Positions 1 to 64,000 of a stretch of 64,000 nucleotides of DNA are shown piece by piece. Location of the stretch: the NCBI RefSeq assembly GCF_041886205.1, contig NZ_CP169029.1; one strand, given 5' to 3'. The stretch is from Escherichia coli. Lineage in GTDB: Bacteria; Pseudomonadota; Gammaproteobacteria; Enterobacterales; Enterobacteriaceae. How positions within the stretch are numbered: the stretch's first letter is position 1; each line of letters opens with the position of its first letter. Both the position numbers and the translations under genes were made by a program. The notes under the pieces are model-generated. The model saw only the letters and a program-made list of their open reading frames with translations. It was not told the DNA's origin and ran no database searches.

Positions 1-1
1 A

Positions 2-1519
<1,518 letters not shown>

Positions 1520-1591
1520 GTAAAAAAGTTAGAACGGCAACGCGTACCCTGGGTACGCGTTGTTTGTCTGGAGTTTCAGTTTAACTAGTGA

Positions 1592-2905
<1,314 letters not shown>

Positions 2906-3288
2906 TCCTGTTCTTTAACTCTTAACGTAAAAACCGCTTCGGCGGCAATGCCGATCAGTTAAGGAGCGGTTGACTGATCCTTAAACTGCGGCACTATAAC
3001 GGCTTCCACTCCAGGGAGCCGTTTTCTTATGCCACTTCTCAATGATCTGTTCGCCGCATGAGCCTCAGCGCTGATGGCGAGGTCGGAGAAAAGGTCCTGT
3101 CGCGCAATGCCATTACTCAGGCCCGGCGACGGGTGGCACCGCGCCTCTGGAATGGCTCTTTCATCAGACGGCACAGATCCGGGGAGCAGAACATTACCCC
3201 AAAGATAGCTGGCGTGTATTACAGCCCTTTGTCGTGCACGGGGGACACCGGATAGCAGGAAGTCTGGGGTATATTGCTGGCCTACAAT

Positions 3289-3370
3289 CTGATACGACGG
3301 AAAGCTACAAAGGCAGTAGAAAAGCATAAAAGAGTGCTGAAAGAAATCAGCTTCAAATTTGCCGTATCAG
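3289..3370 (+). repeat. Imperfect direct repeat, copy A (~80 bp) flanking accessory PTS/porin module
   Basis: ctgatacgacggaaagctacaaaggcagtagaaaagcataaaagagtgctgaaagaaatcagcttcaaatttgccgtatcag is repeated with roughly 85% identity at 9475..9554 in the same orientation. Confidence 0.8.
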
Positions 3371-3566
3371 AAAGTAGATGAAATCAGACATTATCTAATA
3401 TTATATTTTGGTTAAAATAGATATCAGAATTTAGCTATCCAATCGGTTTAATAAAATGAACCCGATTAAGATTGCTATGTGCTGAATGTATTTCATTTAA
3501 ATATAAATTAAAAAGTCGCCAGCAAGCTTATTTAACAGAACCGATAAAATAAAAAATGATATAAAT

Positions 3567-4613
3567 TTAGAACCAAAATTCAAGACCGGCGCGGTAAAAA
3601 TAGTCATTACTTTCTGAATTATAGGCGTCAGTTCGACCAATACGGACATAAGGGAGAAAACCATTTTCCATATTCATCATTAACTGTAAAGACGTCACTT
3701 TATCGGCGGTGTCTTTCTGGGTGACATTGTCTATTTTATAATCATTATTTTTGGCATACCCTAGCTTAGCACCATAGATACCATGCCAGTATTCGCCAAT
3801 TAAACTATAGGCATCCTGGGTGCTTTTAACATGGGTAATAAGGTCGGTCGTTTGACCATTTTTATAGCCCGCGTAAAACCTCAGACCAAGATCTGTAATG
3901 GGTATCTCGAGGCCCAAAACATAACCAGAGGCATCCTCCAGATTGTCATTTAACGTGTCATCGGTCGGTTGAACTGATTTGTTGCGAGTTTCTTCATAAG
4001 CAACATGTACTTTCACTGTAGAGAACGGCGTCCAGGTTACCCGTGAGCTGTAAGTCGTCGATCCAGAAACCGTAGAATCATCGCGATTAACGCTGAGAAC
4101 CACATCAAATCCCCCATAGTCTTTTGTTGCAAGGCTACCGTCATAGCGCACCATATTCGACATGCGATTGCTTTGATGCCAATGAACGTCACCTCCCCAG
4201 TCAAAAACGCGACCGAGACCGGGGTTGGTATAAGGCCAGTCAATGATTTCGTATAACGCCCCCTTCATGCGGCCAAAGCGAAGTTTCCCATACTTACCTT
4301 CAAACCCCACAAAGGTATCAAACTTTCCCAGACCAGAGTCGTTGGCCTCATAACCAACATAACCACTTTCAATCTGGAATATAACATTTACACCTTCAGT
4401 TATTTCTTTGTTCCCGCGAAAACCAATATATGATTCGTTATCGAGAGTATAATCATAATTCCTTTCATTGGCCTGAGTGGTAAAAATGGACATGGCTAAT
4501 TTACCATAGATTTCCAGGTTAAAATCTTTTGGCCCTCCCACTTGCATTGCATTTACTATTGTAGGCATAGTCGTAAGCAAAGAAATGCAAATAATATTAC
4601 TTGTTTTATCCAT
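3567..4613 (-). CDS. Putative outer-membrane beta-barrel porin/channel (signal peptide, C-terminal Phe)
   Basis: 348-aa ORF; N-terminal signal peptide ending ...PTIVNA; alternating hydrophobic/aromatic beta-strand pattern throughout; terminal ...GLEFWF typical of OM beta-barrels; AT-rich coding sequence. Confidence 0.7.
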   Translation of the reverse strand: MDKTSNIICISLLTTMPTIVNAMQVGGPKDFNLEIYGKLAMSIFTTQANERNYDYTLDNESYIGFRGNKEITEGVNVIFQIESGYVGYEANDSGLGKFDTFVGFEGKYGKLRFGRMKGALYEIIDWPYTNPGLGRVFDWGGDVHWHQSNRMSNMVRYDGSLATKDYGGFDVVLSVNRDDSTVSGSTTYSSRVTWTPFSTVKVHVAYEETRNKSVQPTDDTLNDNLEDASGYVLGLEIPITDLGLRFYAGYKNGQTTDLITHVKSTQDAYSLIGEYWHGIYGAKLGYAKNNDYKIDNVTQKDTADKVTSLQLMMNMENGFLPYVRIGRTDAYNSESNDYFYRAGLEFWF

Positions 4614-4833
4614 AAGTTGCCCCAGTAATTTTATATCCGAAAAGAGTAAAACCCGCCTTCATGGAGGGCTGTATTCATTACGCCATGAAAGGGCGTATTA
4701 AAATCTTTAAAAAGAAGTCTTCTGCCAGTCCTGTGAGATTTAAATCCAAAGGCAATAAGACAGAGCCAAAACCAGTGGATGACCACGCCCATAGAACGTG
4801 GTTTTCAGTTGGCAATAAATATTGAAAATAGAA

Positions 4834-5691
4834 TTATTTAGTTCTATTGATAATGTCCAGTGAAGATATTATTTTCTCCACATTATCTCCCCGATTAATA
4901 AATAATAACGCATTGAATAAAACATCAACCATAAAACTTTGTGCAGCGGTAATCGTTGATGAATCTGACTGATAAGGATTTGACGTCCCACCCGTCAGTA
5001 AGACAACATCAGCGTACTGACTTAATGAGGAATGCTTTAGTTTACTAATAACAATAGTCATCGCCCCTTTCTCTTTCACTCTTCTTAACGCATCGACAAC
5101 ATCGCGCGTTTCACCAGAGTGTGAAATCGCAACCACCACATCCTTTTTCCCAACGTTGTTCGAATTTAAGGTCATGGTATGATTGTCGATCAGAGCATCG
5201 ACGTTTGCCATAATTCTCATGAATCGATATTTGGCATACAGGACGGATATGGCTGACATACCAATGCCGTAGAAATAAACCTGCCCCGCTTTGCTCAGAC
5301 CGTCAGCTGCACGCATTAGGGTCTGTTCCTCTTGCAGGGCAAGCGTTTCATTGATAACAACGTAATTATCATTAGCCAGCTGTTGTGCAATCCCTGTCAT
5401 GGAGTTCGTCTGCTCATCAAGAGAAATCACTTTTGATAACAATGTATCGTCTGTATCTGTTTCCAGGCGAAGAGTCGTCTTTAATTCTGAAAAGCCCTTG
5501 TATCCCAGCTTTTTACAAAACCGAATAATAGACGCCTCACCAACATTCATTGCATCCGCTAATTTTGCAATGCTCATATTGATGAATTGCATACGATTAT
5601 TTTTAATAAACTGGTAAATACGTATTTCAGTCTGGGTCAATTCATTAATTCTGGTGTTAATTAACGTGTTAAAGACGACTCGGGTTTTCAT
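4834..5691 (-). CDS. RpiR-family transcriptional regulator (HTH + SIS domain)
   Basis: 285-aa ORF; N-terminal HTH segment (IAKLADAMNVGEASIIRFCKKLGYKGFSELK) and C-terminal SIS-like region (VVVAISHSGETRDV); last gene of the PTS operon, 7 bp downstream of the IIA gene. Confidence 0.85.
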   Translation of the reverse strand: MKTRVVFNTLINTRINELTQTEIRIYQFIKNNRMQFINMSIAKLADAMNVGEASIIRFCKKLGYKGFSELKTTLRLETDTDDTLLSKVISLDEQTNSMTGIAQQLANDNYVVINETLALQEEQTLMRAADGLSKAGQVYFYGIGMSAISVLYAKYRFMRIMANVDALIDNHTMTLNSNNVGKKDVVVAISHSGETRDVVDALRRVKEKGAMTIVISKLKHSSLSQYADVVLLTGGTSNPYQSDSSTITAAQSFMVDVLFNALLFINRGDNVEKIISSLDIINRTK

Positions 5692-5698
5692 TAAGTAC

Positions 5699-6004
5699 TC
5701 ACTCCATCTTTTTATAAACCTCTATCAATTCTGTCACAAGTTCACGGCAAAGCATACCTGTCATAAGGTGATCTTGGGCGTGAACCATCACCAGAGTGAT
5801 TTGCAGTTTACCTACCCCCTCATCCAGACCAATTAGCCGAGTCTGCACCTCGTGTGCCTGCCTGAAGGCATCGTCAGAAACCTTTAAAGAGGCTTCCGCT
5901 TCAGCAAAGCTCCCCGCTTTGGCGAACCTGAGCGCCTCCATGGCACAACTGCGACCTTCGCCAGCGGCGATAATCAGCGACATCACATCATTTTCATAGC
6001 TCAT
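5699..6004 (-). CDS. PTS EIIA component, lactose/cellobiose family
   Basis: 101-aa ORF with size and helical pattern of the lactose/cellobiose IIA family; conserved His region (VMVHAQDHLM). Confidence 0.85.
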   Translation of the reverse strand: MSYENDVMSLIIAAGEGRSCAMEALRFAKAGSFAEAEASLKVSDDAFRQAHEVQTRLIGLDEGVGKLQITLVMVHAQDHLMTGMLCRELVTELIEVYKKME

Positions 6005-6040
6005 TTAAATTATCTCGTGTTAGGTATCGGTGGATACGAT

Positions 6041-6352
6041 TCATTTTGATGAAATCAGATCAACGGCCTGTTGATACACTTTTTCACCATTCATAGCCCC
6101 ATACAGTAACGGGCTGATGGCCTCTGATTTCTTGCCATTCATTTCTGCCAGCTTTTGTATTTCCGTCAGCTTAAATCGAATCTGAGGCGCAACCAGTACG
6201 ACGTCATAATTCGCGATGACATCTTTCAGAACATCAACGCCGTGAGCTTCAATAACTGATTCATGGCCGACGGAATTGGCGTAATCTTTCATTCGCTTCA
6301 TTAACATTGAGGTAGACATTCCCGCAGCGCACACTAAAAGTATCTTATTCAT
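6041..6352 (-). CDS. PTS EIIB component, lactose/cellobiose family
   Basis: 103-aa ORF starting MNKILLVCAAGMSTSMLMK; the phospho-Cys loop CAAGMSTS is diagnostic of cellobiose-type IIB. Confidence 0.9.
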   Translation of the reverse strand: MNKILLVCAAGMSTSMLMKRMKDYANSVGHESVIEAHGVDVLKDVIANYDVVLVAPQIRFKLTEIQKLAEMNGKKSEAISPLLYGAMNGEKVYQQAVDLISSK

Positions 6353-6376
6353 AGCAATTACCCGTCATTGATAAAA

Positions 6377-7921
6377 TTATGTCACAGTAATATGTAAACC
6401 ACTCATCCGCCGGAAAGGGGCGGAAATGGAAGTGATCGTAGGACTGCGGCCGTTAAAGCTATAGTGAATATTTTCCATCCAGGTCTTTTCGATTTCAGAC
6501 TTAATTTTATCGAACACCATCGTTTCCTTTTCTTCAAATGAGGAATAGCTCTGGCCAATTGAAGGTAAATATTCAAACTGAACAGGGAAGCGGACTTCGG
6601 TCTGGTAAGCCCAGTCCGATACCAGCCTTTCTTTTAAGAAACGTTCGATAGCGTCAGCATTATCGCCCATGGTCGAAAAGACAAGGTTCGCTATCCCCGT
6701 ACCTAACGAATTACACGTTGTGTTCCAGCCTGCGTAGCCCTTAATGGTATCGAGTGCGCCGGCTTTATCCAGCGCCCGAATAAGTTCAGTTTCACCGCCG
6801 TTTGACATCGCCACATCGATGACTACCACTGACACCTGCAAAGCTCTGCTGGCAATTTCTTTTGCATAGGTCACCAGGTCACGATGGGTGTAGTAAGTGA
6901 TATTTTTATACTTTGGCTTCCGCACACCGGTATGCAGGTTATAGCCATAGCTAATATCAAAAGCCTCCTGCATTATCTCACCGCACCCATTGATCGCTAA
7001 AACAGGCAGCGAGGCATCATTATCGACCAACGTTATACCCGACGCGGCTGCATACGAACGCAGTGAGTGTATAAAAGGACGATCTTCATAATTCGGGATA
7101 TAGGTTTTAAACAGTTCGTTTGAATAGAGTGTGGTGGCTATAAAATCCTTTTTCCTCATCGACAAATAGGCTTTGGTCAACAATGTGCATCCAGACTCAT
7201 CGGTGCCAGGATGAACAAACACCCGGTCCTGTACCCCAAGCAGGGATATCTTTTCGTAAATGCGTTCCTGATCCTGCATCGTAAAACCAAATTCCGCGGT
7301 ATCGTCCAGCGGGATTATCAGCTGATCGATAATCTTTTCATCAACGAGTTCTATCGCATTCTCAATGAGCTGCAGATTTTTACTTCTGCGCGACAGCCAG
7401 TCGTCAAAGGAAGCAGAATTAATAGCGGAACGATGTGCAAGCAGATGCGCTTTTTCGTCTTCGCTCAGCCCGACACGCTTCTCTTTGTCAGACAGATAAC
7501 CAACCTGAAAAATTGAATGCCCGATATGTGCATAGTAATCCGGTTCTTCTTCACTGGAATTATATTTTGGCGTACGTAGCACCAGTGAAGATGCATAAAT
7601 CTTAAGTGCCGGATAACTTTCTTTCAGTGTTTTAATTTTATTTAACCTTGCTATAAGCTCAGTTAATTCCATCTGATGAATACGCGCGGGAAAAAGTCCA
7701 CCGTAGAGATACATATCCAGGCTGATAATTAACGCATCGGAATCGGCACAGTGGCTGTTTATAAAGTCATCTACAGCCTGATGTGAAGCTGGTTGTTTTT
7801 TGTATCCTAAAATCTCTTTCGCTGGCATTTTTAACGAAATATTGCTGTCCATCGAGGCCAGAGAAATCAGGAAGTCATAGTTATAAGGTCGGATATCCAG
7901 AGGTATGCTAATTATATTCAT
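6377..7921 (-). CDS. Uncharacterised 514-aa protein embedded in PTS operon (possibly DUF4127-like)
   Basis: Long intact AT-rich ORF, tightly spaced between the IIC and IIB genes (15 bp and 24 bp gaps); no signal peptide or TM segments evident; no catalytic motif I can assign by eye. The family guess comes from memory of size and PTS context only. Confidence 0.6.
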   Translation of the reverse strand: MNIISIPLDIRPYNYDFLISLASMDSNISLKMPAKEILGYKKQPASHQAVDDFINSHCADSDALIISLDMYLYGGLFPARIHQMELTELIARLNKIKTLKESYPALKIYASSLVLRTPKYNSSEEEPDYYAHIGHSIFQVGYLSDKEKRVGLSEDEKAHLLAHRSAINSASFDDWLSRRSKNLQLIENAIELVDEKIIDQLIIPLDDTAEFGFTMQDQERIYEKISLLGVQDRVFVHPGTDESGCTLLTKAYLSMRKKDFIATTLYSNELFKTYIPNYEDRPFIHSLRSYAAASGITLVDNDASLPVLAINGCGEIMQEAFDISYGYNLHTGVRKPKYKNITYYTHRDLVTYAKEIASRALQVSVVVIDVAMSNGGETELIRALDKAGALDTIKGYAGWNTTCNSLGTGIANLVFSTMGDNADAIERFLKERLVSDWAYQTEVRFPVQFEYLPSIGQSYSSFEEKETMVFDKIKSEIEKTWMENIHYSFNGRSPTITSISAPFRRMSGLHITVT

Positions 7922-7936
7922 GTGCTCTTTCTCTGA

Positions 7937-9259
7937 TTATTTCTGTTTATTCATGGCGAAAACAAATGGCAGATAAATGATAACCGACAAGCTGATTAAA
8001 AATACGGATAGCACCGCAGCTCTCCAGTCTCCTCCCGTAGCCAGGAAGGCGCTAATCACTGGTGGCGTTGTCCATGGCACAAGAACATATGTATGGTTAA
8101 TCAAATCCATTGCCGTCGCGGCATAAGCAATCACGATGCTGATAATCGGAGTGAATAAAAATGGTACAATTAGCACCGGGTTGAACATAATTGGCAAACC
8201 AAAAATGATGGGTTCATTTATGTTGAACAACATCCCAGGAGTTGCCAGACGAGTAATCGCACGATGCTCTGATTTTTTCGCTGCAATCCATAAAGCAATC
8301 AGTAAGCCGATTGTCTGGCCTCCGCCGCCCATAAATCCAAAGGCATCGATGAACGGTTTTGTGACGATATGTGGGATTTCAAGGCCAGCCTTAAACGCGG
8401 CAGTATTTTCCTGAATCGCCACCAGCAGGGTTGTCTCAGTAATAGGGTACATGATACTGGCACCATGGATCCCTGCCCACCATAATCCGTTTTGCGTCAA
8501 AAGTAGTCCTATTACTCCGCTCAGACCCTGTAAAATATTTTGCAGCGGAGCCTGAATCATCAGAGTAACGATTTCATGTATGTTTTTGTTGAAGAGACTG
8601 CTTAACGACCATGCAAAGAGACTCAGCAAGGTTAACACCAGGATCATCGGTATTAATACGTTAAAGCTCCTTGATACGGAGGGGGGAACTGAATCAGATA
8701 AAGTAATTTTCAATTTAGATGAGGCCGAAACTTTGCGAAAAAGTTCAGTGGAAATAAGCGCCACAAATATGCCTACAAACATACCAGACGCGCCACTTTC
8801 ATTGCCGCTGATTAGCCCCGAAACCTGAAAAACCTCGCCCGTCGGCGCTGTAACGGGAATGGTGACCGGGAACAAAACAAATAAACATGCCAGTGAGAAG
8901 ATGGCATACGTTATCCCATCCTCGCCATAGCTGTTGGCTAATCGATATGAAATCATCACCGTTGCCAGAAAGGCGAGAATATTCAGCGTTCCGTTATAGA
9001 CGCGGATGCCAATTTCCTGTAGGTGGCGAACCCATGCGCCTTCCAGCCCCAGAAAACCGACTAAACCGGATTCGCCGTTGAGCAATACATTATTTATTAA
9101 TATAAATAGAGACGCAGCAATAATTAAAGGCATGAGCGCGACAAATGATTCCCTCACTGCCGAAAGATGTCGCTGTCCTGAAAAATCGCCCGCCCAATTA
9201 GAGATCTTGTCAATGAAAACAAGACCACTCCCACTTTTAATTTTATTGATGAAATTCAT
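7937..9259 (-). CDS. PTS EIIC permease, lactose/cellobiose family
   Basis: 440-aa polytopic membrane protein with multiple hydrophobic segments; first gene of the operon IIC-unknown-IIB-IIA-RpiR. Confidence 0.85.
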   Translation of the reverse strand: MNFINKIKSGSGLVFIDKISNWAGDFSGQRHLSAVRESFVALMPLIIAASLFILINNVLLNGESGLVGFLGLEGAWVRHLQEIGIRVYNGTLNILAFLATVMISYRLANSYGEDGITYAIFSLACLFVLFPVTIPVTAPTGEVFQVSGLISGNESGASGMFVGIFVALISTELFRKVSASSKLKITLSDSVPPSVSRSFNVLIPMILVLTLLSLFAWSLSSLFNKNIHEIVTLMIQAPLQNILQGLSGVIGLLLTQNGLWWAGIHGASIMYPITETTLLVAIQENTAAFKAGLEIPHIVTKPFIDAFGFMGGGGQTIGLLIALWIAAKKSEHRAITRLATPGMLFNINEPIIFGLPIMFNPVLIVPFLFTPIISIVIAYAATAMDLINHTYVLVPWTTPPVISAFLATGGDWRAAVLSVFLISLSVIIYLPFVFAMNKQK

Positions 9260-9474
9260 ATAAGAAAATCTCGCGCCCTAGATATTAGTTTCAGCGTATT
9301 TTATTTATCCCCTTTCGTAATACTGTTAGCTTTGTCACAAAACTCCAAAAATTCCAACTAAAATGATACTAAATGGAGTTTTTTTGGTTTTGTAATCTAC
9401 CGTTCTGGAGTCTGGTATTAACAATAAAAGCGGCTTTCGCAGGAGGATAAATCATCAGCATTTGTCCAGACAAG

Positions 9475-9554
9475 CTGATACGACGGGAAGCTATAAAGGT
9501 ACAGAAAAGCATAAAAGAGCGCCGTTAGAAATCAGCTTTAAATTTGCCTTTCAG
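9475..9554 (+). repeat. Imperfect direct repeat, copy B (partner of 3289..3370)
   Basis: ctgatacgacgggaagctataaaggtacagaaaagcataaaagagcgccgttagaaatcagctttaaatttgcctttcag; same orientation as copy A. Confidence 0.8.
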
Positions 9555-9759
9555 TTTATACAACAGAAATGATAGTGCCGGGAAACACGTCGTCGCCGGG
9601 AATGCTCCCAAGAGACTGGAGTATCGGAGGGGAAACCTGGAAGCGCTGTTCATAACAAAACGCCCCGACCGTCAAGGCCGCGGGTGGTGAAGATATCAAA
9701 ACGTCCATGCTGTTCCGCTTAAGTGAACGGCATTGCGCTGCAGTGGGTTTTTTATGCCT

Positions 9760-10584
9760 TCAAAGTAGTAGCGGTAGGGTCGCACTCGCCGTTTGCTGGC
9801 TCACATCGTTGTACTTTTCATCCAGTCCAAACAGCGACGTGGTGAGCAGTTCCACCAACAGCATGACACCAACCTTGGCGTTTAGCGCGCCAGCACTCAA
9901 CGGACCTTCTGGTTTGGCTGCGACCAGTTGAATATCACTCAGCGAAGCCAGCGGACTATGCGGTGTATTACTCAGCGCCAGTATGCGTACACCTTGCTTA
10001 CGCGCCAGTTTAACCACATGCAGCAGATCGCGTGTGGAGCCTGAACTGGATATTGCCACTACCAGCGTGTCTTTGCTTAGCGTTGTAGCGTTCATAGCAG
10101 CACGGTGCATGTCGCTGAACAATTGCGCGGGTTTGCCGAGGCGCAGGAGTTTGTAATGTAAATACTCTCCCAGAATAGCGCTGGCCGCTACGCCATAAAT
10201 TTGTACCGACTGAGCCTGATGCAGCGCCAGAGCGGCTGCTTCCAGTAATGTTCTGTCGAGTAATTTTGCCGTGTCCTGCAGCGCTTGCACGGATTCATTG
10301 ACGACATTGTCAATCTCATCACCGCTGCGCTCTACCAGCTCTCCTTGCCGGAGATCGAGTGCCAGCGCCATCTTAAATTCGTTATAGCCCTTACACCCCA
10401 GCGTACGGCACAGACGTGTGACGCTCGCCTCGCTGGTGTCGCTTTCACGCGCCAGTTCGGTAATCGTCAGGTAGACCACTCTTGCCGGATCGCTAAGCAC
10501 AAACTCTCCCAGCTTCTGTTGAGTTCGACTATATCCATCAACGCTCTGGCGCAATCTCAGCAGTAGGTTTTCATTTTCTGACAT
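9760..10584 (-). CDS. RpiR/MurR-like transcriptional regulator (HTH + SIS)
   Basis: 274-aa ORF; N-terminal HTH (ITELARESDTSEASVTRLCRTLGCKGYNEFK), SIS-type C-terminal domain (LVVAISSSGSTRDL); divergent from the EIICB gene. Confidence 0.85.
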   Translation of the reverse strand: MSENENLLLRLRQSVDGYSRTQQKLGEFVLSDPARVVYLTITELARESDTSEASVTRLCRTLGCKGYNEFKMALALDLRQGELVERSGDEIDNVVNESVQALQDTAKLLDRTLLEAAALALHQAQSVQIYGVAASAILGEYLHYKLLRLGKPAQLFSDMHRAAMNATTLSKDTLVVAISSSGSTRDLLHVVKLARKQGVRILALSNTPHSPLASLSDIQLVAAKPEGPLSAGALNAKVGVMLLVELLTTSLFGLDEKYNDVSQQTASATLPLLL

Positions 10585-10710
10585 GCAAAATCCTTAATGC
10601 GTTTCTCTGCCGATAGTGTGGCGGAAAGTAGGGGAGAGATGCTAGTCATTTTAAAAAAGTATGATCGGTGCCCTGGTTTTTGATGGTAATTTTCATTTTT
10701 ATAATTAGTT

Positions 10711-12306
10711 GTGGTAAAAATTTTCATCAAAGAGCGGGGAGATGAAAAAATGATGCAAATATTTAGCGGCGCTTCGTCAGGCGCATGGTTTGAAAAAGCG
10801 CAGCGGTTCGGCAAATCGTTCATGCTGCCGATTGCGGTATTGCCCGCAGCGGGGTTGTTGTTGGGGATTGGTGGGGCTCTGTCGAATCCCAATACGCTGA
10901 CGGCCTACCCATTCTTGAATGTCGACTGGCTGCAGGCAATTTTCACGATCATGACCAGCGCAGGTTCTATCGTGTTTGCCAACCTGTCGGTGCTTTTTGC
11001 GGTTGGTGTTGCCGTGGGACTGGCGAAAACGGATAAAGGCACGGCGGGCCTTGCGGCATTGCTGGCTTTTCTGGTGATGAATGCCACCATCAATGCTTTG
11101 TTAACGCTCAACGGAACGTTGGCGCACGAAAATCCAGGTGCTGTGGGCCAAGGGATGACGCTGGGCATTCAGACGCTGGAAACGGGCGTTTTTGGCGGGG
11201 TCGTGATTGGTCTGGTCACCTGCGCACTGCATAACCGTTTCAATAAAGTCTCACTCCCTCAGTTTCTTGGCTTTTTCAGTGGTTCGCGTTTTGTACCGAT
11301 TATCAGTTCGCTTGCCGCGATTGTAGTGGGGGTGATCATGACGGTGGTATGGCCGCATTTCCAGAAGCTCATTTTTGGACTGGGCGGTCTGGTGGATGCG
11401 ACGGGCTATCTGGGGACGCTACTGTATGGTTTCATTCTGCGTATGCTTGGCCCACTGGGTTTACACCATATCTTTTATTTGCCGTTCTGGACAACAGCGC
11501 TGGGAGGGAGCGAAATCGTCAACGGTCAACTGGTCGAAGGCACCCAGCGTATTTTCTTTGCCCAACTTGCCGATCCGAATACGCAGCAGTTTTATGCCGG
11601 TACCTCGCGCTTTATGTCCGGGCGCTTTATCACCATGATGTTTGGCCTGCTTGGCGCATGCCTCGCGATGTACCACACGGCAAAACCGGAGAAGAGAAAG
11701 CTTGTCGCCGGACTGCTGTTGTCGGCGGCCCTGACTTCTTTCCTGACGGGCATCACTGAGCCTATTGAGTTCTCCTTCCTGTTTGTGGCTCCGGTGTTAT
11801 ATGTCATTCACGCCTTCTTCGATGGTCTGGCGTTTATGATGGCGCATATTTTACATATCACTATTGGGCAAACCTTTTCGGGTGGACTGATCGATTTCCT
11901 CCTCTTCGGCGTGCTACAGGGGGAAGCGAAAACCAACTGGATGTACGTCCCCTTGGTTGGGGTTCCGTGGTTCTTTCTTTACTACTTCACCTTCCGTTAT
12001 TTGATTAACCGTTTTAACTGGCTGACGCCCGGGCGCGAGAACACAGCCCAGGTGGAGTCCGGTCTGCCTCAGAGCGAACGCGCAGCGGCAGTCATCGCCG
12101 GACTGGGAGGCAAAGAGAATCTGGAAGAGGTGGACTGTTGCGCCACACGCTTACGCGTGACGGTGAAAGAGAGCAGCAAGGTAGATGAAGCTGCGCTGAA
12201 AGCGACCGGAGCGCGTGGCGTAATTATTCGCGGCAACGGTGTTCAGGTGATTTATGGCCCGCATGTCACCATAATTAAAAATGAAGTCGAAGAGATCTTA
12301 TCATGA
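10711..12306 (+). CDS. PTS EIICB component, glucose/N-acetylglucosamine superfamily
   Basis: 531-aa ORF; N-terminal IIC membrane domain, C-terminal IIB domain with the phospho-Cys motif ([11 protein letters not shown]). The start may instead be an internal Met at about 10750 (MMQIFSG...). Stop overlaps the next gene's start (ATGA). Confidence 0.85.
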
Positions 12307-12995
12307 TGAAAACTGTACTGGATTCCCTGAAAGGTAAACTAATTGTCTCCTGCCAGGCGCTGGAAAATGAACCCCTGCACAGCCCGTTTATTATGTCGCG
12401 TATGGCGCTGGCGGCAGCGCAGGGCGGTGCGGCAGGTATCCGTGCTAACAGCGTGGTAGATATTCGCTCGATCAAAGAGAGCGTCTCCCTGCCGGTAATA
12501 GGGATTATCAAGCGTGATTATCCGGGCTGCGAGGTGTTTATTACGGCCACTTTGCAGGAAGTGGATGAGCTGATGACCGTTGAGCCGGAAATTATTGCTC
12601 TGGATGCGACAGCGCGCCCGCGCCCCGGTGGGCAAATGCTGGAAGAGCTGGTTATGCAAATCCGTGTCCGCTATCCGTCCGTACTGCTGATGGCGGATAT
12701 CGCCACCGTCGATGAGGCGGTAACAGCCGAGCGGCTGGGTTTTGACTGCGTGGGCACCACGCTCTATGGCTATACCGCGGACACTGCCGGGCATGTAATG
12801 GTGGATAACGACTGCGGTTTTTTACGTGAGGTGTTGGCGGCGGTCACAATACCGGTCGTGGCGGAAGGTAATATCGATACCCCGGAACGCGCCGCACGTT
12901 GCCTGGCATTAGGCGCGCATACCGTGGTGGTTGGAGGCGCTATCACGCGTCCGCAGCAGATAACGGCACGATTTGTCGCGGCGATCGCCTCGTAA
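12303..12995 (+). CDS. Putative N-acetylmannosamine-6-phosphate 2-epimerase (NanE family)
   Basis: 230-aa ORF ([26 protein letters not shown]...) with NanE-like TIM-barrel pattern; translationally coupled to the EIICB gene. Confidence 0.8.
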
Positions 12996-13066
12996 AGCAT
13001 CGATGGGGCATGATACTTTGGCGGGGATCTGCGATAATTAACGTTTATCCCCATATTGAGAGCGCT

Positions 13067-13738
13067 ATGCAGTACCCGATTAACGAGATGTTCCAGACCC
13101 TGCAAGGTGAGGGTTACTTTACCGGCGTCCCCGCCATTTTTATTCGTTTACAGGGATGCCCGGTTGGCTGTGCCTGGTGCGACACCAAACACACCTGGGA
13201 AAAGCTTGAGGATCGGGAAGTCTCCCTTTTCAGCATTCTGGCGAAGACCAAAGAGAGTGATAAGTGGGGGGCGGCGAGCAGTGAAGACTTGCTGGCTGTC
13301 ATTGGTCGCCAGGGATACACCGCGCGGCATGTGGTGATTACGGGGGGGGAGCCTTGCATTCATGATTTGCTGCCACTGACTGACCTACTCGAAAAGAACG
13401 GTTTTAGCTGCCAGATCGAAACCAGTGGTACTCATGAAGTACGCTGCACACCGAATACCTGGGTTACCGTATCGCCAAAGCTGAACATGCGCGGCGGCTA
13501 TGAAGTGTTGTCACAGGCACTGGAGCGAGCCAACGAAATCAAGCATCCTGTGGGGCGCGTACGCGATATTGAAGCACTGGATGAACTACTGGCAACGCTG
13601 ACCGATGATAAACCGCGAGTCATTGCACTGCAGCCGATTAGCCAAAAGGATGATGCCACACGATTGTGCATTGAAACCTGTATTGCGCGTAATTGGCGTT
13701 TGTCGATGCAAACACATAAATATTTAAATATTGCCTAA
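13067..13738 (+). CDS. queE: 7-carboxy-7-deazaguanine synthase
   Basis: Start taken at the internal ATG 13067 of ORF 12899..13738 (MQYPINEMFQTLQGEGYFTGVPAIFIRLQGCPVGCAWCDTKHTW), giving a 223-aa radical-SAM protein with CxxxCxxC-type cluster motif. Confidence 0.93.
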   Translation: MQYPINEMFQTLQGEGYFTGVPAIFIRLQGCPVGCAWCDTKHTWEKLEDREVSLFSILAKTKESDKWGAASSEDLLAVIGRQGYTARHVVITGGEPCIHDLLPLTDLLEKNGFSCQIETSGTHEVRCTPNTWVTVSPKLNMRGGYEVLSQALERANEIKHPVGRVRDIEALDELLATLTDDKPRVIALQPISQKDDATRLCIETCIARNWRLSMQTHKYLNIA

Positions 13739-14077
13739 TTACACATTTATAAGCGTTATAAATGGGTGGAACTTGTAAAGAATTCCACTCATTTGTATTA
13801 TTTGTCGCCCCTGAAAACTCATCCATCTTGCCCATCCCGGACTAATCATTATCATTCTCTACAAATTCTGCGGCGTTAATTTTTCGCTGGAGTGAAAATT
13901 ATTGCGGCGAAGTTTGGTAGATTTTAGTTTGTATAGAGTTATTTTAAATATTTACCTTTTTAATCAAAAGATTAAGTGCTCTTTAACATAATGGATGTGT
14001 TGTTTGTGTGATACTGTAAAGTTGGTAGATTGTGACTGGCTTAAAAAATCATTAATTAATAATAGGTTATGTTTAGA
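13739..14077 (+). promoter_or_regulatory. CRISPR leader (AT-rich) of the queE-adjacent type I-E array
   Basis: ~340-bp AT-rich non-coding segment ending ...cattaattaataataggttatgtttaga immediately before the first repeat; matches my memory of the E. coli I-E leader terminus. Confidence 0.8.
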
Positions 14078-14350
14078 GAGTTCCCCGCGCCAGCGGGGAT
14101 AAACCGTTCGCTGGCAATCCACTCAGGAATTTCGGGAAGAGTTCCCCGCGCCAGCGGGGATAAACCGGGCAGTACCGACATGGACGGTCACCACGAGTTG
14201 AGTTCCCCGCGCCAGCGGGGATAAACCGTGTATAGCGCCAAAATTGACGAAAGACATGTTGAGTTCCCCGCGCCAGCGGGGATAAACCGGTTGTAGCTGA
14301 CAATGTAAATCATGGATTTACGAGTTCCCCGTGCCAGCGGGGATAACCAT
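14078..14350 (+). CRISPR. Type I-E CRISPR array: 5 repeats (last degenerate), 4 spacers of 32 bp
   Basis: 29-bp repeat GAGTTCCCCGCGCCAGCGGGGATAAACCG at 14078, 14139, 14200, 14261; degenerate terminal repeat gagttccccgtgccagcggggataaccat at 14322..14350. Spacers at 14107..14138, 14168..14199, 14229..14260, 14290..14321. Confidence 0.97.
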
Positions 14351-14360
14351 TCAGGTATGT

Positions 14361-14930
14361 TCAGGCCGGGCAGTTTCCCGCCCGGCCTTCCTCACTTACG
14401 CATTCGACCAGCTCTGGATCGAATCCGCATTCCCCATGCATCACTTCATACGATTTTTTCAGTATTACATCATTATGTTTGGTTAGGTCTTTGAAAATGC
14501 CTTTATTCATCGCGTCGTAGCGTTTGGCATTGCTCTCAATCGGTATAAAGATATCTTTCACGCGAACCATTTTGTCGACAGCCGTTGCGTAATCCGGGTA
14601 TAGTCCCAGACCTACCGCCGTATTAATCGCTGCCCCCAGACTTGCACAACCGTTAATGGCGTTACGTCGTGCCGGAAGGTTGAACATGTCGGCAAAAATC
14701 TGCATAAACAGATCGCTGTTCGAACCGCCGCCAGTAATGATCACATGCTTTGCAAAGTGATTCATTTCATTACGCATATTGTCGTAATTGTTCTTCAGCG
14801 TCAGAGCCACGCTTTCCAGTATCGAACGATATATCCATGCGTAACGCGCAAGCGCTGCCTGCAATACCGGCACCAATAATAATAATGTCGCAGTCATCTT
14901 CCGTGTCATACCCCAAATATCCAGACTCAA
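14361..14930 (-). pseudogene. ygcE: 3' remnant of FGGY-family sugar kinase (ygcE-like), N-terminal ~300 codons missing
   Basis: ORF encodes only a C-terminal FGGY-like segment (...HVIITGGGSNSDLFMQIFADMFNLPARR...); a full kinase would be ~490 aa, but queD begins only ~50 bp upstream, so no room for the N-terminal domain. Confidence 0.7.
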
Positions 14931-14980
14931 CTCCCTGACCGAGCCTTACTTAAGGGAAATTGACCGCCGACACACTCTTA

Positions 14981-15346
14981 TCATTCGCCGCGATAGATAC
15001 AACCTGCGGTGCAGGTTTCTTTTACCATCACCGCACTTAACAGCGGCACAACGGGTTTAACCTGATCCCAAATCCATTTTGCTAAAACTTCGCTGGTTGG
15101 GTTTTCCAGACCTGGAATATCATTGAGATAATGGTGATCGAGGCGCTCGTAGGTTGGCTTAAACGCCGCTTTCAGTTCAGCGAAATCGATAATCCAGCCC
15201 GTATGCGGATCGACTTCCCCGGTAATTTCCAGTCGCACCATAAAGGAATGCCCGTGCAGGCGACCACATTTATGCCCTTCCGGGACGTGTGGTAAGCGGT
15301 GAGCGGCTTCGAAGGTGAAATCTTTAAATAACGTGGTGGACATCAT
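14981..15346 (-). CDS. queD: 6-carboxy-5,6,7,8-tetrahydropterin synthase
   Basis: Start taken at internal Met ([35 protein letters not shown]...), 121 aa; divergent from cysJ. Confidence 0.93.
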
Positions 15347-15661
15347 AATTTCTCTACAGGACGATAAAACCGCCGTAGAGTACCGGAAAGGCTGTTTTTT
15401 CGCATTATCTAAAACGACTTTGTTGCGCAAAATCGCTGATTTATCTTATTGATGGGCAATATTCATTTGTTTTTCATTAGGTTGGTTAATCTATTTTGTT
15501 GTTAAAGACTATTGCTAAAACAGGTTAGTCGATTTGGTTATTAGTTATCGCTATCCCGTCTTTAATCCACACCGTTCACCCCGTTAACCTTACCTTCTCT
15601 TCTGTTTTATGGGCGCTGACAGGGCGCAGAAACAGCTTTGCTTACTGGAACATAACGACGC

Positions 15662-17461
15662 ATGACGACACAGGTCCCACCTTCCGCGTTGCTTCCGTTG
15701 AACCCGGAGCAACTGGCACGCCTTCAGGCGGCCACGACCGATTTAACTCCCACCCAGCTTGCCTGGGTTTCTGGCTATTTCTGGGGCGTGCTCAACCAGC
15801 AGCCTGCTGCGCTTGCAGCGACGCCAGCGCCCGCCGCAGAAATGCCGGGTATAACTATTATCTCTGCTTCGCAAACCGGCAATGCGCGCCGGGTTGCTGA
15901 AGCATTACGCGATGATTTATTAGCAGCAAAACTGAACGTTAAGCTGGTGAACGCGGGCGACTATAAATTCAAACAAATCGCCAGCGAAAAACTGCTTATC
16001 GTGGTGACGTCAACGCAAGGGGAAGGGGAACCACCGGAAGAAGCCGTCGCGCTGCATAAGTTCCTGTTCTCCAAAAAAGCGCCGAAGCTGGAAAACACCG
16101 CGTTTGCCGTGTTTAGCCTCGGCGATAGTTCTTATGAATTTTTCTGCCAGTCCGGGAAAGATTTTGACAGCAAGCTGGCGGAACTGGGTGGTGAACGCCT
16201 GCTCGACCGTGTCGATGCCGATGTTGAATACCAGGCTGCTGCCAGCGAGTGGCGCGCCCGCGTGGTTGATGCGCTTAAATCGCGTGCGCCTGTCGCGGCA
16301 CCTTCGCAATCCGTCGCTACTGGCGCGGTAAATGAAATCCACACCAGCCCGTACAGCAAAGACGCGCCGCTGGTGGCTAGCCTCTCTGTTAACCAGAAAA
16401 TTACCGGGCGTAACTCTGAAAAAGACGTTCGCCATATCGAAATTGACTTAGGTGACTCGGGTCTGCGTTACCAGCCGGGTAACGCGCTGGGTGTCTGGTA
16501 TCAGAACGATCCGGCACTGGTGAAAGAACTTGTCGAACTGCTGTGGCTGAAAGGCGATGAACCTGTCACCGTCGAGGGCAAAACGTTGCCTCTGAACGAA
16601 GCGCTACAGTGGCACTTCGAACTGACCGTCAACACCGCCAACATTGTTGAGAATTACGCCACGCTTACCCGCAGTGAAACACTGCTGCCGCTGGTGGGCG
16701 ATAAAGCGAAGTTACAGCATTACGCCGCGACGACGCCGATTGTTGACATGGTGCGTTTCTCCCCGGCACAGCTTGATGCCGAAGCGCTAATTAATCTGCT
16801 GCGCCCGCTGACCCCGCGCCTGTATTCCATCGCCTCCTCGCAGGCTGAAGTCGAGAACGAAGTACACGTCACCGTTGGCGTGGTGCGTTACGACGTGGAA
16901 GGCCGCGCCCGTGCCGGTGGTGCCTCCAGCTTCCTCGCGGACCGCGTGGAAGAAGAGGGCGAAGTCCGCGTATTTATCGAACATAACGATAACTTCCGCC
17001 TGCCCGCTAACCCGGAAACCCCGGTGATTATGATTGGCCCAGGCACCGGCATCGCGCCGTTCCGCGCCTTTATGCAGCAACGTGCTGCCGACGAAGCACC
17101 GGGTAAAAACTGGCTGTTCTTTGGCAACCCGCACTTTACGGAAGATTTCCTCTACCAGGTGGAGTGGCAGCGCTACGTCAAAGAGGGTGTGCTAACGCGG
17201 ATCGATCTCGCCTGGTCGCGCGATCAAAAAGAAAAAGTTTACGTACAAGACAAACTGCGCGAACAGGGCGCGGAGCTGTGGCGCTGGATCAATGACGGTG
17301 CCCACATTTATGTCTGCGGCGACGCTAATCGCATGGCGAAAGACGTTGAGCAGGCACTTCTGGAAGTGATTGCCGAATTTGGTGGCATGGACACCGAAGC
17401 GGCTGATGAATTTTTAAGTGAGCTGCGCGTAGAGCGCCGTTATCAGCGAGATGTCTACTAA
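15662..17461 (+). CDS. cysJ: Sulfite reductase [NADPH] flavoprotein alpha subunit
   Basis: 599-aa ORF with flavodoxin-like N-terminus and FAD/NADPH reductase C-terminus (...RYQRDVY); stop overlaps cysI start. Confidence 0.96.
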
Positions 17462-19173
17462 TGAGCGAAAAACATCCAGGGCCTTTAGTGGTCGAAGGAA
17501 AACTGACAGACGCCGAGCGCATGAAGCTTGAGAGCAACTACCTGCGCGGCACCATTGCGGAAGATTTAAACGACGGTCTGACCGGCGGCTTTAAGGGCGA
17601 CAACTTCCTGCTGATCCGCTTCCACGGCATGTATCAGCAGGATGACCGCGACATCCGCGCCGAACGTGCTGAACAGAAGCTGGAGCCGCGCCACGCGATG
17701 CTGCTTCGCTGTCGTCTGCCGGGTGGGGTGATTACCACCAAACAGTGGCAGGCGATCGACAAATTTGCCGGTGAAAACACCATCTATGGCAGCATTCGCC
17801 TGACCAACCGCCAGACGTTTCAGTTCCACGGCATTCTGAAAAAGAACGTCAAACCGGTGCACCAGATGCTGCACTCGGTTGGTCTTGATGCGCTGGCGAC
17901 CGCTAACGACATGAACCGTAACGTACTCTGCACCTCGAACCCTTACGAGTCGCAGCTACACGCGGAAGCGTATGAATGGGCGAAGAAAATCTCTGAACAT
18001 CTGCTGCCGCGTACCCGCGCGTATGCGGAGATCTGGCTCGATCAGGAAAAAGTCGCCACCACCGATGAAGAACCGATCCTCGGTCAGACTTATTTGCCGC
18101 GTAAATTCAAAACCACGGTAGTGATCCCGCCGCAGAACGATATCGATCTGCATGCCAACGACATGAACTTCGTGGCGATCGCCGAAAACGGCAAGCTGGT
18201 GGGCTTCAACTTGCTGGTGGGCGGTGGGCTTTCTATCGAACACGGCAACAAGAAAACCTACGCCCGCACCGCAAGCGAGTTTGGCTATCTGCCGCTGGAG
18301 CATACGCTGGCGGTGGCGGAAGCTGTCGTGACAACTCAGCGTGACTGGGGTAACCGAACCGATCGTAAAAATGCCAAAACCAAATACACGCTGGAACGCG
18401 TGGGGGTTGAGACGTTTAAAGCGGAAGTGGAGCGTCGCGCGGGGATCAAATTTGAACCGATCCGTCCGTATGAGTTCACCGGACGTGGCGATCGTATTGG
18501 CTGGGTTAAGGGCATTGATGATAACTGGCACCTGACGCTGTTTATCGAAAATGGTCGCATCCTTGATTATCCGGGGCGTCCGCTGAAAACCGGCCTGCTG
18601 GAGATCGCAAAGATCCACAAAGGTGATTTCCGCATTACGGCGAACCAGAATCTGATCATCGCCGGTGTGCCGGAAAGCGAGAAAGCGAAGATCGAGAAGA
18701 TCGCCAAAGAGAGCGGGTTAATGAATGCCGTCACGCCGCAGCGTGAAAACTCGATGGCCTGCGTGTCATTCCCGACTTGCCCGCTGGCGATGGCGGAAGC
18801 GGAGCGTTTCCTGCCGTCTTTTATCGACAACATCGATAATTTAATGGCGAAACATGGTGTCAGCGATGAGCATATCGTGATGCGTGTAACAGGCTGCCCG
18901 AACGGTTGTGGTCGCGCGATGCTGGCGGAAGTGGGCCTGGTGGGTAAAGCACCGGGTCGCTACAACCTGCATCTTGGCGGCAACCGCATTGGGACACGTA
19001 TCCCACGGATGTATAAAGAAAACATCACCGAGCCGGAAATCCTGGCGTCGCTTGATGAACTGATAGGGCGCTGGGCGAAAGAGCGCGAAGCGGGTGAAGG
19101 CTTCGGCGACTTTACGGTGCGTGCGGGCATCATTCGCCCGGTGCTCGATCCGGCGCGCGATTTGTGGGATTAA
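17461..19173 (+). CDS. cysI: Sulfite reductase [NADPH] hemoprotein beta subunit
   Basis: 570-aa ORF ([22 protein letters not shown]...) with siroheme/4Fe-4S Cys cluster (CPNGCGRA). Confidence 0.96.
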
Positions 19174-19189
19174 CCATCAGCCCGGTCTT

Positions 19190-19226
19190 GTAGGCCTGAT
19201 AAGACGCGTGAGCGTCGCATCAGGCA
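19190..19226. repeat. REP (repetitive extragenic palindrome) element
   Basis: gtaggcctgataagacgcgtgagcgtcgcatcaggca: canonical REP palindrome in the cysI-cysH spacer. Confidence 0.8.
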
Positions 19227-19246
19227 AGGCAAACAGTGAGGAATCT

Positions 19247-19981
19247 ATGTCCAAACTCGATCTAAACGCCCTGAACGAACTGCCGAAGGTAGATCGCATT
19301 CTGGCGCTGGCAGAAACTAACGCCGAACTGGAAAAACTGGACGCTGAAGGCCGCGTCGCCTGGGCGCTGGAAAATCTGCCCGGTGAATATGTACTTTCCT
19401 CCAGCTTTGGCATTCAGGCGGCGGTGAGCCTGCATCTGGTGAATCAGATTCGCCCGGATATTCCGGTGATCCTCACCGATACGGGTTACTTGTTCCCGGA
19501 AACCTACCGCTTTATTGACGAGTTAACGGACAAACTCAAGCTCAACCTGAAAGTGTACCGCGCTACCGAAAGCGCCGCCTGGCAGGAAGCACGTTACGGA
19601 AAACTATGGGAGCAGGGCGTTGAAGGCATTGAAAAGTACAATGACATCAACAAAGTCGAACCGATGAACCGGGCGCTGAAAGAACTGAATGCGCAAACGT
19701 GGTTTGCTGGCCTGCGGCGTGAACAATCCGGCAGCCGTGCCAATTTACCGGTGTTGGCAATTCAGCGTGGCGTATTTAAAGTGCTGCCGATTATCGACTG
19801 GGATAACCGAACTATTTATCAGTACCTGCAAAAACATGGCCTGAAATATCACCCATTATGGGACGAAGGATATTTATCGGTGGGCGATACCCATACAACC
19901 CGTAAATGGGAACCTGGCATGGCGGAAGAAGAAACGCGTTTCTTTGGCTTAAAAAGGGAATGTGGGTTACACGAAGGGTAA
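19247..19981 (+). CDS. cysH: Phosphoadenosine phosphosulfate (PAPS) reductase
   Basis: Start at internal ATG 19247 ([25 protein letters not shown]...), 244 aa, C-terminal ECGLH motif. Confidence 0.95.
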
Positions 19982-20245
19982 ATATTGCCGGATAAATTAA
20001 ACGCCTCTGTCAGAAATGATGGGGGCGTTTTTATTTTGCGAGCAGCATTCCTGATTTTAAACGTGAAAATAGCAGAGGGAATCAGCAGGCATAGAATGGC
20101 GTCGGGTGCTTGAGGCTGTCTGGCGTTGAGCATTCGCGAGGTTCCAGATGGACAAAAGCCCCAGGCGATATTTCTATCAACCTGAGGCCAGCGTTCGAAC
20201 CTAAGCAATTCGGATGTTAGTCTCTTCTTTGCAGGGAGGCAAGAC

Positions 20246-20398
20246 ATGCTGACAAAATATGCCCTTGTGGCAATCATCGTACTGTGTTGTACAGTACTGG
20301 GATTCACGCTGATGGTAGGCGACTCGTTGTGTGAGTTGAGTATCAGAGAACGTGGTATGGAGTTTAAGGCAGTTCTCGCTTACGAATCGAAGAAGTAG
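20246..20398 (+). CDS. Hok/Gef-family type I toxin-like small membrane peptide (50 aa)
   Basis: Unlisted small [53 protein letters not shown]: single TM helix followed by the Hok signature ...SLCE(L/I)..R.....E.A...AYES.K; GGAGG RBS upstream (gcagggaggcaagacATG). Confidence 0.7.
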
Positions 20399-20399
20399 C

Positions 20400-20635
20400 C
20401 ACCACGCGGGGGGTAAAATCCCGCGTACTGAATTGTGATGGTTTGGTCTCCTGCACCCTTTTTAATTTATATTGTTTATGTGAATATTATGCCTGTGTTT
20501 ATTATTTATATGTTTTATAGATGAAAACCATTGAATTATTCACAATGTAAATATTTTAATGAACGATATATATCACAGATAATTTTTAATATATGCGTAA
20601 ATATCCTTTAAGTTTTACGAAAGGATAAAAACATT
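20400..20635 (+). promoter_or_regulatory. AT-rich cas3 upstream/promoter region
   Basis: Strongly AT-rich ~230-bp tract immediately upstream of the cas3 start; in K-12 the equivalent region holds the H-NS-repressed cas3 promoter (from memory). No -10/-35 assigned. Confidence 0.45.
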
Positions 20636-22063
20636 GTGACTTTCTTTGATTTCTGGGGAAAAAACCGACGCGGCGAGAAAGAGGGCGGCGACGACTATCA
20701 TCTACTTTGCTGGCATTCGCTGGATGTAGCCGCGATGGGCTATTTAATGGTTAAAAGCAATTGCTTCGGGCTGGCTGACTATTTTCGTCAACTAGGTTTC
20801 GATGATACGGAGCAGGCAGCACAATTTTTCGCCTGGCTATTGTGCTGGCACGATATTGGAAAATTTGCCCGCTCTTTTCAGCAACTTTATCTGCATCCAC
20901 AACTCAAGGTTCCGGAAGGCGCAAGAAAAAATAACGAAAAGATCTCTCATTCAACGCTGGGTTACTGGTTGTGGAATCATTATTTAATTGAATGTGACGA
21001 GTTGCTTCCTTCCTCTTCACTCTCTCCCCGCAAACTTAAACGGGTAATAGCGATGTGGATGCCCATGAGCACGGGGCATCATGGTCGCCCACCTGACCGT
21101 ATTGATGAACTGGATAATTTTCTGCCTGAAGACAAAGTTGCCGCGCGAGATTTTCTCCTTGAAATCAAGTCACTGTTCCCGCTCATAGAGATCCCCACAT
21201 TCTGGGATGATGACGAGGACGTTGAACTTATAAAACAACTTTCCTGGTATATCTCTGCAACCGTCGTACTTGCAGACTGGACAGGATCGTCAACGAGATT
21301 TTTTCCACGCGTCGCACACCCAATGGATATTAAAGATTACTGGCAGAAGGCTTTAGTGCAGGCTCAAAACGCCTTAACCGTCTTTCCTCCAAAAGCAGAA
21401 ACCGCACCTTTCACCGGAATTAATACACTGTTTCCTTTTATTGAGAATCCGACACCGTTACAGCAAAAGGTGCTGGAACTGGATATCAGCCGGCCCGGGC
21501 CACAGTTATTTATTCTGGAGGATGTAACCGGCGCAGGTAAAACAGAAGCGGCGCTTATCCTGGCGCACAGGTTGATAGCTGCGGGGAAAGCTCAGGGGCT
21601 GTTTTTTGGTCTGCCAACAATGGCAACGGCCAATGCCATGTACGATCGGCTGGTCAAAACCTGGCTTGCTTTCTATTCGCCAGAATCCCGCCCCAGCCTG
21701 GTGCTGGCACACAGTGCCCGCACATTAATGGACCGCTTTAATGACTCACTCTGGTCCGGTGATTTAGTCGGGTCAGAAGAACCGGATGAACAAACGTTCA
21801 GTCAGGGATGTGCAGCCTGGTTTGCCGACAGTAACAAGAAGGCTTTACTGGCTGAAATTGGCGTCGGCACGCTGGATCAGGCGATGATGGCAGTGATGCC
21901 GTTTAAACATAATAATCTGCGGCTTCTGGGGTTGAGTAACAAAATCCTGCTGGCTGATGAGATCCACGCCTGTGACGCTTACATGTCGTGCATTCTTGAA
22001 GGGCTGATCGAGCGGCAGGCGCGTGGCGGAAACAGCGTTATTTTGCTTTCTGCTACGTTATCT
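20636..22063 (+). pseudogene. cas3: Truncated cas3 (type I-E): HD nuclease plus first half of helicase core; 3' half deleted
   Basis: ORF begins at GTG 20636; HD motifs (LLCWHSLDVAA, CWHDIGKF), Walker A (VTGAGKTEAA) and DExH box (LLADEIHA) present; coding sequence ends ...NSVILLSATLS and runs directly into a CRISPR repeat at 22064. Intact Cas3 is ~890 aa; only ~476 codons remain. Confidence 0.85.
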
Positions 22064-22214
22064 GTGTTCCCCGCGCCAGCGGGGATAAACCGCCATTCTT
22101 GTTGTCGTTCATCAAGCGCAGGGGGTGTTCCCCGCGCCAGCGGGGATAAACCGGGTAAATAACACAGCGTTTGAAACAGGCAAAAGTGTTCCCCGCGCCA
22201 GCGGGGATAAACCG
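22064..22214 (+). CRISPR. Residual type I-E CRISPR array (iap-proximal): 3 repeats, 2 spacers, no leader
   Basis: Repeat GTGTTCCCCGCGCCAGCGGGGATAAACCG at 22064, 22125, 22186; 32-bp spacers at 22093..22124 and 22154..22185. Differs from the queE-adjacent array repeat at position 2 (T vs A). Confidence 0.95.
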
Positions 22215-22330
22215 GCGCAATACGGTGCGGTTTTCCCGGAAGTAAACCGGGCGCACTGGATGCGATGATGGGTATGACTTAGAATTCCCCGCCCCTGCGG
22301 TAGAACTCCCAGCTCCCATTTTCAAACTCC

Positions 22331-23368
22331 TCAAGACGCCTTCGCCAGCTCCTTCACCAGCGGTAGCATTATCCGCATAACATCACGGCAGCGACGTTCT
22401 ATTCTTCCAGGAAGTGCCTTATCAATATGTTGTTGATTATCCAGTCTTACGTCATGCCAGCTATTTCCCGCCGGGAAGGCAGGTGTTTTTGCGCGTTGCT
22501 GATAACCATCCTTATTCCCAAGATTCCAGTTAGTCGCTTCCACCGAAAGTACAGCAATGCCCGCTTTGTCGAATATTTCTGCGTCATTACAACACCCAGT
22601 GCCTTTCGGATAATTTTTATTCAAACCCGGATTGGTCGTTGCGGCTATTCCGTGACTGCGCGCAATTGCCAGCGCCCTGTCGCGCGTTAATTTCCTTACT
22701 GCTTCAGGGGTTTTTACACCGCTGTTGAAATACAATTTATCGCCAACAATTAAGTTATCGAGATCAATCACCAGCAGCGTATTTTTCTTTTCGGTGTCAC
22801 TCATCCGCTTGAGTAAATTCTCAGCGCCTAATTTCCCTTCCTCTTCGCCGCTGGTCGCCACAAATCGAATACCATACTCGGTAGGCGTATTTTTCAGGCG
22901 TTCTGCCAGTTCCAGCATGACACCTAAACCTGCGGCGTTATCATCCATTCCTTGTAACGTCAGCCCGCCGAGATTGGCATCGGCGTCAGCATCGCTCAGC
23001 GGGGCGTAAGTATCCAGATGCGCCATAATGATGATCTGCTGCGGCGCTTTGCCTTCATGAGCGGCAATCACCGTACTTCCTGTCACGTTATGCCAGTTCT
23101 TGCGATTATCGCGGGCGGTATAAATATACCGACTATTAAATGTCCGAATATCACTGCGATAACCCATTTGCTGAAACTGTTGGCGAATATAATCGGCAGA
23201 TAACATTTCTGCAGGAGTTCCGGTCATGCGTCCCGGAAAGAAAGTAGCAATATGTCGTGCCTGAGTATTAGCAAAATCGCCAGGTTTAGGTAACGAGGCG
23301 TGTACGGGGAGAATAAAGCATACGCCGAGCGCCAGGGCAGCGGTACGGTGGCGCAATGCGGAAAACAT
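22331..23368 (-). CDS. iap: Alkaline phosphatase isozyme conversion aminopeptidase (M28 family)
   Basis: 345-aa ORF MFSALRHRTAALALGVCFILPVHA... with signal peptide and M28-type metal-binding region (IIIMAHLDT...DDNAAG...SGEEEG). Confidence 0.93.
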   Translation of the reverse strand: MFSALRHRTAALALGVCFILPVHASLPKPGDFANTQARHIATFFPGRMTGTPAEMLSADYIRQQFQQMGYRSDIRTFNSRYIYTARDNRKNWHNVTGSTVIAAHEGKAPQQIIIMAHLDTYAPLSDADADANLGGLTLQGMDDNAAGLGVMLELAERLKNTPTEYGIRFVATSGEEEGKLGAENLLKRMSDTEKKNTLLVIDLDNLIVGDKLYFNSGVKTPEAVRKLTRDRALAIARSHGIAATTNPGLNKNYPKGTGCCNDAEIFDKAGIAVLSVEATNWNLGNKDGYQQRAKTPAFPAGNSWHDVRLDNQQHIDKALPGRIERRCRDVMRIMLPLVKELAKAS

Positions 23369-23620
23369 AGTGAGTCCTTAAATACCATGCAAATTTTTTT
23401 ACCGCCATAGTATGAAACTGCCGCTGCGCTAAAACAATTTCAAATCTTCCTAAACGCCCGAAATCCGGTGGCTTAAGCACTTTTTGATATTAGCTTTGCC
23501 AAATCGTTATTCCGTTAAGGAACTACTCATTCTAATTGGTAATTTCATTCGTTCACTTACGCTCCCTATAGTCGAAACATCTGATGGCAAGAAAAATAGC
23601 GGTATTGCAAAGGAACGGTT

Positions 23621-24529
23621 ATGGATCAAAAACGACTCACTCACCTGCGGCAACTGGAGGCGGAAAGCATCCACATTATTCGCGAGGTGGCGGCAGAATT
23701 CTCAAATCCGGTGATGCTCTACTCTATCGGTAAAGATTCCAGCGTCATGCTGCATCTGGCGCGCAAGGCGTTTTATCCAGGTACGCTGCCTTTCCCGTTG
23801 CTGCATGTCGATACCGGCTGGAAATTCCGCGAGATGTATGAGTTCCGCGATCGTACGGCGAAAGCCTACGGCTGCGAGCTGCTGGTGCATAAAAACCCGG
23901 AAGGCGTGGCGATGGGGATTAATCCATTCGTACACGGCAGCGCGAAACATACCGATATTATGAAAACTGAAGGCCTGAAACAGGCGCTGAACAAATACGG
24001 TTTTGATGCCGCCTTCGGTGGTGCGCGCCGTGACGAAGAAAAATCCCGCGCTAAAGAGCGAATTTACTCTTTCCGTGACCGCTTCCATCGCTGGGACCCG
24101 AAAAATCAGCGCCCGGAGCTGTGGCACAACTACAACGGGCAAATTAACAAAGGCGAAAGCATCCGCGTCTTCCCACTCTCTAACTGGACCGAGCAGGACA
24201 TCTGGCAATACATCTGGCTGGAAAATATCGACATTGTTCCGCTGTATCTCGCTGCGGAACGTCCGGTTCTGGAACGCGACGGTATGTTGATGATGATTGA
24301 TGACAACCGTATCGACCTGCAACCGGGCGAAGTGATTAAAAAACGGATGGTGCGTTTCCGTACGCTGGGCTGCTGGCCGCTGACCGGTGCGGTGGAGTCA
24401 AATGCACAAACACTGTCGGAGATCATCGAAGAGATGCTGGTTTCCACCACCAGTGAACGTCAGGGTCGCGTGATTGACCGCGACCAGGCGGGATCCATGG
24501 AGCTGAAAAAACGTCAGGGGTATTTTTAA
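23621..24529 (+). CDS. cysD: Sulfate adenylyltransferase subunit 2
   Basis: 302-aa [30 protein letters not shown]...; PAPS-reductase-like fold with SIGKDSSV motif. Confidence 0.96.
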
Positions 24530-24530
24530 G

Positions 24531-25958
24531 ATGAACACCGCACTTGCACAACAAATCGCCAATGAAGGCGGCGTCGAAGCCTGGATGATTGCGCAACAAC
24601 ATAAAAGCCTGCTGCGTTTTCTGACCTGTGGTAGCGTCGATGACGGCAAAAGTACCCTGATTGGTCGCCTGCTGCACGATACTCGCCAAATCTACGAAGA
24701 TCAGCTCTCATCGCTGCATAACGACAGTAAACGTCACGGCACCCAGGGCGAAAAGCTGGATCTGGCGCTGCTGGTGGACGGCCTGCAAGCTGAGCGCGAA
24801 CAGGGTATTACCATTGACGTGGCTTACCGTTATTTCTCTACCGAGAAGCGTAAATTTATTATCGCCGACACCCCAGGACACGAGCAGTACACCCGCAATA
24901 TGGCGACTGGCGCATCGACATGTGAACTGGCGATCTTACTGATCGATGCCCGTAAAGGCGTGCTCGATCAAACCCGTCGTCACAGTTTTATCTCCACACT
25001 GTTGGGGATCAAACATCTGGTCGTGGCGATCAACAAAATGGATCTGGTGGATTACAGTGAAGAGACGTTCACCCGTATTCGTGAAGATTATTTGACCTTT
25101 GCCGGGCAGCTGCCGGGTAATCTGGATATCCGCTTTGTGCCGCTCTCTGCACTGGAAGGCGACAATGTGGCTTCGCAAAGTGAAAGTATGCCGTGGTACA
25201 GCGGTCCGACACTGCTCGAAGTGCTGGAAACCGTGGAGATCCAGCGAGTGGTGGATGCCCAGCCAATGCGCTTCCCGGTGCAGTACGTTAACCGCCCAAA
25301 TCTCGATTTTCGTGGCTACGCCGGAACGCTGGCATCCGGTCGCGTGGAAGTCGGGCAACGTGTAAAAGTGCTGCCCTCTGGTGTGGAATCAAACGTCGCG
25401 CGGATCGTGACTTTTGATGGTGATCGCGAAGAAGCCTTTGCCGGAGAAGCGATCACCCTGGTGCTGACGGATGAGATCGACATCAGCCGTGGCGATCTGC
25501 TGCTGGCGGCAGACGAAGCGTTACCAGCTGTGCAGAGCGCGTCGGTGGATGTGGTATGGATGGCGGAACAGCCGCTTTCCCCGGGCCAGAGTTATGACAT
25601 CAAAATTGCCGGTAAGAAGACGCGTGCTCGTGTTGATGGCATTCGTTATCAGGTTGATATTAATAACCTTACCCAACGCGAAGTTGAAAACCTGCCGCTG
25701 AACGGCATCGGCCTGGTGGATCTCACTTTTGACGAGCCACTGGTGTTAGATCGTTATCAGCAAAACCCGGTTACCGGTGGGCTGATTTTTATCGATCGCC
25801 TGAGCAATGTGACCGTAGGTGCCGGTATGGTGCATGAGCCAGTTAGCCAGGCAACTGCTGCGCCATCTGAATTTAGTGCATTCGAACTGGAATTGAATGC
25901 CCTGGTTCGCCGCCACTTTCCGCACTGGGGCGCGCGCGATTTGCTGGGGGATAAATAA
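24531..25958 (+). CDS. cysN: Sulfate adenylyltransferase subunit 1 (GTPase)
   Basis: 475-aa ORF; GTP-binding motifs ([21 protein letters not shown]). Confidence 0.96.
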
Positions 25959-26563
25959 TGGCGCTGCATGACGAAAACGTCGTCTGGCATAGCCATCCGG
26001 TCACTGTGCAACAACGCGAGCTACACCACGGTCATCGTGGTGTAGTGCTGTGGTTTACCGGCCTCTCCGGGTCCGGTAAATCAACGGTCGCCGGGGCGCT
26101 GGAGGAGGCGTTACATAAACTCGGCGTCAGTACGTATCTGCTGGATGGCGACAATGTTCGCCACGGATTATGCAGCGATCTCGGTTTTAGCGATGCCGAT
26201 CGTAAAGAGAATATCCGTCGCGTCGGTGAAGTGGCGAATTTGATGATTGAAGCCGGACTGGTGGTGCTGACCGCATTTATCTCGCCACACCGCGCCGAAC
26301 GCCAGATGGTTCGCGAACGCGTAGGAGAAGGGCGCTTTATCGAAGTGTTTGTCGATACGCCGCTGGCGATTTGCGAAGCCCGCGATCCAAAAGGCTTATA
26401 TAAGAAAGCGCGTGCCGGTGAACTGCGCAACTTTACGGGAATAGATTCCGTTTACGAAGCGCCTGAATCGGCAGAAATTCATCTCAATGGTGAACAATTA
26501 GTAACAAATTTGGTACAGCAATTATTAGATCTGTTGAGACAGAACGATATTATCAGATCCTGA
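25958..26563 (+). CDS. cysC: Adenylyl-sulfate kinase
   Basis: 201-aa ORF; P-loop GLSGSGKST; start overlaps cysN stop. Confidence 0.96.
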
Positions 26564-26612
26564 GACACCACCGGGTTTCCATGCCCGGTTCGTCAAAGTA
26601 ACAGGATCAAAT

Positions 26613-26936
26613 ATGCGTAATAGCCATAACATTACACTAACAAATAACGACAGCCTTACTGAGGATGAAGAAACCACATGGTCACTGCCTGGTGCCGTGG
26701 TCGGTTTTATCTCCTGGTTATTTGCGCTGGCGATGCCGATGTTGATTTATGGCTCTAACACGCTGTTCTTCTTTATCTACACCTGGCCTTTCTTTCTGGC
26801 GCTGATGCCCGTCGCAGTAGTGGTGGGGATTGCGCTGCATTCATTGATGGACGGAAAGCTACGCTACAGTATTGTTTTCACCCTGGTGACAGTAGGCATT
26901 ATGTTTGGCGCACTGTTTATGTGGCTACTGGGCTAA
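26613..26936 (+). CDS. ygbE: Inner membrane protein YgbE (DUF3561)
   Basis: 107-aa ORF with three hydrophobic helices; position between cysC and ftsB matches E. coli synteny. Confidence 0.85.
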   Translation: MRNSHNITLTNNDSLTEDEETTWSLPGAVVGFISWLFALAMPMLIYGSNTLFFFIYTWPFFLALMPVAVVVGIALHSLMDGKLRYSIVFTLVTVGIMFGALFMWLLG

Positions 26937-27129
26937 TTTGTACTTTCCCGTCTCTTCTGTTCATAATTCAAACCGTAACTAATAATGAGATTATGTTCTG
27001 CACGCCCTGGGTATACGTAACAATGGACAAATGTGGTACATTTGCCCGCGTTGTCGCGGTATCCCCAACAGAGGATGTAGAGTCGTCTTCGGATGCATGG
27101 GATGATGATGCCGTTTTTCAGGGGGCAGG

Positions 27130-27441
27130 ATGGGTAAACTAACGCTGCTGTTGCTGGCTATTCTGGTCTGGCTACAGTATTCGCTGTGGTTCGGTAAGAA
27201 CGGTATACATGACTATACCCGCGTCAATGATGATGTGGCGGCACAGCAAGCTACAAACGCGAAACTTAAAGCGCGAAACGATCAACTTTTTGCCGAAATT
27301 GACGATCTCAATGGCGGCCAGGAGGCGCTCGAAGAGCGTGCGCGTAATGAACTCAGCATGACCAGGCCGGGCGAAACTTTTTATCGTCTGGTGCCTGACG
27401 CGTCGAAGCGCGCACAGTCTGCGGGGCAAAACAATCGATAA
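27130..27441 (+). CDS. ftsB: Cell division protein FtsB
   Basis: 103-aa [28 protein letters not shown]...; N-terminal TM segment plus coiled coil. Confidence 0.95.
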
Positions 27442-27459
27442 ATCAGCCCGGGAATTAAC

Positions 27460-28170
27460 ATGGCAACCACTCATTTGGATGTTTGCGCCGTGGTTCCGGC
27501 GGCCGGATTTGGCCGTCGAATGCAAACGGAATGTCCTAAGCAATATCTCTCAATCGGTAATCAAACCATTCTTGAACACTCGGTGCATGCGCTGCTGGCG
27601 CATCCCCAGGTGAAACGTGTCGTCATTGCCATAAGTCCTGGCGATAGCCGTTTTGCACAACTTCCTCTGGCGAATCATCCGCAAATCACCGTTGTAGATG
27701 GCGGTGATGAGCGTGCCGATTCCGTGCTGGCAGGTCTGAAAGCCGCTGGCGACGCGCAGTGGGTATTGGTGCATGACGCCGCTCGTCCTTGTCTGCATCA
27801 GGATGACCTCGCGCGATTGTTGGCGTTGAGCGAAACCAGCCGCACGGGGGGGATCCTCGCCGCACCAGTGCGCGATACTATGAAACGTGCCGAACCGGGC
27901 AAAAATGCCATTGCTCATACCGTTGATCGCAACGGCTTATGGCACGCGCTGACGCCGCAATTTTTCCCTCGTGAGCTGTTACATGACTGTTTGACGCGCG
28001 CTCTAAATGAAGGCGCGACTATTACCGACGAAGCCTCGGCGCTGGAATATTGCGGATTCCATCCTCAGTTGGTCGAAGGCCGTGCGGATAACATTAAAGT
28101 CACGCGCCCGGAGGATTTGGCACTGGCCGAGTTTTACCTCACCCGAACCATCCATCAGGAGAATACATAA
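27460..28170 (+). CDS. ispD: 2-C-methyl-D-erythritol 4-phosphate cytidylyltransferase
   Basis: 236-aa [24 protein letters not shown]...; nucleotidyltransferase glycine-rich motif. Confidence 0.96.
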
Positions 28171-28649
28171 TGCGAATTGGACACGGTTTTGACGTACACG
28201 CCTTTGGCGGTGAAGGCCCAATTATCATTGGTGGCGTACGCATTCCTTACGAAAAAGGATTGCTGGCGCATTCTGATGGCGACGTGGCGCTCCATGCGTT
28301 GACCGATGCATTGCTTGGCGCGGCGGCGCTGGGGGATATCGGCAAACTGTTCCCGGATACCGATCCGGCATTTAAAGGTGCCGATAGCCGCGAGCTGCTA
28401 CGCGAAGCCTGGCGTCGTATTCAGGCGAAGGGTTATACCCTTGGCAACGTCGATGTCACTATCATCGCTCAGGCACCGAAGATGTTGCCGCACATTCCAC
28501 AAATGCGCGTGTTTATTGCCGAAGATCTCGGCTGCCATATGGATGATGTTAACGTGAAAGCCACTACTACGGAAAAACTGGGATTTACCGGACGTGGGGA
28601 AGGGATTGCCTGTGAAGCGGTGGCGCTACTCATTAAGGCAACAAAATGA
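28170..28649 (+). CDS. ispF: 2-C-methyl-D-erythritol 2,4-cyclodiphosphate synthase
   Basis: 159-aa [42 protein letters not shown]...; start overlaps ispD stop. Confidence 0.96.
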
Positions 28650-29675
28650 TTGAGTTTGATAATCTCACTTACCTCCACGGTAAACCGCAAGGCACCGGGC
28701 TGCTGAAAGCCAATCCGGAAGACTTTGTGGTGGTGGAAGATTTGGGCTTTGAGCCTGATGGTGAAGGTGAGCATATTCTGGTTAGAATCCTCAAAAACGG
28801 TTGCAATACCCGTTTTGTGGCGGATGCACTGGCGAAATTCCTGAAAATTCATTCCCGTGAAGTCAGCTTTGCTGGGCAAAAAGACAAACATGCTGTTACA
28901 GAACAGTGGTTATGCGCTCGCGTGCCGGGCAAGGAAATGCCCGATCTGAGCGCCTTTCAACTGGAAGGCTGCCAGGTGCTGGAGTATGCGCGGCACAAGC
29001 GCAAGCTGCGTTTAGGGGCGCTGAAAGGTAACGCCTTTACCCTGGTTCTGCGCGAAGTGAGCAATCGCGGTGACGTTGAACAACGTCTGATCGATATTTG
29101 CGTAAAAGGTGTACCGAACTACTTCGGTGCCCAACGTTTTGGGATTGGCGGTAGCAACTTGCAGGGCGCGCTGCGCTGGGCGCAAACCAATACTCCGGTG
29201 CGCGATCGCAATAAACGGAGTTTTTGGTTGTCGGCAGCCCGCAGTGCGTTGTTTAATCAGATTGTTGCTGAGCGCCTCAAAAAAGCAGACGTTAATCAAG
29301 TTGTTGACGGCGATGCGCTACAATTAGCCGGACGTGGTAGCTGGTTTGTTGCAACCACCGAAGAACTGGTGGAATTACAGCGTCGCGTCAACGATAAAGA
29401 GCTGATGATAACCGCCGCATTGCCGGGCAGTGGCGAATGGGGAACTCAGCGTGAAGCGCTGGCATTCGAACAGGCAGCTGTCGCCGCAGAAACTGAATTA
29501 CAAGCCTTACTGGTGCGCGAAAAAGTTGAAGCCGCGCGCAGAGCGATGCTGCTGTATCCGCAACAATTAAGCTGGAACTGGTGGGATGACGTCACCGTAG
29601 AGATCCGTTTCTGGCTTCCGGCGGGTAGTTTTGCAACCAGCGTTGTCAGGGAACTTATCAACACAACAGGTGATT

Positions 29676-29695
<20 letters not shown>
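28646..29695 (+). CDS. truD: tRNA pseudouridine(13) synthase
   Basis: 349-aa ORF; position after ispF and overall sequence consistent with TruD. Confidence 0.93.
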
Positions 29696-31057
<1,362 letters not shown>

Positions 31058-31196
31058 AACGTGAGGAAATACCTGGATTTTTCCTGGTTATTTTGCCGCA
31101 GGTCAGCGTATCGTGAACATCTTTTCCAGTGTTCAGTATGGTGCCTTGCACGGTAATTATGTCACTGGTTATTAACCAATTTTTCCTGGGGGATAA

Positions 31197-32336
31197 ATGA
31201 GCGCGGGAAGCCCAAAATTCACCGTTCGCCGCATTGCGGCTTTGTCACTGGTTTCGCTATGGCTGGCAGGCTGTTCTGACACTTCAAATCCACCGGCACC
31301 GGTCAGCTCCGTTAATGGCAATGCGCCTGCAAATACCAATTCTGGTATGTTGATTACGCCGCCGCCGAAAATGGGGACGACGTCTACAACCCAGCAACCG
31401 CAAATTCAGCCGGTACAGCAGCCACAAATTCAGGCTACTCAACAACCGCAAATCCAGCCAGTGCAGCCAGTAGCTCAGCAGCCGGTACAGATGGAAAACG
31501 GACGCATCGTCTACAACCGTCAGTATGGGAACATTCCGAAAGGCAGTTATAGCGGCAGTACCTATACCGTGAAAAAAGGCGACACACTTTTCTATATCGC
31601 CTGGATTACTGGCAACGATTTCCGTGACCTTGCTCAGCGCAACAATATTCAGGCACCATACGCGCTGAACGTAGGTCAGACCTTACAGGTGGGGAATGCT
31701 TCCGGTACGCCAATCACTGGCGGAAATGCCATTACCCAGGCCGACGCAGCAGAGCAAGGAGTTGTGATCAAGCCTGCACAAAATTCCACCGTTGCTGTTG
31801 CGTCGCAACCGACAATTACGTATTCTGAGTCTTCGGGTGAACAGAGTGCTAACAAAATGTTGCCTAACAACAAGCCAACTGCGACCACGGTCACAGCGCC
31901 TGTAACGGTACCAACAGCAAGCACAACCGAGCCGACTGTCAGCAGTACATCAACCAGTACGCCTATCTCCACCTGGCGCTGGCCGACTGAGGGCAAAGTG
32001 ATCGAAACCTTTGGCGCTTCTGAGGGGGGCAACAAGGGGATTGATATCGCAGGCAGCAAAGGACAGGCAATTATCGCGACCGCAGATGGCCGCGTTGTTT
32101 ATGCCGGTAACGCGCTGCGCGGCTACGGTAATCTGATTATCATCAAACATAATGATGATTACCTGAGTGCCTACGCCCATAACGACACAATGCTGGTCCG
32201 GGAACAACAAGAAGTGAAGGCGGGGCAAAAAATAGCAACCATGGGTAGCACCGGAACCAGTTCAACACGCTTGCATTTTGAAATTCGTTACAAGGGGAAA
32301 TCCGTAAACCCGCTGCGTTATTTGCCGCAGCGATAA
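31197..32336 (+). CDS. nlpD: Murein hydrolase activator lipoprotein NlpD (LysM + M23 domain)
   Basis: 379-aa ORF; lipobox (LAGCSD), Q/P-rich repeats (QQPQIQP), LysM region and C-terminal LytM/M23 domain. Confidence 0.95.
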
Positions 32337-32398
32337 ATCGGCGGAACCAGGCTTTTGCTTGAATGTTCCGTCAAGGGATCACGGGTAGGAGCCACCTT

Positions 32399-33391
32399 AT
32401 GAGTCAGAATACGCTGAAAGTTCATGATTTAAATGAAGATGCGGAATTTGATGAGAACGGAGTTGAGGTTTTTGACGAAAAGGCCTTAGTAGAAGAGGAA
32501 CCCAGTGATAACGATTTGGCCGAAGAGGAACTGTTATCGCAGGGAGCCACACAGCGTGTGTTGGACGCGACTCAGCTTTACCTTGGTGAGATTGGTTATT
32601 CACCACTGTTAACGGCCGAAGAAGAAGTTTATTTTGCGCGTCGCGCACTGCGTGGAGATGTCGCCTCTCGCCGCCGGATGATCGAGAGTAACTTGCGTCT
32701 GGTGGTAAAAATTGCCCGCCGTTATGGCAATCGTGGTCTGGCGTTGCTGGACCTTATCGAAGAGGGCAACCTGGGGCTGATCCGCGCGGTAGAGAAGTTT
32801 GACCCGGAACGTGGTTTCCGCTTCTCAACATACGCAACCTGGTGGATTCGCCAGACGATTGAACGGGCGATTATGAACCAAACCCGTACTATTCGTTTGC
32901 CGATTCACATCGTAAAGGAGCTGAACGTTTACCTGCGAACCGCACGTGAGTTGTCCCATAAGCTGGACCATGAACCAAGTGCGGAAGAGATCGCAGAGCA
33001 ACTGGATAAGCCAGTTGATGACGTCAGCCGTATGCTTCGTCTTAACGAGCGCATTACCTCGGTAGACACCCCGCTGGGTGGTGATTCCGAAAAAGCGTTG
33101 CTGGACATCCTGGCCGATGAAAAAGAGAACGGTCCGGAAGATACCACGCAAGATGACGATATGAAGCAGAGCATCGTCAAATGGCTGTTCGAGCTGAACG
33201 CCAAACAGCGTGAAGTACTGGCACGTCGATTCGGTTTGCTGGGGTACGAAGCGGCAACACTGGAAGATGTAGGTCGTGAAATTGGCCTCACCCGTGAACG
33301 TGTTCGCCAGATTCAGGTTGAAGGCCTGCGCCGTTTGCGCGAAATCCTGCAAACGCAGGGGCTGAATATCGAAGCGCTGTTCCGCGAATAA
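32399..33391 (+). CDS. rpoS: RNA polymerase sigma factor RpoS (sigma-38)
   Basis: Start at internal ATG 32399 ([21 protein letters not shown]...), 330 aa, sigma-70 family regions 2-4; codon 33 is GAG (Glu). Confidence 0.96.
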
Positions 33392-33408
33392 GTAAGCATC
33401 TGTCAGAA

Positions 33409-33442
33409 AGGCCAGTCTCAAGCGAGGCTGGCCTTTTTCTTT
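33409..33442 (+). terminator. Rho-independent terminator downstream of rpoS
   Basis: aggccagtctc-aagc-gaggctggcct hairpin followed by tttttctttt. Confidence 0.75.
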
Positions 33443-33511
33443 TGTTTGGGGAGTCGATGTGTTTTGTCGCCTGGATAAGACATGTCAGCGTCCCACCCGG
33501 CAATCAGCATC

Positions 33512-33919
33512 CTATTTGCTCATCATCTTGCGCACCAGCTGCATAAACAGCTCCTGCTCTTCTCCACTCAAACGCCCCAAAAATTCCTCATCCACGCTGT
33601 CACCAATGGGGATCGCCGCAGCAAGTACCTTTTCTCCTTCGGCAGTCAGCCAGACAAAGCGTCGCCGCTTGTCAGCGGCGTCATGTTCACGTCTGACTAA
33701 GCCACGATTTTCCATTCTTGCCAACATTTCTGCCAGCGTTGCTTTGGTGCTGACGGCTGCTTCCATCAGTGCAACCTGTTCGATACCAGGCTTATCAGCA
33801 ATGGCGCGCATCACCGCGTACTGCGGTTTGGTCAGATCAGGTAGCTCATGCTGCCAGCGAGATGTGTGCTGCTGAAAAAGCTGTCGTAACTGATGGAACG
33901 CTTTATTTCGTAACGCCAT
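33512..33919 (-). CDS. MarR/SlyA-family transcriptional regulator
   Basis: 135-aa ORF with winged-helix MarR pattern (LTKPQYAVMRAIADKPGIEQVALMEAA...); divergent from the decarboxylase cluster. Confidence 0.85.
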   Translation of the reverse strand: MALRNKAFHQLRQLFQQHTSRWQHELPDLTKPQYAVMRAIADKPGIEQVALMEAAVSTKATLAEMLARMENRGLVRREHDAADKRRRFVWLTAEGEKVLAAAIPIGDSVDEEFLGRLSGEEQELFMQLVRKMMSK

Positions 33920-34065
33920 GTAAACTCCGGGCTAATTCTCTGCCGCTATCATAGCGGTTTTTCAGTGACGAAGAAGATGTTGTTACTTTTCAGTGCTTGC
34001 CGCGATGAAAACAGAGGCGTATTTTAATAATAACGTTCGTATACGAACAATTAAGAGAATAAACA

Positions 34066-34659
34066 ATGAGACTGATCGTCGGGATGACAGGGGCTACCGG
34101 TGCGCCTCTTGGGGTGGCATTACTGCAAGCGCTGCGTGAGATGCCGAATGTCGAGACTCATCTGGTGATGTCAAAGTGGGCGAAAACCACCATTGAACTG
34201 GAAACGCCTTACAGCGCCCGCGATGTTGCTGCCCTCGCAGACTTCAGTCATAACCCGGCGGATCAGGCGGCGACCATCTCCTCAGGTTCCTTTCATACCG
34301 ACGGCATGATCGTTATTCCGTGCAGTATGAAAACGCTCGCCGGTATCCGTGCCGGTTACGCCGATGGCCTGGTAGGGCGCGCGGCGGACGTCGTGCTCAA
34401 AGAAGGCCGCAAACTAGTGCTGGTGCCGCGTGAAATGCCGCTTAGCACCATCCATCTCGAAAATATGCTCGCACTTTCACGCATGGGCGTGGCGATGGTG
34501 CCGCCGATGCCTGCCTTTTATAACCATCCCGAAACGGTAGAGGACATTGTCCACCACGTGGTAGCCCGCGTGCTGGATCAATTTGGCCTCGAACATCCCC
34601 ACGCCAGGCGCTGGCAAGGATTGCCGCAGGCCCGGAATTTTTCTCAGGAGAATGAATAA
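34066..34659 (+). CDS. ecdB: UbiX-like flavin prenyltransferase (decarboxylase B subunit)
   Basis: 197-aa ORF MRLIVGMTGATGAPLGVALLQALRE...; flavoprotein UbiX/Pad1 family signature. Symbol from memory of the O157-type rpoS-mutS segment. Confidence 0.85.
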   Translation: MRLIVGMTGATGAPLGVALLQALREMPNVETHLVMSKWAKTTIELETPYSARDVAALADFSHNPADQAATISSGSFHTDGMIVIPCSMKTLAGIRAGYADGLVGRAADVVLKEGRKLVLVPREMPLSTIHLENMLALSRMGVAMVPPMPAFYNHPETVEDIVHHVVARVLDQFGLEHPHARRWQGLPQARNFSQENE

Positions 34660-36086
34660 TGGCATTTGATGATTTACGCAGCTTTTTACAGGCGCTTGAT
34701 GACCACGGCCAGTTACTGAAAATCAGCGAAGAGGTGAACGCTGAGCCGGATTTGGCCGCTGCTGCCAATGCCACCGGGCGTATCGGAGACGGCGCACCGG
34801 CGCTGTGGTTTGATAATATTCGCGGCTTTACCGATGCACGCGTGGCGATGAATACCATCGGTTCCTGGCAGAACCACGCGATTTCCCTCGGCCTGCCACC
34901 AAACACCCCGGTCAAAAAGCAGATTGATGAGTTTATCCGCCGCTGGGATAACTTCCCGATTGCCCCGGAGCGCCGCGCCAATCCTGCCTGGGCGCAGAAC
35001 ACCGTTGATAGCGACGAGATTAACCTGTTCGATATCCTGCCGCTGTTTCGTTTAAACGATGGCGATGGCGGTTTCTATCTCGACAAAGCCTGCGTGGTTT
35101 CCCGCGATCCGCTCGACCCAGATAACTTCGGCAAGCAGAACGTCGGCATCTACCGCATGGAAGTGAAGGGCAAGCGTAAGCTCGGCCTGCAACCGGTGCC
35201 GATGCACGATATCGCCCTGCATCTGCATAAAGCAGAAGAGCGCGGTGAAGATCTGCCGATTGCGATCACGCTCGGTAACGATCCGATCATCACGCTGATG
35301 GGGGCCACGCCGCTGAAATACGATCAGTCTGAGTATGAAATGGCTGGCGCGCTGCGTGAAAGTCCATACCCGATCGCCACCGCGCCATTGACTGGTTTTG
35401 ATGTGCCGTGGGGTTCAGAAGTGATCCTCGAAGGGGTCATCGAAAGCCGTAAACGCGAAATCGAAGGGCCGTTCGGTGAGTTTACCGGACACTACTCCGG
35501 CGGACGTAACATGACCGTGGTGCGCATCGATAAAGTCTCTTACCGCACCAGGCCGATTTTCGAATCGCTGTACCTCGGTATGCCGTGGACCGAAATCGAC
35601 TACCTGATGGGGCCAGCCACCTGCGTGCCGCTGTATCAGCAGCTGAAAGCCGAGTTCCCGGAAGTGCAGGCGGTAAACGCCATGTACACCCACGGCCTGC
35701 TGGCGATTATCTCCACCAAAAAACGCTACGGCGGCTTTGCTCGCGCGGTGGGCCTTCGTGCGATGACCACGCCGCACGGTCTGGGCTACGTGAAGATGGT
35801 GATTATGGTCGATGAAGACGTTGATCCGTTCAACCTGCCGCAGGTGATGTGGGCGCTCTCCTCGAAAGTGAACCCGGCAGGGGATTTGGTGCAGTTGCCG
35901 AATATGTCCGTGCTGGAACTCGACCCAGGCTCAAGCCCGGCGGGGATCACCGACAAGCTGATTATCGACGCCACTACGCCTGTCGCCCCGGACAACCGTG
36001 GTCACTACAGCCAGCCGGTGGTGGATTTGCCGGAAACCAAAGCCTGGGCTGAAAAACTGACCGCTATGCTGGCTGCACGTAAATAA
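34659..36086 (+). CDS. ecdC: UbiD-family reversible (hydroxy)arylic acid decarboxylase, C subunit
   Basis: 475-aa ORF with UbiD-family length and conserved blocks; start overlaps ecdB stop. Confidence 0.85.
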   Translation: MAFDDLRSFLQALDDHGQLLKISEEVNAEPDLAAAANATGRIGDGAPALWFDNIRGFTDARVAMNTIGSWQNHAISLGLPPNTPVKKQIDEFIRRWDNFPIAPERRANPAWAQNTVDSDEINLFDILPLFRLNDGDGGFYLDKACVVSRDPLDPDNFGKQNVGIYRMEVKGKRKLGLQPVPMHDIALHLHKAEERGEDLPIAITLGNDPIITLMGATPLKYDQSEYEMAGALRESPYPIATAPLTGFDVPWGSEVILEGVIESRKREIEGPFGEFTGHYSGGRNMTVVRIDKVSYRTRPIFESLYLGMPWTEIDYLMGPATCVPLYQQLKAEFPEVQAVNAMYTHGLLAIISTKKRYGGFARAVGLRAMTTPHGLGYVKMVIMVDEDVDPFNLPQVMWALSSKVNPAGDLVQLPNMSVLELDPGSSPAGITDKLIIDATTPVAPDNRGHYSQPVVDLPETKAWAEKLTAMLAARK

Positions 36087-36096
36087 GGAGAAGAAG

Positions 36097-36333
36097 ATGA
36101 TTTGTCCACGTTGTGCCGATGAACAGATTGAAGTGATGGCGAAATCGCCGGTGAAAGATGTCTGGACGGTATATCAGTGCCAGCATTGCCTTTATACCTG
36201 GCGCGATACTGAACCGCTGCGGCGTACCAGCCGCGAACATTATCCCGAAGCGTTCCGCATGACGCAGAAAGATATTGATGACGCGCCGATGGTGCCGAGC
36301 ATCCCGCCGCTGCTGGCGGCAGATAAGCGTTGA
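36097..36333 (+). CDS. ecdD: Decarboxylase small (D) subunit, zinc-ribbon-like
   Basis: 78-aa ORF MICPRCADEQIEVMAKSPVKDVWTVYQCQHCLYTWRD... with CxxC...CxxC pattern, immediately after ecdC. Confidence 0.75.
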   Translation: MICPRCADEQIEVMAKSPVKDVWTVYQCQHCLYTWRDTEPLRRTSREHYPEAFRMTQKDIDDAPMVPSIPPLLAADKR

Positions 36334-36374
36334 TAAAAAAGTGCCGGGTAGAGGCTTTGCTTTACCCGGCCTCA

Positions 36375-37031
36375 TTACTTTATTTTATAAAATGACAGCC
36401 GCCCGCTTTTCGGCGTGTCGGTATCAATATAAATCTGGTTAGCGAAGGTCTGAATGTTATCAAACATCATATGTCCAAATATAAAATAATCAGCGCCGTT
36501 TATTTGTTGTAACTCGCCATTAAGCGATTTCTGCACACGATCAACAGGCCAGAGTAATTCGCTTTCTACTATTTCTTTACCAAACTGATATTCATCACCC
36601 GGATAATCTGCATGTGCGATGACATATTTTATGTTGTCATTAATGATTTCAATAATATGTGGAAGGTGATGGAATTTCAGCAACAGATCTATTGCCTCTT
36701 GTTGCTCTGAATCATTTAAATCGAAAAACCAGTCACCACCGCTGGCAAGCCACATATTTCCATCGCCAGTTTCGAATGCATCAAGCGCCATCGCTTCATG
36801 GTTGCCTTTAACCGATGTAAACCAGGGCTGGTTTAACAGGCGTAGCACGTTAAGACTCTCCGGCCCACGATCAATGTTATCGCCGACAGAAATAAGTAAG
36901 TCTGTTTCAGGGCAAAAAGAGAGTAGATGTAAGCGGGATTGTAATAATTGATAGTCACCATGAATATCACCAACGGCCCATATATGGCGATAGTGATGGG
37001 CATTGATTTTTTGATAGCGTGTAGATGGCAT
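36375..37031 (-). CDS. pphB: Serine/threonine protein phosphatase 2
   Basis: 218-aa ORF MPSTRYQKINAHHYRHIWAVGDIHGDYQ...; metallophosphatase motifs GDxHG, GDxxDRG, GNHE. Confidence 0.93.
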   Translation of the reverse strand: MPSTRYQKINAHHYRHIWAVGDIHGDYQLLQSRLHLLSFCPETDLLISVGDNIDRGPESLNVLRLLNQPWFTSVKGNHEAMALDAFETGDGNMWLASGGDWFFDLNDSEQQEAIDLLLKFHHLPHIIEIINDNIKYVIAHADYPGDEYQFGKEIVESELLWPVDRVQKSLNGELQQINGADYFIFGHMMFDNIQTFANQIYIDTDTPKSGRLSFYKIK

Positions 37032-37136
37032 GGTTTTACCCTGTAAAATAAGCTTTCCTATTATACAGGGTGTTTTTATTTTATTCGTCAGTTGTCGTTA
37101 ATATTCCCGATAGCAAAAGACTATCGGGAATTGTTA

Positions 37137-39698
37137 TTACACCAGGCTCTTCAAGCGATAAATCCACTCCAGCGCCTGACGCGGAGTCAGTGAATCCGGA
37201 TCGAGGTTTTCCAGTGCCTCGACCGCAGGCGAGGTTTCTTCCGGTACGGACAGCAAAGACATTTGCGTACCATCCACTTGCGTAGCGGCGGCGTTCGGCG
37301 AAATGCTTTCCAGCTCACGCAGTTTCTGCCGCGCACGCTTGATCACCTCTTTCGGCACACCCGCCAGCGCAGCAACCGCCAGGCCGTAGCTTTTACTCGC
37401 CGCGCCGTCCTGTACGCTGTGCATAAAGGCGATGGTGTCACCGTGCTCCAGCGCATCGAGGTGCACGTTAGCCACGCCTTCCATTTTCTCCGGCAGTTGA
37501 GTCAGCTCGAAGTAATGGGTGGCAAACAACGTCAATGCCTTAATCTTATTCGCCAGATTTTCAGCGCACGCCCACGCCAGCGACAGACCATCGTAAGTGG
37601 ACGTTCCACGCCCAATCTCATCCATCAGCACCAGACTGTACTCGGTGGCGTTATGTAAAATATTGGCGGTTTCGGTCATTTCCACCATAAAGGTTGAACG
37701 CCCGGATGCCAGATCATCCGCTGCCCCTACGCGGGTAAAGATGCGATCGATAGGTCCAATCTCGACTTTTTGTGCCGGTACATAGCTGCCGATGTAGGCC
37801 ATCAGCGCAATCAGTGCGGTCTGGCGCATATAGGTACTTTTACCGCCCATATTCGGACCGGTAATGATCAACATGCGACGCTGCGGCGACAGGTTCAGCG
37901 GGTTGGCGATAAACGGCTCATTCAGCACTTGTTCAACCACCGGATGGCGGCCTTCGGTGATGCGAATACCCGGTTTATCAATAAAGGTCGGGCAGGTGTA
38001 GTTCAGGGTATAGGCCCGCTCCGCCAGGTTAACCAGCACATCAAGTTCTGCCAGTGCGCTTGCGCTCTGTTGCAACGCTTCCAGATGCGGCAACAGCAGG
38101 TCGAACAGCTCTTCATAAAGTTGTTTTTCCAGAGCCAGTGCTTTGCCTTTTGAGGTGAGAACTTTATCTTCGTACTCTTTTAGCTCTGGAATGATGTAGC
38201 GCTCGGCGTTTTTCAGCGTCTGGCGACGCATGTAGTTGATGGGTGCCAGATGGCTTTGCCCACGGCTGATTTGAATGTAGTAGCCGTGCACCGCATTAAA
38301 GCCAACTTTCAGCGTGTCCAGGCCGGTACGTTCACGCTCGCGGACTTCCAGACGCTCCAGATAATCGGTCGCGCCGTCAGCCAGCGCGCGCCACTCATCC
38401 AGCTCTTCGTTATAGCCCGATGCGATAACACCACCGTCGCGTACCAGCACCGGCGGTGTGTCGATGATTGCTCGCTCCAGCAGATCACGCAGCTCGGCAA
38501 ACTCGCCCATCTTCTCACGTAGCGCCTGTACCGGTGCACTATCGACAGTTTCTAACTGCGCACGCAGCTCCGGCAGTTGCTGGAAAGCGTGGCGCATACG
38601 GGCCAGATCGCGTGGGCGAGCAGTTCGTAAAGCCAGACGTGCCAGAATACGTTCCAGGTCGCCGACCTGACGCAGTACCGGCTGCAACTCGGCGGTGAAA
38701 TCCTGCAATGCGCCAATAGTTTGCTGGCGCTCAAGCAACACGCGGGTATCGCGCACTGGCATATGCAGCCAGCGTTTCAGCATACGACTACCCATCGGCG
38801 TGACGGTGCAGTCGAGCACAGAAGCCAGCGTATTTTCCGCACCGCCCGCCAGGTTCTGAGTAATTTCCAGGTTACGACGTGTCGCGGCATCCATAATGAT
38901 GCTGTCCTGCTCACGTTCCATGGTGATAGAACGAATATGCGGCAGGGTCGTGCGTTGGGTATCTTTCGCATACTGCAACAGACAACCGGCAGCACAAAGT
39001 CCGCGCGGCGCGTTCTCGACGCCAAAACCGACCAGATCGCGGGTGCCAAATTGCAGATTCAACTGCTGGCGCGCGGTGTCGATTTCAAACTCCCACAGCG
39101 GGCGACGGCGCAGGCCGCGACGGCCTTCAATCAGCGACATCTCGGCGAAATCTTCTGCATACAGCAGTTCCGCCGGATTAGTGCGTTGCAGCTCTGCCGC
39201 CATCGTTTCGCGGTCGGCCGGTTCGCTCAGGCGAAAACGCCCGGAGCTGATATCCAGCGTCGCGTAGCCGAAACCTTTGCTGTCCTGCCAGATAGCCGCC
39301 AGCAGGTTGTCCTGACGCTCCTGTAACAGGGCTTCATCGCTGATGGTGCCTGGCGTAACGATACGCACAACTTTGCGCTCAACCGGACCTTTGCTGGTCG
39401 CCGGATCGCCAATTTGTTCGCAGATGGCAACGGACTCGCCCTGATTCACCAGTTTGGCGAGATAGTTTTCCACCGCATGGTAGGGAATCCCCGCCATCGG
39501 GATCGGCTCTCCCGCCGAAGCACCGCGTTTGGTCAGTGAAATATCCAGCAGTTGCGACGCGCGTTTTGCGTCGTCATAAAACAGTTCATAAAAATCACCC
39601 ATCCGGTAAAACAGCAGGATCTCGGGATGCTGGGCTTTCAGCTTGAGATACTGCTGCATCATGGGCGTATGGGCGTCGAAATTTTCTATTTCACTCAT
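37137..39698 (-). CDS. mutS: DNA mismatch repair protein MutS
   Basis: 853-aa [43 protein letters not shown]...; Walker A (GPNMGGKST). Confidence 0.97.
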
Positions 39699-39984
39699 GG
39701 GGTTATGTCCGGTTCCCTGATATTAAATGGGGTGTGATGGTTTTTATTTTCGTTGTAATCACATAAGGCGCACATGATACCGGAGTTAATCATTTCAGGG
39801 GAAGAAGCGAACGGCGAGTTCTTGATGCTGGTTCCGGGAAAGATGCTGTTTTGCAGCTTTTGCGTGATGCTTATGAAGCAAGTACGCAAAATTGTATCGG
39901 TTGGCTAACCCTTCTTCTTTAGAGTCATAGTGCCCTTTAAAATTAAGTTGTAATATAAATACATCTTAATGAGGTGGAGGCAGC

Positions 39985-40338
39985 ATGTCCGGCAAGCGTA
40001 TCTCTCGTGAAAAACTGACGATTAAAAAAATGATCGATCTTTATCAAGCGAAATGCCCGCAGGCGTCAGCGGAGCCGGAGCATTACGAGGCGTTGTTTGT
40101 TTACGCGCAAAAGCGGCTGGATAAATGTGTGTTCGGCGAAGAGAAACCAGCCTGTAAGCAGTGTCCGGTGCACTGTTACCAGCCTGCAAAGCGTGAAGAG
40201 ATGAAACAGATTATGCGTTGGGCCGGGCCGAGAATGCTGTGGCGTCATCCGATCTTAACCGTGCGTCATCTCATCGATGACAAGCGTCCGGTGCCAGAAC
40301 TACCGGAAAAATATCGTCCGAAAAAAACTCGTGAATAG
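39985..40338 (+). CDS. ygbA: Nitrous-oxide-stimulated-promoter family protein YgbA
   Basis: 117-aa ORF with Cys-rich core (KCPQA...CKQCPVHCY); divergent from mutS. Confidence 0.85.
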   Translation: MSGKRISREKLTIKKMIDLYQAKCPQASAEPEHYEALFVYAQKRLDKCVFGEEKPACKQCPVHCYQPAKREEMKQIMRWAGPRMLWRHPILTVRHLIDDKRPVPELPEKYRPKKTRE

Positions 40339-40374
40339 TATGCCGGACAGTCAGATCTGTCCGGCAATTTGCAG

Positions 40375-42453
40375 TTAAATCAATGCCGATTTATCAATTC
40401 CCAGTCGCTTCATCCGTGACAGCAGGGTCGTGCGTTTCAGCCCCAGACGTTGCGCAGCGCCTTTAGGCCCGGCAACCACGCCGTTAGTTTCTTTCAGCAC
40501 GCGAACAATCAACTGATATTCATCTTCGCCCTCCTGAGCGACAACCGTTGCGGCAGGCGGCGTTTCAGGCTCCGGTAAAGCAATATCTGGCAATGACAGC
40601 TGCAGCACGTTGCCGCGTGTTAGCAATACCGCGCGCTCAATGACGTTTTCCAGTTCGCGTACGTTACCCGGCCACTCCATATTGCTCAAGGTGCGCAACG
40701 TCTCGGCAGGAATGCTGTCGATATTGCGCCCCAGACGACGGGCAATTTTGAAGGTAAAGGCTTTCGCCAGCAGCGGAATATCTTCCGGACGCTCGCGTAG
40801 TGGCGGCAGGTGGATCGGGAATACGTTCAGGCGGTAATAGAGATCGCTACGGAACTCTCGGTCGGCGACCATTTTTTTCAGATCGCGGTTAGTCGCGGCG
40901 ATTAGACGCACGTCCGTCTGAATGATTTTGTTGCTGCCGAGACGTTCAAACTCCTGTTCCTGTAATACACGCAGCAACTTCGGCTGTAACTCCAGTGGCA
41001 TATCGCCCACTTCATCGAGGAACAGGGAGCTTTTATCCGCCAGTTCAAAACGACCGATACGCTGGGCGCTGGCACCGGTAAAAGCCCCACGCTCATGACC
41101 AAACAGATCGCTCTCCAGCAATCCGGCAGGCATCGCCGCGCAGTTCATTTTGACCATGCGGCGATTATTACGCCCACTGAGATTATGGATCGCGCGGGCA
41201 ATCAGCTCTTTACCCGTGCCAGTTTCACCGAGGATCAGCACGGTACTGTCACTTTGCGCCACCATTTCAACTTGTTTAAGCACGCTGTACATGGCTTCGC
41301 TGCGGCCAATAATCTCGCCAAATTCACTATCAACATTGTTGAGCTGCTCGGTCAGGGCGAGGTTTTCATCAACCAGCCGTTCTTTCAGACGATGGATTTC
41401 CTGATAGGCGAGGGCGTTATCGACAGCGATTGCCACACGTTCGGCAATCTGGCGCAGTAAATTCAGATTGGTAGTGGTAAACACTTTCTCTTCGCATTGC
41501 GCCAGTTTCAGCACGCCCAGCATGGTGTCGCCAGACATCAGCGGTAACAGGCACAAGGTTTGAATCTGGTTGCCCCAGGTGTCGAACAACATGCGTTCAT
41601 AGGGGGCTAAATCGTCCCGCTCGTGGAGATTGATCAGCAGCATCTCTTTACTTTTGAACACGCGTTCGGTGAGGGTTCCGGCTTCATCGACTTCGCTCTG
41701 TTCGTGGGCGGGATGTTGTTTATCAAGATAGTGAGTGGAGTAGATGTTGAGTTTGTTTTTACGGTGGCTGCGTAAGACAATGCTGATATCGTCAATGTCG
41801 AAATAGTAATGGATTTCTTTGGCGACTTCGCTGACCAGTTCGTCCATATCCAGGCGGGAAAGCACCGCGTTGGTGATGGCGACCAGGATGCGGAAGTTAT
41901 CGCGTTCCCGGCATAACAACTCATAGTCGACATTGTTAACGACGCGACTCTGGATTTGTTCGGTGACGACAGAAACGATCTGCGTAAATGTTTGCAGACG
42001 ATTGAACTCTTTTTCGCTCCAGGGGCGATCGTCATAACGAATAAATTCACAGCCACCAAAAATATGCCCTTCCGCCGCCAGTGGCATCAGGCAATAGTGA
42101 CCAAATTTTGGGTATAGCCCACCTGCGGCCAGCTGCGGCCAGGTTTCACAAAATTCTTCGTAACTGCAATGCAGCGTATCAGGGCGCGACAAAATGCTGC
42201 GTACCGGACCGTGTGCCAGAACAGTTTCGTCTTCATATTTAATGGGGGTGTCTTTTTCACGCGATGCGTAATAAGACGCACGTTGAGTCTGCGCTTGCCA
42301 CAACACAATAGCCGCGTTGTCGGCGAGCGCAGAACGCTTTACCAGTTGCGAAAGAGCCTCACACAGCGAGGCCAGATCGGGCTGCTGCAATAGTGTCCGA
42401 GTGATGTCGAACAACCCTTGCTGTCCGAGATCACTCATCGGTGTATATGACAT
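40375..42453 (-). CDS. fhlA: Formate hydrogenlyase transcriptional activator (sigma-54-dependent)
   Basis: Start at internal Met (MSYTPMSDLGQQGLFDITRTLLQQ...), 692 aa; GAF domains, AAA+ sigma-54 interaction domain (GETGTGKE, GAFTGA) and C-terminal HTH. Confidence 0.95.
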   Translation of the reverse strand: MSYTPMSDLGQQGLFDITRTLLQQPDLASLCEALSQLVKRSALADNAAIVLWQAQTQRASYYASREKDTPIKYEDETVLAHGPVRSILSRPDTLHCSYEEFCETWPQLAAGGLYPKFGHYCLMPLAAEGHIFGGCEFIRYDDRPWSEKEFNRLQTFTQIVSVVTEQIQSRVVNNVDYELLCRERDNFRILVAITNAVLSRLDMDELVSEVAKEIHYYFDIDDISIVLRSHRKNKLNIYSTHYLDKQHPAHEQSEVDEAGTLTERVFKSKEMLLINLHERDDLAPYERMLFDTWGNQIQTLCLLPLMSGDTMLGVLKLAQCEEKVFTTTNLNLLRQIAERVAIAVDNALAYQEIHRLKERLVDENLALTEQLNNVDSEFGEIIGRSEAMYSVLKQVEMVAQSDSTVLILGETGTGKELIARAIHNLSGRNNRRMVKMNCAAMPAGLLESDLFGHERGAFTGASAQRIGRFELADKSSLFLDEVGDMPLELQPKLLRVLQEQEFERLGSNKIIQTDVRLIAATNRDLKKMVADREFRSDLYYRLNVFPIHLPPLRERPEDIPLLAKAFTFKIARRLGRNIDSIPAETLRTLSNMEWPGNVRELENVIERAVLLTRGNVLQLSLPDIALPEPETPPAATVVAQEGEDEYQLIVRVLKETNGVVAGPKGAAQRLGLKRTTLLSRMKRLGIDKSALI

Positions 42454-42526
42454 TTTGTTCTTCCAGGAAAGCACCGCAAAGCGGTGCAAAAGGTCATTGA
42501 CTAACTATAGGAGATTTAGAATTTTA

Positions 42527-43537
42527 TTAGCATATACGCGGAAGCGGTTCGGCGTGTGGTAAATCGAGGGTTCGTTTCACGCCATACAGACCGGCAAGAC
42601 GAACACCTTTACGTTCCACCACTTCACCAATCAGCGCCGCGTCTTTCCCCAATGGATGGGAATGTAACGCTGCCAAAACTTGCTCTGCCGTGTTGCGTTC
42701 AACGGCGATCACCAGTTTGCCTTCATTGGCAAAGTTAAGGGCGTCCAGTCCCAGTAGTTCACAAACGCCGCGCACAGCAGGTTTAACCGGCAGTGCCGCT
42801 TCTGAAAGTTCAATACCGCAACCGCAGGCTGCCGCGAACTCATGAACCACCGCGTTTACACCACCACGGGTGGCATCACGCAGCGCTTTCACGCCGGGAA
42901 TGTCACGCAGCGTCTGAATAAGCGGCGTCAGCACCGCGCAGTCGCTGACCAGTTCGCCATCCAGCCCCAGCTGCTCACGCAGGTTAAGGATAGTCGCCCC
43001 GTGGTCGCCGAGTGTACCGCTAACCAGCAATACATCGCCTGCGGTTAGCGTCTGTGCGCCCCAGTGAATATTCGCCGGAATTGCGCCCATGCCAGCGGTG
43101 TTGATAAACAGTTTATCTGCCGCGCCGCGCTGCACCACTTTAGTATCGCCAGTAACGATGGCAATGCCTGCCGTGCGGGCGGTTTCTGCCATGCTGGTCA
43201 CTACGGCTTTCAGTGTCTCCATCGGCAATCCTTCTTCGAGGATAAAGCCACAGGAGAGATAGCGCGGAATAGCGCCACTGACCGCAACGTCATTCGCGGT
43301 GCCGCAAATCGCCAGCTTGCCGATATTACCGCCAGGAAAGAACAGCGGGTCAATGACGTAACTGTCGGTGGAGAACGCCAGACGGTCGCCTTCCGCTACC
43401 AGCTGCGCCAGATCAAGACGTGCCTGATCTTCCTGCTCTGCCAGCCACGGGTTGGCAAAGGCTTCCATAAACAGGCTGTTGATTAATTGCTGCATCGCCT
43501 GGCCGCCGCTGCCGTGGGCGAGTTGGATATTATTCAC
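42527..43537 (-). CDS. hypE: [NiFe]-hydrogenase maturation carbamoyl dehydratase HypE
   Basis: 336-aa ORF ending ...PRIC (C-terminal Cys characteristic of HypE). Confidence 0.95.
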   Translation of the reverse strand: MNNIQLAHGSGGQAMQQLINSLFMEAFANPWLAEQEDQARLDLAQLVAEGDRLAFSTDSYVIDPLFFPGGNIGKLAICGTANDVAVSGAIPRYLSCGFILEEGLPMETLKAVVTSMAETARTAGIAIVTGDTKVVQRGAADKLFINTAGMGAIPANIHWGAQTLTAGDVLLVSGTLGDHGATILNLREQLGLDGELVSDCAVLTPLIQTLRDIPGVKALRDATRGGVNAVVHEFAAACGCGIELSEAALPVKPAVRGVCELLGLDALNFANEGKLVIAVERNTAEQVLAALHSHPLGKDAALIGEVVERKGVRLAGLYGVKRTLDLPHAEPLPRIC

Positions 43538-44655
43538 GCTTCACTCTCCTGCTGACGATACTGATACCACGCGGCGCAAGCTCCTTCGGAGGAGACCATC
43601 AGTGCACCAAATGCGGTTTGAGGATTACAGGTGTTACCAAACAGCGGGCATTGATGCGGCTTACATTTGCCCGTTAATACCTCACCACAACGCGCGCGCG
43701 GGTCATCGCAGACCTGCTGCGGTGCCGGGCGGAAATGTGCTTCGGCATCGAATCGTTGATAATCCGGCGTCAGGTGCACGCCAGAAGATTCAATCACGCC
43801 TAAGCCACGCCATTCGCTGTCGCCGTTGACACAGAACACATCGGCAATCGCCTGTTGCGCCAGCAGGTTACCGGCATCCGGTACCACTCGACGATACTGA
43901 TTCTCTACCTTGCTGTGGGCCGCTATTTTCTGCTCCACCAGCATCACCACGCCTTGCAGTAGATCAAGGGGTTCGAAACCAGCGACCACCAGCGGACGAT
44001 GAAAATCGCTGGCGATAAAATTATAGGCATCAGTGCCGATAACCATACTAACGTGGCCCGGCGCGAGGAACGCGTCGATACCGTTATCCGGCTGTTCCAG
44101 CAAACTGCGCAGCGTCGGGATAAGCGTAATATGCTGGCAGAAGAAGTAAAAATTCTGCACATCGCGGGCTTTCGCCTGTTGCAGAGTGATGGCGGTGGTC
44201 GGCATGGTGGTTTCAAAACCTAAGCCGAAGAACACCACTTTGCGGGTTGGATTCTCCTGCGCCAGTTTCAACGCATCCATCGGCGAGTAAACGATGCGCA
44301 CATCGGCACCGCGTGCTTTTGCCTGCAACAGCGATCCCTGTTTCCCTGGTACGCGCATGGCGTCGCCAAAGGTACAGAAGATGACTTCCGGATGGCTGGC
44401 AATCTCCACGCAGGTGTCGATTCTACCCATCGGCAGTACGCACACCGGGCAACCCGGACCGTGGATAAACTCAACGTTTTCAGGCAGTAACTGGTCGAGG
44501 CCGAATTTAAAAATGGCGTGGGTATGACCACCGCACACTTCCATAATCCGCAGAGGGCGTTCGGCGGTGTAAGAGAGATGTGAAGCACGTTCGCGCAGAT
44601 GCTCAATTAACTGCATCACCTGTTCCGGCGCGCGATATTCATCAACAAAACGCAT
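43534..44655 (-). CDS. hypD: [NiFe]-hydrogenase maturation factor HypD
   Basis: 373-aa [24 protein letters not shown]... with CGGH and CPVC motifs. Confidence 0.95.
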   Translation of the reverse strand: MRFVDEYRAPEQVMQLIEHLRERASHLSYTAERPLRIMEVCGGHTHAIFKFGLDQLLPENVEFIHGPGCPVCVLPMGRIDTCVEIASHPEVIFCTFGDAMRVPGKQGSLLQAKARGADVRIVYSPMDALKLAQENPTRKVVFFGLGFETTMPTTAITLQQAKARDVQNFYFFCQHITLIPTLRSLLEQPDNGIDAFLAPGHVSMVIGTDAYNFIASDFHRPLVVAGFEPLDLLQGVVMLVEQKIAAHSKVENQYRRVVPDAGNLLAQQAIADVFCVNGDSEWRGLGVIESSGVHLTPDYQRFDAEAHFRPAPQQVCDDPRARCGEVLTGKCKPHQCPLFGNTCNPQTAFGALMVSSEGACAAWYQYRQQESEA

Positions 44656-44927
44656 TATTTTTCCTCGCCATACAACAGCGCGCCGACATCCGGCTCAACG
44701 TCAAACATGTTTTGTAAGGCGTCGAGAGTGTCGCGTGCTTCGGCTTCATTAATTACGCTCATGGCAAAGCCAACGTGTACCAGTACCCACTGGCCCACGC
44801 GCGGCTGACCGTTTTCATCGCAGCTGCCGACTAACGTTAAATCGACATCGCGCTGAATGCCGCAGACGTCGACTTTTGCCTGGTTGCCGTCAATGGTGCG
44901 GATCTGGCCGGGAACGCCTATGCACAT
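44655..44927 (-). CDS. hypC: [NiFe]-hydrogenase maturation chaperone HypC
   Basis: Start at internal Met giving [14 protein letters not shown]... (90 aa), the HypC N-terminal signature; overlaps the hypB stop. Confidence 0.93.
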
Positions 44928-45790
44928 CGCTGTGTCTCCAGCCAGTTCAGCCACTGGTCCATCCCTTCGCCGCTGGTGGCGGAAATAAGGATGATTTCAA
45001 TTTCTGGATTGACTTCGCGGGCGCAGGCGATGCACTTCTCAACGTCAAAGTTGAGATACGGCAACAGGTCAACTTTGTTGAGCAGCATCAGCGAGGCGGC
45101 GGCAAACATATGCGGATATTTCAGCGGTTTGTCTTCACCTTCGGTAACGGAAAGCACCGCCACTTTGTGTTTTTCACCGAGATCGAAGCTGGCCGGGCAT
45201 ACGAGGTTGCCAACGTTTTCGATAAACAGAATACCGTTATCGTCCAGTGGCAGACGCGGTGCGGCGTCGGCAATCATCTGTGCGTCAAGATGGCAGCCTT
45301 TACCGGTGTTCACCTGAATCGCTGGTGTGCCGGTAGCGCGAATGCGTGCGGCATCGTTCACGGTTTGCTGGTCACCTTCAATAACCGCGCACGGAACGCT
45401 GTCTTTCAGGCGCATTAAGGTTTCCGTCAGCAGGGTGGTTTTACCGGAACCTGGGCTGGAAACCAGGTTGAGCACCAGTTGCTTGCGGGCAGCAAAGCGC
45501 GCGCGGTTGCGTTCCGCCAGACGGTTATTTTTGTCCAGCACGTCAATTTCGACTTCCAGCATCCGACGCTGGCTCATGCCCGGCGCGTGAGTGCCCGCTT
45601 CGCCATGACCGTAATGCAGGTCGCCTTCTTCAGTCTGGCTGGGGGTAAATTCAGGCGCTTTAATGCCGGTGATTTTCATCTTCGGGCGTGCCGCCGGGGC
45701 AAATGGCGCGCTACGAAACGCGGAATGAGGGTTATGTTCATCACCCTCGATATACAGGTTGCCTTCACCGCAACCGCATGTTGTACACAT
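44918..45790 (-). CDS. hypB: Hydrogenase nickel-incorporation GTPase HypB
   Basis: 290-aa [13 protein letters not shown]... with N-terminal metal-binding Cys/His stretch and GTPase P-loop (GSGKTTLL). Confidence 0.95.
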
Positions 45791-45793
45791 CGC

Positions 45794-46144
45794 TCACTCC
45801 TGGTCTATTTCTATCCGCCGAATCTGTAAACCGTCGTCTGCCACAATCTGTAGCATGTCACCATGACACTGTGGACAGCGGCGGACGCGCTGGGTCAGTA
45901 GCGTCACATACTGTTGGCATGTTTCACACCAGCATTCGGCCTCTTGTTCTTCGAGGTGCAGTTTACAACCTTCCGCCACGCTGCCGCGGCAAACCAGATC
46001 AAAACAAAAGGCAAGAGAGCTGGTTTCGACACAAGAAAATGCGCCAATTTTGAGCCAGACCCCAGTTACGCGTTTTGCGCCGTGTTTTGCGGCCTGCTGT
46101 TCGATCAATTCCAGTGCCCGTTGGCAGAGGGTTATTTCGTGCAT
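45794..46144 (-). CDS. hypA: Hydrogenase nickel-insertion protein HypA
   Basis: Start at internal Met (MHEITLCQRALELIEQQ...), 116 aa; zinc-binding CxxC...CxxC. Confidence 0.93.
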   Translation of the reverse strand: MHEITLCQRALELIEQQAAKHGAKRVTGVWLKIGAFSCVETSSLAFCFDLVCRGSVAEGCKLHLEEQEAECWCETCQQYVTLLTQRVRRCPQCHGDMLQIVADDGLQIRRIEIDQE

Positions 46145-46174
46145 ATCGCCTCCCATTAACTATTGCCAGCTACA

Positions 46175-46191
46175 AGCAATAATTGTGCCAG
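46175..46191 (-). promoter_or_regulatory. Sigma-54 (-24/-12) promoter candidate for the hyp operon
   Basis: Minus strand reads cTGGCACaattaTTGCT, matching the TGGCAC-N5-TTGC consensus; correct orientation and distance for hypA. Confidence 0.65.
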
Positions 46192-46224
46192 TGTTGATTA
46201 TCTCTGCGGTGAATAATGTCGATG

Positions 46225-46262
46225 ATGTCGAAATGACACGTCGACACGGCGACGAAATTCAT
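46225..46262. promoter_or_regulatory. Candidate FhlA upstream activating sequence (hypA-hycA intergenic)
   Basis: atgtcgaaatgacacgtcgacacggcgacgaaattcat: TGTCGAAATGACA-type half-sites in inverted arrangement; the same motif recurs at 46877..46923. Confidence 0.5.
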
Positions 46263-46303
46263 CTTTAGCTTAAAAATCTCTTTAATAACAATAAATTAAA
46301 AGT

Positions 46304-46319
46304 TGGCACAAAAAATGCT
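46304..46319 (+). promoter_or_regulatory. Sigma-54 (-24/-12) promoter candidate for the hyc operon
   Basis: TGGCACaaaaaaTGCT, ~35 bp upstream of the hycA ATG; matches GG-N10-GC spacing. Confidence 0.65.
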
Positions 46320-46355
46320 TAAAGCTGGCATCTCTGTTAAACGGGTAACCTGACA

Positions 46356-46817
46356 ATGACTATTTGGGAAATAAGCGAGAAAGCCGATTACATCGCACAG
46401 CGGCATCGTCGCCTACAGGACCAGTGGCACATCTACTGCAATTCGCTGGTTCAGGGGATCACGTTATCGAAAGCGCGCCTGCATCACGCCATGAGCTGCG
46501 CGCCGGACAAAGAACTCTGTTTCGTCCTTTTTGAACATTTTCGTATTTACGTCACCCTGGCGGATGGCTTTAACAGCCACACCATCGAGTATTACGTCGA
46601 AACAAAAGATGGCGAAGACAAACAGCGGATTGCGCAGGCGCAACTGAGCATTGACGGCATGATTGATGGCAAGGTCAACATCCGCGATCGCGAACAGGTT
46701 CTGGAACACTATCTCGAAAAAATCGCTGGCGTTTACGACAGCTTATACACCGCTATTGAAAACAATGTGCCGGTGAATTTAAGCCAACTGGTAAAGGGAC
46801 AAAGCCCGGCAGCATGA
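46356..46817 (+). CDS. hycA: Formate hydrogenlyase regulatory protein HycA
   Basis: 153-aa ORF MTIWEISEKADYIAQRHRRLQDQWHIYCNSL...; first gene of the hyc operon. Confidence 0.93.
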   Translation: MTIWEISEKADYIAQRHRRLQDQWHIYCNSLVQGITLSKARLHHAMSCAPDKELCFVLFEHFRIYVTLADGFNSHTIEYYVETKDGEDKQRIAQAQLSIDGMIDGKVNIRDREQVLEHYLEKIAGVYDSLYTAIENNVPVNLSQLVKGQSPAA

Positions 46818-46876
46818 GCTGAGGCTTTGCCCGTTTTGCAGGCGTTACGCCTGTCTGGGGATGGGCGTGTCGATGA

Positions 46877-46923
46877 GTGTCGAAAATGACATTTCATCGG
46901 CATGTTTTCGTCAAAAATGACAA
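46877..46923. promoter_or_regulatory. Candidate FhlA-binding repeat motif in hycA-hycB spacer
   Basis: gtgtcgaaaatgacatttcatcggcatgttttcgtcaaaaatgacaa: two copies of (C)GAAAATGACA-type motif similar to that at 46225..46262. Confidence 0.5.
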
Positions 46924-46941
46924 TCACCTGAGGAATGCCTG

Positions 46942-47553
46942 GTGAATCGTTTTGTAATTGCTGACTCCACGCTCTGTATCGGCTGCCACACTTGTGAGGC
47001 CGCCTGTTCAGAGACGCATCGCCAGCACGGCCTGCAATCAATGCCGCGCCTGAGAGTGATGCTGAATGAAAAAGAATCTGCGCCGCAGCTCTGTCACCAC
47101 TGTGAAGATGCACCCTGCGCGGTGGTCTGCCCGGTTAACGCCATCACCCGCGTTGATGGGGCCGTGCAGTTGAATGAAAGTCTGTGCGTAAGCTGCAAAC
47201 TGTGCGGCATCGCCTGCCCGTTTGGCGCAATTGAATTTTCCGGCAGCCGTCCGCTGGATATTCCTGCAAACGCCAATACCCCGAAAGCGCCACCGGCACC
47301 GCCTGCTCCGGCGCGTGTCAGCACATTGCTTGACTGGGTGCCAGGTATTCGCGCGATCGCCGTCAAATGTGACCTTTGTAGCTTTGATGAACAAGGTCCG
47401 GCCTGCGTGCGGATGTGCCCGACTAAAGCCCTGCATCTGGTGGATAACACCGATATCGCCCGCGTCAGCAAACGTAAGCGTGAGCTGACCTTTAACACGG
47501 ACTTTGGCGATCTCACCTTGTTTCAGCAGGCTCAAAGTGGAGAGGCTAAATGA
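46942..47553 (+). CDS. hycB: Formate hydrogenlyase subunit 2 (4Fe-4S ferredoxin-type)
   Basis: 203-aa ORF with four CxxCxxCxxxCP clusters. Confidence 0.95.
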   Translation: MNRFVIADSTLCIGCHTCEAACSETHRQHGLQSMPRLRVMLNEKESAPQLCHHCEDAPCAVVCPVNAITRVDGAVQLNESLCVSCKLCGIACPFGAIEFSGSRPLDIPANANTPKAPPAPPAPARVSTLLDWVPGIRAIAVKCDLCSFDEQGPACVRMCPTKALHLVDNTDIARVSKRKRELTFNTDFGDLTLFQQAQSGEAK

Positions 47554-49376
47554 GCGCAATTTCCCTGATCAATAGCGGCGTGGCGTGGTTTGTCGCCGCC
47601 GCTGTTCTGGCATTTCTCTTTTCTTTTCAAAAGGCGCTAAGCGGCTGGATAGCCGGAATTGGCGGCGCGGTTGGTAGTCTGTATACGGCAGCCGCGGGCT
47701 TCACTGTACTGACTGGCGCGGTTGGCGTGAGCGGTGCGCTGTCGCTGGTAAGCTATGATGTGCAAATCTCTCCGCTTAACGCGATTTGGCTGATTACGCT
47801 CGGTCTGTGCGGTCTGTTTGTCAGCCTCTACAACATTGACTGGCATCGCCACGCGCAGGTGAAGTGCAACGGCTTGCAGATCAATATGTTGATGGCTGCC
47901 GCCGTCTGCGCCGTCATCGCCAGCAACCTCGGCATGTTCGTGGTAATGGCTGAAGTCATGGCCTTGTGTTCGGTGTTCCTTACCAGCAACAGCAAAGAGG
48001 GCAAACTGTGGTTTGCGCTGGGGCGTCTTGGCACTCTGCTGCTGGTGATTGCTTGCTGGCTGCTGTGGCAGCGTTATGGCACGCTGGATCTGCGCCTGCT
48101 GGATATGCGTATGCAACAGCTGCCGCTCGGTTCCGATATCTGGCTGCTCGGTGTGATTGGCTTTGGCCTGCTGGCCGGGATTATTCCGCTGCACGGCTGG
48201 GTGCCGCAGGCACATGCGAACGCCTCTGCGCCAGCTGCCGCGTTGTTTTCTACGGTAGTCATGAAAATTGGCCTGCTGGGCATTTTAACCCTGTCACTGC
48301 TGGGCGGTAATGCACCGCTGTGGTGGGGGATCGCGCTGCTGGTGCTCGGCATGATCACCGCGTTCGTCGGTGGTCTGTATGCGTTGATGGAACACAACAT
48401 CCAGCGCCTGCTGGCTTACCACACCCTGGAAAATATCGGCATTATCCTGCTGGGGCTGGGCGCTGGCGTAACGGGTATCGCGCTCGAACAACCGGCACTG
48501 ATTGCTCTTGGCCTGGTCGGTGGTCTGTACCATCTGCTTAACCATAGCCTGTTCAAAAGCGTACTGTTCCTCGGAGCGGGGAGCGTCTGGTTCCGTACCG
48601 GTCATCGCGATATCGAAAAACTCGGTGGTATTGGCAAGAAAATGCCGGTTATCTCCATCGCCATGTTAGTCGGGCTGATGGCAATGGCTGCGCTGCCGCC
48701 GCTGAATGGTTTTGCCGGGGAATGGGTTATCTATCAATCCTTCTTCAAACTGAGCAATAGTGGCGCGTTTGTTGCCCGTCTGCTGGGGCCGCTGCTCGCC
48801 GTGGGTCTGGCAATTACCGGTGCGCTGGCGGTGATGTGTATGGCGAAAGTCTATGGCGTCACGTTCCTCGGCGCGCCGCGTACCAAAGAAGCCGAAAACG
48901 CCACCTGTGCACCGCTCCTGATGAGCGTAAGCGTAGTGGCACTGGCGATTTGCTGCGTAATTGGCGGTGTTGCTGCGCCGTGGCTGCTGCCGATGCTGTC
49001 TGCTGCTGTACCTCTGCCGCTGGAGCCTGCTAACACCACCGTTTCTCAACCGATGATCACGTTGCTGCTGATTGCCTGCCCGCTGCTGCCATTCATCATT
49101 ATGGCGATTTGCAAAGGCGATCGTTTGCCATCGCGTTCCCGCGGCGCGGCCTGGGTGTGCGGCTACGACCACGAAAAATCAATGGTGATTACCGCTCACG
49201 GTTTTGCCATGCCGGTGAAACAGGCGTTTGCGCCAGTGCTGAAACTGCGCAAATGGCTGAATCCGGTGTCGCTGGTGCCGGGCTGGCAGTGCGAAGGTAG
49301 TGCGTTGCTGTTCCGCCGGATGGCGCTGGTTGAACTGGCGGTACTGGTGGTGATTATTGTTTCACGAGGAGCCTGA
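47550..49376 (+). CDS. hycC: Formate hydrogenlyase subunit 3 (membrane, NuoL/ND5-like)
   Basis: 608-aa polytopic membrane protein; start overlaps hycB stop. Confidence 0.95.
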   Translation: MSAISLINSGVAWFVAAAVLAFLFSFQKALSGWIAGIGGAVGSLYTAAAGFTVLTGAVGVSGALSLVSYDVQISPLNAIWLITLGLCGLFVSLYNIDWHRHAQVKCNGLQINMLMAAAVCAVIASNLGMFVVMAEVMALCSVFLTSNSKEGKLWFALGRLGTLLLVIACWLLWQRYGTLDLRLLDMRMQQLPLGSDIWLLGVIGFGLLAGIIPLHGWVPQAHANASAPAAALFSTVVMKIGLLGILTLSLLGGNAPLWWGIALLVLGMITAFVGGLYALMEHNIQRLLAYHTLENIGIILLGLGAGVTGIALEQPALIALGLVGGLYHLLNHSLFKSVLFLGAGSVWFRTGHRDIEKLGGIGKKMPVISIAMLVGLMAMAALPPLNGFAGEWVIYQSFFKLSNSGAFVARLLGPLLAVGLAITGALAVMCMAKVYGVTFLGAPRTKEAENATCAPLLMSVSVVALAICCVIGGVAAPWLLPMLSAAVPLPLEPANTTVSQPMITLLLIACPLLPFIIMAICKGDRLPSRSRGAAWVCGYDHEKSMVITAHGFAMPVKQAFAPVLKLRKWLNPVSLVPGWQCEGSALLFRRMALVELAVLVVIIVSRGA

Positions 49377-49378
49377 GA

Positions 49379-50302
49379 ATGAGTGTTTTATATCCGTTAA
49401 TTCAGGCGCTGGTGTTATTTGCCGTTGCGCCGCTGCTCTCCGGTATTACCCGCGTGGCGCGCGCCCGTCTGCATAACCGTCGTGGGCCGGGTGTGTTGCA
49501 GGAGTATCGTGACATTTTCAAACTGCTGGGCCGCCAGAGCGTTGGCCCGGATGCCTCCGGCTGGGTGTTCCGCCTGACGCCGTATGTGATGGTGGGCGTC
49601 ATGCTGACTATCGCTACTGCGCTGCCGGTGGTGACCGTCGGTTCTCCGCTGCCGCAACTGGGTGATTTAATCACCTTACTGTATCTCTTTGCCATCGCGC
49701 GTTTCTTCTTTGCCATTTCTGGTCTGGATACCGGTAGCCCGTTTACCGCTATCGGCGCGAGCCGTGAAGCGATGCTTGGCGTGCTGGTCGAACCGATGCT
49801 GCTGCTTGGTCTGTGGGTTGCCGCACAGGTTGCCGGTTCCACCAACATCAGCAACATCACCGACACCGTTTATCACTGGCCGCTGAGCCAGAGCATCCCG
49901 CTGGTACTGGCGCTTTGTGCCTGTGCGTTCGCCACTTTTATCGAAATGGGCAAACTGCCGTTCGACCTGGCGGAAGCCGAGCAGGAGTTGCAGGAAGGTC
50001 CGCTCTCTGAGTATAGCGGCAGCGGCTTTGGCGTCATGAAATGGGGTATCAGCCTGAAACAGCTGGTGGTGCTGCAGATGTTCGTCGGGGTGTTTATTCC
50101 GTGGGGACAAATGGAAACCTTCACCGCCGGTGGACTGCTGCTGGCGCTGGTGATTGCCATCGTAAAACTGGTGGTCGGCGTCCTGGTTATCGCGCTGTTC
50201 GAAAACAGCATGGCCCGTCTGCGTCTTGATATTACTCCGCGCATTACCTGGGCTGGGTTTGGCTTTGCATTTTTAGCGTTCGTCTCCTTGCTGGCGGCGT
50301 GA
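49379..50302 (+). CDS. hycD: Formate hydrogenlyase subunit 4 (membrane, NuoH-like)
   Basis: 307-aa polytopic membrane protein. Confidence 0.95.
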   Translation: MSVLYPLIQALVLFAVAPLLSGITRVARARLHNRRGPGVLQEYRDIFKLLGRQSVGPDASGWVFRLTPYVMVGVMLTIATALPVVTVGSPLPQLGDLITLLYLFAIARFFFAISGLDTGSPFTAIGASREAMLGVLVEPMLLLGLWVAAQVAGSTNISNITDTVYHWPLSQSIPLVLALCACAFATFIEMGKLPFDLAEAEQELQEGPLSEYSGSGFGVMKWGISLKQLVVLQMFVGVFIPWGQMETFTAGGLLLALVIAIVKLVVGVLVIALFENSMARLRLDITPRITWAGFGFAFLAFVSLLAA

Positions 50303-50319
50303 TTAAAGAGAGTTTGAGC

Positions 50320-52029
50320 ATGTCTGAAGAAAAATTAGGTCAACATTATCTCGCCGCGCTGAATGAGGCATTTCCGGGCGTCGTGCTGGACCACGCCTGG
50401 CAGACCAAAGATCAGCTGACTGTCACCGTAAAGGTGAACTACCTGCCGGAAGTGGTGGAGTTTCTTTACTACAAACAGGGTGGCTGGCTGTCGGTGCTGT
50501 TTGGTAACGACGAACGCAAACTGAATGGTCATTACGCCGTTTACTACGTGCTGTCGATGGAGAAGGGCACTAAGTGTTGGATTACGGTTCGCGTCGAAGT
50601 TGACGCCAACAAACCGGAATATCCGTCCGTGACACCGCGCGTTCCGGCGGCGGTGTGGGGCGAGCGCGAAGTGCGCGATATGTACGGTTTGATTCCGGTT
50701 GGTCTGCCGGATGAACGCCGTCTGGTGCTGCCGGATGACTGGCCGGATGAACTTTATCCGCTGCGTAAAGACAGCATGGATTATCGTCAGCGTCCGGCGC
50801 CGACCACCGATGCTGAAACCTACGAGTTCATCAACGAACTGGGCGACAAGAAAAACAACGTCGTGCCGATTGGTCCGCTGCACGTCACTTCCGACGAACC
50901 GGGCCACTTCCGTCTGTTCGTCGATGGCGAAAACATTATCGACGCCGACTACCGCCTGTTCTACGTTCATCGCGGTATGGAAAAACTGGCGGAAACCCGT
51001 ATGGGTTACAACGAAGTGACCTTCCTCTCTGACCGTGTGTGCGGGATCTGCGGCTTTGCCCACAGCACCGCCTACACCACGTCGGTAGAAAACGCGATGG
51101 GTATTCAGGTGCCAGAACGTGCGCAGATGATCCGCGCCATTCTGCTGGAGGTGGAACGCCTGCACTCGCATCTGCTCAACCTCGGCCTCGCCTGCCACTT
51201 TACCGGCTTCGACTCCGGCTTTATGCAGTTCTTCCGCGTGCGTGAAACCTCCATGAAAATGGCCGAGATCCTCACCGGTGCGCGTAAAACCTACGGCCTG
51301 AACCTGATCGGCGGGATTCGTCGCGATCTGTTGAAAGATGACATGATCCAGACCCGCCAGCTGGCGCAACAGATGCGTCGTGAAGTGCAGGAGCTGGTGG
51401 ATGTGCTGCTGAGCACACCGAACATGGAACAGCGCACCGTCGGCATTGGTCGTCTGGACCCGGAAATTGCCCGCGATTTCAGTAACGTTGGCCCGATGGT
51501 CCGCGCCAGCGGACACGCTCGCGATACCCGCGCTGATCACCCGTTTGTTGGTTATGGCCTGCTGCCAATGGAAGTCCACAGCGAGCAGGGCTGCGACGTT
51601 ATTTCGCGTCTGAAAGTGCGTATCAACGAAGTCTATACCGCGCTGAACATGATCGACTACGGTCTGGATAACCTGCCGGGTGGCCCGCTGATGGTGGAAG
51701 GCTTTACCTACATTCCGCACCGTTTCGCGCTGGGCTTTGCCGAAGCGCCGCGCGGTGATGATATCCACTGGAGCATGACTGGCGACAACCAGAAGCTGTA
51801 CCGCTGGCGCTGCCGTGCCGCGACCTACGCGAACTGGCCGACCCTGCGCTACATGCTGCGTGGCAACACTGTTTCCGATGCGCCGCTGATTATCGGTAGC
51901 CTGGACCCTTGCTACTCCTGTACCGACCGCATGACCGTGGTCGATGTGCGTAAGAAAAAGAGCAAAGTGGTGCCGTACAAAGAACTCGAGCGTTACAGCA
52001 TTGAGCGTAAAAACTCGCCGCTGAAATAA
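50320..52029 (+). CDS. hycE: Formate hydrogenlyase subunit 5, [NiFe]-hydrogenase 3 large subunit
   Basis: Start at internal ATG 50320 (MSEEKLGQHYLAALNEAF...), 569 aa; N-terminal RxCGxC and C-terminal DPCxxC nickel-binding motifs. Confidence 0.95.
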   Translation: MSEEKLGQHYLAALNEAFPGVVLDHAWQTKDQLTVTVKVNYLPEVVEFLYYKQGGWLSVLFGNDERKLNGHYAVYYVLSMEKGTKCWITVRVEVDANKPEYPSVTPRVPAAVWGEREVRDMYGLIPVGLPDERRLVLPDDWPDELYPLRKDSMDYRQRPAPTTDAETYEFINELGDKKNNVVPIGPLHVTSDEPGHFRLFVDGENIIDADYRLFYVHRGMEKLAETRMGYNEVTFLSDRVCGICGFAHSTAYTTSVENAMGIQVPERAQMIRAILLEVERLHSHLLNLGLACHFTGFDSGFMQFFRVRETSMKMAEILTGARKTYGLNLIGGIRRDLLKDDMIQTRQLAQQMRREVQELVDVLLSTPNMEQRTVGIGRLDPEIARDFSNVGPMVRASGHARDTRADHPFVGYGLLPMEVHSEQGCDVISRLKVRINEVYTALNMIDYGLDNLPGGPLMVEGFTYIPHRFALGFAEAPRGDDIHWSMTGDNQKLYRWRCRAATYANWPTLRYMLRGNTVSDAPLIIGSLDPCYSCTDRMTVVDVRKKKSKVVPYKELERYSIERKNSPLK

Positions 52030-52038
52030 GGAATCGCC

Positions 52039-52581
52039 ATGTTTACCTTTATCAAAAAAGTCATCAAAACCGGCACGGCGACCTCGTCTTATCCGCTGGA
52101 GCCGATTGCGGTTGATAAAAACTTCCGTGGTAAGCCAGAGCAGAACCCGCAGCAGTGCATCGGCTGCGCGGCCTGCGTCAATGCCTGCCCGTCAAACGCC
52201 TTAACGGTTGAAACTGACCTCGCCACAGGAGAGCTTGCGTGGGAGTTTAATCTCGGGCGCTGCATCTTCTGTGGACGCTGCGAAGAAGTTTGCCCGACGG
52301 CGGCGATCAAACTGTCGCAAGAGTACGAACTGGCGGTGTGGAAAAAAGAAGATTTCCTGCAACAGTCCCGCTTTGCGCTGTGCAACTGTCGCGTCTGCAA
52401 TCGTCCTTTCGCCGTCCAGAAAGAGATCGACTACGCCATTGCGCTGCTTAAGCACAACGGCGACAGCCGCGCGGAAAACCACCGCGAAAGCTTTGAGACT
52501 TGCCCGGAATGTAAGCGCCAGAAATGCCTGGTGCCGTCCGACCGTATTGAACTGACTCGCCATATGAAAGAGGCCATCTGA
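52039..52581 (+). CDS. hycF: Formate hydrogenlyase subunit 6 (Fe-S)
   Basis: 180-aa ORF with two CxxCxxCxxxCP motifs. Confidence 0.95.
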
Positions 52582-53348
52582 TGAGCAATTTATTAGGCCC
52601 CCGTGACGCCAACGGCATTCCGGTCCCGATGACGGTGGATGAATCCATCGCCAGCATGAAGGCGTCGTTACTGAAAAAAATCAAACGTTCTGCCTATGTT
52701 TACCGCGTGGACTGCGGCGGCTGCAACGGCTGCGAAATCGAAATTTTCGCCACTTTATCGCCGCTGTTTGATGCAGAACGCTTCGGCATTAAAGTCGTTC
52801 CTTCACCGCGTCATGCGGATATTTTACTGTTTACCGGCGCGGTCACCCGTGCAATGCGATCCCCTGCGCTGCGTGCGTGGCAGTCCGCGCCGGACCCGAA
52901 AATTTGTATCTCCTACGGTGCCTGCGGTAACAGCGGTGGTATTTTCCACGATCTCTACTGCGTGTGGGGCGGTACGGATAAAATCGTCCCGGTAGATGTC
53001 TACATTCCGGGTTGCCCGCCAACGCCTGCCGCCACGCTGTACGGCTTTGCAATGGCACTCGGCCTGCTGGAGCAGAAAATTCACGCCCGTGGCCCGGGTG
53101 AGCAGGATGAACAACCGGCTGAGATTCTGCATGGCGATATGGTGCAGCCGCTGCGCGTGAAAGTGGATCGCGAAGCACGTCGCCTGGCGGGTTATCGTTA
53201 CGGTCGTCAGATTGCCGATGATTACCTTACACAGTTAGGGCAGGGCGAAGAACAGGTTGCACGCTGGCTGGAAGCGGAAAACGATCCGCGTCTGAACGAG
53301 ATTGTCAGCCATCTGAATCATGTTGTTGAAGAGGCGCGTATCCGATGA
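52581..53348 (+). CDS. hycG: Formate hydrogenlyase subunit 7, hydrogenase 3 small subunit (NuoB-like)
   Basis: 255-aa ORF with NuoB-type cysteine motifs ([14 protein letters not shown]). Confidence 0.95.
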
Positions 53349-53755
53349 GTGAAAAGGTGGTGTTCAGTCAACTGAGCCGTAAATTTATTGATGAGAACGA
53401 TGCCACGCCCGCCGAGGCGCAGCAGGTGGTCTATTACAGCCTGGCGATTGGTCACCACCTTGGGGTTATCGATTGCCTGGAAGCGGCGCTCACCTGCCCA
53501 TGGGATGAATATCTGGCATGGATTGCCACTCTGGAGGCGGGCAGCGAAGCCCGCCGCAAAATGGAAGGCGTACCGAAATATGGCGAGATCGTCATCGACA
53601 TTAACCATGTGCCGATGCTGGCCAATGCATTCGATAAAGCCCGGGCAGCGCAAACTTCGCAGCAGCAGGAATGGAGTACAATGCTGTTAAGTATGCTGCA
53701 TGATATTCATCAGGAAAACGCCATCTATTTGATGGTGAGGAGACTGCGTGACTGA
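53345..53755 (+). CDS. hycH: Formate hydrogenlyase maturation protein HycH
   Basis: 136-aa [43 protein letters not shown]... Confidence 0.92.
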
Positions 53756-54218
53756 CGTTTTACTCTGTGTTGGCAATAGCATGATGGGCGATGATGGCGC
53801 AGGTCCGCTGCTGGCGGAAAAGTGCGCCGCCGCGCCGAAAGGTAACTGGGTGGTGATTGATGGCGGTAGTGCACCGGAAAACGACATCGTCGCCATCCGT
53901 GAACTGCGCCCTACGCGGTTACTGATTGTTGACGCTACTGATATGGGGCTAAACCCCGGCGAAATCCGCATCATCGACCCGGATGATATCGCCGAGATGT
54001 TTATGATGACTACCCATAACATGCCGCTGAACTATCTTATCGACCAGTTGAAAGAAGACATTGGCGAAGTGATTTTCCTCGGCATCCAGCCGGATATCGT
54101 CGGCTTTTACTACCCGATGACTCAGCCGATTAAAGATGCGGTAGAAACCGTTTATCAACGACTGGAAGGCTGGGAAGGGAATGGCGGCTTCGCGCAGTTA
54201 GCGGTGGAAGAAGAGTAG
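53748..54218 (+). CDS. hycI: Hydrogenase 3 maturation endopeptidase
   Basis: 156-aa [28 protein letters not shown]...; HybD/HycI protease signature. Confidence 0.94.
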   Translation: MTDVLLCVGNSMMGDDGAGPLLAEKCAAAPKGNWVVIDGGSAPENDIVAIRELRPTRLLIVDATDMGLNPGEIRIIDPDDIAEMFMMTTHNMPLNYLIDQLKEDIGEVIFLGIQPDIVGFYYPMTQPIKDAVETVYQRLEGWEGNGGFAQLAVEEE

Positions 54219-54288
54219 TTTTTCAATAAGGAATCAGGACAGGGATGTTCTTGATGGGGTGAACCAGCTCTGATGCCAAATGCTAAAT

Positions 54289-54376
54289 TGCCCGATGCGC
54301 TGCGCTTATCGGGCTTTCCTGGTTCGTGCGACACGTAGGCCGGATAAGGCGTTCACGCCGCATCCGGCACGGTTAC

Positions 54377-54378
<2 letters not shown>
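54289..54378. repeat. REP elements in hycI-ascB spacer
   Basis: tgcccgatgcgctgcgcttatcgggc and gtaggccggataaggcgttcacgccgcatccggca: REP-type palindromes. Confidence 0.75.
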
Positions 54379-57267
<2,889 letters not shown>

Positions 57268-57526
57268 CGGATTTTATCCTGTTATCAGTAGGGTAGATGT
57301 AGTTGTTATCAGTCGACGTGACGGAAAAATGCCGATGCTGAAACGGAATTAAGAAACCGGTTTCACAAAATCATGAATAGTTGTCACTAAATAAGCAAGA
57401 GAGTTAATTGTTCATTTTTTATATTTGTGAAACCGGTCACCTGAATATTTTTCCCGCCGATTGCGCAAGGACAATCGGCAAACGGTGCAGTACACTGCGT
57501 TGATTGCGTGTAAAGGGATGAAAATG

Positions 57527-58537
57527 ATGACGACGATGCTGGAAGTGGCGAAGCGCGCCGGGGTTTCAAAAGCGACCGTTTCCCGCGTGCTTTCAGGTAA
57601 TGGCTACGTCAGCCAGGAGACTAAAGATCGCGTGTTTCAGGCGGTAGAAGAGAGCGGTTACCGCCCAAACTTGCTGGCGCGTAATCTGTCGGCGAAGAGT
57701 ACTCAGACGCTGGGGCTGGTAGTGACCAACACGCTTTACCACGGCATTTATTTTAGTGAATTACTGTTTCATGCCGCGCGAATGGCGGAAGAGAAAGGGC
57801 GGCAGTTGCTATTGGCAGATGGTAAACACAGCGCCGAAGAAGAGCGCCAGGCGATTCAGTATCTGCTGGATCTGCGCTGCGACGCGATCATGATTTATCC
57901 GCGCTTTTTAAGCGTGGATGAAATTGATGACATCATTGACGCGCACAGTCAGCCGATAATGGTGCTTAATCGCCGCCTGCGCAAAAATAGCAGCCATAGC
58001 GTCTGGTGCGATCATAAACAGACCAGCTTTAACGCCGTGGCAGAGTTGATAAACGCCGGGCATCAGGAGATTGCTTTCCTTACCGGCTCGATGGATTCCC
58101 CCACCAGCATTGAACGTCTTGCCGGGTATAAAGACGCGCTGTCGCAGCATGGTATTGCGCTCAATGAAAAACTTATCGCTAACGGTAAATGGACGCCCGC
58201 CAGCGGGGCCGAAGGGGTAGAAACGTTGCTCGAACGTGGGGCTAAATTTAGCGCGTTAGTTGCCAGTAACGACGATATGGCGATAGGTGCGATGAAAGCG
58301 TTGCACGAGCGCGGCGTAGCGGTGCCAGAGCAGGTGTCAGTTATCGGATTCGATGATATCGCAATTGCCCCCTATATCGTTCCGGCGCTCTCCAGCGTAA
58401 AAATTCCGGTGACTGAGATGATTCAGGAAATTATTGGACGGCTGATTTTTATGCTCGATGGCGGGGATTTCTCACCGCCGAAAACCTTCAGCGGAAAACT
58501 GATCCGCCGCGACTCACTCATTGCTCTTTCGCGATAA
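57527..58537 (+). CDS. ascG: LacI-family repressor of the asc operon
   Basis: Start chosen at MTTMLEVAKRAGVSKATVSRVLSG... (336 aa); in-frame ATGs at 57518 and 57524 are alternative starts; LacI HTH and periplasmic-binding-like fold; reading frame intact. Confidence 0.93.
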   Translation: MTTMLEVAKRAGVSKATVSRVLSGNGYVSQETKDRVFQAVEESGYRPNLLARNLSAKSTQTLGLVVTNTLYHGIYFSELLFHAARMAEEKGRQLLLADGKHSAEEERQAIQYLLDLRCDAIMIYPRFLSVDEIDDIIDAHSQPIMVLNRRLRKNSSHSVWCDHKQTSFNAVAELINAGHQEIAFLTGSMDSPTSIERLAGYKDALSQHGIALNEKLIANGKWTPASGAEGVETLLERGAKFSALVASNDDMAIGAMKALHERGVAVPEQVSVIGFDDIAIAPYIVPALSSVKIPVTEMIQEIIGRLIFMLDGGDFSPPKTFSGKLIRRDSLIALSR

Positions 58538-58550
58538 ACATTGTCATCAC

Positions 58551-58587
58551 ATGTCATCGTCACTAGTGTCGATGACATCGTTTTTCC
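58551..58587 (+). terminator. Rho-independent terminator downstream of ascG
   Basis: atgtcatcg-tcactagtgt-cgatgacat hairpin followed by cgtttttcc. Confidence 0.7.
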
Positions 58588-58685
58588 TGCATTACAGAAA
58601 TTAATTTCCTTAAATAACAGCAAATTAAAAACTGGCATGATTTGTGAATGTATCGGCGCATTAACTGTCATTGCTGGAGAATTTG

Positions 58686-59213
58686 ATGAACCGTTTCATC
58701 ATTGCTGACGCGAGTAAATGTATTGGTTGCCGTACCTGTGAAGTGGCGTGCGTGGTTTCTCATCAGGAAAATCAGGACTGTGCATCGCTGACCCCGGAAA
58801 CCTTTTTACCGCGAATCCATGTCATTAAAGGTGTGAACATTTCCACGGCGACAGTCTGCCGTCAGTGTGAAGATGCACCGTGCGCTAACGTCTGCCCGAA
58901 TGGTGCTATCAGCCGTGATAAAGGGTTTGTTCATGTGATGCAGGAACGTTGCATTGGTTGCAAAACCTGCGTGGTGGCTTGCCCGTATGGCGCGATGGAA
59001 GTGGTGGTACGTCCGGTGATTCGCAACAGCGGCGCGGGGCTGAATGTACGGGCTGACAAAGCTGAAGCCAATAAATGCGACCTGTGCAACCATCGCGAAG
59101 ACGGCCCGGCGTGTATGGCGGCTTGCCCGACCCATGCGCTGATTTGTGTCGATCGTAATAAACTTGAACAACTGAGCGCAGAAAAACGTCGCCGTACGGC
59201 GCTGATGTTCTAA
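58686..59213 (+). CDS. hydN: Electron transport protein HydN (4Fe-4S ferredoxin-type)
   Basis: Start at ATG 58686 (MNRFIIADASKCIGCRTCEVACV...), 175 aa, with GGAGA RBS; multiple CxxCxxCxxxCP motifs. Confidence 0.94.
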   Translation: MNRFIIADASKCIGCRTCEVACVVSHQENQDCASLTPETFLPRIHVIKGVNISTATVCRQCEDAPCANVCPNGAISRDKGFVHVMQERCIGCKTCVVACPYGAMEVVVRPVIRNSGAGLNVRADKAEANKCDLCNHREDGPACMAACPTHALICVDRNKLEQLSAEKRRRTALMF

Positions 59214-59365
59214 AAATCTTATAGAACTGTTCTGGCATCAAAGGAATTCCCGGAAATATTCGTAGAATACGGAGCTGGCGGTATCGCCGACCTGAGACTG
59301 CCGGATACGACGCAGTCGTGTCCGGCAGGGCGGGTTACGCAATTCATGATGGCGGGAATAACTCA

Positions 59366-61618
59366 ATGGCAAAAAACACATCTTGCGGTGTCCAACTGCG
59401 TATTCGAGGCAAAGTGCAGGGCGTCGGTTTTCGTCCGTTTGTCTGGCAGCTGGCACAGCAATTAAATCTTCACGGCGATGTCTGTAATGACGGCGATGGC
59501 GTAGAAGTCCGGCTGCTGGAAGACCCGGAAACGTTTCTTGTTCAATTGCATCAGCACTGCCCGCCGCTGGCGCGTATTGATAGCGTCGAGCGTGAGCCGT
59601 TTATCTGGTCACAACTGCCCACCGAGTTCACTATACGCCAGAGCACAGGCGGCACCATGAATACGCAAATTGTTCCCGATGCCGCTACTTGCCCTGCCTG
59701 TCTTGCCGAAATGAATACCCCAGGCGAGCGGCGTTATCGTTATCCGTTTATCAACTGTACTCACTGTGGTCCGCGTTTCACCATTATTCGCGCCATGCCT
59801 TACGACCGCCCGTTTACCGTAATGGCGGCGTTTCCGCTGTGTCCAGCCTGTGATAAAGAGTACCGCGACCCGCTCGATCGTCGCTTCCACGCCCAGCCGG
59901 TGGCCTGCCCGGAGTGTGGCCCGCATCTTGAATGGGTAAGTCATGGTGAACATGCAGAACAAGAGGCGGCATTACAGGCAGCTATCGCACAGTTAAAAAT
60001 GGGCAACATTGTCGCCATCAAAGGGATTGGCGGATTTCATCTTGCCTGCGATGCACGTAACAGTAACGCGGTGGCGACACTTCGGGCGCGCAAACATCGC
60101 CCGGCGAAACCGCTGGCGGTCATGTTGCCAGTGGCTGACGGTTTACCAGACGCTGCGCGCCAGTTGCTTACCACGCCCGCCGCGCCGATTGTGCTGGTGG
60201 ATAAAAAATACGTTCCTGAGCTTTGTGATGATATCGCCCCTGGCCTTAACGAAGTCGGCGTGATGTTGCCTGCGAACCCGCTCCAGCATTTGCTGTTACA
60301 GGAACTGCAATGCCCGCTGGTGATGACCTCCGGCAACCTGAGCGGTAAACCACCGGCTATCAGCAACGAACAGGCGCTGGCGGATTTGCAGGGCATTGCC
60401 GACGGATTCTTGATACATAACCGCGACATCGTGCAGCGGATGGATGATTCGGTGGTGCGCGAAAGCGGCGAAATGCTGCGCCGTTCGCGGGGGTATGTAC
60501 CGGATGCACTGGCTTTGCCTCCGGGCTTTAAAAATGTGCCGCCTGTGCTGTGTCTCGGCGCAGATCTGAAAAACACCTTCTGCCTGGTGCGCGGTGAACA
60601 AGCAGTGTTGAGTCAGCATCTGGGCGATTTAAGTGACGATGGCATCCAGATGCAGTGGCGCGAAGCGTTACGCCTGATGCAAAACATCTACGATTTCACT
60701 CCGCAATACATTGTGCATGACGTGCATCCGGGCTATGTCTCCAGCCAGTGGGCGAGCGAAATGAATCTGCCGACGCAAACGGTGCTGCATCATCATGCCC
60801 ACGCAGCGGCGTGTCTGGCAGAACATCAGTGGCCGCTGGATGGCGGTGATGTCATTGCTTTGACGCTCGATGGTATCGGTATGGGGGAGAACGGCGCTTT
60901 GTGGGGCGGCGAGTGCCTGCGGGTGAACTATCGCGAATGTGAGCACCTGGGCGGCTTGCCCGCGGTGGCGCTTCCGGGCGGCGATCTGTCTGCAAAACAG
61001 CCGTGGCGAAATTTGCTGGCGCAGTGCCTGCGCTTTGTGCCGGAGTGGCAGAATTACTCTGAAACGGCACGTGTGCAACAGCAAAACTGGAGCGTGCTGG
61101 CGCGGGCCATTGAGCGTGGAATTAACGCGCCGCTGGCGTCGTCGTGTGGGCGTTTGTTCGATGCAGTGGCGGCGGCACTGGGCTGTGCGCCAGCCACGTT
61201 AAGTTATGAAGGTGAAGCGGCTTGTGCTCTGGAGGCGCTCGCAGCCTCATGCCACGGAGTGACGCATACGGTGACAATGCCGCTGGTGGACAATCAACTG
61301 GATCTCGCCACTTTCTGGCAGCAGTGGCTGAACTGGCAGGCACCGGTTAATCAACGCGCGTGGGCGTTTCATGATGCGCTGGCGCAGGGTTTTGCCGCGT
61401 TGATGCGTGAGCAGGCCACGATGCGTGGTATCACTACGCTGGTATTTAGCGGTGGGGTTATTCATAACCGTTTGCTGCGTGCACGTCTGGCGCATTATCT
61501 CGCTGATTTCACATTGCTCTTTCCACAGAGTTTACCGGCGGGTGATGGCGGTTTGTCTCTGGGGCAGGGGGTTATTGCTGCGGCGCGTTGGTTAGCGGGT
61601 GAAGTCCAGAACGGATAA
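59366..61618 (+). CDS. hypF: [NiFe]-hydrogenase maturation carbamoyltransferase HypF
   Basis: Start at internal ATG 59366 ([27 protein letters not shown]...), 750 aa; acylphosphatase domain, two zinc fingers (CPACLAEM...CTHCGPRF), YrdC and Kae1-like domains. Confidence 0.95.
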
Positions 61619-61642
61619 AACGTGTTGCATTTGGACACCATT

Positions 61643-61724
<82 letters not shown>

Positions 61725-61745
61725 ATTTTAGGCACAGTAGCCCAC

Positions 61746-62879
61746 CTACATCGGCAATGTTTTCAACAATCCAAATGCCTCTTTCATCCGATCCTCACTG
61801 ACCACAAAGGCGCGAAGCTGGTCAGCATCGTCAACGCCGCGCGCCACCATTCCCTGGCGTTCGGTATTAATTTGCCAGCGTAAATCCTGACGCTGGGTTT
61901 CGCCTGCCAGATGCAGCGGTAATTCCGGCGTTTTGATTTTCACCAGCATCGCCGGGAGTTTCAGCGGCGTGTTATTGCCGAGAAGATTTTTTGCCAGCAC
62001 CATCGCGCTAAGTTGAATCGGCTGGAGGAACGGCAATACCTGACCGTTAATTTCCGCGCAATCGCCCAGCGCGTAAATATCGGTATTACTGGTTTGCAGA
62101 TAACTATCGACGCAAACGCCGCGATTAATCGTCAGCCCGGCGCGTCGTGCCAGGGCGGTTTCCGGGCGCAGTCCGGTGGCGGCAATTACCGCATCCACTT
62201 CGATGCTACGCTGGCGGTCCAGCGTTGCCAGAATGCCAGAATCCGTTTTTTCCAGCCCCTGTAACTGAGATTTCAACAGCAGATGAACGCCCATCTCCGT
62301 CAACCGATGCTGCAAGCGGCTGCTTACTTCCGGTGGCATTAACGACGCCAGAATACTGGCAGCGTTGTCGATTAGCGTGACCGCTTTGCCTGCACGACAA
62401 AAATCCATCGCCAGTTCGCTACCAATCAAACCACCGCCAACAATCAACACGCGTCGGGCATCCCGCAGTTGCGTTTCACAGGCGCGATACTCTTGCTGAC
62501 TATTTAACGTCAGCATTAACTCACGCCCAGGCACAGGCGGGACAAAGGCGCTGGCACCGGTTGCCAGCACTAACTTGTCGTATTGCCACTGATTATTCTG
62601 GCTTTTCACCACATGGGCTTCGGCATCGATATCCGTCACCCAGGTGTGCGGAAACAGGCGCAGATTAAACTGCCCGGCAAATTCACCCGCCGTCTGGCGG
62701 GTAAGGTCATCGGCACGTTGCCCCTGACTGATAACATGGCTGATGTCAGGTTTGTTGTACTCATCCATGCTGTCGGCGGCAATCAAGGTTAATGGAATAG
62801 TGGCGTCCTGTTTGCGAATATTTTTCACCAGTTGTCGGGCGGCGAAGCCCGAACCAATGATCACAATGCCGTTGCTCAT
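61746..62879 (-). CDS. norW: Nitric oxide reductase FlRd-NAD(+) reductase
   Basis: 377-aa [26 protein letters not shown]...; FAD/NAD(P)-binding Rossmann motifs (GSGFAA, GGGLIG). Confidence 0.95.
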
Positions 62880-64000
62880 TTTGCCTCCGATGCCAGTTCG
62901 TCAAAGACGTCTTTGCCGAGGGAGCATTCCGGGCAGAGGAAGTTATCCGGAACTTCACTCCACGGCGTTCCTGGCGCAACGTCCTGCATTGGCTCGCCTT
63001 TTGCCGGATCGTAAATCCACTGGCAGACGCTGCACTGCATCCGTGGGCCGAGGTCAGCCGTCGTGGTGGCAGAGGTTTCTTCTTTAACCACCGAATTCAC
63101 CGTGCTCTGCGGCAGCGGCGCGAGCGCCCACTGACGGGCGATTTCGCGACCGTGTTCACGGCATAACTCCAGAGCGTCCTGGTCTGGTCGCCATTTGGCT
63201 TTCAGGCTGAGCGACATTTCGAAACCCGCATCCTGCAGGCGCGTGGAAAGACGATCCACCGCACCGCCGCTCCAGCCGTGAGATCCGAAAGCACTGGCGC
63301 GTTTGTTACGGAAGCGTAATCCGGTCATCTCCTCCACCAGCCCGGCGATTTTCGGCATCATCACGTTATTCATCGTCGAAGTGCCGACCAGCACGCCTTT
63401 TGAGCGGAAGACATTGGTCAGGATTTCGTTTTTATCGCTTCGGGCGACGTTGAAAATTTTCACCGCCACGCGTGGGTCGGTTTCCGCAATTCCCTGGGCG
63501 ATAGCGTCAGCCATCATGCGGGTGTTATTCGACATGGTGTCGTAGAAAATGGTGATTCTGTCTTCCTGATAATCAGCCGCCCATTTCAGGTACAGCTCGA
63601 CAATTTGCGTCGGGTTATCGCGCCATACCACGCCGTGGGAAGTGGCTATCATATCGACTGGTAAGTTAAAGCCCAGGATCTCGGTAATTTTCGGCGTTAC
63701 CAGGCGGCTGAACGGCGTCAGGATATTGGCGTAGTAACGTTGGCACTGCTCGAAAAGCTCCGTCTGATCCACTTCATCGTTGAACAGATGCTCGTCGCAG
63801 TAGTGCTGACCGAAAGCATCGTTACTGAACAGCACCGCGTCGCCTGTCAGGTAAGTCATCATGCTGTCCGGCCAGTGCAGCATTGGTGTTTCGACAAAAA
63901 TGAGCTGTTTGCCGTTGCCGATATCCAGCGTGTCGCCAGTTTTCACCACATTAAAATTCCACTCCGGATGATGGTGATGACCATTTATCGAGTCGATAGC
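62876..64000 (-). CDS. norV: Anaerobic nitric oxide reductase flavorubredoxin, 5'-partial (N-terminus beyond window end)
   Basis: C-terminal flavodoxin and rubredoxin domains ([10 protein letters not shown]...CPECSLGKD); frame open to position 64000, so the start lies outside the window. Confidence 0.93.

Follow-up and report, generated by a model that had tools for sequence, protein, structure and literature searches.

The window examined here, a 64,000-nt stretch of the Escherichia coli contig NZ_CP169029.1, raises the following question: what is the origin of the approximately 450 bp on the 3′ side of the eno stop codon (2903–2905; the eno ORF ends at 2905), which have a GC content of 51–59% and carry no intact gene? 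The first-pass annotation had described a non-coding stretch of normal GC content without an intact ORF, in which only short ORFs of 122 aa (minus strand) and 65 aa (plus strand) are found, and the GC scan and the ORF list agreed with it on each of these points. The GC content is 0.515–0.595 across 2900–3299, and the GC-normal label is therefore right; it then falls to 0.275–0.30 by 3300–3599, and the block of normal composition ends at approximately 3362, not at 3288. The ORFs are located at 2959–3327 (122 aa, minus strand) and 3058–3255 (65 aa, plus strand, together with a nested 44-aa ORF). The absence of a long ORF over approximately 400 bp is unremarkable alone; judged from the alignments, it is the homology to IS4-family elements that makes the feature real. 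The RefSeq annotation of an identical genome shows no feature between eno and the next gene, which encodes a porin. In megablast searches, the whole stretch 2880–3420 was present in just 11 of 5,426 complete E. coli genomes, while 2934–3053 gave matches of approximately 91% to a locus annotated as 'IS4 family transposase' in approximately 1,935 E. coli genomes.

The left IS piece

The stretch following eno is very likely a fossil: the left half of an insertion sequence of the IS4 subgroup, with ISZ/insZ of K-12 as a relative. As a reference, we used an intact relative carried by the plasmid NZ_CP062843.1: it is 1430 bp long and encodes a 445-aa transposase with the Nterm_IS4 and DDE_Tnp_1 domains, which matches NCBIfam NF033592 ('IS4 family transposase'). 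The first 29 nt after eno (2906–2934, plus strand), including an A-run at 2929–2933, are the 3′ flank of eno and correspond to the left arm of the bidirectional terminator that originally followed this gene. The IS left end then occupies 2946–3053 (plus strand; IS nt 1–108), with the terminal inverted repeat CAATGCCGATCAGTTAAGG, a GATC-site palindrome, a hairpin and the start of the transposase gene. Its identity is 95.4% to the intact plasmid element and 92.6% to K-12 ISZ, and blastn likewise aligned 2944–3053 at 95% with the left end of the intact IS4-family element. The transposase pseudogene begins with an ATG at 3029 and reads MPLLNDLFAA before a stop after ten codons (3029–3061, plus strand); its first 8 codons, lying within the left end, match the reference.

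Two internal deletions shape the rest of this piece. The first removed IS nt 109–302 and is followed by a fragment of the transposase N-terminal domain at 3049–3248 (plus strand; residues ~74–140 with one frameshift; IS nt 303 to ~503), which was detected by blastn at 71% and by tblastn with E = 7.6e-15, and gave a weak Nterm_IS4 match (E = 0.054). The second removed IS nt ~504–1115 ahead of 3256, and with them most of the DDE_Tnp_1 (DDE) domain. Beyond it, a C-terminal fragment remains at 3256–3362 (plus strand; residues 345–380, QEVWGILLAYNLIRRKATKAVEKHKRVLKEISFKFA), corresponding to IS nt 1116–1222 with 75% identity to the reference (tblastn: 81% identity, E = 2.8e-13). In the transposase of the intact relative, DDE_Tnp_1 spans residues 129–356; in the window, residues ~141–344, that is most of the domain, are deleted.

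These fragments bear directly on whether either short ORF is a real gene, as their being open might suggest, and we regard this as highly improbable. Neither ORF has a significant Pfam match, and RefSeq annotates nothing from eno to the porin gene. The 65-aa ORF is, in fossil form, part of the N-terminal transposase domain and carries a frameshift; the 122-aa ORF lies antisense to the pseudogene and crosses two of its deletion junctions. A decayed gene native to the eno-queE slot (ygcG/yqcG, or the LemA/TPM genes) is suggested by position alone, since the slot holds such genes in other lineages; its probability is close to nil. The sequence departs from that of K-12 right after the eno stop codon. 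The comparison that had been asked for, with the K-12 slot proteins YqcG and YgcG together with LemA, TPM and a 120-aa hypothetical protein, yielded no tblastn match in 2906–9800, and a blastn search of the whole eno-queE slots of K-12 and of strain AMSHJX01 against the window gave matches only next to queE. Thus, the earlier suggestion of decayed gene remains was sound, but the gene is that of an IS4-family transposase, not a slot gene.

A clear contrast is seen between the left end (95%) and the interior (~72%) of the piece. Fusion of a recent IS end to an older relic was considered for this and rejected as unnecessary: the same contrast occurs in copies from other genera (96% vs 69–84%), a comparison weakened by the selection of these copies through their hairpin motif. 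Overall, the left 108 nt of the other-genera copies are 92–97% identical and the adjoining coding part 58–84%; the copies that served to judge the conservation of the hairpin and of the left end had been picked because they match the hairpin exactly, and the conservation figure is inflated thereby. An intact IS of the same diverged lineage was not found among plasmids (best match ~77%), and none of 12 genomic loci with the hairpin motif was closer to the IS interior in the window. The left piece is an unannotated, diverged member of a known IS4-subgroup kind, and as such ordinary genomic debris. Its identification removes a candidate 'mystery non-coding locus' and supplies an annotation that RefSeq lacks.

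The right IS piece and the target site

The other end of the element was found 6.4 kb from the left piece, past a gene cluster for sugar uptake. At 9470–9735 (plus strand), IS nt 1144–1430 are recognizable: they contain transposase residues ~356–445 with frameshifts and stops, and the right terminal inverted repeat. The transposase fragment was detected by tblastn (E = 1.7e-8) and by blastn (78%); 9470–9701 matches IS nt 1144–1379 at 78%, and 9714–9735 is identical to the last 22 nt of the reference. In the near-identical genome LHM10-1, RefSeq labels this piece 'IS4 family transposase, frameshifted, incomplete'. The first-pass annotation had paired the stretch after eno with 9555–9759, and correctly so: that region falls inside the right-end IS fragment.

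Three features connect the two pieces. One is that the end motif AATGCCGNTCANTTAAG occurs without mismatch exactly twice in the 64 kb, at 2947–2963 (plus) and 9718–9734 (minus); since these two occurrences are the only ones and are inverted, there is one left end (2946) and one right end (9735). Another is that both pieces contain IS nt 1144–1222, which form an 87% direct repeat (3284–3362 vs 9470–9548); the two copies of this overlap are 87% identical to each other vs 72–77% to the reference, and are thus each other's closest relative. The last is a probable target-site duplication. Its left copy, the 11-bp CGCTTCGGCGG at 2935–2945, forms with C2934 a small hairpin, CCGC-TTCG-GCGG; its right copy, CGCTGCAGTGG at 9736–9746, is followed by a G and a T-run (9748–9753), and 9736–9753 represents the right arm of the terminator in its ancestral form. 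The stop codon of the MurR/RpiR gene lies at 9760. The two copies agree at 8 of 11 positions and stand where a duplication is expected; by a hand estimate, the chance of such a match is p ~0.001 with uniform composition and ~0.01 when matched to the composition of both 11-mers. Because the duplication has 3 mismatches in 11, the pairing of the ends is probable, not proven. The duplications of the relatives are perfect: 11 bp for the plasmid element, 10 bp for K-12 ISZ and 12 bp for IS4 proper.

According to the definition of the IS4 subgroup, the ends read -AATR--------WTW-, the duplications are 10–13 bp and the size is 1400–1650 bp (PMC2266710). The ends in the window carry this signature, with CAATGCCGATCAGTTAAGG at 2946 and, in inverted orientation, CAATGCCGTTCACTTAAGC, which ends at 9735; those of the intact relatives are CAATG... 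and ...CATTG. As for the length, 417 bp and 266 bp of IS-derived sequence remain with 6.1 kb between them, and instead of a single-ORF transposase with Nterm_IS4 and a YREK-bearing DDE_Tnp_1, residues 1–8, 74–140, 345–380 and 356–445 are left. The fragments are homologous to the transposase but its core is deleted, and the element is therefore the relic of a member of the subgroup, not a functional member. With two internal deletions, frameshifts and stop codons, both IS pieces are dead.

The site of insertion was clarified by the flanks. Outside the duplication, the left flank reads AAAAA and the right flank GTTTTTT, similar to the respective halves of AAAAAACCCGCTTCTTGAAGCGGGTTTTTTT, which is the intact terminator located 3′ of eno in E. 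coli strain AMSHJX01; 2946–9735 thus appears to be an insertion into an eno terminator hairpin. The target arms in the window consist of A5 plus 12 nt before the IS, and 12 nt plus T6 after it. A comparison by left flank of 15 independent insertions (E. coli chromosome and plasmids, IS4 proper, and copies in ten other genera) revealed an A-run followed by 12–15 GC-rich nt directly before the IS end in 10 of them, against a background of 5% (P = 2e-10). K-12 ISZ splits AAA-CGGCCCCTTCTGGGGCCGTA-TTT, which is the adhE terminator, and the K-12 IS4 copy sits in an AAA-N20-TTT site. A target consensus of this form, AAA-N20-TTT, was reportedly proposed for IS4 in the 1980s. The position in the window may accordingly reflect a preference of the IS group for terminator-like targets composed of an A-run, a GC-rich hairpin and a T-run. 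It was also observed that Tenebrionibacter intestinalis, whose Eno protein is 97% identical, carries an independent ISZ-like copy 27 nt after its own eno stop codon, in the eno terminator of that species; the target is thus shared with the window across two genera.

On the minus strand, the hairpin of 2935–2945 is followed by a T-run and is thus a terminator-like site for transcripts derived from the island; the terminator scan listed minus-strand sites of this kind at 2946..2933 and 2954..2939. Judged from its sequence, the half-terminator at 2929–2945 could stop antisense transcription that leaves the island toward eno. A hairpin at the right end (9730–9746) was not significant (z = 0.13).

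The gene module between the two IS pieces

The space between the pieces is occupied by a six-gene module on the minus strand (3363–9391), whose products were assigned by Pfam to a PTS IIC component, a DUF4127 protein, IIB, IIA, an RpiR/SIS regulator and a porin. The module is 82–87% identical in two unrelated chromosomal contexts of other bacteria with no IS nearby; in one it lies next to pgaABCD and in the other next to a giant BapA-like adhesin gene, and mobility genes are absent from both. The homology to these relatives begins at 3362, with the final base of the left IS piece, and the left piece and the module therefore abut. On the other side, 78 nt (9392–9469) separate the module from the right IS piece; they match neither the IS nor the module relatives. 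Specifically, no homology to either of the two module-bearing loci was found in 9392–9469, and local alignments of 9392–9469 and of 3363–3570 with the IS were no better than those of shuffled controls. The module occurs in 9 of the 5,426 complete E. coli genomes, always at the eno site; megablast gave no match on plasmids, and a literature search for insZ and DUF4127 returned essentially nothing.

On the simplest reading of these alignments, the module would be flanked on both sides by the same diverged ISZ-like element, present as two direct repeats whose inner parts were later lost. Such an arrangement may have arisen in either of two ways: a composite unit transposed, or a circle bearing the IS recombined with a resident copy. 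The weaker alternative involves one IS copy only: it would have landed in the eno terminator and received the 6-kb module later by illegitimate recombination, with the 79-nt overlap duplicated on that occasion. One pair of ends and one target duplication are what this history would leave; moreover, the module moves without an IS in two other genomes, and the left piece meets the module homology exactly at 3362/3363. We nevertheless consider it unlikely, because no mechanism by which such modules insert is known to leave a 79-bp duplication, the copies of the repeat have diverged by 13% from each other, and two direct IS copies account for the overlap without a special event. With respect to the two marks of a composite transposon, the IS-module-IS unit was seen at the eno site only, in 9 genomes, and two IS copies are suggested by the presence of IS nt 1144–1222 in both pieces (87%), which may also stem from a duplication within a single copy. 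The identification of the IS relic would, as we read it, date and explain the arrival of a rare PTS/DUF4127/porin island at the eno-queE hotspot.

The module island seems to be decaying. Younger ISs are present in the module of 5 of the 9 carriers: ISEc52 in the DUF4127 gene (LHM10-1 and CP52E) and IS1A in the IIC gene (AH04, AH02 and CT01). Two E. coli genomes, VE-T9 and XJ5.2, retain the left IS relic but show a clean 7.4-kb deletion corresponding to window 3520–10913; the module and the right IS piece are gone, together with the MurR/RpiR gene and the 5′ portion of the ptsG-like gene.

Several features of the surrounding window were recorded in addition. The segment 9760–13000, with genes for MurR/RpiR, a ptsG-like IIBC and N-acetylmannosamine-6-P epimerase by queE, is present at ≥ 99% identity in just 11 genomes, and a paralogous or xenologous copy of these genes (88–90%) exists in approximately 470 other E. 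coli genomes; in H41, the one genome of that set examined, this 88–90% copy occupies a different locus within an IS-littered island. Two short CRISPR arrays of type I-E style, built from perfect copies of the repeat GTTCCCCGCGCCAGCGGGGATAAACCG, are located at 14080–14289 (4 repeats) and 22066–22214 (3 repeats). The second of them is preceded in LHM10-1 by a truncated cas3 pseudogene, and the CRISPR-Cas system therefore looks degraded. A 24-nt tandem repeat of 2.7 copies, CAACCGCAAATTCAGCCGACACAA, is found at 31395–31459, within nlpD by position.

The leader hairpin and comparison with known elements

The terminator scan predicted, as the present eno terminator, a 10-bp hairpin (2998–3023) followed by a U-tract (2998–3028 in total, plus strand). 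The U-tract stops 2 nt short of the transposase ATG (3029), and a ribosome-binding site, GGGAG, lies in the 3′ arm of the hairpin. The hairpin has an MFE of −22.5 kcal/mol (z = −7.2), and its stem is kept in 14 copies from several genera, which were themselves selected by the hairpin motif. The corresponding hairpin of K-12 can be compared with published Term-seq data: in MG1655, an RNA 3′ end classified as 'orphan' was mapped at 1,295,324(−) under three conditions with 51,000–100,000 reads (PMC7815308, supplementary file 1). The sequence at this end, ...AACGGCTTCCACAACAGGGAGCCGTTTTCT before it and TATGCC after it, places it at IS nt 82, on the U-tract of the ISZ hairpin, at a position homologous to approximately 3027 in the window. 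It is probably the real end of the adhE transcript. In the Term-seq tables, no 3′ end was found near IS4/insG or near the K-12 eno terminator. By analogy with the ISZ end, the pyrG-eno transcript is probably terminated near 3027 by the IS hairpin, leaving an eno 3′ UTR of approximately 120 nt. The idea of a long 3′ UTR thus holds for the first ~120 nt, which, from the homology to the K-12 ISZ Term-seq end, very probably belong to eno. The IS-borne terminator is the sole probable present-day function of the relic.

The same data bear on the proposal of an independent small RNA or of a functional long 3′ UTR regulator. The region 2906–3040 is strongly structured (z = −3.9), 2996–3032 shows a weak Rfam match to ctRNA_p42d (RF00489; E = 1.8e-4), and the homologous hairpin of K-12 yields an abundant 'orphan' RNA 3′ end. 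However, the ctRNA_p42d match scored 33.7 bits against a gathering score of 50 and amounts to a hairpin followed by a U-tract; the structure is entirely that of the conserved IS leader, which is present in many genomic contexts; and no plus-strand terminator or promoter was supported beyond 3028. In a permissive Rfam scan of 1400–11000, ctRNA_p42d was the sole family with E ≤ 1, and no family reached its gathering score; the sRNA locus considered in the first-pass annotation is therefore without support as a separate gene, and we judge this explanation improbable.

Returning to the hairpin as a terminator, we tentatively propose that ISZ-like elements may be terminator-seeking, landing in the hairpin of a gene's intrinsic terminator, and may bring a replacement terminator with them in the form of the leader hairpin before the transposase start. 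By ending the transcript of the upstream gene, the leader hairpin would both protect the transposase against read-through and make good the harm done to the host gene. If this is true, it would account for the survival of ISZ-like relics downstream of highly expressed genes, namely eno in two genera and adhE in K-12, and for a 108-nt left end that remains more than 90% identical while the coding part drifts to ~70%; the eno copy would further show that ISZ-like elements can bracket and deliver a 6-kb metabolic module. The matter is of little consequence for biology at large, but IS relics can carry functional transcription signals for their neighbors.

Relatives of the element are also found in shortened forms. 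Internally deleted derivatives exist in other Enterobacterales, including one of ~325 bp in Enterobacter asburiae that consists of the left and right ends only; they look like miniature non-autonomous elements or deletion relics. In addition, a 241-bp scaffold of Corynebacterium striatum ATCC 6940 is identical to the adhE/ISZ junction of E. coli K-12 over the 45 nt compared (left flank with IS end), and its IS portion has the same identity to the IS reference as K-12 ISZ; from this sequence match, the scaffold very probably represents E. coli contamination.

Among known systems, the IS4-family composite transposons Tn10/IS10 and Tn5/IS50 resemble the arrangement proposed for the window in that cargo lies between two copies of one IS, the outer ends are intact and a target duplication surrounds the unit, whereas in the window the copies are direct, not inverted, and both are dead. 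Since they are dead and no second site of the unit is known, the structure is at best a fossil composite transposon. IS4 proper (insG of K-12) shares the first 35 nt of the left end at 91–97% identity, and has a hairpin and T-run directly before the ATG as in the window, of different sequence; its 12-bp duplication lies inside an AAA-N20-TTT target, and it fits the definition of the IS4 subgroup. Its transposase is 39% identical, and it is therefore a different element of the same subgroup. The intact 1430-bp element (NZ_CP062843.1 33003–34432), found on virulence-type plasmids of E. coli, shares the terminal repeats, the leader and the gene order, and has an 11-bp duplication; it is presumably active, whereas the window holds relics that are ~77% identical overall.

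The closest parallel is K-12 ISZ (b4573), which the MG1655 annotation gives as the mobile element ISZ with the pseudogene insZ between adhE and tdk. It shares with the window relic the left end (92.6% over 108 nt), the right terminal repeat and the position of the hairpin, which immediately precedes the ATG of the transposase; it too is internally deleted (989 bp vs 1430 bp) and lies in the terminator hairpin of the upstream gene with a duplication of 10–11 bp. The two differ in that the window relic is split by 6 kb of cargo and is far more degraded. ISZ is 92–93% identical to the plasmid element along its full length, while the interior pieces in the window are 71–78% identical, and the latter thus derive from a more distant lineage. 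If the Term-seq analogy holds, the most probable eno terminator in this lineage comes from a dead IS, much as that of adhE probably comes from ISZ in K-12.

Follow-up and report, generated by a model that had tools for sequence, protein, structure and literature searches.

The interval between eno and queE

The DNA analysed here is a 64,000-nucleotide stretch of Escherichia coli sequence (NZ_CP169029.1), referred to as the window. Between eno and queE, it carries six genes on the minus strand that encode a porin, a MurR/RpiR regulator, the PTS components IIA, IIB and IIC, and a DUF4127 protein (Table 1). A preliminary description of this locus had listed the same genes, with the DUF4127 gene as an unknown, and its impression of an AT-rich interior is confirmed by a GC content of 42.2% at 3372-9469 compared to 53.2% for the rest of the window. 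The cargo shows 82-87% DNA identity to loci L053 and L055 (from 3362/3413 to 9382/9391), and a Pantoea locus (L010) has the identical gene order. In other Enterobacterales, the unit occurs free of insertion sequence (IS) material, with 46-53% amino acid identity in Pantoea and 86-87% at two other chromosomal sites; the cargo relatives are likewise AT-rich within GC-rich hosts and lie at other loci without the repeat described below and without IS pieces. The AT-rich porin/PTS/DUF4127 operon is foreign passenger DNA inside an IS-bounded unit. A search for a plasmid vehicle of the cargo returned only distant DUF4127 genes (24-35% amino acid identity), mostly on plasmids of Firmicutes, and we found no literature on DUF4127, the central, enzyme-sized gene of the cargo.

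The operon is bracketed by two direct repeats, 6,186 bp apart, that share 69 of 80 positions and are aligned with a single 1-nt gap (86% identity; E 1.4e-21 against the whole 64-kb window) and have no third copy in the window. The pair had been described as about 80 bp long and about 85% identical, which holds with a shift of about 5 bp to the left, but the weaker similarity claimed for some 35 bp upstream of each copy is absent: only 5 of 35 bases match in register and 14 of 35 at the best shift, while random 35-mers from the window agree at 8.8 +/- 2.6 positions.

Table 1. Features of the eno-queE interval, in window coordinates.
Feature	Position	Strand	Remarks
Left target-site duplication copy GCTTCGGCG	2936..2944		loop and right stem of hairpin AAAAACCGC-TTCG-GCGG
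IS4-family remnant A	2945..3363	+	by tblastn of WP_001368890.1 and blastn to the reference IS
IS left terminal inverted repeat (IRL) GCAATGCCGATCAGTTAAG	2945..2963	+	identical to IRL of the reference IS in L002 and L003
IS-encoded strong hairpin	2998..3023	+	just 5' of the transposase start codon
Repeat copy A	3284..3363	+	transposase codons about 354-381
Cargo, AT-rich six-gene unit	3362..9391	-	DNA homology to IS-free loci L053 and L055
Porin_4 porin	3567-4613	-	
MurR/RpiR regulator	4834-5691	-	
PTS IIA	5699-6004	-	
PTS IIB	6041-6352	-	
DUF4127	6377-7921	-	
Lactose/cellobiose-family PTS IIC	7937-9259	-	
Orphan spacer (78 bp)	9392..9469		between cargo homology end and remnant B; matches neither cargo relatives nor reference IS
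IS4-family remnant B	9470..9736	+	codons about 354 to end (frameshifted, small indels) plus right end
Repeat copy B	9470..9548	+	same transposase codons as copy A
IS right terminal inverted repeat (IRR) CTTAAGTGAACGGCATTGC	9718..9736	+	identical to IRR of the reference IS
Right, decayed target-site duplication copy GCTGCAGTG	9737..9745		6/9 match to left copy

Identity of the repeats

Both repeats are overlapping fragments of one decayed IS4-family transposase gene. The reference for this comparison is a 1,432-bp element of plasmid NZ_CP024480.1, with transposase WP_001368890.1, that also occurs in the sil/cop island of E. coli ATCC 8739; this transposase scores 254 bits (cut-off 115) on NF033592, the NCBIfam profile for DDE transposases of the IS4 family (Pfam DDE_Tnp_1). 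The insZ pseudogene of E. coli K-12 is presumably a member of the same group. Remnant A keeps the left end and 5' UTR followed by codons 1-7 (3029-3049), 74-139 (3049-3245, frameshifted) and 345-380 (3256-3363), and it has lost codons 8-73 and 140-344 including the catalytic region. It was recognized by tblastn with the reference transposase (E 1e-16 and 9e-16) and by blastn to the reference IS, which gave 95% identity over the left 109 bp (2945-3053), 71% over 3049-3213 and 75% over 3256-3362, yet it is absent from the RefSeq annotation. Remnant B matches codons 356-432 (tblastn, E 6e-11) and is 75% identical to reference positions 1145-1432 (blastn); RefSeq labels it "IS4 family transposase, frameshifted, missing N-terminus". 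At the protein level, the transposase fragments are 41-81% identical to the reference. An NCBIfam scan of the concatenated remnant A translation gave no match, the sequence being too degraded, and the Y-2-R-3-E-6-K signature is missing: the corresponding reference motif YHSRWEIEVGFRNLK falls within codons 140-344, which are deleted from remnant A and absent from remnant B. The element is a dead relic that has lost its catalytic region, and no longer an active member of the family. The initial statement that no integrase or transposase is present is therefore wrong: although no gene is intact, the repeats derive from a transposase gene, and the IS has kept its two terminal inverted repeats.

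Compared to the reference IS, the copies in the window form a distinct sub-lineage with about 75% DNA identity and are dead, with 6.1 kb of passenger DNA between the split or truncated pieces. Copies A and B share 15 derived differences from the reference in the 80-bp overlap while they differ from each other at only 10 sites and one 1-nt gap, so that we regard them as sister copies of one IS sub-lineage. Plasmids yielded only matches of about 75% when searched for closer or intact members, a lineage-specific 35-nt pattern recovered nothing but the same island on two contigs from JGI metagenomes, and among 5,426 complete E. coli genomes the sub-lineage was seen solely in the 11 that carry the island. 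Remnant A also retains a strong hairpin in the IS 5' UTR, flagged as terminator-like in a scan; the segment 2990-3040 around it folds at -22.5 kcal/mol (z -6.4), and an Rfam match to ctRNA_p42d at this hairpin stays below threshold (33.7 bits against a gathering score of 50).

With this identity of the repeats, there is next to no chance that they represent a small dispersed family of the REP/BIME type or a duplicated small RNA gene. Copy A does fold better than shuffled sequences (z -4.3), as a small RNA might, but the fold of copy B is not significant (z -1.4), the predicted structures of the two differ, and neither copy matches an Rfam family above threshold. Furthermore, only two copies exist in the 64-kb window, and homologous sequences in 3,004 genomes sit inside IS4-family transposase genes. 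Copy number, folds, Rfam and transposase homology together effectively refute both versions of this reading. The earlier idea of a segmental duplication of an intergenic or small RNA-like element consequently fell away, given that the copies are pieces of a transposase gene, and the search of other genomes proposed to reveal a dispersed family or small RNA returned only matches in genes annotated "IS4 family transposase".

Ends, target site and origin of the unit

Remnant A starts with the left terminal inverted repeat 39 bp past the eno stop codon and remnant B ends with the right one; the two agree at 17 of 19 positions when the right end is reverse-complemented, and both 19-bp repeats are the same as those of the reference IS. 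These ends lie 339 bp to the left of copy A (2945) and 188 bp to the right of copy B (9736). The 9-mers directly outside match at 6 of 9 positions, for which the binomial probability of at least as good a match by chance is about 0.01, and are consistent with a decayed though imperfect target duplication. Beyond the right 9-mer follow the T-run of the original terminator and the stop codon of a second RpiR gene. At two uninterrupted paralogous loci (L008 and L009), GCTTCGGCG occurs once and is directly followed by the same T-run and RpiR stop codon, and the target reconstructed in this way folds as a terminator at -10.9 kcal/mol. Copies of the reference IS have perfect 9-bp duplications in GC-rich hairpins (CCGCTTCGC in L002 and CCCGTCAGG in L003); insertion into a GC-rich hairpin or terminator loop is thus shared, and so, probably, is the duplication length. 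Taken together, the inverted repeats, the flanking 9-mers and the empty-site comparison indicate that a 6,792-bp unit (2945-9736), inserted into a terminator hairpin, is bounded by outer IS ends and a target duplication.

The uninterrupted target came only from paralogous RpiR/ptsG/nanE loci elsewhere, and none of the E. coli genomes has eno adjoining the second RpiR gene without IS material. It had been suggested to look in other E. coli genomes for an empty eno-queE site with a single copy of the repeat, but K-12 departs from the window sequence at the eno stop codon and has ygcG/yqcG there, with no single-copy junction. The "IS4 family transposase" pseudogene beside the paralogous RpiR gene in L008 has no DNA homology to remnant B and tells nothing about the history of the latter. 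A pattern scan had flagged a hairpin between the right duplication and the IS tip (CATTGC/GCAGTG), but we rejected the idea that the three differences in the right duplication copy are compensatory changes rebuilding it as a terminator, as the real sequence folds at -7.1 kcal/mol compared to -8.3 kcal/mol for the unmutated one (z about 0).

These boundaries also bear on the proposal of att-like direct repeats that arose when a genomic island integrated site-specifically. Such repeats would indeed bracket an AT-rich foreign segment as seen here, but there is no integrase or tRNA gene at the site and no recombinase open reading frame between eno and queE, the repeats derive from the coding sequence of a DDE transposase and lie inside the real boundaries with their inverted repeats and 9-bp duplication, and relatives of the cargo occur at other loci without the repeat. 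We consider this origin very improbable and effectively refuted by the transposase-gene fragments, the lack of a recombinase and the position of the boundaries. An old mobile insertion, as first suspected, was correct in that the repeats are scars of the insertion that brought or received the module, but its true boundaries are the IS ends at 2945 and 9736.

Two fragments that overlap by around 80 bp at 86% identity fit either two truncated IS copies or one IS with a duplicated patch. The likeliest history, with about even odds, starts from a composite IS-cargo-IS transposon whose inner IS parts were later lost. The operon would have lain between two copies of one IS sub-lineage in direct orientation, and transposition from the outer ends would have placed the unit into a terminator loop, a type of target that the reference IS uses elsewhere. 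Inner deletions may then have trimmed the left copy by 200 bp at its 3' end and the right copy by 1.1 kb at its 5' end, with two further internal pieces lost from the left copy, until about 80 bp of mutual homology were left. A short overlap would be the expected survivor, since a direct-repeat composite with longer homology would lose its cargo by recombination. In favor of this history, remnant A displays large deletions as the local mode of decay, and the cargo is self-contained and IS-free elsewhere. The two-copy stage is deduced rather than seen, as searches of plasmids, 5,426 E. coli genomes and JGI metagenomes revealed neither another member of the sub-lineage nor a relative in which an intact IS copy flanks the cargo on each side. 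Other observations speak against a composite: remnant A holds all IS sequence 5' of the overlap and remnant B all of it 3', which is exactly the geometry of a single split IS; two independent random truncations would leave an overlap of 0-100 bp with an estimated prior of about 7% (before survivorship); the target duplication is imperfect; and the first 109 bp of remnant A are far closer to the reference IS than all other parts (71-75%).

This geometry could tentatively be explained by a single IS4-family element that entered the terminator and into whose transposase gene the operon integrated later, duplicating about 80 bp, though we find this somewhat doubtful. Integration could have occurred by a single crossover of the Campbell type with a circle that bore the operon and a short related IS fragment or by duplicative illegitimate insertion, and the duplicated stretches would have diverged afterwards or before. 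Every IS part is present once except for the overlap (IRL to codon about 381 in remnant A, codon about 354 to IRR in remnant B), both IS-derived parts, leaving aside the first 109 bp, show equal divergence from the reference, and a second IS copy was found neither in plasmids nor in JGI metagenomes. Moreover, a cargo-less junction in one assembly (L067, see below), minus an IS1, restores a continuous IS reading sequence. However, no standard insertion mechanism makes an 80-bp duplication, and a RecA crossover would be very inefficient where 80 bp are 86% identical and no identical run exceeds 17 bp. If the copies were once identical, 14% of later divergence has to be assumed, and the model needs a donor circle with, by chance, an 80-bp relic of the IS that had lost sequence at either end; in addition, flank SNPs mark L067 as a derived loss of the cargo and not an ancestral empty IS. 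A specific version, in which the overlap is the footprint of cargo capture by integration of the operon into a resident IS via a short, diverged IS-homologous patch, seems distinctly unlikely to us; if true, the outcome would be an island bounded by IS ends that are intact and still open to mobilisation in trans.

Cargo loss and relation to known transposons

The island is present in 11 of 5,426 complete E. coli genomes, where the eno locus of one lineage is the only site of the IS-bounded unit, and it is undergoing erosion in E. coli. Among three natural deletions of independent origin, two end at positions that bear no relation to the repeats: one removed 3520-10913 with 1-bp microhomology, and another joined 3216 to 9305 through an IS1. 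In the third (L067, GCA_052260635.1), copy A runs up to 3362 and then continues as copy B, with the cargo gone, and precisely at the junction lies an IS1 between the copies of an 8-bp duplication (AAATTTGC). We interpret L067 as a derived loss because its flank SNPs group it with strains that demonstrably had the cargo at one time.

It had been suggested that the repeats could allow precise excision of the module, which would proceed by homologous recombination. L067 provides the one assembly with the predicted single hybrid copy, its junction at the end of the shared repeat and a flank haplotype that marks a loss. However, the IS1 with its 8-bp duplication on this junction is the signature expected of IS1 intramolecular transposition or IS1 x IS1 recombination, so that IS1 action is at least as likely in L067 as recombination between the repeats. 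The hybrid is A-type at all discriminating sites, which means that a crossover would have to fall into the last 8-9 identical bases. The other two deletions bypass the repeats, and an IS1-free hybrid junction was found in none of the 5,426 complete genomes. Efficient RecA pairing needs a minimum of roughly 25 bp of identity, and the repeats, with no identical run beyond 17 bp, are therefore a poor RecA substrate. We thus regard repeat-mediated excision as improbable, and the repeats are functionless at present. One possibility, linked to the capture reading, is that the octamer AAATTTGC, common to both copies, is an IS1 hot spot that allows clean removal of the cargo as in L067.

Composite transposons like Tn5 (IS50) and Tn10 (IS10) of the IS4 family or Tn9 (IS1), an example with direct orientation, offer the closest comparison. 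Similar to these, the unit has a passenger between IS-derived ends with intact outer ends and, probably, a single target duplication around the whole, and the genes carried form a self-contained operon with a foreign base composition. Unlike in composite transposons, neither flanking IS is complete and the existence of two copies is deduced solely from the 80-bp overlap; the fragments are in direct orientation, in contrast to the inverted IS copies of Tn5 and Tn10, and the cargo is a catabolic PTS/porin operon instead of resistance genes, with no sign of current mobility. Encoding no transposase, the unit would be immobile unless a related enzyme acted in trans on its intact 19-bp ends. Regarding its target, the insertion lies within an extragenic palindrome and its duplication spans the loop and part of the stem, as for palindrome-targeting insertion sequences like ISRm22, an IS4-family member found in REP elements (Tobes and Pareja 2006, PMC1525189). 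Unlike for ISRm22, the three independent insertion sites considered here are ordinary intrinsic terminator-like hairpins and not members of the REP family.

The repeats thus belong to an ordinary decayed transposon scar, and no novel type of repeat, small RNA or excision site is involved. The main value of this result lies in annotation: the eno-queE interval of a rare E. coli lineage holds a 6.8-kb transposon relic with IS4-family ends, half of which (remnant A) is missed by RefSeq, and the "att-like" repeats of the island are transposase-gene debris. It also adds another example of an insertion sequence targeting terminator hairpins and, on the composite reading, one of direct-repeat composites decaying to minimal homology. 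Of greater practical interest than the repeats is the passenger, a conserved, horizontally mobile unit of porin, lactose/cellobiose-type PTS, DUF4127 and RpiR genes that has been repeatedly inactivated in E. coli.

The direct repeats and their IS4-family parent

Repeat search and blastn recover the two copies in direct orientation, largely as the preliminary description had it; their alignment spans 80 positions at 86% identity and includes one 1-nt gap (longest identical run 17 bp), and their starts are 6,186 bp apart. Within the entire 64-kb window, copy B is matched with E = 1.4e-21, and there is no third copy. The segment between the repeats is AT-rich as described and encodes, on the minus strand, a Porin_4 porin, a MurR/RpiR regulator, PTS IIA and IIB components, a DUF4127 protein and a lactose/cellobiose-family IIC component (the cargo). 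The weaker similarity that had also been claimed for the ~35 bp upstream of the copies is absent: in register only 5 of these 35 bases match, against 8.8 +/- 2.6 expected by chance.

With the two intergenic regions as queries, 5,426 complete E. coli genomes were searched; an identical island occurs in 9-11 genomes and thousands of weaker matches (60-90%) fall nearly all within genes annotated as "IS4 family transposase", the shortest being matches to the IS left-end region in unannotated DNA. Copy A translates in frame to ...QEVWGILLAYNLIRRKATKAVEKHKRVLKEISFKFA, and RefSeq labels the copy B region an IS4-family transposase, frameshifted and N-terminally truncated. It had been stated that no transposase is present, which is wrong in the relevant sense: the repeats themselves are pieces of an IS4-family transposase gene. 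Our reference is an intact 1,432-bp IS on plasmid NZ_CP024480.1 (L002 1510-2941) whose 445-aa transposase WP_001368890.1 scores 254 bits on NF033592 (cut-off 115); E. coli ATCC 8739 (L003) carries a copy 98.7% identical to it. Mapping of both fragments on this IS identifies the repeat as transposase codons ~354-381, the part that both have retained. Remnant A lacks codons 8-73 and 140-344, and remnant B carries frameshifts and small indels. Within the 80-bp overlap, copies A and B have 15 differences from the reference in common, while 10 sites and the gap set them apart from one another; they are sisters from one diverged IS sub-lineage.

Features of the IS-bounded island and its surroundings (window coordinates; IRL and IRR, left and right terminal inverted repeats)
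Feature	Position	Content
Left junction 9-mer	2936-2944	...AAAAACC GCTTCGGCG, then IRL
Remnant A	2945-3363	IRL and 5' UTR, codons 1-7, 74-139 and 345-380 (mapping on reference IS)
Hairpin	2998-3023	just 5' of the transposase ATG
Copy A	3284-3363	direct repeat
AT-rich segment	3372-9469	42.2% GC (remaining window 53.2%)
DUF4127 (PF13552) gene	6377-7921	minus strand
Orphan segment	9392-9469	78 bp before remnant B
Copy B	9470-9548	direct repeat
Remnant B	9470-9736	codons ~354 to end, with IRR at its end; 75% identity to reference IS
Right junction 9-mer	9737-9745	IRR, then GCTGCAGTG GGTTTTTTATGCC TTCAAAG..., the TTCAAAG part being the stop-codon region of RpiR2 (second RpiR gene)
CRISPR repeats	14139-14291	GAGTTCCCCGCGCCAGCGGGGATAAACCG, 61-bp period, 2.5 copies

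RefSeq leaves remnant A, and with it the left end of the IS, without annotation in all carrier genomes, and lists remnant B as a pseudogene. Remnant A starts with a 109-bp stretch (2945-3053) that shares 95% identity with the reference IS and contains a sub-threshold Rfam match to ctRNA_p42d; the other IS-derived parts show 71-75% identity. Readings of the repeats as REP/BIME elements, as an sRNA (Rfam scan) or as marks of an integrase-type island were rejected.

Boundaries, target and order of events

An IS-bounded insertion occupies 2945-9736. The repeats do bracket the module as proposed, but the edges of the insertion lie farther out, 339 bp beyond copy A on the left and 188 bp beyond copy B on the right. 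In 471 other E. coli genomes, a version of the adjoining RpiR2-ptsG-like-nanE genes lies elsewhere at 87-89% identity (at least 468 with the three-gene segment), and in two such loci (L008 and L009) the sequence directly after the RpiR stop codon continues without a break and reads GCTTCGGCG GTTTTTTATGTC TTTAAAG. Since these loci show the target intact, the 6,792 bp are one insertion into a terminator loop. The 9-mers flanking it match at 6 of 9 positions (p ~0.01), consistent with a target duplication that has since decayed, and the reconstructed target AAAAACCGCTTCGGCGGGTTTTTT folds like a typical bidirectional terminator (-10.9 kcal/mol). On either side of both reference-type copies stands a perfect 9-bp duplication, CCGCTTCGC in a GC-rich hairpin of L002 and CCCGTCAGG inside the GC-rich hairpin GCCCCCCGTCAGGGGGGCTTTTTT of ATCC 8739. 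A GC-rich hairpin or intrinsic-terminator loop is the insertion site in three of three independent cases (L002 1501-2950, L003 1849-3297 and the window). This pattern suggests that the reference-type IS4 element picks its targets by structure or terminator, and insertion of ISRm22 into REPs is a precedent for palindrome or terminator targeting by IS4-family members (PMC1525189). At the left edge, the insertion split the stem of the eno terminator from its T-run, and the very stable hairpin predicted within remnant A (-22.5 kcal/mol, z -6.4) may therefore serve as the eno terminator now, making it a candidate for this present-day role.

The order of events behind this structure we infer. We give about an even chance to a composite transposon, in which two directly oriented IS copies would have flanked the operon, the unit would have transposed from its outer IS ends into the terminator, and later deletions would have taken the inner parts of both IS copies. 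Remnant A proves that large deletions happen at this locus, and a composite with long direct-repeat homology would lose its cargo by recombination, so a survivor with minimal overlap is what one would expect. No intact flanking IS copies were found, and plasmids, the 5,426 E. coli genomes and JGI metagenomes yielded no further member of the window's IS sub-lineage. It is possible, though we would not bet on it, that the operon instead inserted into a single IS, splitting it and duplicating ~80 bp, for example through Campbell-type integration at a short IS-homologous patch. Such a split neatly accounts for remnant A holding everything 5' of the overlap and remnant B everything 3' of it, but it requires either an inefficient crossover in an 80-bp stretch with 86% identity or considerable divergence of the copies afterwards. 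A circular donor with an 80-bp relic of the IS is needed as well.

What remains is a dead IS4-family relic, of an element or of a composite, with inverted repeats and transposase homology present and the catalytic region absent. It resembles a Tn9-style direct-orientation composite, with the second IS copy putative here, or an IS with passenger genes, and the search turned up no second insertion site of the IS-bounded unit. Structures of this kind are known, and the relic adds a new, partly unannotated case.

Decay of the island and the eno-queE interval

The island is a rarity, present in 11 of the 5,426 complete genomes, and its cargo has repeatedly been inactivated or lost in E. coli (window 3520-10913; L004, L005, L006, L061, L063 and L067). 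ISEc52 is inserted in the DUF4127 gene of LHM10-1 and CP52E, IS1 in the IIC gene of AH04 and relatives, and L063 has two IS1 copies and an inversion of 5582-6460. For draft assemblies, the survey covered 24 of the 1,120 index blocks that list the RpiR2 protein. Three independent deletions are seen in strains with a common flank haplotype (one clade). VE-T9 and XJ5.2 are missing 3520-10913 with 1 bp of microhomology at the junction; L061, L064 and L065 have 3216 joined to 9305 via IS1 without a duplication; and in L067 (GCA_052260635.1) copy A, A-type throughout as far as 3362, is followed by what continues copy B from 9548 on, with an IS1 between 8-bp duplications AAATTTGC at the junction. The single hybrid copy that had been predicted is thus formally present in L067, but an IS1 sits on its junction, and three origins are not separable here: intramolecular transposition of IS1 into a paralogous octamer, two IS1 insertions followed by recombination between them, or recombination between copies A and B beside a pre-existing IS1. 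Two of the three losses took place without regard to the repeats, and no stretch of identity is longer than 17 bp; as the excision substrates that they were proposed to be, the repeats are weak and occasional at best. An IS1-free hybrid junction ...CAGCTTCAAATTTGCCTTTCAGTTTATAC..., if found, would favour repeat-mediated excision. The fate of the operon suggests that it is useless or costly in its E. coli host.

The eno-queE interval is a region of alternative content (window 2906-13066, K-12 L007 7420-8643), with yqcG and ygcG in K-12 and the IS-bounded unit plus RpiR2, ptsG-like and nanE-like genes in the window's lineage; divergence between the two begins exactly at the eno stop codon. The three-gene segment is not at one site in all carriers, the context in L009 differing from that in L008. 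The copy in L008 (NZ_OZ501679.1, 4999-8569) is 89% identical to window 9760-13330, also has a truncated queE and sits in a tRNA-Phe island beside an integrase; its evident source is an eno/queE-type locus in a different lineage, from which it was moved. Downstream of queE, a short type I-E-like CRISPR repeat array adjoins a truncated FGGY kinase gene (ygcE).

The cargo operon and its relatives

Among 100,044 species-representative genomes, there is no close relative of the DUF4127 protein; the best match is in Candidatus Pantoea haifensis (46%), whose locus (L010) matches the window gene for gene across all six, in unchanged order and at 46-53% amino acid identity, and has no IS. A larger protein collection contains two relatives (86-87%) on long contigs, L053 and L055. 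Here too the gene order is unchanged and IS4 material is absent; the two modules (44% GC) occupy different sites in the chromosomes of GC-rich hosts, where the flanks are mostly 55-58% GC. The window is homologous to these contigs at the DNA level between 3362 or 3413 on the left and 9382 or 9391 on the right, which sets the junction between remnant A and cargo at 3362/3363 with a 2-bp overlap. The orphan segment before remnant B has no match among the retrieved sequences and may be the last trace of a donor flank. Given IS-free relatives with the same gene order, the cargo is a coherent operon with a horizontal mobility of its own, and it just happens to lie between IS ends here.

The DUF4127 gene is without an NCBIfam model, and none of the 8 million papers searched mentions it. 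Homologues at 57-62% occur in Vibrio, Cronobacter and Superficieibacter, and several retrieved loci (Pantoea L010, Clostridium/Clostridiaceae L019 and L022, L053 and L055) embed DUF4127 in PTS operons of the lactose/cellobiose type that also encode an RpiR regulator. The protein is probably an uncharacterised sugar-phosphate enzyme, and the passenger operon with its DUF4127 is a more interesting loose end than the repeats.

What the first reader, a model, noticed from the sequence alone, without database searches (positions are those of the whole stretch)
3567..4613. Orphan outer-membrane beta-barrel (porin-like) gene adjacent to the PTS operon
The 348-aa protein has a clear signal peptide and a C-terminal aromatic residue (…EFWF) with beta-strand periodicity, yet does not read like OmpC/OmpF/PhoE or LamB by eye. 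It is separated from the PTS operon by ~220 bp, so it probably has its own promoter, and it shares the AT-rich composition. It may be a substrate-specific channel feeding the adjacent PTS.
Basis: partly seen in the sequence, partly recalled or inferred. Interest (0 to 1): 0.4.

Follow-up and report, generated by a model that had tools for sequence, protein, structure and literature searches.

The report
Vibrio-type chitoporin relative in PTS cassette
The gene encodes a real outer-membrane channel related to the sugar-specific "chitoporin" of marine Vibrio. It always travels with one mobile sugar-uptake gene cassette, so it is probably that cassette's outer-membrane entry gate, though the sugar it admits is unknown.

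Summary
Window 3567-4613 (- strand) is an intact 348-aa porin gene with a signal-peptide-like N-terminus, a C-terminal ...GLEFWF, 41.9% GC, and a 220-bp gap from the upstream rpiR gene.

It is not an orphan. It matches Pfam Porin_4. Its closest solved relative by sequence (E 6e-35) and by fold (TM 0.79, 16 strands) is the Vibrio chitoporin VhChiP. It is 44% identical to the V. cholerae porin at the locus I recognise as chiP (VC0972).

Every relative with at least 49% identity lies next to the same genes: PTS IIC, DUF4127, IIB, IIA and RpiR. These relatives come from E. coli, Enterobacter, V. parahaemolyticus, a Pantoea and unnamed contigs. None of 79 more distant relatives has these neighbours. 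This clade is monophyletic (100/100 bootstraps).

The clade keeps most of VhChiP's sugar-contact residues. It replaces two that are invariant in all 61 other relatives: R94 to F, and D147 to N.

NanE and acetyl-esterases recur next to DUF4127 genes. This points to an N-acetylated, possibly ManNAc-type, sugar rather than plain chitin fragments.

The inferred separate promoter is not supported. About 169 bp of the gap is an E. coli-specific insertion, and the gap is 53 bp in Enterobacter.

The cassette is IS4-flanked, present in 9 of 5426 complete E. coli genomes, and IS-disrupted in 5 of those 9.

The parts
3567..4613 (-). Porin gene, 348 aa. It belongs to the chitoporin family (Porin_4 superfamily) and is the last gene of the cassette.
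   Evidence: ORF. Pfam Porin_4, 69.8 bits against a cut-off of 27. VhChiP is the best PDB sequence hit at E 6e-35 and the best fold hit at E 1.6e-24, TM 0.79. The AF2 model has pLDDT 86.8 and 16 strands. dN/dS is 0.06.
4548..4613 (-). Predicted signal peptide, residues 1-22, with cleavage after VNA.
   Evidence: Sequence. The xA|M junction is conserved in all 8 clade members. pLDDT is below 50 for residues 1-21. Not tested with a dedicated predictor.
4164..4265 (-). Constriction loop L3, residues 117-150. It carries the conserved motif YEIIDWPYTNPGLGRVFDWGG (equivalents of VhChiP D122, W123, N127, D135, W136 and R148). It also carries the clade-specific K117, A119, the S148 insertion and N149 (VhChiP D147).
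   Evidence: Helix 119-125 and a loop between strands 5 and 6 in the model. Residue mapping. Contact residues are taken from PMC5768706 section 8 and PMC8608610.
4320..4322 (-). Codon TTT for F98, at the position of VhChiP R94, which binds the acetamido group of GlcNAc +3. It is F in 8 of 8 PTS-linked porins and R in 61 of 61 other relatives.
   Evidence: codon read.
4645..4813 (.). An insertion of about 169 bp in the rpiR-porin spacer. It is absent from the Enterobacter orthologous locus. It is a low-copy repeat found at about 83% identity elsewhere in about 20 E. coli genomes.
   Evidence: It folds more stably than shuffles (z -2.7).
4834..5691 (-). MurR/RpiR-family regulator with HTH_6 and a sugar-phosphate-binding SIS domain.
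5699..6004 (-). PTS EIIA of the lactose/cellobiose/chitobiose family.
   Evidence: The closest NCBIfam model is chitobiose IIA, at 120.9 bits, below its cut-off of 148.
6041..6352 (-). PTS EIIB of the lactose/cellobiose family.
6377..7921 (-). DUF4127 protein, 514 aa. It is the presumed cytoplasmic enzyme of the pathway; its function is unknown.
   Evidence: Pfam DUF4127, E 6e-121. AF2 pLDDT 94.6. No informative solved relative.
7937..9259 (-). PTS EIIC of the lactose/cellobiose family; first gene of the cassette.
   Evidence: TIGR00410 lacE subfamily, 362 bits. It scores below the equivalog cut-offs for cellobiose and chitobiose IIC.
2934..3053 (.). IS4-family transposase fragment at the left edge of the island.
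   Evidence: about 91% identity to annotated IS4 transposase genes.
9475..9722 (+). IS4-family transposase fragment at the right edge of the cassette.
   Evidence: RefSeq annotation of identical DNA. Coordinates were transferred from L001 using an offset of 9949.
12306..12995 (+). NanE (ManNAc-6-P 2-epimerase) of the neighbouring RpiR/PTS-EIICB/NanE module. A NanE gene adjoins DUF4127 genes in most other genomes examined.

Best explanation
The gene encodes a 16-stranded outer-membrane sugar channel of the Vibrio chitoporin family; by family precedent it is trimeric.

It is the last gene of a horizontally mobile six-gene cassette: PTS IIC, DUF4127, IIB, IIA, RpiR, porin. The proposed pathway has four steps:
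1. The channel lets the cassette's substrate cross the outer membrane by facilitated diffusion. The sugar slides along conserved tryptophans (W126, W139) and polar residues of loop L3 and the barrel wall.
2. The Lac/chitobiose-family PTS imports and phosphorylates the sugar.
3. DUF4127 processes the phosphorylated sugar, and in many genomes NanE and acetyl-esterases act as well.
4. The RpiR repressor senses a sugar phosphate.

The substrate is most likely an N-acetylated amino-sugar di- or oligosaccharide that resembles chito-oligosaccharides but is not identical to them. The reason is that two binding residues, otherwise invariant, are replaced throughout this clade at subsites +3 and +4 (VhChiP R94 to F98, and D147 to N149).

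Shown here: family membership, fold, residue pattern, conserved synteny and purifying selection. Inferred: trimer, specificity, substrate, co-transcription.
For: - Family. Pfam Porin_4. VhChiP is the best PDB hit by sequence (E 6e-35; profile E 2.5e-93) and by fold (E 1.6e-24 against 2e-16 for the next porin). The protein is 44% identical to the V. cholerae porin whose neighbours are ligA and toxRS; I recognise that locus as chiP VC0972 (own knowledge).
- Fold. 16 strands with an L3 helix and loop in a pLDDT 86.8 model.
- Contact residues. E53, D122, W123, N127, D135, W136, R148, R312 and E347 are all kept. R94 is F in 8 of 8 clade members against R in 61 of 61 others. D147 is N, S or H in 8 of 8 against D in 61 of 61. 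The residue list comes from PMC5768706 and PMC8608610.
- Synteny. All loci with at least 49% identity carry IIC-DUF4127-IIB-IIA-RpiR, at different chromosomal sites and in one rearranged order; 0 of 79 more distant loci do.
- The clade is monophyletic in 100 of 100 bootstraps.
- dN/dS is 0.06.
- The core module also occurs in Clostridium and Coprobacillaceae loci with no porin gene called nearby. These are Gram-positive taxa without an outer membrane (own knowledge), so the porin looks like the outer-membrane add-on of the Gram-negative versions.
- NanE adjoins 7 of 11 DUF4127 loci, and AXE1, GDSL or SASA esterases adjoin 3.
Against: - No experiment supports any of this, and no ligand or conductance data exist.
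- Only a monomer was modelled, and its coordinates could not be inspected. The pore-lining position of F98 and N149 therefore rests on alignment to VhChiP.
- The N-terminal extension that plugs VhChiP is mostly missing: 6-7 residues against about 15. Gating must therefore differ.
- DUF4127's activity is unknown.
- IIC-DUF4127 pairs exist in Cronobacter and Superficieibacter without this porin, so the channel is not obligatory for the pathway.
- In E. coli, 5 of 9 cassettes are IS-disrupted, and the E. coli spacer carries an insertion of unknown effect on expression.
Confidence: 0.6

Rival explanations
1. It is a functional chitoporin orthologue. It takes up chito-oligosaccharides or chitobiose, and the adjacent chitobiose-like PTS then imports them.
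For: It is in the same family as VhChiP and the V. cholerae chitoporin-locus porin. Both key tryptophans and 7 of 9 conserved polar contacts are kept. The IIA and IIC proteins are closest to chitobiose/cellobiose models.
Against: R94 and D147, invariant in all 61 other family members, are replaced in all 8 clade members. R94 is one of the two arginines that bind the GlcNAc-3 acetamido group. No chitinase, ChbG/ChbF-type or GH20 genes lie in any of the cassettes. The recurrent partners are DUF4127, NanE and acetyl-esterases. The PTS proteins score below the chitobiose equivalog cut-offs.
Confidence: 0.2
2. It is a general, non-specific diffusion porin that happens to ride on the island.
For: It has the 16-stranded Porin_4 architecture shared with OmpF, OmpC, PorB and Omp32.
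Against: Its closest relatives are specific channels. The L3 sugar-binding motif is nearly invariant. Linkage to one PTS cassette is maintained through at least six lineages, several chromosomal sites and one gene-order rearrangement. This is not expected for a hitch-hiker.
Confidence: 0.08
3. In E. coli the gene is a silent or decaying passenger. It works in its donor lineages but is not expressed or useful here.
For: The cassette is in only 9 of 5426 complete genomes. It is IS-disrupted in IIC or DUF4127 in 5 of those, and deleted in 2 further strains. It is AT-rich DNA flanked by IS4 fragments. A 169-bp insertion separates the porin from the operon. No promoter-like site was found in the spacer or upstream of IIC.
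Against: The porin ORF matched at 100% identity in all 9 genomes. In the window all six genes are intact. The exact protein is seen on 443 contigs. This rival concerns expression in E. coli and does not contradict what the protein is.
Confidence: 0.12

Closest known systems
VhChiP, chitoporin of Vibrio harveyi/campbellii (PDB 5MDQ, 5MDO; Aunkham et al. 2018, PMC5768706)
   Same: It is the best sequence and fold match. Both have a 16-stranded barrel with an L3 constriction. Residues E53, D122, W123, N127, D135, W136, R148, R312 and E347 are conserved.
   Different: Identity is only 30-35%. R94 is F and D147 is N. W331 and F84 are absent, though these also vary within Vibrio. The N-terminal plug segment is about 8 residues shorter. 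The gene sits in a PTS/DUF4127 operon rather than standing alone in a chitin regulon.
Vibrio cholerae chitoporin ChiP (VC0972 locus; cluster P0013)
   Same: It is 44% identical over 93% of the length and is the closest group outside the PTS-linked clade.
   Different: The V. cholerae gene is stand-alone between ligA and a DUF2057 gene, with no Lac-family PTS, DUF4127 or RpiR within 10 kb. It keeps R94 and D147.
ScrY and BglH: sugar porins encoded within PTS sugar regulons of enterobacteria (own knowledge)
   Same: They share the working principle. A substrate-specific outer-membrane channel is encoded with, and feeds, a PTS permease for the same sugar.
   Different: ScrY and BglH belong to the 18-stranded LamB/maltoporin family. 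This protein gives no hit to that family and has 16 strands.
E. coli/Salmonella/Serratia ChiP (YbfM), an OprD-family chitoporin (own knowledge)
   Same: It has the same proposed physiological role of amino-sugar oligosaccharide entry ahead of a Lac-family PTS (chb).
   Different: It has an unrelated fold family (monomeric OprD type). The window protein matches Porin_4 only.

Membership tests
Gram-negative 16-stranded porin superfamily (Pfam Porin_4 / Porin_1 clan) | Profile match above the curated threshold | tested here: met
   Porin_4 at 69.8 bits against a cut-off of 27, covering residues 21-301.
Gram-negative 16-stranded porin superfamily (Pfam Porin_4 / Porin_1 clan) | 16 antiparallel strands with loop L3 folded into the barrel | tested here: met
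   The AF2 model (pLDDT 86.8) has 16 strands, with helix 119-125 and a loop to residue 150 between strands 5 and 6. TM is 0.64-0.73 to OmpT, Omp32, PorB and OmpF, excluding one non-crystallographic OmpC model at 0.53.
Gram-negative 16-stranded porin superfamily (Pfam Porin_4 / Porin_1 clan) | Sec signal peptide and C-terminal aromatic beta-signal | tested here: met
   The sequence has a 22-aa N-terminal hydrophobic segment ending VNA, and a C-terminal GLEFWF. No dedicated predictor was run.
Gram-negative 16-stranded porin superfamily (Pfam Porin_4 / Porin_1 clan) | Homotrimer in the outer membrane | not testable with these tools
   Only a monomer could be modelled.
Vibrionaceae chitoporin family (VhChiP / VcChiP) | Closest homology to characterised chitoporins rather than to general porins | tested here: met
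   phmmer against PDB gives VhChiP at E 6e-35, with PorB next at 2e-7. The profile search gives E 2.5e-93. Foldseek ranks VhChiP first. Identity to the V. cholerae chitoporin-locus porin is 44%.
Vibrionaceae chitoporin family (VhChiP / VcChiP) | Conserved sugar-stacking tryptophans W123 and W136 | tested here: met
   They correspond to W126 and W139.
Vibrionaceae chitoporin family (VhChiP / VcChiP) | Full set of invariant polar contacts to GlcNAc units (E53, R94, D122, N127, D135, D147, R148, R312, E347) | tested here: not met
   Seven of nine are kept. R94 is F98 and D147 is N149, and both are clade-wide substitutions. Both residues are invariant in 61 of 61 other relatives.
Vibrionaceae chitoporin family (VhChiP / VcChiP) | N-terminal plug that closes a neighbouring pore (shown for VhChiP) | tested here: inconclusive
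   The mature N-terminus has 6-7 residues before strand 1, against about 15 in VhChiP. No trimer model was possible. It is not known whether the plug is a feature of the whole family.
Vibrionaceae chitoporin family (VhChiP / VcChiP) | High-affinity, selective translocation of chito-oligosaccharides | not testable with these tools
   This needs electrophysiology or liposome swelling.
Vibrionaceae chitoporin family (VhChiP / VcChiP) | Genomic or regulatory association with chitin utilisation | tested here: not met
   The neighbours are Lac-family PTS, DUF4127 and RpiR, with NanE and esterases in other genomes. No chitinase or chb-type enzymes are present.
LamB/ScrY/BglH maltoporin family | Pfam LamB profile match; 18 strands | tested here: not met
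   No Pfam hit other than Porin_4. The model has 16 strands.
OprD-type ChiP (E. coli YbfM) | OprD-family profile match | tested here: not met
   No such Pfam or NCBIfam hit.

The most novel reading that the evidence does not exclude
The cassette is a complete, undescribed route from outer membrane to cytoplasm for a chitobiose-like sugar that carries N-acetylmannosamine and may be O-acetylated. One example would be ManNAc-beta-1,4-GlcNAc released from Gram-positive wall teichoic-acid linkage units or secondary cell-wall polymers.

In this reading the chitoporin scaffold has been re-tuned by the R94F and D147N substitutions. DUF4127 is a new family of phospho-sugar-processing enzymes, for instance a 6-phospho-N-acetylhexosaminidase. 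Its product, ManNAc-6-P, is passed to NanE.
Probability: 0.15. Interest if true: 0.7.

Novelty: new variant of a known kind. Interest (0 to 1): 0.45.

Why it matters
Chitoporins of the Vibrio type are studied as a marine chitin-recycling speciality. To my knowledge, enterobacteria are described as using an unrelated OprD-type ChiP.

Here a distinct branch of the Vibrio-type family is fixed inside a mobile PTS cassette that moves among E. coli, Enterobacter, Citrobacter, a Pantoea and Vibrio. It carries clade-wide changes at two otherwise invariant sugar-binding positions.

That makes it a natural experiment on how channel specificity is re-tuned. It also gives a strong genomic handle on the unknown function of DUF4127, a widespread family of about 500 residues. 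No solved structure resembles it, and it gets no mention in the searchable literature.

It is also a third structural solution to the 'porin inside a PTS regulon' design, after the LamB-type ScrY and BglH.

The practical importance for E. coli itself is small. The cassette is rare and is often inactivated by insertion sequences.

Tried and rejected
- Literature. 'DUF4127' and 'PF13552' each return zero papers. Searches combining chitoporin, E. coli and PTS terms, and nanE, RpiR and cellobiose-PTS terms, found nothing on this cassette.
- Context of a cyanobacterial DUF4127 (P0145): not on record.
- First bootstrap script timed out. It was redone with a faster distance routine.
- Promoter search. 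There is no sigma-70-like site on the coding strand in the rpiR-porin spacer and none upstream of IIC. The scan is consensus-only, so this is weak negative evidence.
- Plasmid carriage. There were no close matches, only about 30% identity hits on Vibrio and Photobacterium secondary replicons.
- Rejected readings: OmpC/OmpF/PhoE-type general porin, LamB-type maltoporin, OprD-type ChiP.
- I first took PDB 7EQM to be a V. cholerae structure. It is VhChiP lacking residues 1-19.
Full report
**Setting.** The window is E. coli chromosome. pyrG (35-1519) and eno (1607-2905) are followed by a low-GC stretch. Identical DNA occurs in complete E. coli genomes, where RefSeq lists in order: eno, 'porin', MurR/RpiR regulator, PTS IIA, PTS IIB, DUF4127, PTS IIC, an IS4 fragment, a second RpiR, a ptsG-like EIICB, NanE and queE.

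**The observation.**
- The ORF at 3567-4613 (- strand) is 348 aa.
- It begins MDKTSNIICISLLTTMPTIVNA|MQVGG and ends GLEFWF.
- The distance to the upstream rpiR gene (4834-5691) is 220 bp.
- GC is 41.9% for the gene and 43.1% for the six-gene cassette, against 51.1% for pyrG-eno.
- The gene is real and constrained. An Enterobacter hormaechei orthologue is 89% identical (E 1e-212). dN/dS between the two is 0.06 at dS of about 1.0.

**What the protein is.**
- Pfam places it in Porin_4 (69.8 bits, cut-off 27). NCBIfam gives only a weak partial PorB match.
- Against all PDB sequences, the best hits by far are the chitoporin VhChiP of Vibrio harveyi/campbellii. Entries 5MDQ and 5MDO score E 6e-35. 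The N-terminally truncated 7EQM scores 2e-34. The next hit is PorB at 2e-7.
- A profile of 68 family members scores VhChiP at E 2.5e-93.
- An AlphaFold2 model built on that alignment has mean pLDDT 86.8 and pTM 0.83. It has 16 strands, and a short helix plus a long loop (residues 117-150) between strands 5 and 6. That is the classical porin L3 constriction. Only residues 1-21 and one external loop have low confidence.
- Foldseek against the PDB again ranks VhChiP first (E 1.6e-24, TM 0.79, 30% identity). OmpT, Omp38, Omp32, PorB, OmpU and OmpF follow, from E 2e-16 downward and at 13-18% identity.
It is nevertheless not an orphan.

**Relatives.** In the 5.8-billion-protein search the relatives fall into two tiers.
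- Near tier, 49-89% identity, a handful of clusters: Enterobacter hormaechei, V. parahaemolyticus/alginolyticus and unnamed contigs. The 90% cluster that holds the E. coli protein also holds E. kobei and Citrobacter sequences. The exact E. coli sequence is seen on 443 contigs.
- Far tier, 44% identity or less: Vibrionaceae, Photobacterium, Salinivibrio, Moritella, Psychromonas and Plesiomonas porins, several of them named 'chitoporin' by their sources.
- One far-tier cluster, P0013 from V. cholerae, lies between ligA and a DUF2057 gene. ptsHI-crr is upstream and toxRS downstream. I recognise this locus as chiP, VC0972 (own knowledge). It is 44% identical to the window protein.

**Linkage to the PTS genes.** I read the surroundings of five near-tier proteins.
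- Each is adjacent to the same five genes: IIC, DUF4127, IIB, IIA and RpiR. The hosts are E. hormaechei (between a pgaA-type gene and a DUF554 gene), V. parahaemolyticus (next to type I-F Csy cas genes) and three metagenomic or SRA contigs.
- In one contig (L005) the order is rearranged. The porin follows a divergent NanE gene, yet it is still in the cluster.
- A scan of one genome per species (100,044 species) with the family alignment returned 80 loci. The only one above 44% identity, Candidatus Pantoea haifensis at 49%, again carries the cluster.
- tblastn of the five window proteins against all 90 loci found the cluster at every locus with at least 49% porin identity. It found none at the 79 loci with 44% or less.
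- The PTS-linked porins form a monophyletic group in 100 of 100 neighbour-joining bootstraps.

The wider chitoporin family, in contrast, is unlinked to such genes.

**Binding-site comparison.** The VhChiP structure papers list the residues that contact chitohexaose (PMC5768706 section 8; PMC8608610).
- Stacking residues: W123, W136, W331 and F84.
- Polar residues: E53, R94, D122, N127, D135, D147, R148, R312, N336 and E347.

I reconstructed the VhChiP sequence from the printed alignments, checked that its numbering reproduces these residues, and aligned it with the family.
- Kept in the window protein: E60, D125, W126, N130, D138, W139, R150, R324 and E345.
- W331, F84 and N336 vary across the family, so they carry no information here.
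- Two residues behave differently. R94 is arginine in all 61 non-linked relatives and phenylalanine (F98) in all 8 PTS-linked proteins. D147 is aspartate in all 61 and N, S or H (N149 here) in all 8.
- The alignment around both positions is gap-free or anchored by invariant neighbours: KF-DTF against ER-DTF, and SN-R against QD-R.
- R94, together with R148, hydrogen-bonds the acetamido carbonyl of GlcNAc +3. D147 contacts GlcNAc +4.
- Other clade-specific changes lie at the base of L3 (K117 for L, A119 for P), as a one-residue insertion before N149, and next to E345 (F346 for Y).
- The mature N-terminus is short: MQVGGP before KDFNLE. VhChiP has about 15 residues there, and they form the plug that closes a neighbouring pore.

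My reading is inference. The periplasmic-side subsites (+1 and +2) of a chitoporin are retained, while +3 and +4 and the gating have diverged.

**What the cassette handles.**
- The PTS proteins belong to the lactose/cellobiose/chitobiose family. They score below the equivalog cut-offs for chitobiose and cellobiose.
- DUF4127 (E 6e-121) is uncharacterised. Sources name all its homologues 'DUF4127 family protein'. No paper in the library mentions it. A pLDDT 94.6 model has no informative solved relative.
- Its gene neighbourhoods are more telling:
  - Cronobacter malonaticus has eno, IIC, DUF4127, NanE at the same chromosomal site as the E. coli island.
  - Superficieibacter has IIC and DUF4127 alone.
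  - A Clostridium has NanE, IIC, RpiR, DUF4127 and an AXE1 esterase.
  - Coprobacillaceae have NanE, IIC, a HAD phosphatase, DUF4127, a GDSL esterase, RpiR and a SASA (sialate-O-acetylesterase-type) protein.
- NanE adjoins 7 of 11 DUF4127 loci examined. That count includes the window, where NanE (12306-12995) belongs to the neighbouring module.
- The core of the system is therefore IIC plus DUF4127, often with RpiR, NanE and an acetyl-esterase. No porin gene is called in the Clostridium and Coprobacillaceae loci. The full Gram-negative versions add IIA, IIB and the porin.
- This is what one expects if the porin is the outer-membrane gate of the pathway.
- The NanE and esterase association suggests that the pathway ends in ManNAc-6-P and that the substrate may be O-acetylated. 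That fits a chitoporin-like channel with altered acetamido-binding subsites. The substrate itself remains unknown.

**Transcription.**
- Aligning the spacer with Enterobacter shows a 53-bp gap there. The last 34 or so bases before the start codon are conserved. The E. coli spacer holds an extra 169 bp or so (4645-4813).
- That segment recurs at about 83% identity at other sites in roughly 20 E. coli genomes. It folds somewhat better than shuffled sequence (z -2.7).
- No sigma-70-like site lies on the coding strand within the gap.
- The ancestral state is most simply a six-gene operon with the porin last. Whether the insertion insulates or drives the porin in E. coli is open.

**The island in E. 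coli.**
- The cassette is present in 9 of 5426 complete genomes, always on the chromosome at this site. It is not on plasmids.
- IS4-family fragments lie on both sides.
- Four genomes have it intact, and the window matches these. Three have IS1 in IIC and two have ISEc52 in DUF4127.
- Two further genomes carry a deletion running from about window 3520 into the ptsG-like gene.
- The cassette is thus a rare, horizontally acquired element in E. coli and is partly decaying. The porin matched at 100% identity in all nine genomes.

**Comparison with what is known.**
- By descent the protein belongs to the Vibrionaceae chitoporin family within the Porin_4 superfamily.
- It fails two family features that I could test: the full invariant polar contact set, and the chitin-related gene context. 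One feature, the N-plug, is inconclusive. I therefore file it as a divergent branch of the family rather than as 'a chitoporin'.
- By working principle it resembles ScrY and BglH, which are LamB-family porins encoded inside PTS regulons, and the OprD-type ChiP that serves the E. coli chb PTS (own knowledge). It has a different fold from both.

**Verdict.**
- The 'orphan' label and the separate-promoter inference are not supported.
- Novelty is moderate. This is a new, PTS-embedded, specificity-altered variant of a known channel family, and it offers a useful lead to the function of DUF4127.
- Interest: 0.45.

Noticed in passing
window 4645-4813: A segment of about 169 bp is inserted between rpiR and the porin and is absent from the Enterobacter locus. 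Copies at about 83% identity lie unannotated at other chromosomal sites in about 20 E. coli genomes. It may be a small non-autonomous mobile element. Only short internal inverted repeats were found.
   Followed up: partly
window 9760-12995: A second sugar module (RpiR, Glc-family PTS EIICB, NanE) abuts the cassette. This version is at least 99% identical in only 11 genomes. An 87-89% identical copy sits at a different chromosomal locus in about 470 genomes. The eno-queE interval thus appears to collect ManNAc-related islands, and Cronobacter has IIC-DUF4127-NanE at the same site.
   Followed up: partly
window 6377-7921 (DUF4127) and loci L091, L092, L093, L095: DUF4127 gives a very confident model (pLDDT 94.6) with no informative solved relative, and it has many invariant acidic pairs (D206 D207, D241 E242, E279 D280). 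Its genes recur with Lac-family IIC, NanE, RpiR and acetyl-esterases (AXE1, GDSL, SASA) in Firmicutes and Proteobacteria. It is a good candidate for a new sugar-phosphate enzyme family.
   Followed up: partly
window 2934-3053 and 9475-9722: IS4-family transposase fragments bracket the porin/PTS cassette. Among the nine E. coli carriers, IS1 (in IIC) and ISEc52 (in DUF4127) insertions inactivate the cassette in five. Two more strains have a deletion from about 3520 into the ptsG-like gene.
   Followed up: yes
loci L078, L079 (Psychromonas) and L086 (Photobacterium obscurum), about 11250-11950: Distant chitoporin-family porins (31-33% identity) have an RpiR-like regulator gene immediately downstream (23-24% identity to the window RpiR). 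This may be another sugar-system-linked branch of the family.
   Followed up: no
locus L004 (V. parahaemolyticus) 1-1724: The Vibrio copy of the cassette lies about 4 kb from type I-F CRISPR-Cas (Csy2/3/4) genes. This suggests that it sits in a variable or mobile region there too.
   Followed up: no
loci L007/L008 7057-8088: The porin called in these SRA assemblies ends early (…DAYNAEEKD) without the C-terminal beta-signal, while tblastn similarity continues 30 bp past the called stop. This is either a frameshift (pseudogene) or an assembly error.
   Followed up: no
window 14139-14291: A short CRISPR array lies downstream of queE, with the E. coli type I-E repeat GAGTTCCCCGCGCCAGCGGGGATAAACCG. 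It is annotated as CRISPR in the identical RefSeq genome.
   Followed up: no

What the first reader, a model, noticed from the sequence alone, without database searches (positions are those of the whole stretch)
4834..9259. PTS lactose/cellobiose-family operon in which an unassignable 514-aa protein replaces the expected phospho-glycosidase
Operon order on the minus strand is IIC (7937..9259), unknown 514 aa (6377..7921), IIB (6041..6352), IIA (5699..6004), RpiR regulator (4834..5691), with 7 to 36 bp gaps indicating co-transcription. Cellobiose-type PTS operons normally carry a GH1 or GH4 6-phospho-glycosidase; none is present. The 514-aa protein has no signal peptide, no TM segments and no motif I can assign, so it is the obvious candidate for a novel phospho-sugar processing activity. 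It may belong to the DUF4127 family (recalled from memory, unverified). An RpiR/SIS regulator suggests a phospho-sugar effector.
Basis: partly seen in the sequence, partly recalled or inferred. Interest (0 to 1): 0.75.

Follow-up and report, generated by a model that had tools for sequence, protein, structure and literature searches.

The report
PTS operon with uncharacterised DUF4127 enzyme
A rare, horizontally acquired E. coli sugar-uptake operon carries, in place of the usual sugar-splitting enzyme, a conserved protein family of unknown function (DUF4127) whose gene neighbours in many bacteria suggest it makes N-acetylmannosamine-6-phosphate, which makes it a good candidate for a new carbohydrate enzyme.

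Summary
Five minus-strand ORFs lie at the stated coordinates with 7-36 nt gaps: IIC, a 514-aa protein, IIB, IIA and RpiR. No GH1 or GH4 enzyme is present.

I compared 86 loci from several phyla.
- DUF4127 lies beside NanE in 48 of the 63 loci that carry a transporter.
- Thirty loci have a dedicated Lac-family PTS IIC and never a kinase.
- Thirty-three have an ABC importer, nearly always with a ROK kinase.
- NanA is never present.
- Fusions occur with NanE, ROK, esterases and a HAD phosphatase.
- Cronobacter has a minimal IIC-DUF4127-NanE operon at the same eno-queE site.

Best reading: DUF4127 cleaves a phosphorylated ManNAc-containing sugar, probably a β-linked disaccharide such as ManNAc-β1,4-GlcNAc, and releases ManNAc-6-P for NanE. 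The chemistry is inferred, not shown.

In E. coli the island is rare (9 of 5426 complete genomes) and often damaged by IS elements.

The parts
7937..9259 (-). PTS EIIC of the lactose/cellobiose family, belonging to a subfamily that travels with DUF4127
   Evidence: TIGR00410 scores 362 bits (cut-off 236); the protein falls below the cut-offs of the cellobiose, chitobiose and lactose equivalog models. It is 48-49% identical (about 410 bits) to the DUF4127-linked EIICs of Bacillaceae and Clostridium, against 221 bits to B. cereus ChbC, PDB 3QNQ.
6377..7921 (-). DUF4127 protein, 514 aa, cytoplasmic; the candidate cleaving enzyme that yields ManNAc-6-P
6041..6352 (-). PTS EIIB (Lac family)
   Evidence: TIGR00853 E 1.2e-24.
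5699..6004 (-). PTS EIIA (Lac family)
   Evidence: The best models are ChbA-type NF007768 (120.9 bits) and TIGR00823 (109.5 bits), both below cut-off.
4834..5691 (-). RpiR/MurR-family regulator (HTH plus SIS); the probable phospho-sugar sensor of the operon
   Evidence: NCBIfam MurR/RpiR models. The best solved relatives are S. pneumoniae NanR (8V4V/8TX9, 77 bits) and V. vulnificus NanR (4IVN, 71 bits).
3567..4613 (-). Outer-membrane porin related to the Vibrio chitoporin; a conserved last gene of the cluster
   Evidence: PDB 5MDQ/5MDO/7EQM chitoporins, E 6e-35. The same porin follows RpiR in Vibrio (L002) and in the 87%-identical homologue locus L091.
9324..9393 (-). Upstream control region of IIC: inverted repeat AAAACTCCA/TGGAGTTTT (9339-9347 and 9374-9382) and a CRP-like TGTGA-N6-TAACA site (9324-9339)
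   Evidence: The inverted repeat was found in the window, in L091 and, with 16-nt arms, in Vibrio L002. Its function as an operator or CRP site is inferred.
2959..3363 (.). Left IS4-family transposase remnant; includes the left copy of the 80-nt direct repeat (3284-3363)
   Evidence: Direct repeats 3284-3313/9470-9499 and 3318-3363/9503-9548 at about 90% identity.
9470..9722 (.). Right IS4-family transposase remnant; includes the right copy of the direct repeat (9470-9548)
   Evidence: RefSeq annotates an IS4 pseudogene here in strain 6EVA. The repeats are shown.
9760..10584 (-). Second RpiR regulator, NanR-like (neighbouring module)
   Evidence: PDB 4IVN (V. vulnificus NanR with ManNAc-6-P), E 1.8e-70.
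10711..12306 (+). Glc-family PTS IIBC (neighbouring module); presumed ManNAc or hexosamine transporter
   Evidence: TIGR02002 scores 592.8 bits. The module is present in 481 of 5426 E. coli genomes.
12303..12995 (+). NanE, ManNAc-6-P 2-epimerase; the nearest copy of the predicted next step after DUF4127
   Evidence: NF002231 scores 310 bits (cut-off 189). It is 74% identical to the NanE that directly follows IIC-DUF4127 in Cronobacter at the same eno-queE site.

Best explanation
This is an acquired catabolic operon for a ManNAc-containing sugar. The proposed steps are as follows. (1) A chitoporin-like porin lets a small HexNAc-type saccharide through the outer membrane (inferred). (2) A dedicated Lac/cellobiose-family PTS (IIC, IIB, IIA) imports and phosphorylates it; family membership is shown, the substrate is inferred. 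(3) The cytoplasmic DUF4127 protein cleaves the phosphorylated sugar and releases ManNAc-6-P. DUF4127 is a multi-domain alpha/beta protein whose conserved residues are rich in Arg, Tyr, Asp and Glu. This step is inferred from gene context, gene fusions and the PTS-versus-kinase complementarity. (4) NanE converts ManNAc-6-P to GlcNAc-6-P, which enters the NagA/NagB route (established pathway). (5) The RpiR protein senses a sugar phosphate and controls the promoter, which carries a conserved palindrome (inferred). The most likely chemistry is hydrolysis of a beta-linked 6-phospho-N-acetylmannosaminide. The leading candidate substrate is ManNAc-beta-1,4-GlcNAc, the 2'-epimer of chitobiose, which is common in Gram-positive wall polymers. 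On this reading DUF4127 is the functional stand-in for the GH1/GH4 6-phospho-glycosidase. The general claim, an enzyme that feeds NanE in a NanA-independent route, I hold at about 0.8. The specific glycosidase chemistry I hold at about 0.5. The exact disaccharide I hold at about 0.3.
For: Identity: DUF4127 matches over its full length. No known family matches by sequence or fold. The AF2 model is confident.

Context in 86 loci:
- NanE lies within 7 kb in 22 of 30 PTS-type loci and 26 of 33 ABC-type loci.
- A ROK kinase is present in none of the 30 PTS-type loci. In the ABC-type loci I counted 14 stand-alone ROK genes and 24 ROK-RpiR fusions.
- No other glycosidase is conserved in PTS-type operons.
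- No NanA homologue occurs in any locus (the query was validated).

Minimal operon: IIC-DUF4127-NanE lies between eno and queE in Cronobacter. In Vibrio, nanE lies divergent from IIC-DUF4127-IIB-IIA-RpiR-porin.

Fusions: DUF4127-NanE (P0130; NF002231 289 bits), DUF4127-ROK, and fusions with esterases, GHL10 and FAD_oxidored. Listeria riparia carries HAD-DUF4127.

Same substrate in both locus types: no group-specific positions separate PTS-type from ABC-type DUF4127. Seven Arg, eight aromatic residues and five acidic sites are invariant.

Evidence for a disaccharide: the PTS belongs to the Lac/chitobiose family and forms a dedicated subfamily that travels with DUF4127. The porin is closest to the chitoporin. 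Among specific NCBIfam models, the ROK domains closest to DUF4127 score best on BglK, a disaccharide 6'-kinase, although below its cut-off. The ABC binding protein resembles oligosaccharide binders. In Limibacter the gene sits in a SusC/SusD locus beside GH38.

Natural occurrence: beta-ManNAc-(1-4)-GlcNAc, partly O-acetylated, occurs in Bacillus and Paenibacillus wall polymers (PMC6801904). This fits the esterases in these loci.
Against: - There is no biochemical evidence at all; the reaction is inferred only from context.
- Several conserved partners have no role in the model. These are the Cof-type HAD phosphatase (23 of 30 PTS-type loci, and fused once), the PF12831 flavoprotein (25 of 33 ABC-type loci), and GH38.
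- Cyanobacterial members have no informative context.
- The E. coli operon has no NanE of its own, and it is IS-disrupted or deleted in 7 of 11 genomes.
- The BglK-likeness of the kinases is below the model cut-off.
- The operon's RpiR is only distantly related to the NanR proteins.
Confidence: 0.5

Rival explanations
1. DUF4127 is a NanA-independent sialic-acid (nonulosonic acid) lyase. The transporter takes up Neu5Ac or a relative. The PTS or the ROK kinase phosphorylates it, or its product. DUF4127 then splits it into ManNAc(-6-P) plus pyruvate, taking the place NanA holds in nan clusters.
Against: Lac/cellobiose-family PTS systems carry beta-glycosides (family knowledge), and I know of no sialic-acid PTS (own knowledge). 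The chitoporin-like porin, the BglK-like kinases, the GH38 and GHL10 partners and the SusC/SusD context all point to oligosaccharides. Many hosts are soil Bacillaceae, Paenibacillus and cyanobacteria. There is no aldolase-like fold. No Lys is strictly invariant in the 43-sequence alignment; K41 is at least 97% conserved over 86 sequences.
Confidence: 0.12
2. DUF4127 acts on a modified monosaccharide phosphate rather than on a glycosidic bond. It would remove or rearrange a substituent, such as an ether, acyl, ketal or amide group, or epimerise the sugar, to give ManNAc-6-P. This would be analogous to the MurQ etherase acting on MurNAc-6-P.
For: The active-site residues are the same in PTS-type and kinase-type loci, which fits a phosphorylated small substrate. 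One subdomain has an SGNH-like fold. RpiR/MurR-type control is used for MurNAc-6-P. The esterases show that the substrate is decorated.
Against: The classical SGNH pattern is not apparent among the conserved positions; this was not tested formally. Separate esterases are already present. Porin, PTS family and kinase type all favour a disaccharide. No candidate modified ManNAc is known to be abundant (own knowledge).
Confidence: 0.2
3. DUF4127 acts downstream of or beside NanE, for example as an alternative GlcNAc-6-P or ManNAc-6-P deacetylase, or it is a non-catalytic accessory protein. In that case the PTS simply imports ManNAc.
For: A ManNAc importer plus NanE would already be a complete route. 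DUF4127 shows no recognisable catalytic motif.
Against: A 500-aa protein with 56 near-invariant polar, aromatic and glycine positions across phyla looks like an enzyme. It is the one constant of all 86 loci, whereas nagA and nagB are not among the conserved neighbours. The window already holds a separate NanR-IIBC-NanE module that would serve for ManNAc itself. The fusions with esterases and GHL10 place it upstream in a glycan-degrading route.
Confidence: 0.08
4. In E. coli the operon is a decaying passenger. It would be a recently acquired, probably silent island that contributes nothing in this host, whatever the family does elsewhere.
For: The island is present in only 9 of 5426 complete genomes. 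It has low GC and is bracketed by IS4 remnants. IS1 interrupts IIC in 3 genomes, ISEc52 interrupts DUF4127 in 2, and 2 genomes carry a deletion.
Against: In the window and in 4 complete genomes all six genes are intact and 99.9-100% identical. The upstream palindrome and the CRP-like site are conserved with Vibrio. This rival concerns expression in E. coli, not the function of the family, and it is compatible with the best explanation.
Confidence: 0.3

Closest known systems
E. coli / Vibrio chitobiose system (chbBCARFG with the chitoporin ChiP)
   Same: Both have a Lac/cellobiose-family IIC, IIB and IIA. The IIA is closest to the ChbA model and the IIC is related to ChbC, PDB 3QNQ. Both have a chitoporin-type porin and the logic of importing and phosphorylating a beta-linked HexNAc disaccharide and then cleaving it in the cytoplasm.
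   Different: There is no GH4 ChbF and no ChbG deacetylase; DUF4127 stands in their place. The regulator is RpiR/SIS rather than the AraC-type ChbR. The pathway is tied to NanE (ManNAc-6-P), not only to GlcNAc-6-P. The IIC belongs to a separate subfamily.
Canonical sialic-acid (nan) clusters: NanA, NanK, NanE, RpiR-type NanR, sialate esterases
   Same: NanE, a ROK kinase (in non-PTS loci), RpiR regulators related to the ManNAc-6-P sensors, and O-acetyl esterases recur around DUF4127.
   Different: NanA is absent from all 86 loci and DUF4127 sits where NanA would be. The transporters are Lac-family PTS systems or oligosaccharide-type ABC systems. GH38 and GHL10 partners are present.
MupG (DUF871, later GH170), the 6-phospho-N-acetylmuramidase in the S. 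aureus MurNAc-GlcNAc PTS operon (recalled from memory, not checked here)
   Same: It is a precedent for a domain of unknown function, encoded in a PTS operon under RpiR/MurR-type control, turning out to be the missing 6-phospho-glycosidase for a cell-wall disaccharide.
BglK beta-glucoside kinase plus 6-phospho-beta-glucosidase routes
   Same: ABC-type DUF4127 loci pair an importer with a ROK kinase that scores best on BglK among specific models. This would give the same phospho-disaccharide that a PTS makes.
   Different: The scores are far below the BglK cut-off (145-167 bits against 550). The kinase is often fused to RpiR. The cleaving enzyme is DUF4127, not GH1 or GH4.
SGNH/GDSL hydrolases (for example Phocaeicola sialate esterase, PDB 7PZG)
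   Different: Only about 11% identity over less than a third of the protein. The classical Ser-Gly-Asn-His pattern is not apparent among the conserved positions. This is a fold-level resemblance only.

Membership tests
Pfam DUF4127 (PF13552) | A significant full-length match to the family HMM | tested here: met
   E 7.3e-121, residues 3-505 against model positions 1-482 of 489. RefSeq names the identical protein 'DUF4127 family protein'.
GH1 / GH4 6-phospho-beta-glycosidases | A sequence match to the GH1 or GH4 families | tested here: not met
   Pfam returned only DUF4127. NCBIfam returned nothing. No PDB sequence hit, with either a single sequence or a profile.
GH1 / GH4 6-phospho-beta-glycosidases | A TIM-barrel (GH1) or NAD-binding Rossmann (GH4) catalytic fold | tested here: not met
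PTS lactose/cellobiose family (IIC, IIB, IIA) | IIC reaches the subfamily model cut-off, and separate IIB and IIA proteins of the same family are present | tested here: met
   TIGR00410 scores 362 bits against a cut-off of 236. IIB matches TIGR00853 and IIA matches TIGR00823/NF007768. The solved relative is 3QNQ, E 3e-64.
Cellobiose- or chitobiose-specific PTS (equivalog level) | The score reaches the curated equivalog cut-off | tested here: not met
   TIGR00359 scores 362 against 434. ChbC NF007634 scores 237 against 760. NF007157 scores 189 against 503. LacE TIGR00394 scores 166 against 614.
Canonical nan (sialic acid) catabolic cluster | N-acetylneuraminate lyase NanA is present | tested here: not met
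   BLASTP with E. coli NanA (validated against PDB 1NAL) found no hit in any ORF of the 86 loci or in window 1-16000.
Canonical nan (sialic acid) catabolic cluster | NanE is present, with an RpiR-type regulator | tested here: met
   NanE lies at 12303-12995 (310 bits, cut-off 189). NanE is present in 48 of the 63 loci that carry a transporter. RpiR is present in 24 of 30 PTS-type loci.
SGNH hydrolases | The catalytic Ser-Gly-Asn-His blocks | tested here: inconclusive
Glycoside hydrolase (any family) | Demonstrated hydrolysis of a glycosidic bond by a pair of carboxylates | not testable with these tools

The most novel reading that the evidence does not exclude
DUF4127 is the founding member of a new glycoside hydrolase family whose overall fold matches no solved structure. 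It would be a 6-phospho-beta-N-acetylmannosaminidase, an activity I found no description of. It would define a NanA-independent route to ManNAc-6-P that spans several phyla and lets bacteria, including some E. coli, Vibrio and Cronobacter, feed on the ManNAc-beta-1,4-GlcNAc units of Gram-positive wall teichoic acid linkage units and secondary cell-wall polymers.
Probability: 0.35. Interest if true: 0.8.

Novelty: new variant of a known kind. Interest (0 to 1): 0.62.

Why it matters
If the inference holds, a family of about 1,600 sequence clusters, currently a DUF, becomes an enzyme with a defined place in amino-sugar catabolism. It is found in Firmicutes, Actinobacteria, Bacteroidota, cyanobacteria, Vibrio and Enterobacteriaceae. 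A second route to ManNAc-6-P, independent of sialic acid lyase, would be established.

The finding also suggests what happens to the ManNAc-GlcNAc units of Gram-positive wall polymers, whose breakdown is poorly described as far as I know. It gives carbohydrate-enzyme classification a candidate new family with an unmatched fold.

The prediction can be tested directly with one recombinant protein, a coupled NanE assay and a few substrates. For E. coli biology the effect is small, because the island is rare and often inactivated.

Tried and rejected
- **Literature.** There were no papers for 'DUF4127', 'PF13552' or 'N-acetylmannosaminidase'. Searches combining NanE, cellobiose PTS, RpiR and Vibrio islands returned only canonical nan clusters. 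'PF12831' gave nothing useful.
- **NanA substitution by a hidden NanA.** Rejected, because no DHDPS-family ORF occurs in any locus.
- **Different substrates in PTS-type and ABC-type DUF4127.** I expected phosphate-binding residues specific to one group and found none except F/W at position 53.
- **An 'empty site' in strains VE-T9 and XJ5.2.** VE-T9 turned out to carry a deletion running into the neighbouring IIBC gene. XJ5.2 shows the same 120-nt match, but I did not open its region.
- **Promoter and terminator scans.** The number of promoter-like sites was no higher than in shuffled sequence, so this was uninformative.
- **Context of a cyanobacterial homologue.** P0054 is not on record, and P0056 has no informative neighbours.

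Full report
**1. The observation**

On the minus strand lie IIC (7937-9259), a 514-aa ORF (6377-7921), IIB (6041-6352), IIA (5699-6004) and RpiR (4834-5691). The gaps between them are 15, 24, 36 and 7 nt.

NCBIfam places IIC in the lactose/cellobiose IIC subfamily (TIGR00410, 362 bits, cut-off 236). IIC stays below every substrate-specific equivalog cut-off. IIB, IIA and RpiR match their families.

Pfam matches the 514-aa protein to DUF4127 (PF13552) over its full length, E 7.3e-121. None of the cluster's proteins is a GH1 or GH4 enzyme.

**2. Where the window comes from**

The window is an E. coli chromosome. Region 3400-9700 is 99.9-100% identical to 9 of 5426 complete genomes. It lies between eno and queE.

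The 6.1-kb module has 40-46% GC against 50-56% in the flanks. It is bracketed by IS4-transposase remnants that share an 80-nt direct repeat, 3284-3363 and 9470-9548, at about 90% identity.

A sixth gene belongs to the cluster. It is a porin (3567-4613, minus strand) whose closest solved relatives are the Vibrio chitoporins, E 6e-35. The same porin follows RpiR in Vibrio and in an 87%-identical homologue locus.

Next to the module sits a second one: a NanR-like RpiR (PDB 4IVN, E 1.8e-70; 4IVN is V. vulnificus NanR with ManNAc-6-P), a Glc-family IIBC, and NanE. This second module occurs in 481 of 5426 E. coli genomes.

Eleven complete genomes carry the island.
- Four are intact.
- Three have IS1 in IIC.
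- Two have ISEc52 in DUF4127.
- Two match only the first 120 nt of the module. In VE-T9 this is a deletion that runs from near the porin into the IIBC gene; XJ5.2 was not opened.

**3. What the 514-aa protein is**

It has no NCBIfam model and no PDB relative, whether searched by sequence or by profile. No paper in the searched library names the family.

With an alignment of 43 homologues, AlphaFold gives a confident model (pLDDT 95.3, pTM 0.94). The model consists of several alpha/beta units with long helical inserts.
- Foldseek against AFDB50 returns only DUF4127 proteins.

The overall architecture therefore has no characterised relative.

Across 86 sequences, 56 positions are at least 97% conserved. 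They include seven Arg, K41, H82, seven Tyr plus W399, four acidic pairs (E125/E126, D206/D207, D241/E242, E279/D280) and D369. Judging from the secondary-structure string, most of them follow beta-strands. That is where alpha/beta enzymes usually place their active sites. I could not map them in 3D.

**4. Gene context**

The family is moderately large. There are 1585 clusters at E 0.001 or better in the representative library and 454 hits among 100,044 species genomes.

I clustered all ORFs within 7 kb of DUF4127 in 86 loci. Three classes emerge.

| Class | Loci | NanE | RpiR | ROK kinase | Other partners |
|---|---|---|---|---|---|
| PTS-type (Lac-family IIC) | 30 | 22 | 24 | 0 | Cof-type HAD phosphatase 23, SGNH esterase 10 |
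| ABC-type | 33 | 26 | 9 stand-alone, 24 as ROK-RpiR fusions | 14 stand-alone, 24 as ROK-RpiR fusions | PF12831 flavoprotein 25, GH38 16, AXE1 esterase 11, HAD 0 |
| Other (mostly cyanobacteria) | 23 | 0 | 0 | 2 | no conserved neighbours |

Further points from the context:
- A kinase is present only where the transporter does not phosphorylate. This is the expected signature of one pathway entered in two ways.
- NanA has no homologue in any locus (the query was validated).
- No other glycosidase is conserved in the PTS-type operons.
- Cronobacter malonaticus carries a minimal IIC-DUF4127-NanE operon at the same eno-queE site. Its NanE is 74% identical to the window's NanE.
- Vibrio has nanE divergent from an operon identical in order to the E. 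coli one.
- Natural fusions join DUF4127 to NanE (289 bits on NF002231), ROK kinases, SGNH and alpha/beta-hydrolase esterases, GHL10, a PF12831 flavoprotein and a HAD phosphatase.
- The window's IIC is 48-49% identical to DUF4127-linked IICs of Bacillaceae and Clostridium, about 410 bits. It scores 221 bits against B. cereus ChbC. The transporter subfamily therefore travels with DUF4127.

**5. Mechanism**

*Shown.* The gene order, the family memberships, the link to NanE, the PTS-versus-kinase complementarity, the absence of NanA, GH1 and GH4, the fusions, and the unmatched fold.

*Inferred.* DUF4127 acts between the phosphorylating uptake step and NanE, and produces ManNAc-6-P.

No position distinguishes PTS-type from ABC-type DUF4127 except F/W at position 53. 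Both types probably bind the same chemical species. The proteobacterial operons have neither a kinase nor a phosphatase. That species is therefore most simply the phosphorylated sugar, with the ROK kinase acting before DUF4127 in ABC-type loci.

Several lines favour a beta-linked disaccharide.
- The PTS belongs to the Lac/chitobiose family.
- The porin resembles the chitoporin.
- The ROK domains nearest to DUF4127 score best on BglK, a disaccharide 6'-kinase, although below its cut-off.
- The ABC binding protein is of the oligosaccharide type.
- GH38 and GHL10 are partners, and in Limibacter the gene sits in a SusC/SusD locus.

ManNAc-beta-1,4-GlcNAc is the leading candidate. It is the 2'-epimer of chitobiose. 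It occurs, partly O-acetylated, in Bacillus and Paenibacillus wall polymers (PMC6801904). That would also explain the esterases.

The operon's RpiR is about equally distant (71-77 bits) from the ManNAc-6-P sensors SpNanR and VvNanR and from other RpiR proteins, so its ligand is open.

Upstream of IIC, an inverted repeat AAAACTCCA/TGGAGTTTT and a CRP-like half-palindrome are conserved with Vibrio. They are candidate control sites.

**6. Rivals and loose ends**

- A NanA-like lyase acting on (phospho)sialic acid would explain the nan-like gene set and the esterases. It fits poorly with the PTS family, the porin, the kinases, the glycosidase partners and the soil and cyanobacterial hosts. I give it about 0.12.
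- A reaction on a decorated ManNAc-6-P monosaccharide, in the manner of an etherase or deacylase, remains possible. I give it about 0.2.
- A role downstream of NanE, or a non-catalytic role, is unlikely. I give it about 0.08.
- Independently of these, the E. coli copy may be silent or decaying.

Four things remain unexplained: the Cof-type HAD phosphatase (present in PTS-type loci only, and once fused to DUF4127), the PF12831 flavoprotein, GH38, and the context-free cyanobacterial genes.

**7. Comparison and verdict**

In logic this is a chitobiose-type PTS operon, and in gene set a nan-like cluster. The cleaving enzyme is a family of unknown function with an unmatched fold. It is a member of DUF4127. 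It is not a member of GH1, GH4 or the NanA family.

I rate it a new variant of a known kind. Interest is 0.62. The family-level prediction is specific and cheap to test, and it could add a new enzyme family and a new route to ManNAc-6-P. Against that, the chemistry is inferred from context only, and the E. coli instance is rare and frequently inactivated.

Noticed in passing
window 14078-14351: A CRISPR array of five repeats (GAGTTCCCCGCGCCAGCGGGGATAAACCG, period 61) lies just beyond queE. It is annotated as CRISPR in strain 6EVA.
   Followed up: partly
window 2959-3363 and 9470-9722: Two IS4-family transposase remnants share an 80-nt direct repeat at about 90% identity (3284-3363 and 9470-9548). 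They bracket the 6.1-kb DUF4127 module, which suggests insertion or recombination at an old IS copy.
   Followed up: partly
window 9760-12995: A separate module holds a NanR-like RpiR (PDB 4IVN, E 1.8e-70), a Glc-family PTS IIBC and NanE. It is probably a ManNAc PTS route. It is present in 481 of 5426 E. coli genomes, mostly at 87-89% identity elsewhere on the chromosome.
   Followed up: partly
window 9324-9393: Upstream of IIC lie a conserved inverted repeat AAAACTCCA/TGGAGTTTT and a CRP-like TGTGA-N6-TAACA site. Both are also present upstream of the Vibrio operon (L002 6528-6598) and in L091.
   Followed up: partly
L077 9197-11527 (Listeria riparia): A natural fusion of a Cof-type HAD phosphatase (residues 5-256) with DUF4127 (residues 269-771). 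The same HAD sits directly upstream of DUF4127 in 23 of 30 PTS-type loci and in none of the 33 ABC-type loci. Its role is unknown.
   Followed up: partly
L021, L022, L047 and 21 other Bacillaceae loci (for example L047 7225-8904): A ROK kinase domain is fused to an RpiR (HTH plus SIS) regulator in proteins of about 560 aa, encoded next to DUF4127. The kinase half scores best on BglK among specific models.
   Followed up: partly
L062 3280-4653 and P0239 residues 507-998: A PF12831 'FAD dependent oxidoreductase' is present in 25 of 33 ABC-type DUF4127 loci and is fused to DUF4127 in P0239. No function can be proposed.
   Followed up: no
L090 (E. coli VE-T9) 7001-8512: A deletion derivative of the island. 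The sequence runs from just inside the module's left end directly into a 5'-truncated IIBC gene, which removes the whole DUF4127 operon and the NanR-like regulator.
   Followed up: yes
window 13067-13739: queE is annotated as frameshifted in the otherwise identical strain 6EVA. The window shows one continuous ORF across it, 12899-13738.
   Followed up: no
L091 198-6379: In the metagenomic contig carrying the 87%-identical homologue, the DUF4127 operon lies next to a pgaABCD (poly-beta-1,6-GlcNAc) locus rather than at the eno-queE site.
   Followed up: no

Follow-up and report, generated by a model that had tools for sequence, protein, structure and literature searches.

The window, a stretch of 64,000 nucleotides of Escherichia coli DNA, carries an intact, strongly conserved accessory sugar operon consisting of a regulator, a PTS transporter and an epimerase. 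Taken together, the three genes probably form a self-contained operon for the use of N-acetylmannosamine (ManNAc), in which the sugar would be taken up, phosphorylated and epimerised to GlcNAc-6P. ManNAc-6P is the sole metabolite linking the epimerase NanE with a NanR-like sensor, and the PTS is the only other component of the module, so that ManNAc is the simplest input. A system composed of a repressor, a PTS and one enzyme is wholly conventional in type. A literature search returned no study of the three-gene module or of any close homologue. Uptake, phosphorylation and epimerisation of such a sugar had already been predicted in the initial annotation, and this is the best reading of the evidence, still as a prediction from sequence.

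All elements of the module were found in the window. The gene of an RpiR-family regulator (9760-10584, minus strand, 274 aa) is separated by a divergent control region (10585-10749) from the genes encoding the PTS permease EIICB (10750-12306, plus strand, 518 aa) and the ManNAc-6-phosphate 2-epimerase NanE (12303-12995, plus strand). The three reading frames are intact, the active sites are complete, and purifying selection is strong (dN/dS 0.02-0.12 over regulator, EIICB and NanE, including the closest Citrobacter copy; 0.04-0.11 for the regulator and 0.02-0.05 for EIICB). In 81 of 84 related loci NanE lies within about 4 kb of EIICB, in 79 of them directly downstream. This linkage and the low dN/dS values show that the arrangement is not due to chance. 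Of 20 Firmicutes loci, 19 have NanE among the neighbours of EIICB, 16 an RpiR regulator and four a stand-alone glucose-type EIIA; a NanA-like gene occurs in two. The 90%-identity cluster of EIICB contains more than 1,600 protein sequences, and members of the EIICB clade are frequent among bacteria of soil and plants (Pantoea, Rahnella, Peribacillus, Virgibacillus). The G+C content is 53.3% in the module, 52.1% in the window as a whole and 43.0% in the neighbouring operon (3560-9260); GC3 is 0.55-0.62 in the module versus 0.47 in that AT-rich operon. The genome-typical composition described initially is thereby confirmed. No Rfam match was obtained within 9000-14500.

NanE looks like an active ManNAc-6P 2-epimerase, judging from its alignment with characterised enzymes. 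It scores above the curated cutoffs of PF04131 (228.1 bits, cutoff 27) and NF002231 (310.2 bits, cutoff 189) and reaches 245-260 bits against the solved NanE proteins of S. aureus, F. nucleatum and C. perfringens, with 260 bits for S. aureus. The residues Q17, R46, K69, D131, E187 and R215 correspond to Q11, R40, K63, D124, E180 and R208 of S. aureus NanE, so that all catalytic residues are kept; their roles are those of the mutationally defined active site of the S. aureus enzyme (PMC8482478). Compared with S. aureus NanE, the phosphate-binding residues G188, N189, G210 and G211 are all kept, as is Y156, the equivalent of Tyr149, which contacts the acetamide methyl group. Furthermore, NanE carries both signature motifs, LPVIGIIKR (x-P-x-I-G-I-x-K-[basic]) and VGGAITR (V-G-[S/G]-A-x-T-R). 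The protein comprises 229 or 230 aa, depending on whether translation starts at 12306 (the annotated ATG, 229 aa) or 12303. In the sequence ATGATGA the stop codon TGA of the EIICB gene (12304-12306) overlaps both candidate start codons, and in orthologues from two phyla the two genes likewise overlap or lie 1-20 nt apart, which bears out the translational coupling noted earlier.

EIICB consists of a PTS_EIIC domain (PF02378, 305 bits, residues 21-359) and a PTS_EIIB domain (PF00367, 55.7 bits, residues 447-479). The Pfam search gave no match to PF00358 (EIIA), and both the gene content and the lack of an EIIA domain are as initially described. The longest ORF opens at a GTG at 10711, and the annotated ATG at 10750, with GGAG 8 nt ahead, is the conserved start. 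C464 aligns with the phosphorylated C421 of PtsG; further conserved features are the GITEPIE motif, the HH pair, R203, T297 and E298. Domain order and fold family are the same as in E. coli PtsG, NagE and MalX, to which EIICB shows 42%, 36% and 42% identity, respectively. In a tree rooted with MurP as outgroup, however, it falls into a separate, tight clade with members from Enterobacterales and Firmicutes, apart from these three E. coli proteins; no characterised transporter of unrelated substrate groups with it. EIICB scores below the E. coli PtsG equivalog NF008301 (423 bits, cutoff 647), the NagE model TIGR01998 (449 versus 553) and the MalX models TIGR02004 (482 versus 632) and NF007509 (481 versus 665). 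The glucose-specific model TIGR02002 is passed marginally, by about 1 bit (593 bits, cutoff 591.8).

The putative sugar-binding site argues against glucose, by analogy with PtsG. In PtsG, E202 and K257 bind OH-2 and OH-3 of glucose. The positions of E202, N215 and K257 are occupied by L230, Y243 and M296 in EIICB, and the leucine and the methionine replacing E202 and K257 are present without exception in the 19 clade members examined, which come from both phyla. By comparison of these sequences, L230, Y243 and M296 point to a defined pocket unlike those of PtsG and NagE; they do not by themselves give the identity of the ligand. In the copies we saw, RefSeq names EIICB "ptsG, glucose-specific" or "maltose/glucose-specific". 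The label as a glucose-specific PtsG is probably wrong, because the ligands of the glucose OH-2 are replaced by Leu and Met and because the protein belongs to a clade of its own that is almost always found beside NanE. On the binding-site residues, glucose specificity was rejected as unlikely, and we predict EIICB to be a ManNAc-specific permease and phosphotransferase.

Alternatively, EIICB might import another hexose or amino sugar (glucose, glucosamine or GlcNAc), NanE being a co-transcribed second epimerase that aids sialic acid catabolism by handling the ManNAc-6P made by NanK. The RefSeq names and the narrow pass of TIGR02002 speak for this, as does the pneumococcal SP1684, an EIIBC adjoining nanE that was assigned to glucosamine by mutant phenotype. 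Moreover, the GlcNAc transporter NagE likewise has Met at the position of PtsG K257, making GlcNAc compatible with the residues alone. We nevertheless regard this explanation as unlikely. Both glucose OH-2 ligands of PtsG are gone, EIICB stays 100-225 bits short of the E. coli PtsG, NagE and MalX models, and the pairing with NanE persists without nearby NanA or NanK-like genes (no NanA-like gene in 18 of the 20 Firmicutes loci). In a three-gene unit, NanE and a NanR-like sensor would be pointless beside a GlcNAc or glucose transporter, and E. coli already possesses NagE, PtsG and ManXYZ.

ManNAc occurs in polymers of bacterial cell walls, and environmental bacteria therefore do meet this sugar. 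This bears on a further explanation, which we consider very improbable: the substrate might be a related 2-acylamido sugar of mannose configuration, e.g. N-glycolylmannosamine (from Neu5Gc) or another modified mannosamine, with NanE acting on the 6-phosphate. The invariant L230, Y243 and M296 would fit such a pocket, as they differ from PtsG and NagE and leave the ligand unnamed, and host sialic acid is an unlikely source for the many soil and plant bacteria of the clade. Against it stand the active site of NanE, identical to that of enzymes characterised with ManNAc-6P, including Y156, the access of environmental bacteria to ManNAc through cell-wall polymers, and the composition of the module, which has no extra enzyme for an unusual acyl group.

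The regulator exhibits an HTH_6 (66.8 bits) and a SIS domain (74.8 bits) in Pfam. It had been called MurR-like, but this does not apply specifically: it reaches only 81 bits against the MurR model NF012026 (cutoff 408) and is 26% identical to MurR of K-12. Its closest characterised or solved relative is instead NanR of V. vulnificus (4IVN; E 1.8e-70, residues 3-273, 46% identity), which was crystallised with ManNAc-6P. S135, H160, S179 and S181 correspond to the phosphate-binding residues S138, H163, S182 and S184 of NanR, and the DNA-binding segment RLCR is conserved between the two proteins. A PEGPLxxGA loop is common to both and absent from MurR. We thus predict a putative repressor sensing ManNAc-6P. 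That the module is repressed is not certain, since RpiR regulators of ManNAc clusters are activators in Listeria and pneumococcus.

The control region between the divergent genes has a G+C content of 37%, is predicted to hold the promoters of both transcription units and contains blocks conserved across Enterobacterales. A sigma-70 scan of 10585-10749 detected no strong consensus match. Two conserved AT-rich dyads in front of the EIICB gene are probably operators of the regulator, although both are candidates deduced from conservation only. Site 1 (10683-10696, ATGGTAATTTTCAT), found by conservation and pattern search, is an imperfect 14-bp palindrome within a 23-nt inverted repeat and is kept from Citrobacter to Serratia, Rahnella and Pantoea. 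Site 2 (10714-10727, GTAAAAATTTTCAT), supported by conservation and pattern search, lies inside the most conserved block, TGTGGTAAAAATTTTCATCA, with its centre 31 bp from that of site 1. A search of the window with the operator pattern yielded 3 matches versus 0.47 expected; the third, at 63450, is located within a coding ORF and was taken as a chance match. Good CRP-like sites (TGTGA-N6-TCACA) are present at the equivalent position in Pantoea and Serratia, whereas the window has only the degenerate TATGATCGGTGCCCTG.

In the pathway we propose, EIICB would import ManNAc and phosphorylate it at C6. Cys464 in the EIIB domain would receive the phosphoryl group from PEP via EI, HPr and a glucose-type EIIA acting in trans, which in E. 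coli would be Crr. The translationally coupled NanE would convert ManNAc-6P to GlcNAc-6P, which NagA and NagB of the host would process to fructose-6-phosphate. Such a route would need neither NanK nor NanA and would therefore be independent of sialic acid. The divergently transcribed NanR-like RpiR protein would repress the operon, probably by binding the two AT-rich dyads, until it is released by ManNAc-6P. What we infer in this pathway is the identity of the sugar, the involvement of Crr, the negative mode of control, its inducer and the operators.

A comparable cluster is known from Salmonella enterica, where ManNAc induces STM1127-STM1131 and normal growth on this sugar depends on the cluster (Chen et al., PNAS 2025, PMC11745405). 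Like the module, it is accessory, lies apart from nanATEK and combines a MurR/RpiR-family repressor and a transporter with a second NanE. Its transporter is a sodium-solute symporter instead of a PTS, so that a kinase is still needed there, and it additionally comprises a NanM-like protein, an outer-membrane channel and the small RNA ManS, while the module has three genes only. The "nanE2" of the literature is the epimerase of this cluster, STM1129 (PDB 3IGS), a distant paralogue and not the nanE of the window (132 bits, compared to 260 bits for S. aureus NanE). [quoted passage not shown] Its gene logic is the same, a single operon joining NanE with PTS components and an RpiR regulator, but it has separate EIIA and EIIBC proteins, additional ROK, HAD and oxidoreductase genes and an activator as regulator. 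No Listeria locus was found among the 80 related loci returned by the scan.

NanR of V. vulnificus, with the same phosphate residues and loop as the regulator of the window, is a repressor of the RpiR type with two adjacent binding sites, from which ManNAc-6P releases it. It governs a complete sialic acid regulon, whereas the regulator of the window is accompanied by EIICB and NanE only. In S. pneumoniae, NanE adjoins a glucose-family EIIBC without EIIA (nanE-nanP, SP1685-SP1684), and the two are controlled by an RpiR-type NanR that binds ManNAc-6P; the likeness is one of family and neighbourhood. This pair is embedded in a large sialic acid locus with ABC transporters, NanA and NanK, its NanR is an activator, and the SP1684 PTS mutant showed a phenotype with glucosamine, not with ManNAc.

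The resemblance to murR-murQ-murP of E. coli, pointed out initially, holds for the layout only: in both cases a divergent RpiR/SIS regulator and an EIIBC without EIIA accompany one enzyme that acts on the sugar 6-phosphate and yields GlcNAc-6P. MurR has two binding sites, which overlap the promoter. The gene order is different, however, and MurQ is a SIS-fold etherase whereas NanE is a TIM-barrel epimerase. MurP belongs to another EIIC branch, standing on a long branch away from all other sequences of the tree; in BLASTP only its EIIB domain aligns with EIICB (64 residues, 49 bits), which gives 35 bits against the MurP model NF007152 (cutoff 516). Model scores and identities thus led us to reject a kinship of the module with MurR and MurP.

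The native location of the module in Citrobacter is between eno and queE. The E. coli lineage of the window carries a Citrobacter-like tract ending in a recombination crossover in the 5' end of queE (13110-13230, from 60-bp sliding identity to K-12 and C. werkmanii), to the left of which the sequence is Citrobacter-like and to the right typical of E. coli. The donor was Citrobacter-like; a recent transfer from a sequenced Citrobacter was rejected, as the closest, C. werkmanii, shows 94% DNA identity. Homology to Citrobacter ends at 2945 and restarts at 9736 of the window. A 6.8-kb insertion with a porin, the AT-rich PTS operon and an IS4 remnant sits exactly at the junction of eno and the regulator, which is contiguous in Citrobacter. 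The module and its AT-rich neighbour thus have different histories, as was suspected. The remnant of the IS4-family transposase gene (9475-9722, plus strand; annotated by RefSeq in E. coli 6EVA, where this region is identical) lies between the AT-rich operon and the module at the right end of the insertion and is a boundary marker, not a functional part. The IS4 remnants of the window and of the copy in a tRNA-Phe island lack homology to each other, and an IS4 junction common to both was therefore rejected. Just past the stop codon of the regulator, a terminator-like hairpin (9731-9745) is followed by the T-run GGTTTTTTAT (together 9731-9752). The Citrobacter equivalent is a two-way terminator (A-run, hairpin, T-run) common to eno and the regulator; comparison of the junction sequences showed that in the window the insertion has taken the place of its left half.

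A near-full-length copy is present in 468 of 5,426 complete E. coli genomes (about 9%), in line with the accessory nature assigned to the module initially. That it is a hitch-hiking recombination remnant in the E. coli lineage of the window, no longer expressed or useful, appears the least probable explanation: the full arrangement at this locus is rare (9 complete genomes), the related strains VE-T9 and XJ5.2 no longer have the regulator or the N-terminal part of EIICB, half of the regulator terminator was removed, and the module is bordered by IS remnants in all E. coli contexts seen, but the intact frames with complete active sites, the low dN/dS even towards the closest Citrobacter copy, the conserved control region and the number of copies kept in E. 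coli all stand against it.

If the operon indeed serves ManNAc use, carrier strains have a direct and inducible route to this sugar. E. coli K-12 takes up ManNAc via the ManXYZ PTS and requires NanE of the sialic acid-controlled nan operon. In the gut, ManNAc originates from neighbouring bacteria splitting sialic acid, and it drives the Salmonella cluster, which affects gut colonisation (PMC11745405). The name glucose-specific ptsG or maltose/glucose-specific given to the transporter is likely a systematic annotation error, and the Leu230/Tyr243/Met296 signature may offer a handle on how glucose-family EIIC proteins discriminate sugars at C2. In a wider reading, for and against which the chances seem to us about balanced, the EIICB clade would represent a ManNAc-specific PTS permease, the first in the glucose family, and would combine with NanE and a repressor sensing ManNAc-6P into a minimal cassette that descends from Firmicutes. 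The cassette would provide Enterobacterales, among them about 9% of E. coli and several islands of extraintestinal pathogens, with inducible ManNAc catabolism without sialic acid, NanK or ManXYZ, and, much like the ManNAc cluster of Salmonella, might help its carriers to occupy a niche in the gut or urinary tract or to colonise these sites.

The three-gene module at 9760-12995 consists of a regulator of the RpiR family (9760-10584, minus strand; 274 amino acids, HTH_6 and SIS domains), an EIICB transporter of the phosphotransferase system (PTS) (10750-12306, plus strand; 518 amino acids, PTS_EIIC and PTS_EIIB but no EIIA domain) and a NanE (12303 or 12306 to 12995, plus strand; Pfam NanE, NCBIfam NF002231). 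The start codon of NanE and the stop codon of EIICB overlap in ATGATGA. The divergent regulator, the IIA-less EIICB and the coupled epimerase read from the sequence in the initial annotation are all present. The genome-typical base composition noted there applies as well: the module has 53.3% G+C (window 52.1%), compared to 43.0% in the neighbouring AT-rich operon. The gene order is relA-mazEFG-pyrG-eno, a porin, the AT-rich cellobiose-type PTS operon, an IS4-family transposase remnant (9475-9722), the three-gene module, queE, a CRISPR remnant, a ygcE fragment, queD and cysJIH. Strains wlxctx60 and 6EVA were 100% identical to the window in the region examined; in E. coli K-12 the gap between eno and queE contains only ygcG and yqcG.

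The epimerase is clearly assigned. It scores 228 bits with Pfam NanE and 310 bits with NCBIfam NF002231 (cutoff 189). The solved NanE proteins of S. aureus, Fusobacterium nucleatum and Clostridium perfringens reach 245-260 bits, the solved Salmonella NanE and NanE2 (STM1129) 136 and 132 bits, and identity to the housekeeping NanE of E. coli K-12 is only 38%. In S. aureus NanE, the importance of Q11, R40, K63, D124, E180, R208 and the phosphate-binding backbone positions is known from mutagenesis and crystallography, and Tyr149 touches the acetamide methyl group (PMC8482478). All these residues are kept in the alignment, as are both signature motifs (LPVIGIIKR and VGGAITR), and the protein thus does not lack the NanE catalytic residues.

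The regulator had been called MurR-like. It is an RpiR-family protein but no MurR: the MurR equivalog model gives it 81 bits, where the cutoff is 408. By a wide margin, its best solved relative is PDB 4IVN (E 1.8e-70, full length, 46% identity), described in two papers as V. vulnificus NanR with bound N-acetylmannosamine-6-phosphate (ManNAc-6P). Residues S135, H160, S179 and S181 align with S138, H163, S182 and S184 of NanR and with S146, H171, S190 and S192 of MurR, given as conserved phosphate binders in the MurR paper. A PEGPLxxGA loop is common to the regulator and V. vulnificus NanR and absent from MurR. The pneumococcal NanR preprint places the differences between RpiR proteins that bind different ligands in the loops distal to the phosphate.

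The EIICB shows 42% identity to E. coli PtsG and MalX and 36% to NagE, and stays far under the curated cutoffs of the models for these three proteins. The Gram-positive-type glucose model TIGR02002 accepts it with about 1 bit to spare (593 vs 591.8), which explains the RefSeq names "ptsG" for the window copy and "maltose/glucose-specific" for other copies; the module probably carries a wrong database name. Homologues with 76-99% identity occur in Enterobacterales (e.g. Citrobacter, Lelliottia, Enterobacter, Raoultella, Cronobacter, Pantoea, Serratia, Rahnella, Hafnia, Yersinia pekkanenii and Sodalis), those with 69-76% identity in Firmicutes (Bacillaceae, Thermoactinomycetaceae, Selenomonadales, Vagococcus and Brochothrix). 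In a neighbour-joining tree that also includes PtsG, NagE, MalX and MurP, these homologues form a single tight clade apart from those four. The Enterobacterales sequences are nested among those of Firmicutes, which suggests an old transfer from the latter.

The residues of the phosphotransfer machinery are kept (Cys464, equivalent to PtsG C421, the GITEPIE motif and the His pair). A cryo-EM study of PtsG showed that E202, R203 and K257 touch OH-2 and OH-3 of glucose and N215 touches OH-1; the EIICB clade has Leu, Arg, Met and Tyr at the positions of E202, R203, K257 and N215, respectively. The GlcNAc carrier NagE likewise has Met at the K257 position. An eleven-residue binding-site pattern is invariant in all 19 clade members compared, from both phyla. 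Together, the invariant pattern, the changed contact residues and the Met shared with NagE suggest, by analogy with PtsG rather than from a structure of EIICB itself, that the pocket is fixed, is not a glucose pocket and resembles that of an N-acetylhexosamine carrier.

ManNAc-6P is the sole metabolite linking the two soluble proteins, and the PTS is the sole other component. In the pathway we propose, EIICB would import and phosphorylate ManNAc via EI, HPr, Crr and Cys464, NanE would turn the resulting ManNAc-6P into GlcNAc-6P, and NagA and NagB of the host would complete the pathway. ManNAc-6P would also free the NanR-like repressor from two dyads in front of the EIICB gene. ManNAc as predicted substrate is well supported, and we regard the predicted pathway as a whole, i.e. 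PTS uptake, epimerisation and derepression by ManNAc-6P, as probable. The main alternative, a different amino sugar or a hexose as substrate of EIICB, appears rather unlikely; in its favour are the automatic names and the nanE-adjacent pneumococcal EIIBC SP1684, which has a glucosamine phenotype.

The logic of the predicted ManNAc pathway is also found in two clusters shown by experiment to serve ManNAc, Salmonella STM1127-1131 (RpiR repressor, symporter and NanE2; PMC11745405) and Listeria lmo2795-nanE (RpiR activator, PTS components and NanE; PMC10667646), and in the K-12 route via ManXYZ and NanE. Unlike these systems, the module has a glucose-family EIICB and is a minimal three-gene unit. 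The proposed similarity to murR-murQ-murP holds for the layout but not for the proteins, as the regulator is only 26% identical to K-12 MurR and the match between EIICB and MurP is confined to the 60-residue EIIB domain. No paper on the module was found in the literature searched, which is no proof that none exists.

The divergent control region (165 bp, 37% G+C) contains two conserved blocks just 5' of the EIICB gene, visible in an alignment of 30 enterobacterial versions. Each holds an imperfect palindrome, ATGGTAATTTTCAT at 10683-10696 and GTAAAAATTTTCAT at 10714-10727, with centres 31 bp apart and both within a 23-nt inverted repeat. A pattern covering both sites has three matches in the 64 kb (0.47 expected), the third inside a coding ORF. 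V. vulnificus NanR and MurR likewise bind two adjacent sites (pneumococcal NanR preprint), and we infer from conservation that the two dyads may be the operator. A consensus scan of the control region found no sigma-70 promoter, and an Rfam search of 9000-14500 gave no match. A CRP-like site is clear in Pantoea and Serratia and degenerate in the window. No terminator-like structure separates NanE from queE (12996-13066, 71 bp) and the spacing is equally tight in Citrobacter, so that transcripts of the sugar operon may continue into queE. At 13010-13038 there is a promoter-like site whose -10 element is of the extended type.

The three genes also belong together elsewhere. NanE is located within about 4 kb of EIICB in 81 of 84 related loci; of the three others, one is interrupted where its contig stops. 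In 79 loci NanE follows EIICB directly, the two genes being separated or overlapping by a few to about 30 bases, and in two loci, both from Selenomonadales, it directly precedes EIICB. Nearly all Enterobacterales loci have a NanR-like regulator (57-97% identical) immediately upstream in divergent orientation; in Firmicutes, a distant RpiR protein (25-32% identical) is encoded downstream instead. In 20 Firmicutes loci, whose 130 neighbouring ORFs were surveyed with Pfam, NanE was detected in 19, an RpiR regulator in 16, a stand-alone glucose-type EIIA in four and a NanA-like protein in two. The conserved unit therefore comprises transporter, epimerase and regulator but neither lyase nor kinase, and the dedicated EIIA of some loci fits a glucose-type EIIA (Crr in E. 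coli) serving EIICB in trans. dN/dS values between the window and five other copies were 0.02-0.05 for EIICB, 0.04-0.11 for the regulator and 0.07-0.12 for NanE. The module is a real, intact and selected accessory operon of a conventional type. An assembly labelled as the plant Cichorium endivia contains a 702-aa EIIC-EIIB-NanE fusion (89% identical to the window EIICB), almost certainly bacterial contamination in which a gene caller merged the overlapping genes.

In Citrobacter, the same three genes are native between eno and queE, and the eno terminator abuts the regulator. Through pyrG-eno the window is 98.8% identical to K-12. Between 9736 and about 13170 it resembles Citrobacter (94% identity to C. 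werkmanii, 89% to other Citrobacter), and it switches back to E. coli within the first 50-160 bp of queE, beyond which 58-60 of 60 bases per segment match K-12. The module therefore lies on a Citrobacter-like tract that recombination within queE has fused to E. coli sequence on the right; the left junction of the tract, near the end of eno, is placed less finely. The AT-rich operon and the IS4 remnant form a separate 6.8-kb insertion exactly at the junction of eno and regulator, bearing out the different histories suspected for the two neighbours. This junction is contiguous in Citrobacter.

The AT-rich module (3560-9260, 43% G+C) encodes a porin, a second RpiR regulator and EIIA, EIIB and EIIC of the lactose/cellobiose type, with a 514-aa DUF4127 protein between EIIB and EIIC. 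On the other side, queE (13067-13738) has an intact frame of 223 codons in the window and wlxctx60. In E. coli 6EVA (NZ_CP138428.1) it is annotated as frameshifted, with one extra base in the coding span. Within 2900-13300, 6EVA and the window differ in length by another single base; sequencing or assembly may account for the discrepancy. Between queE and a truncated ygcE, a short remnant of a type I-E CRISPR array (14079-14351) matches the K-12 array at only 68-81% because the spacers differ. The ygcE remnant is an FGGY kinase fragment (about 14361-14930), most of the gene being gone compared to K-12; queD follows directly, and the gap thus lacks yqcE as well as the further genes from ygcW and ygcU onward.

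The full two-module arrangement was found in nine complete E. coli genomes, and 468 of 5,426 have a copy with a query coverage of at least 80%. All but about a dozen of these 468 copies show 87-90% identity; four of this type were examined, and all occupy other chromosomal sites. Of the three looked at closely, two are surrounded by IS elements and one lies in a tRNA-Phe island beside the sgc operon; the first 15-270 bp of queE, still attached to them, betray their origin from a locus of the eno-queE type. The tRNA-Phe island copy, from the urine isolate E. coli 21AR0173, is 89% identical to the window and carries a 264-bp 5' fragment of queE; the island has an integrase. The IS4-family remnant beside its regulator is not homologous to that of the window, so that such elements have landed by the regulator's terminator at least twice. 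In E. coli VE-T9 and XJ5.2, a deletion that begins shortly behind eno and ends inside the EIICB gene has removed the AT-rich operon together with the regulator and roughly the first 55 EIICB codons from an otherwise 100% identical copy. NanE and queE remain intact, and the module seems to be decaying in one sublineage. Large plasmids of Pantoea sp. SOD02 (pSOD02), Enterobacter ludwigii and Pantoea piersonii (827-927 kb where the size is shown) carry the EIICB gene, and on pSOD02 regulator and NanE were confirmed beside it. Plasmid-borne copies in Pantoea and Enterobacter represent another route of spread.
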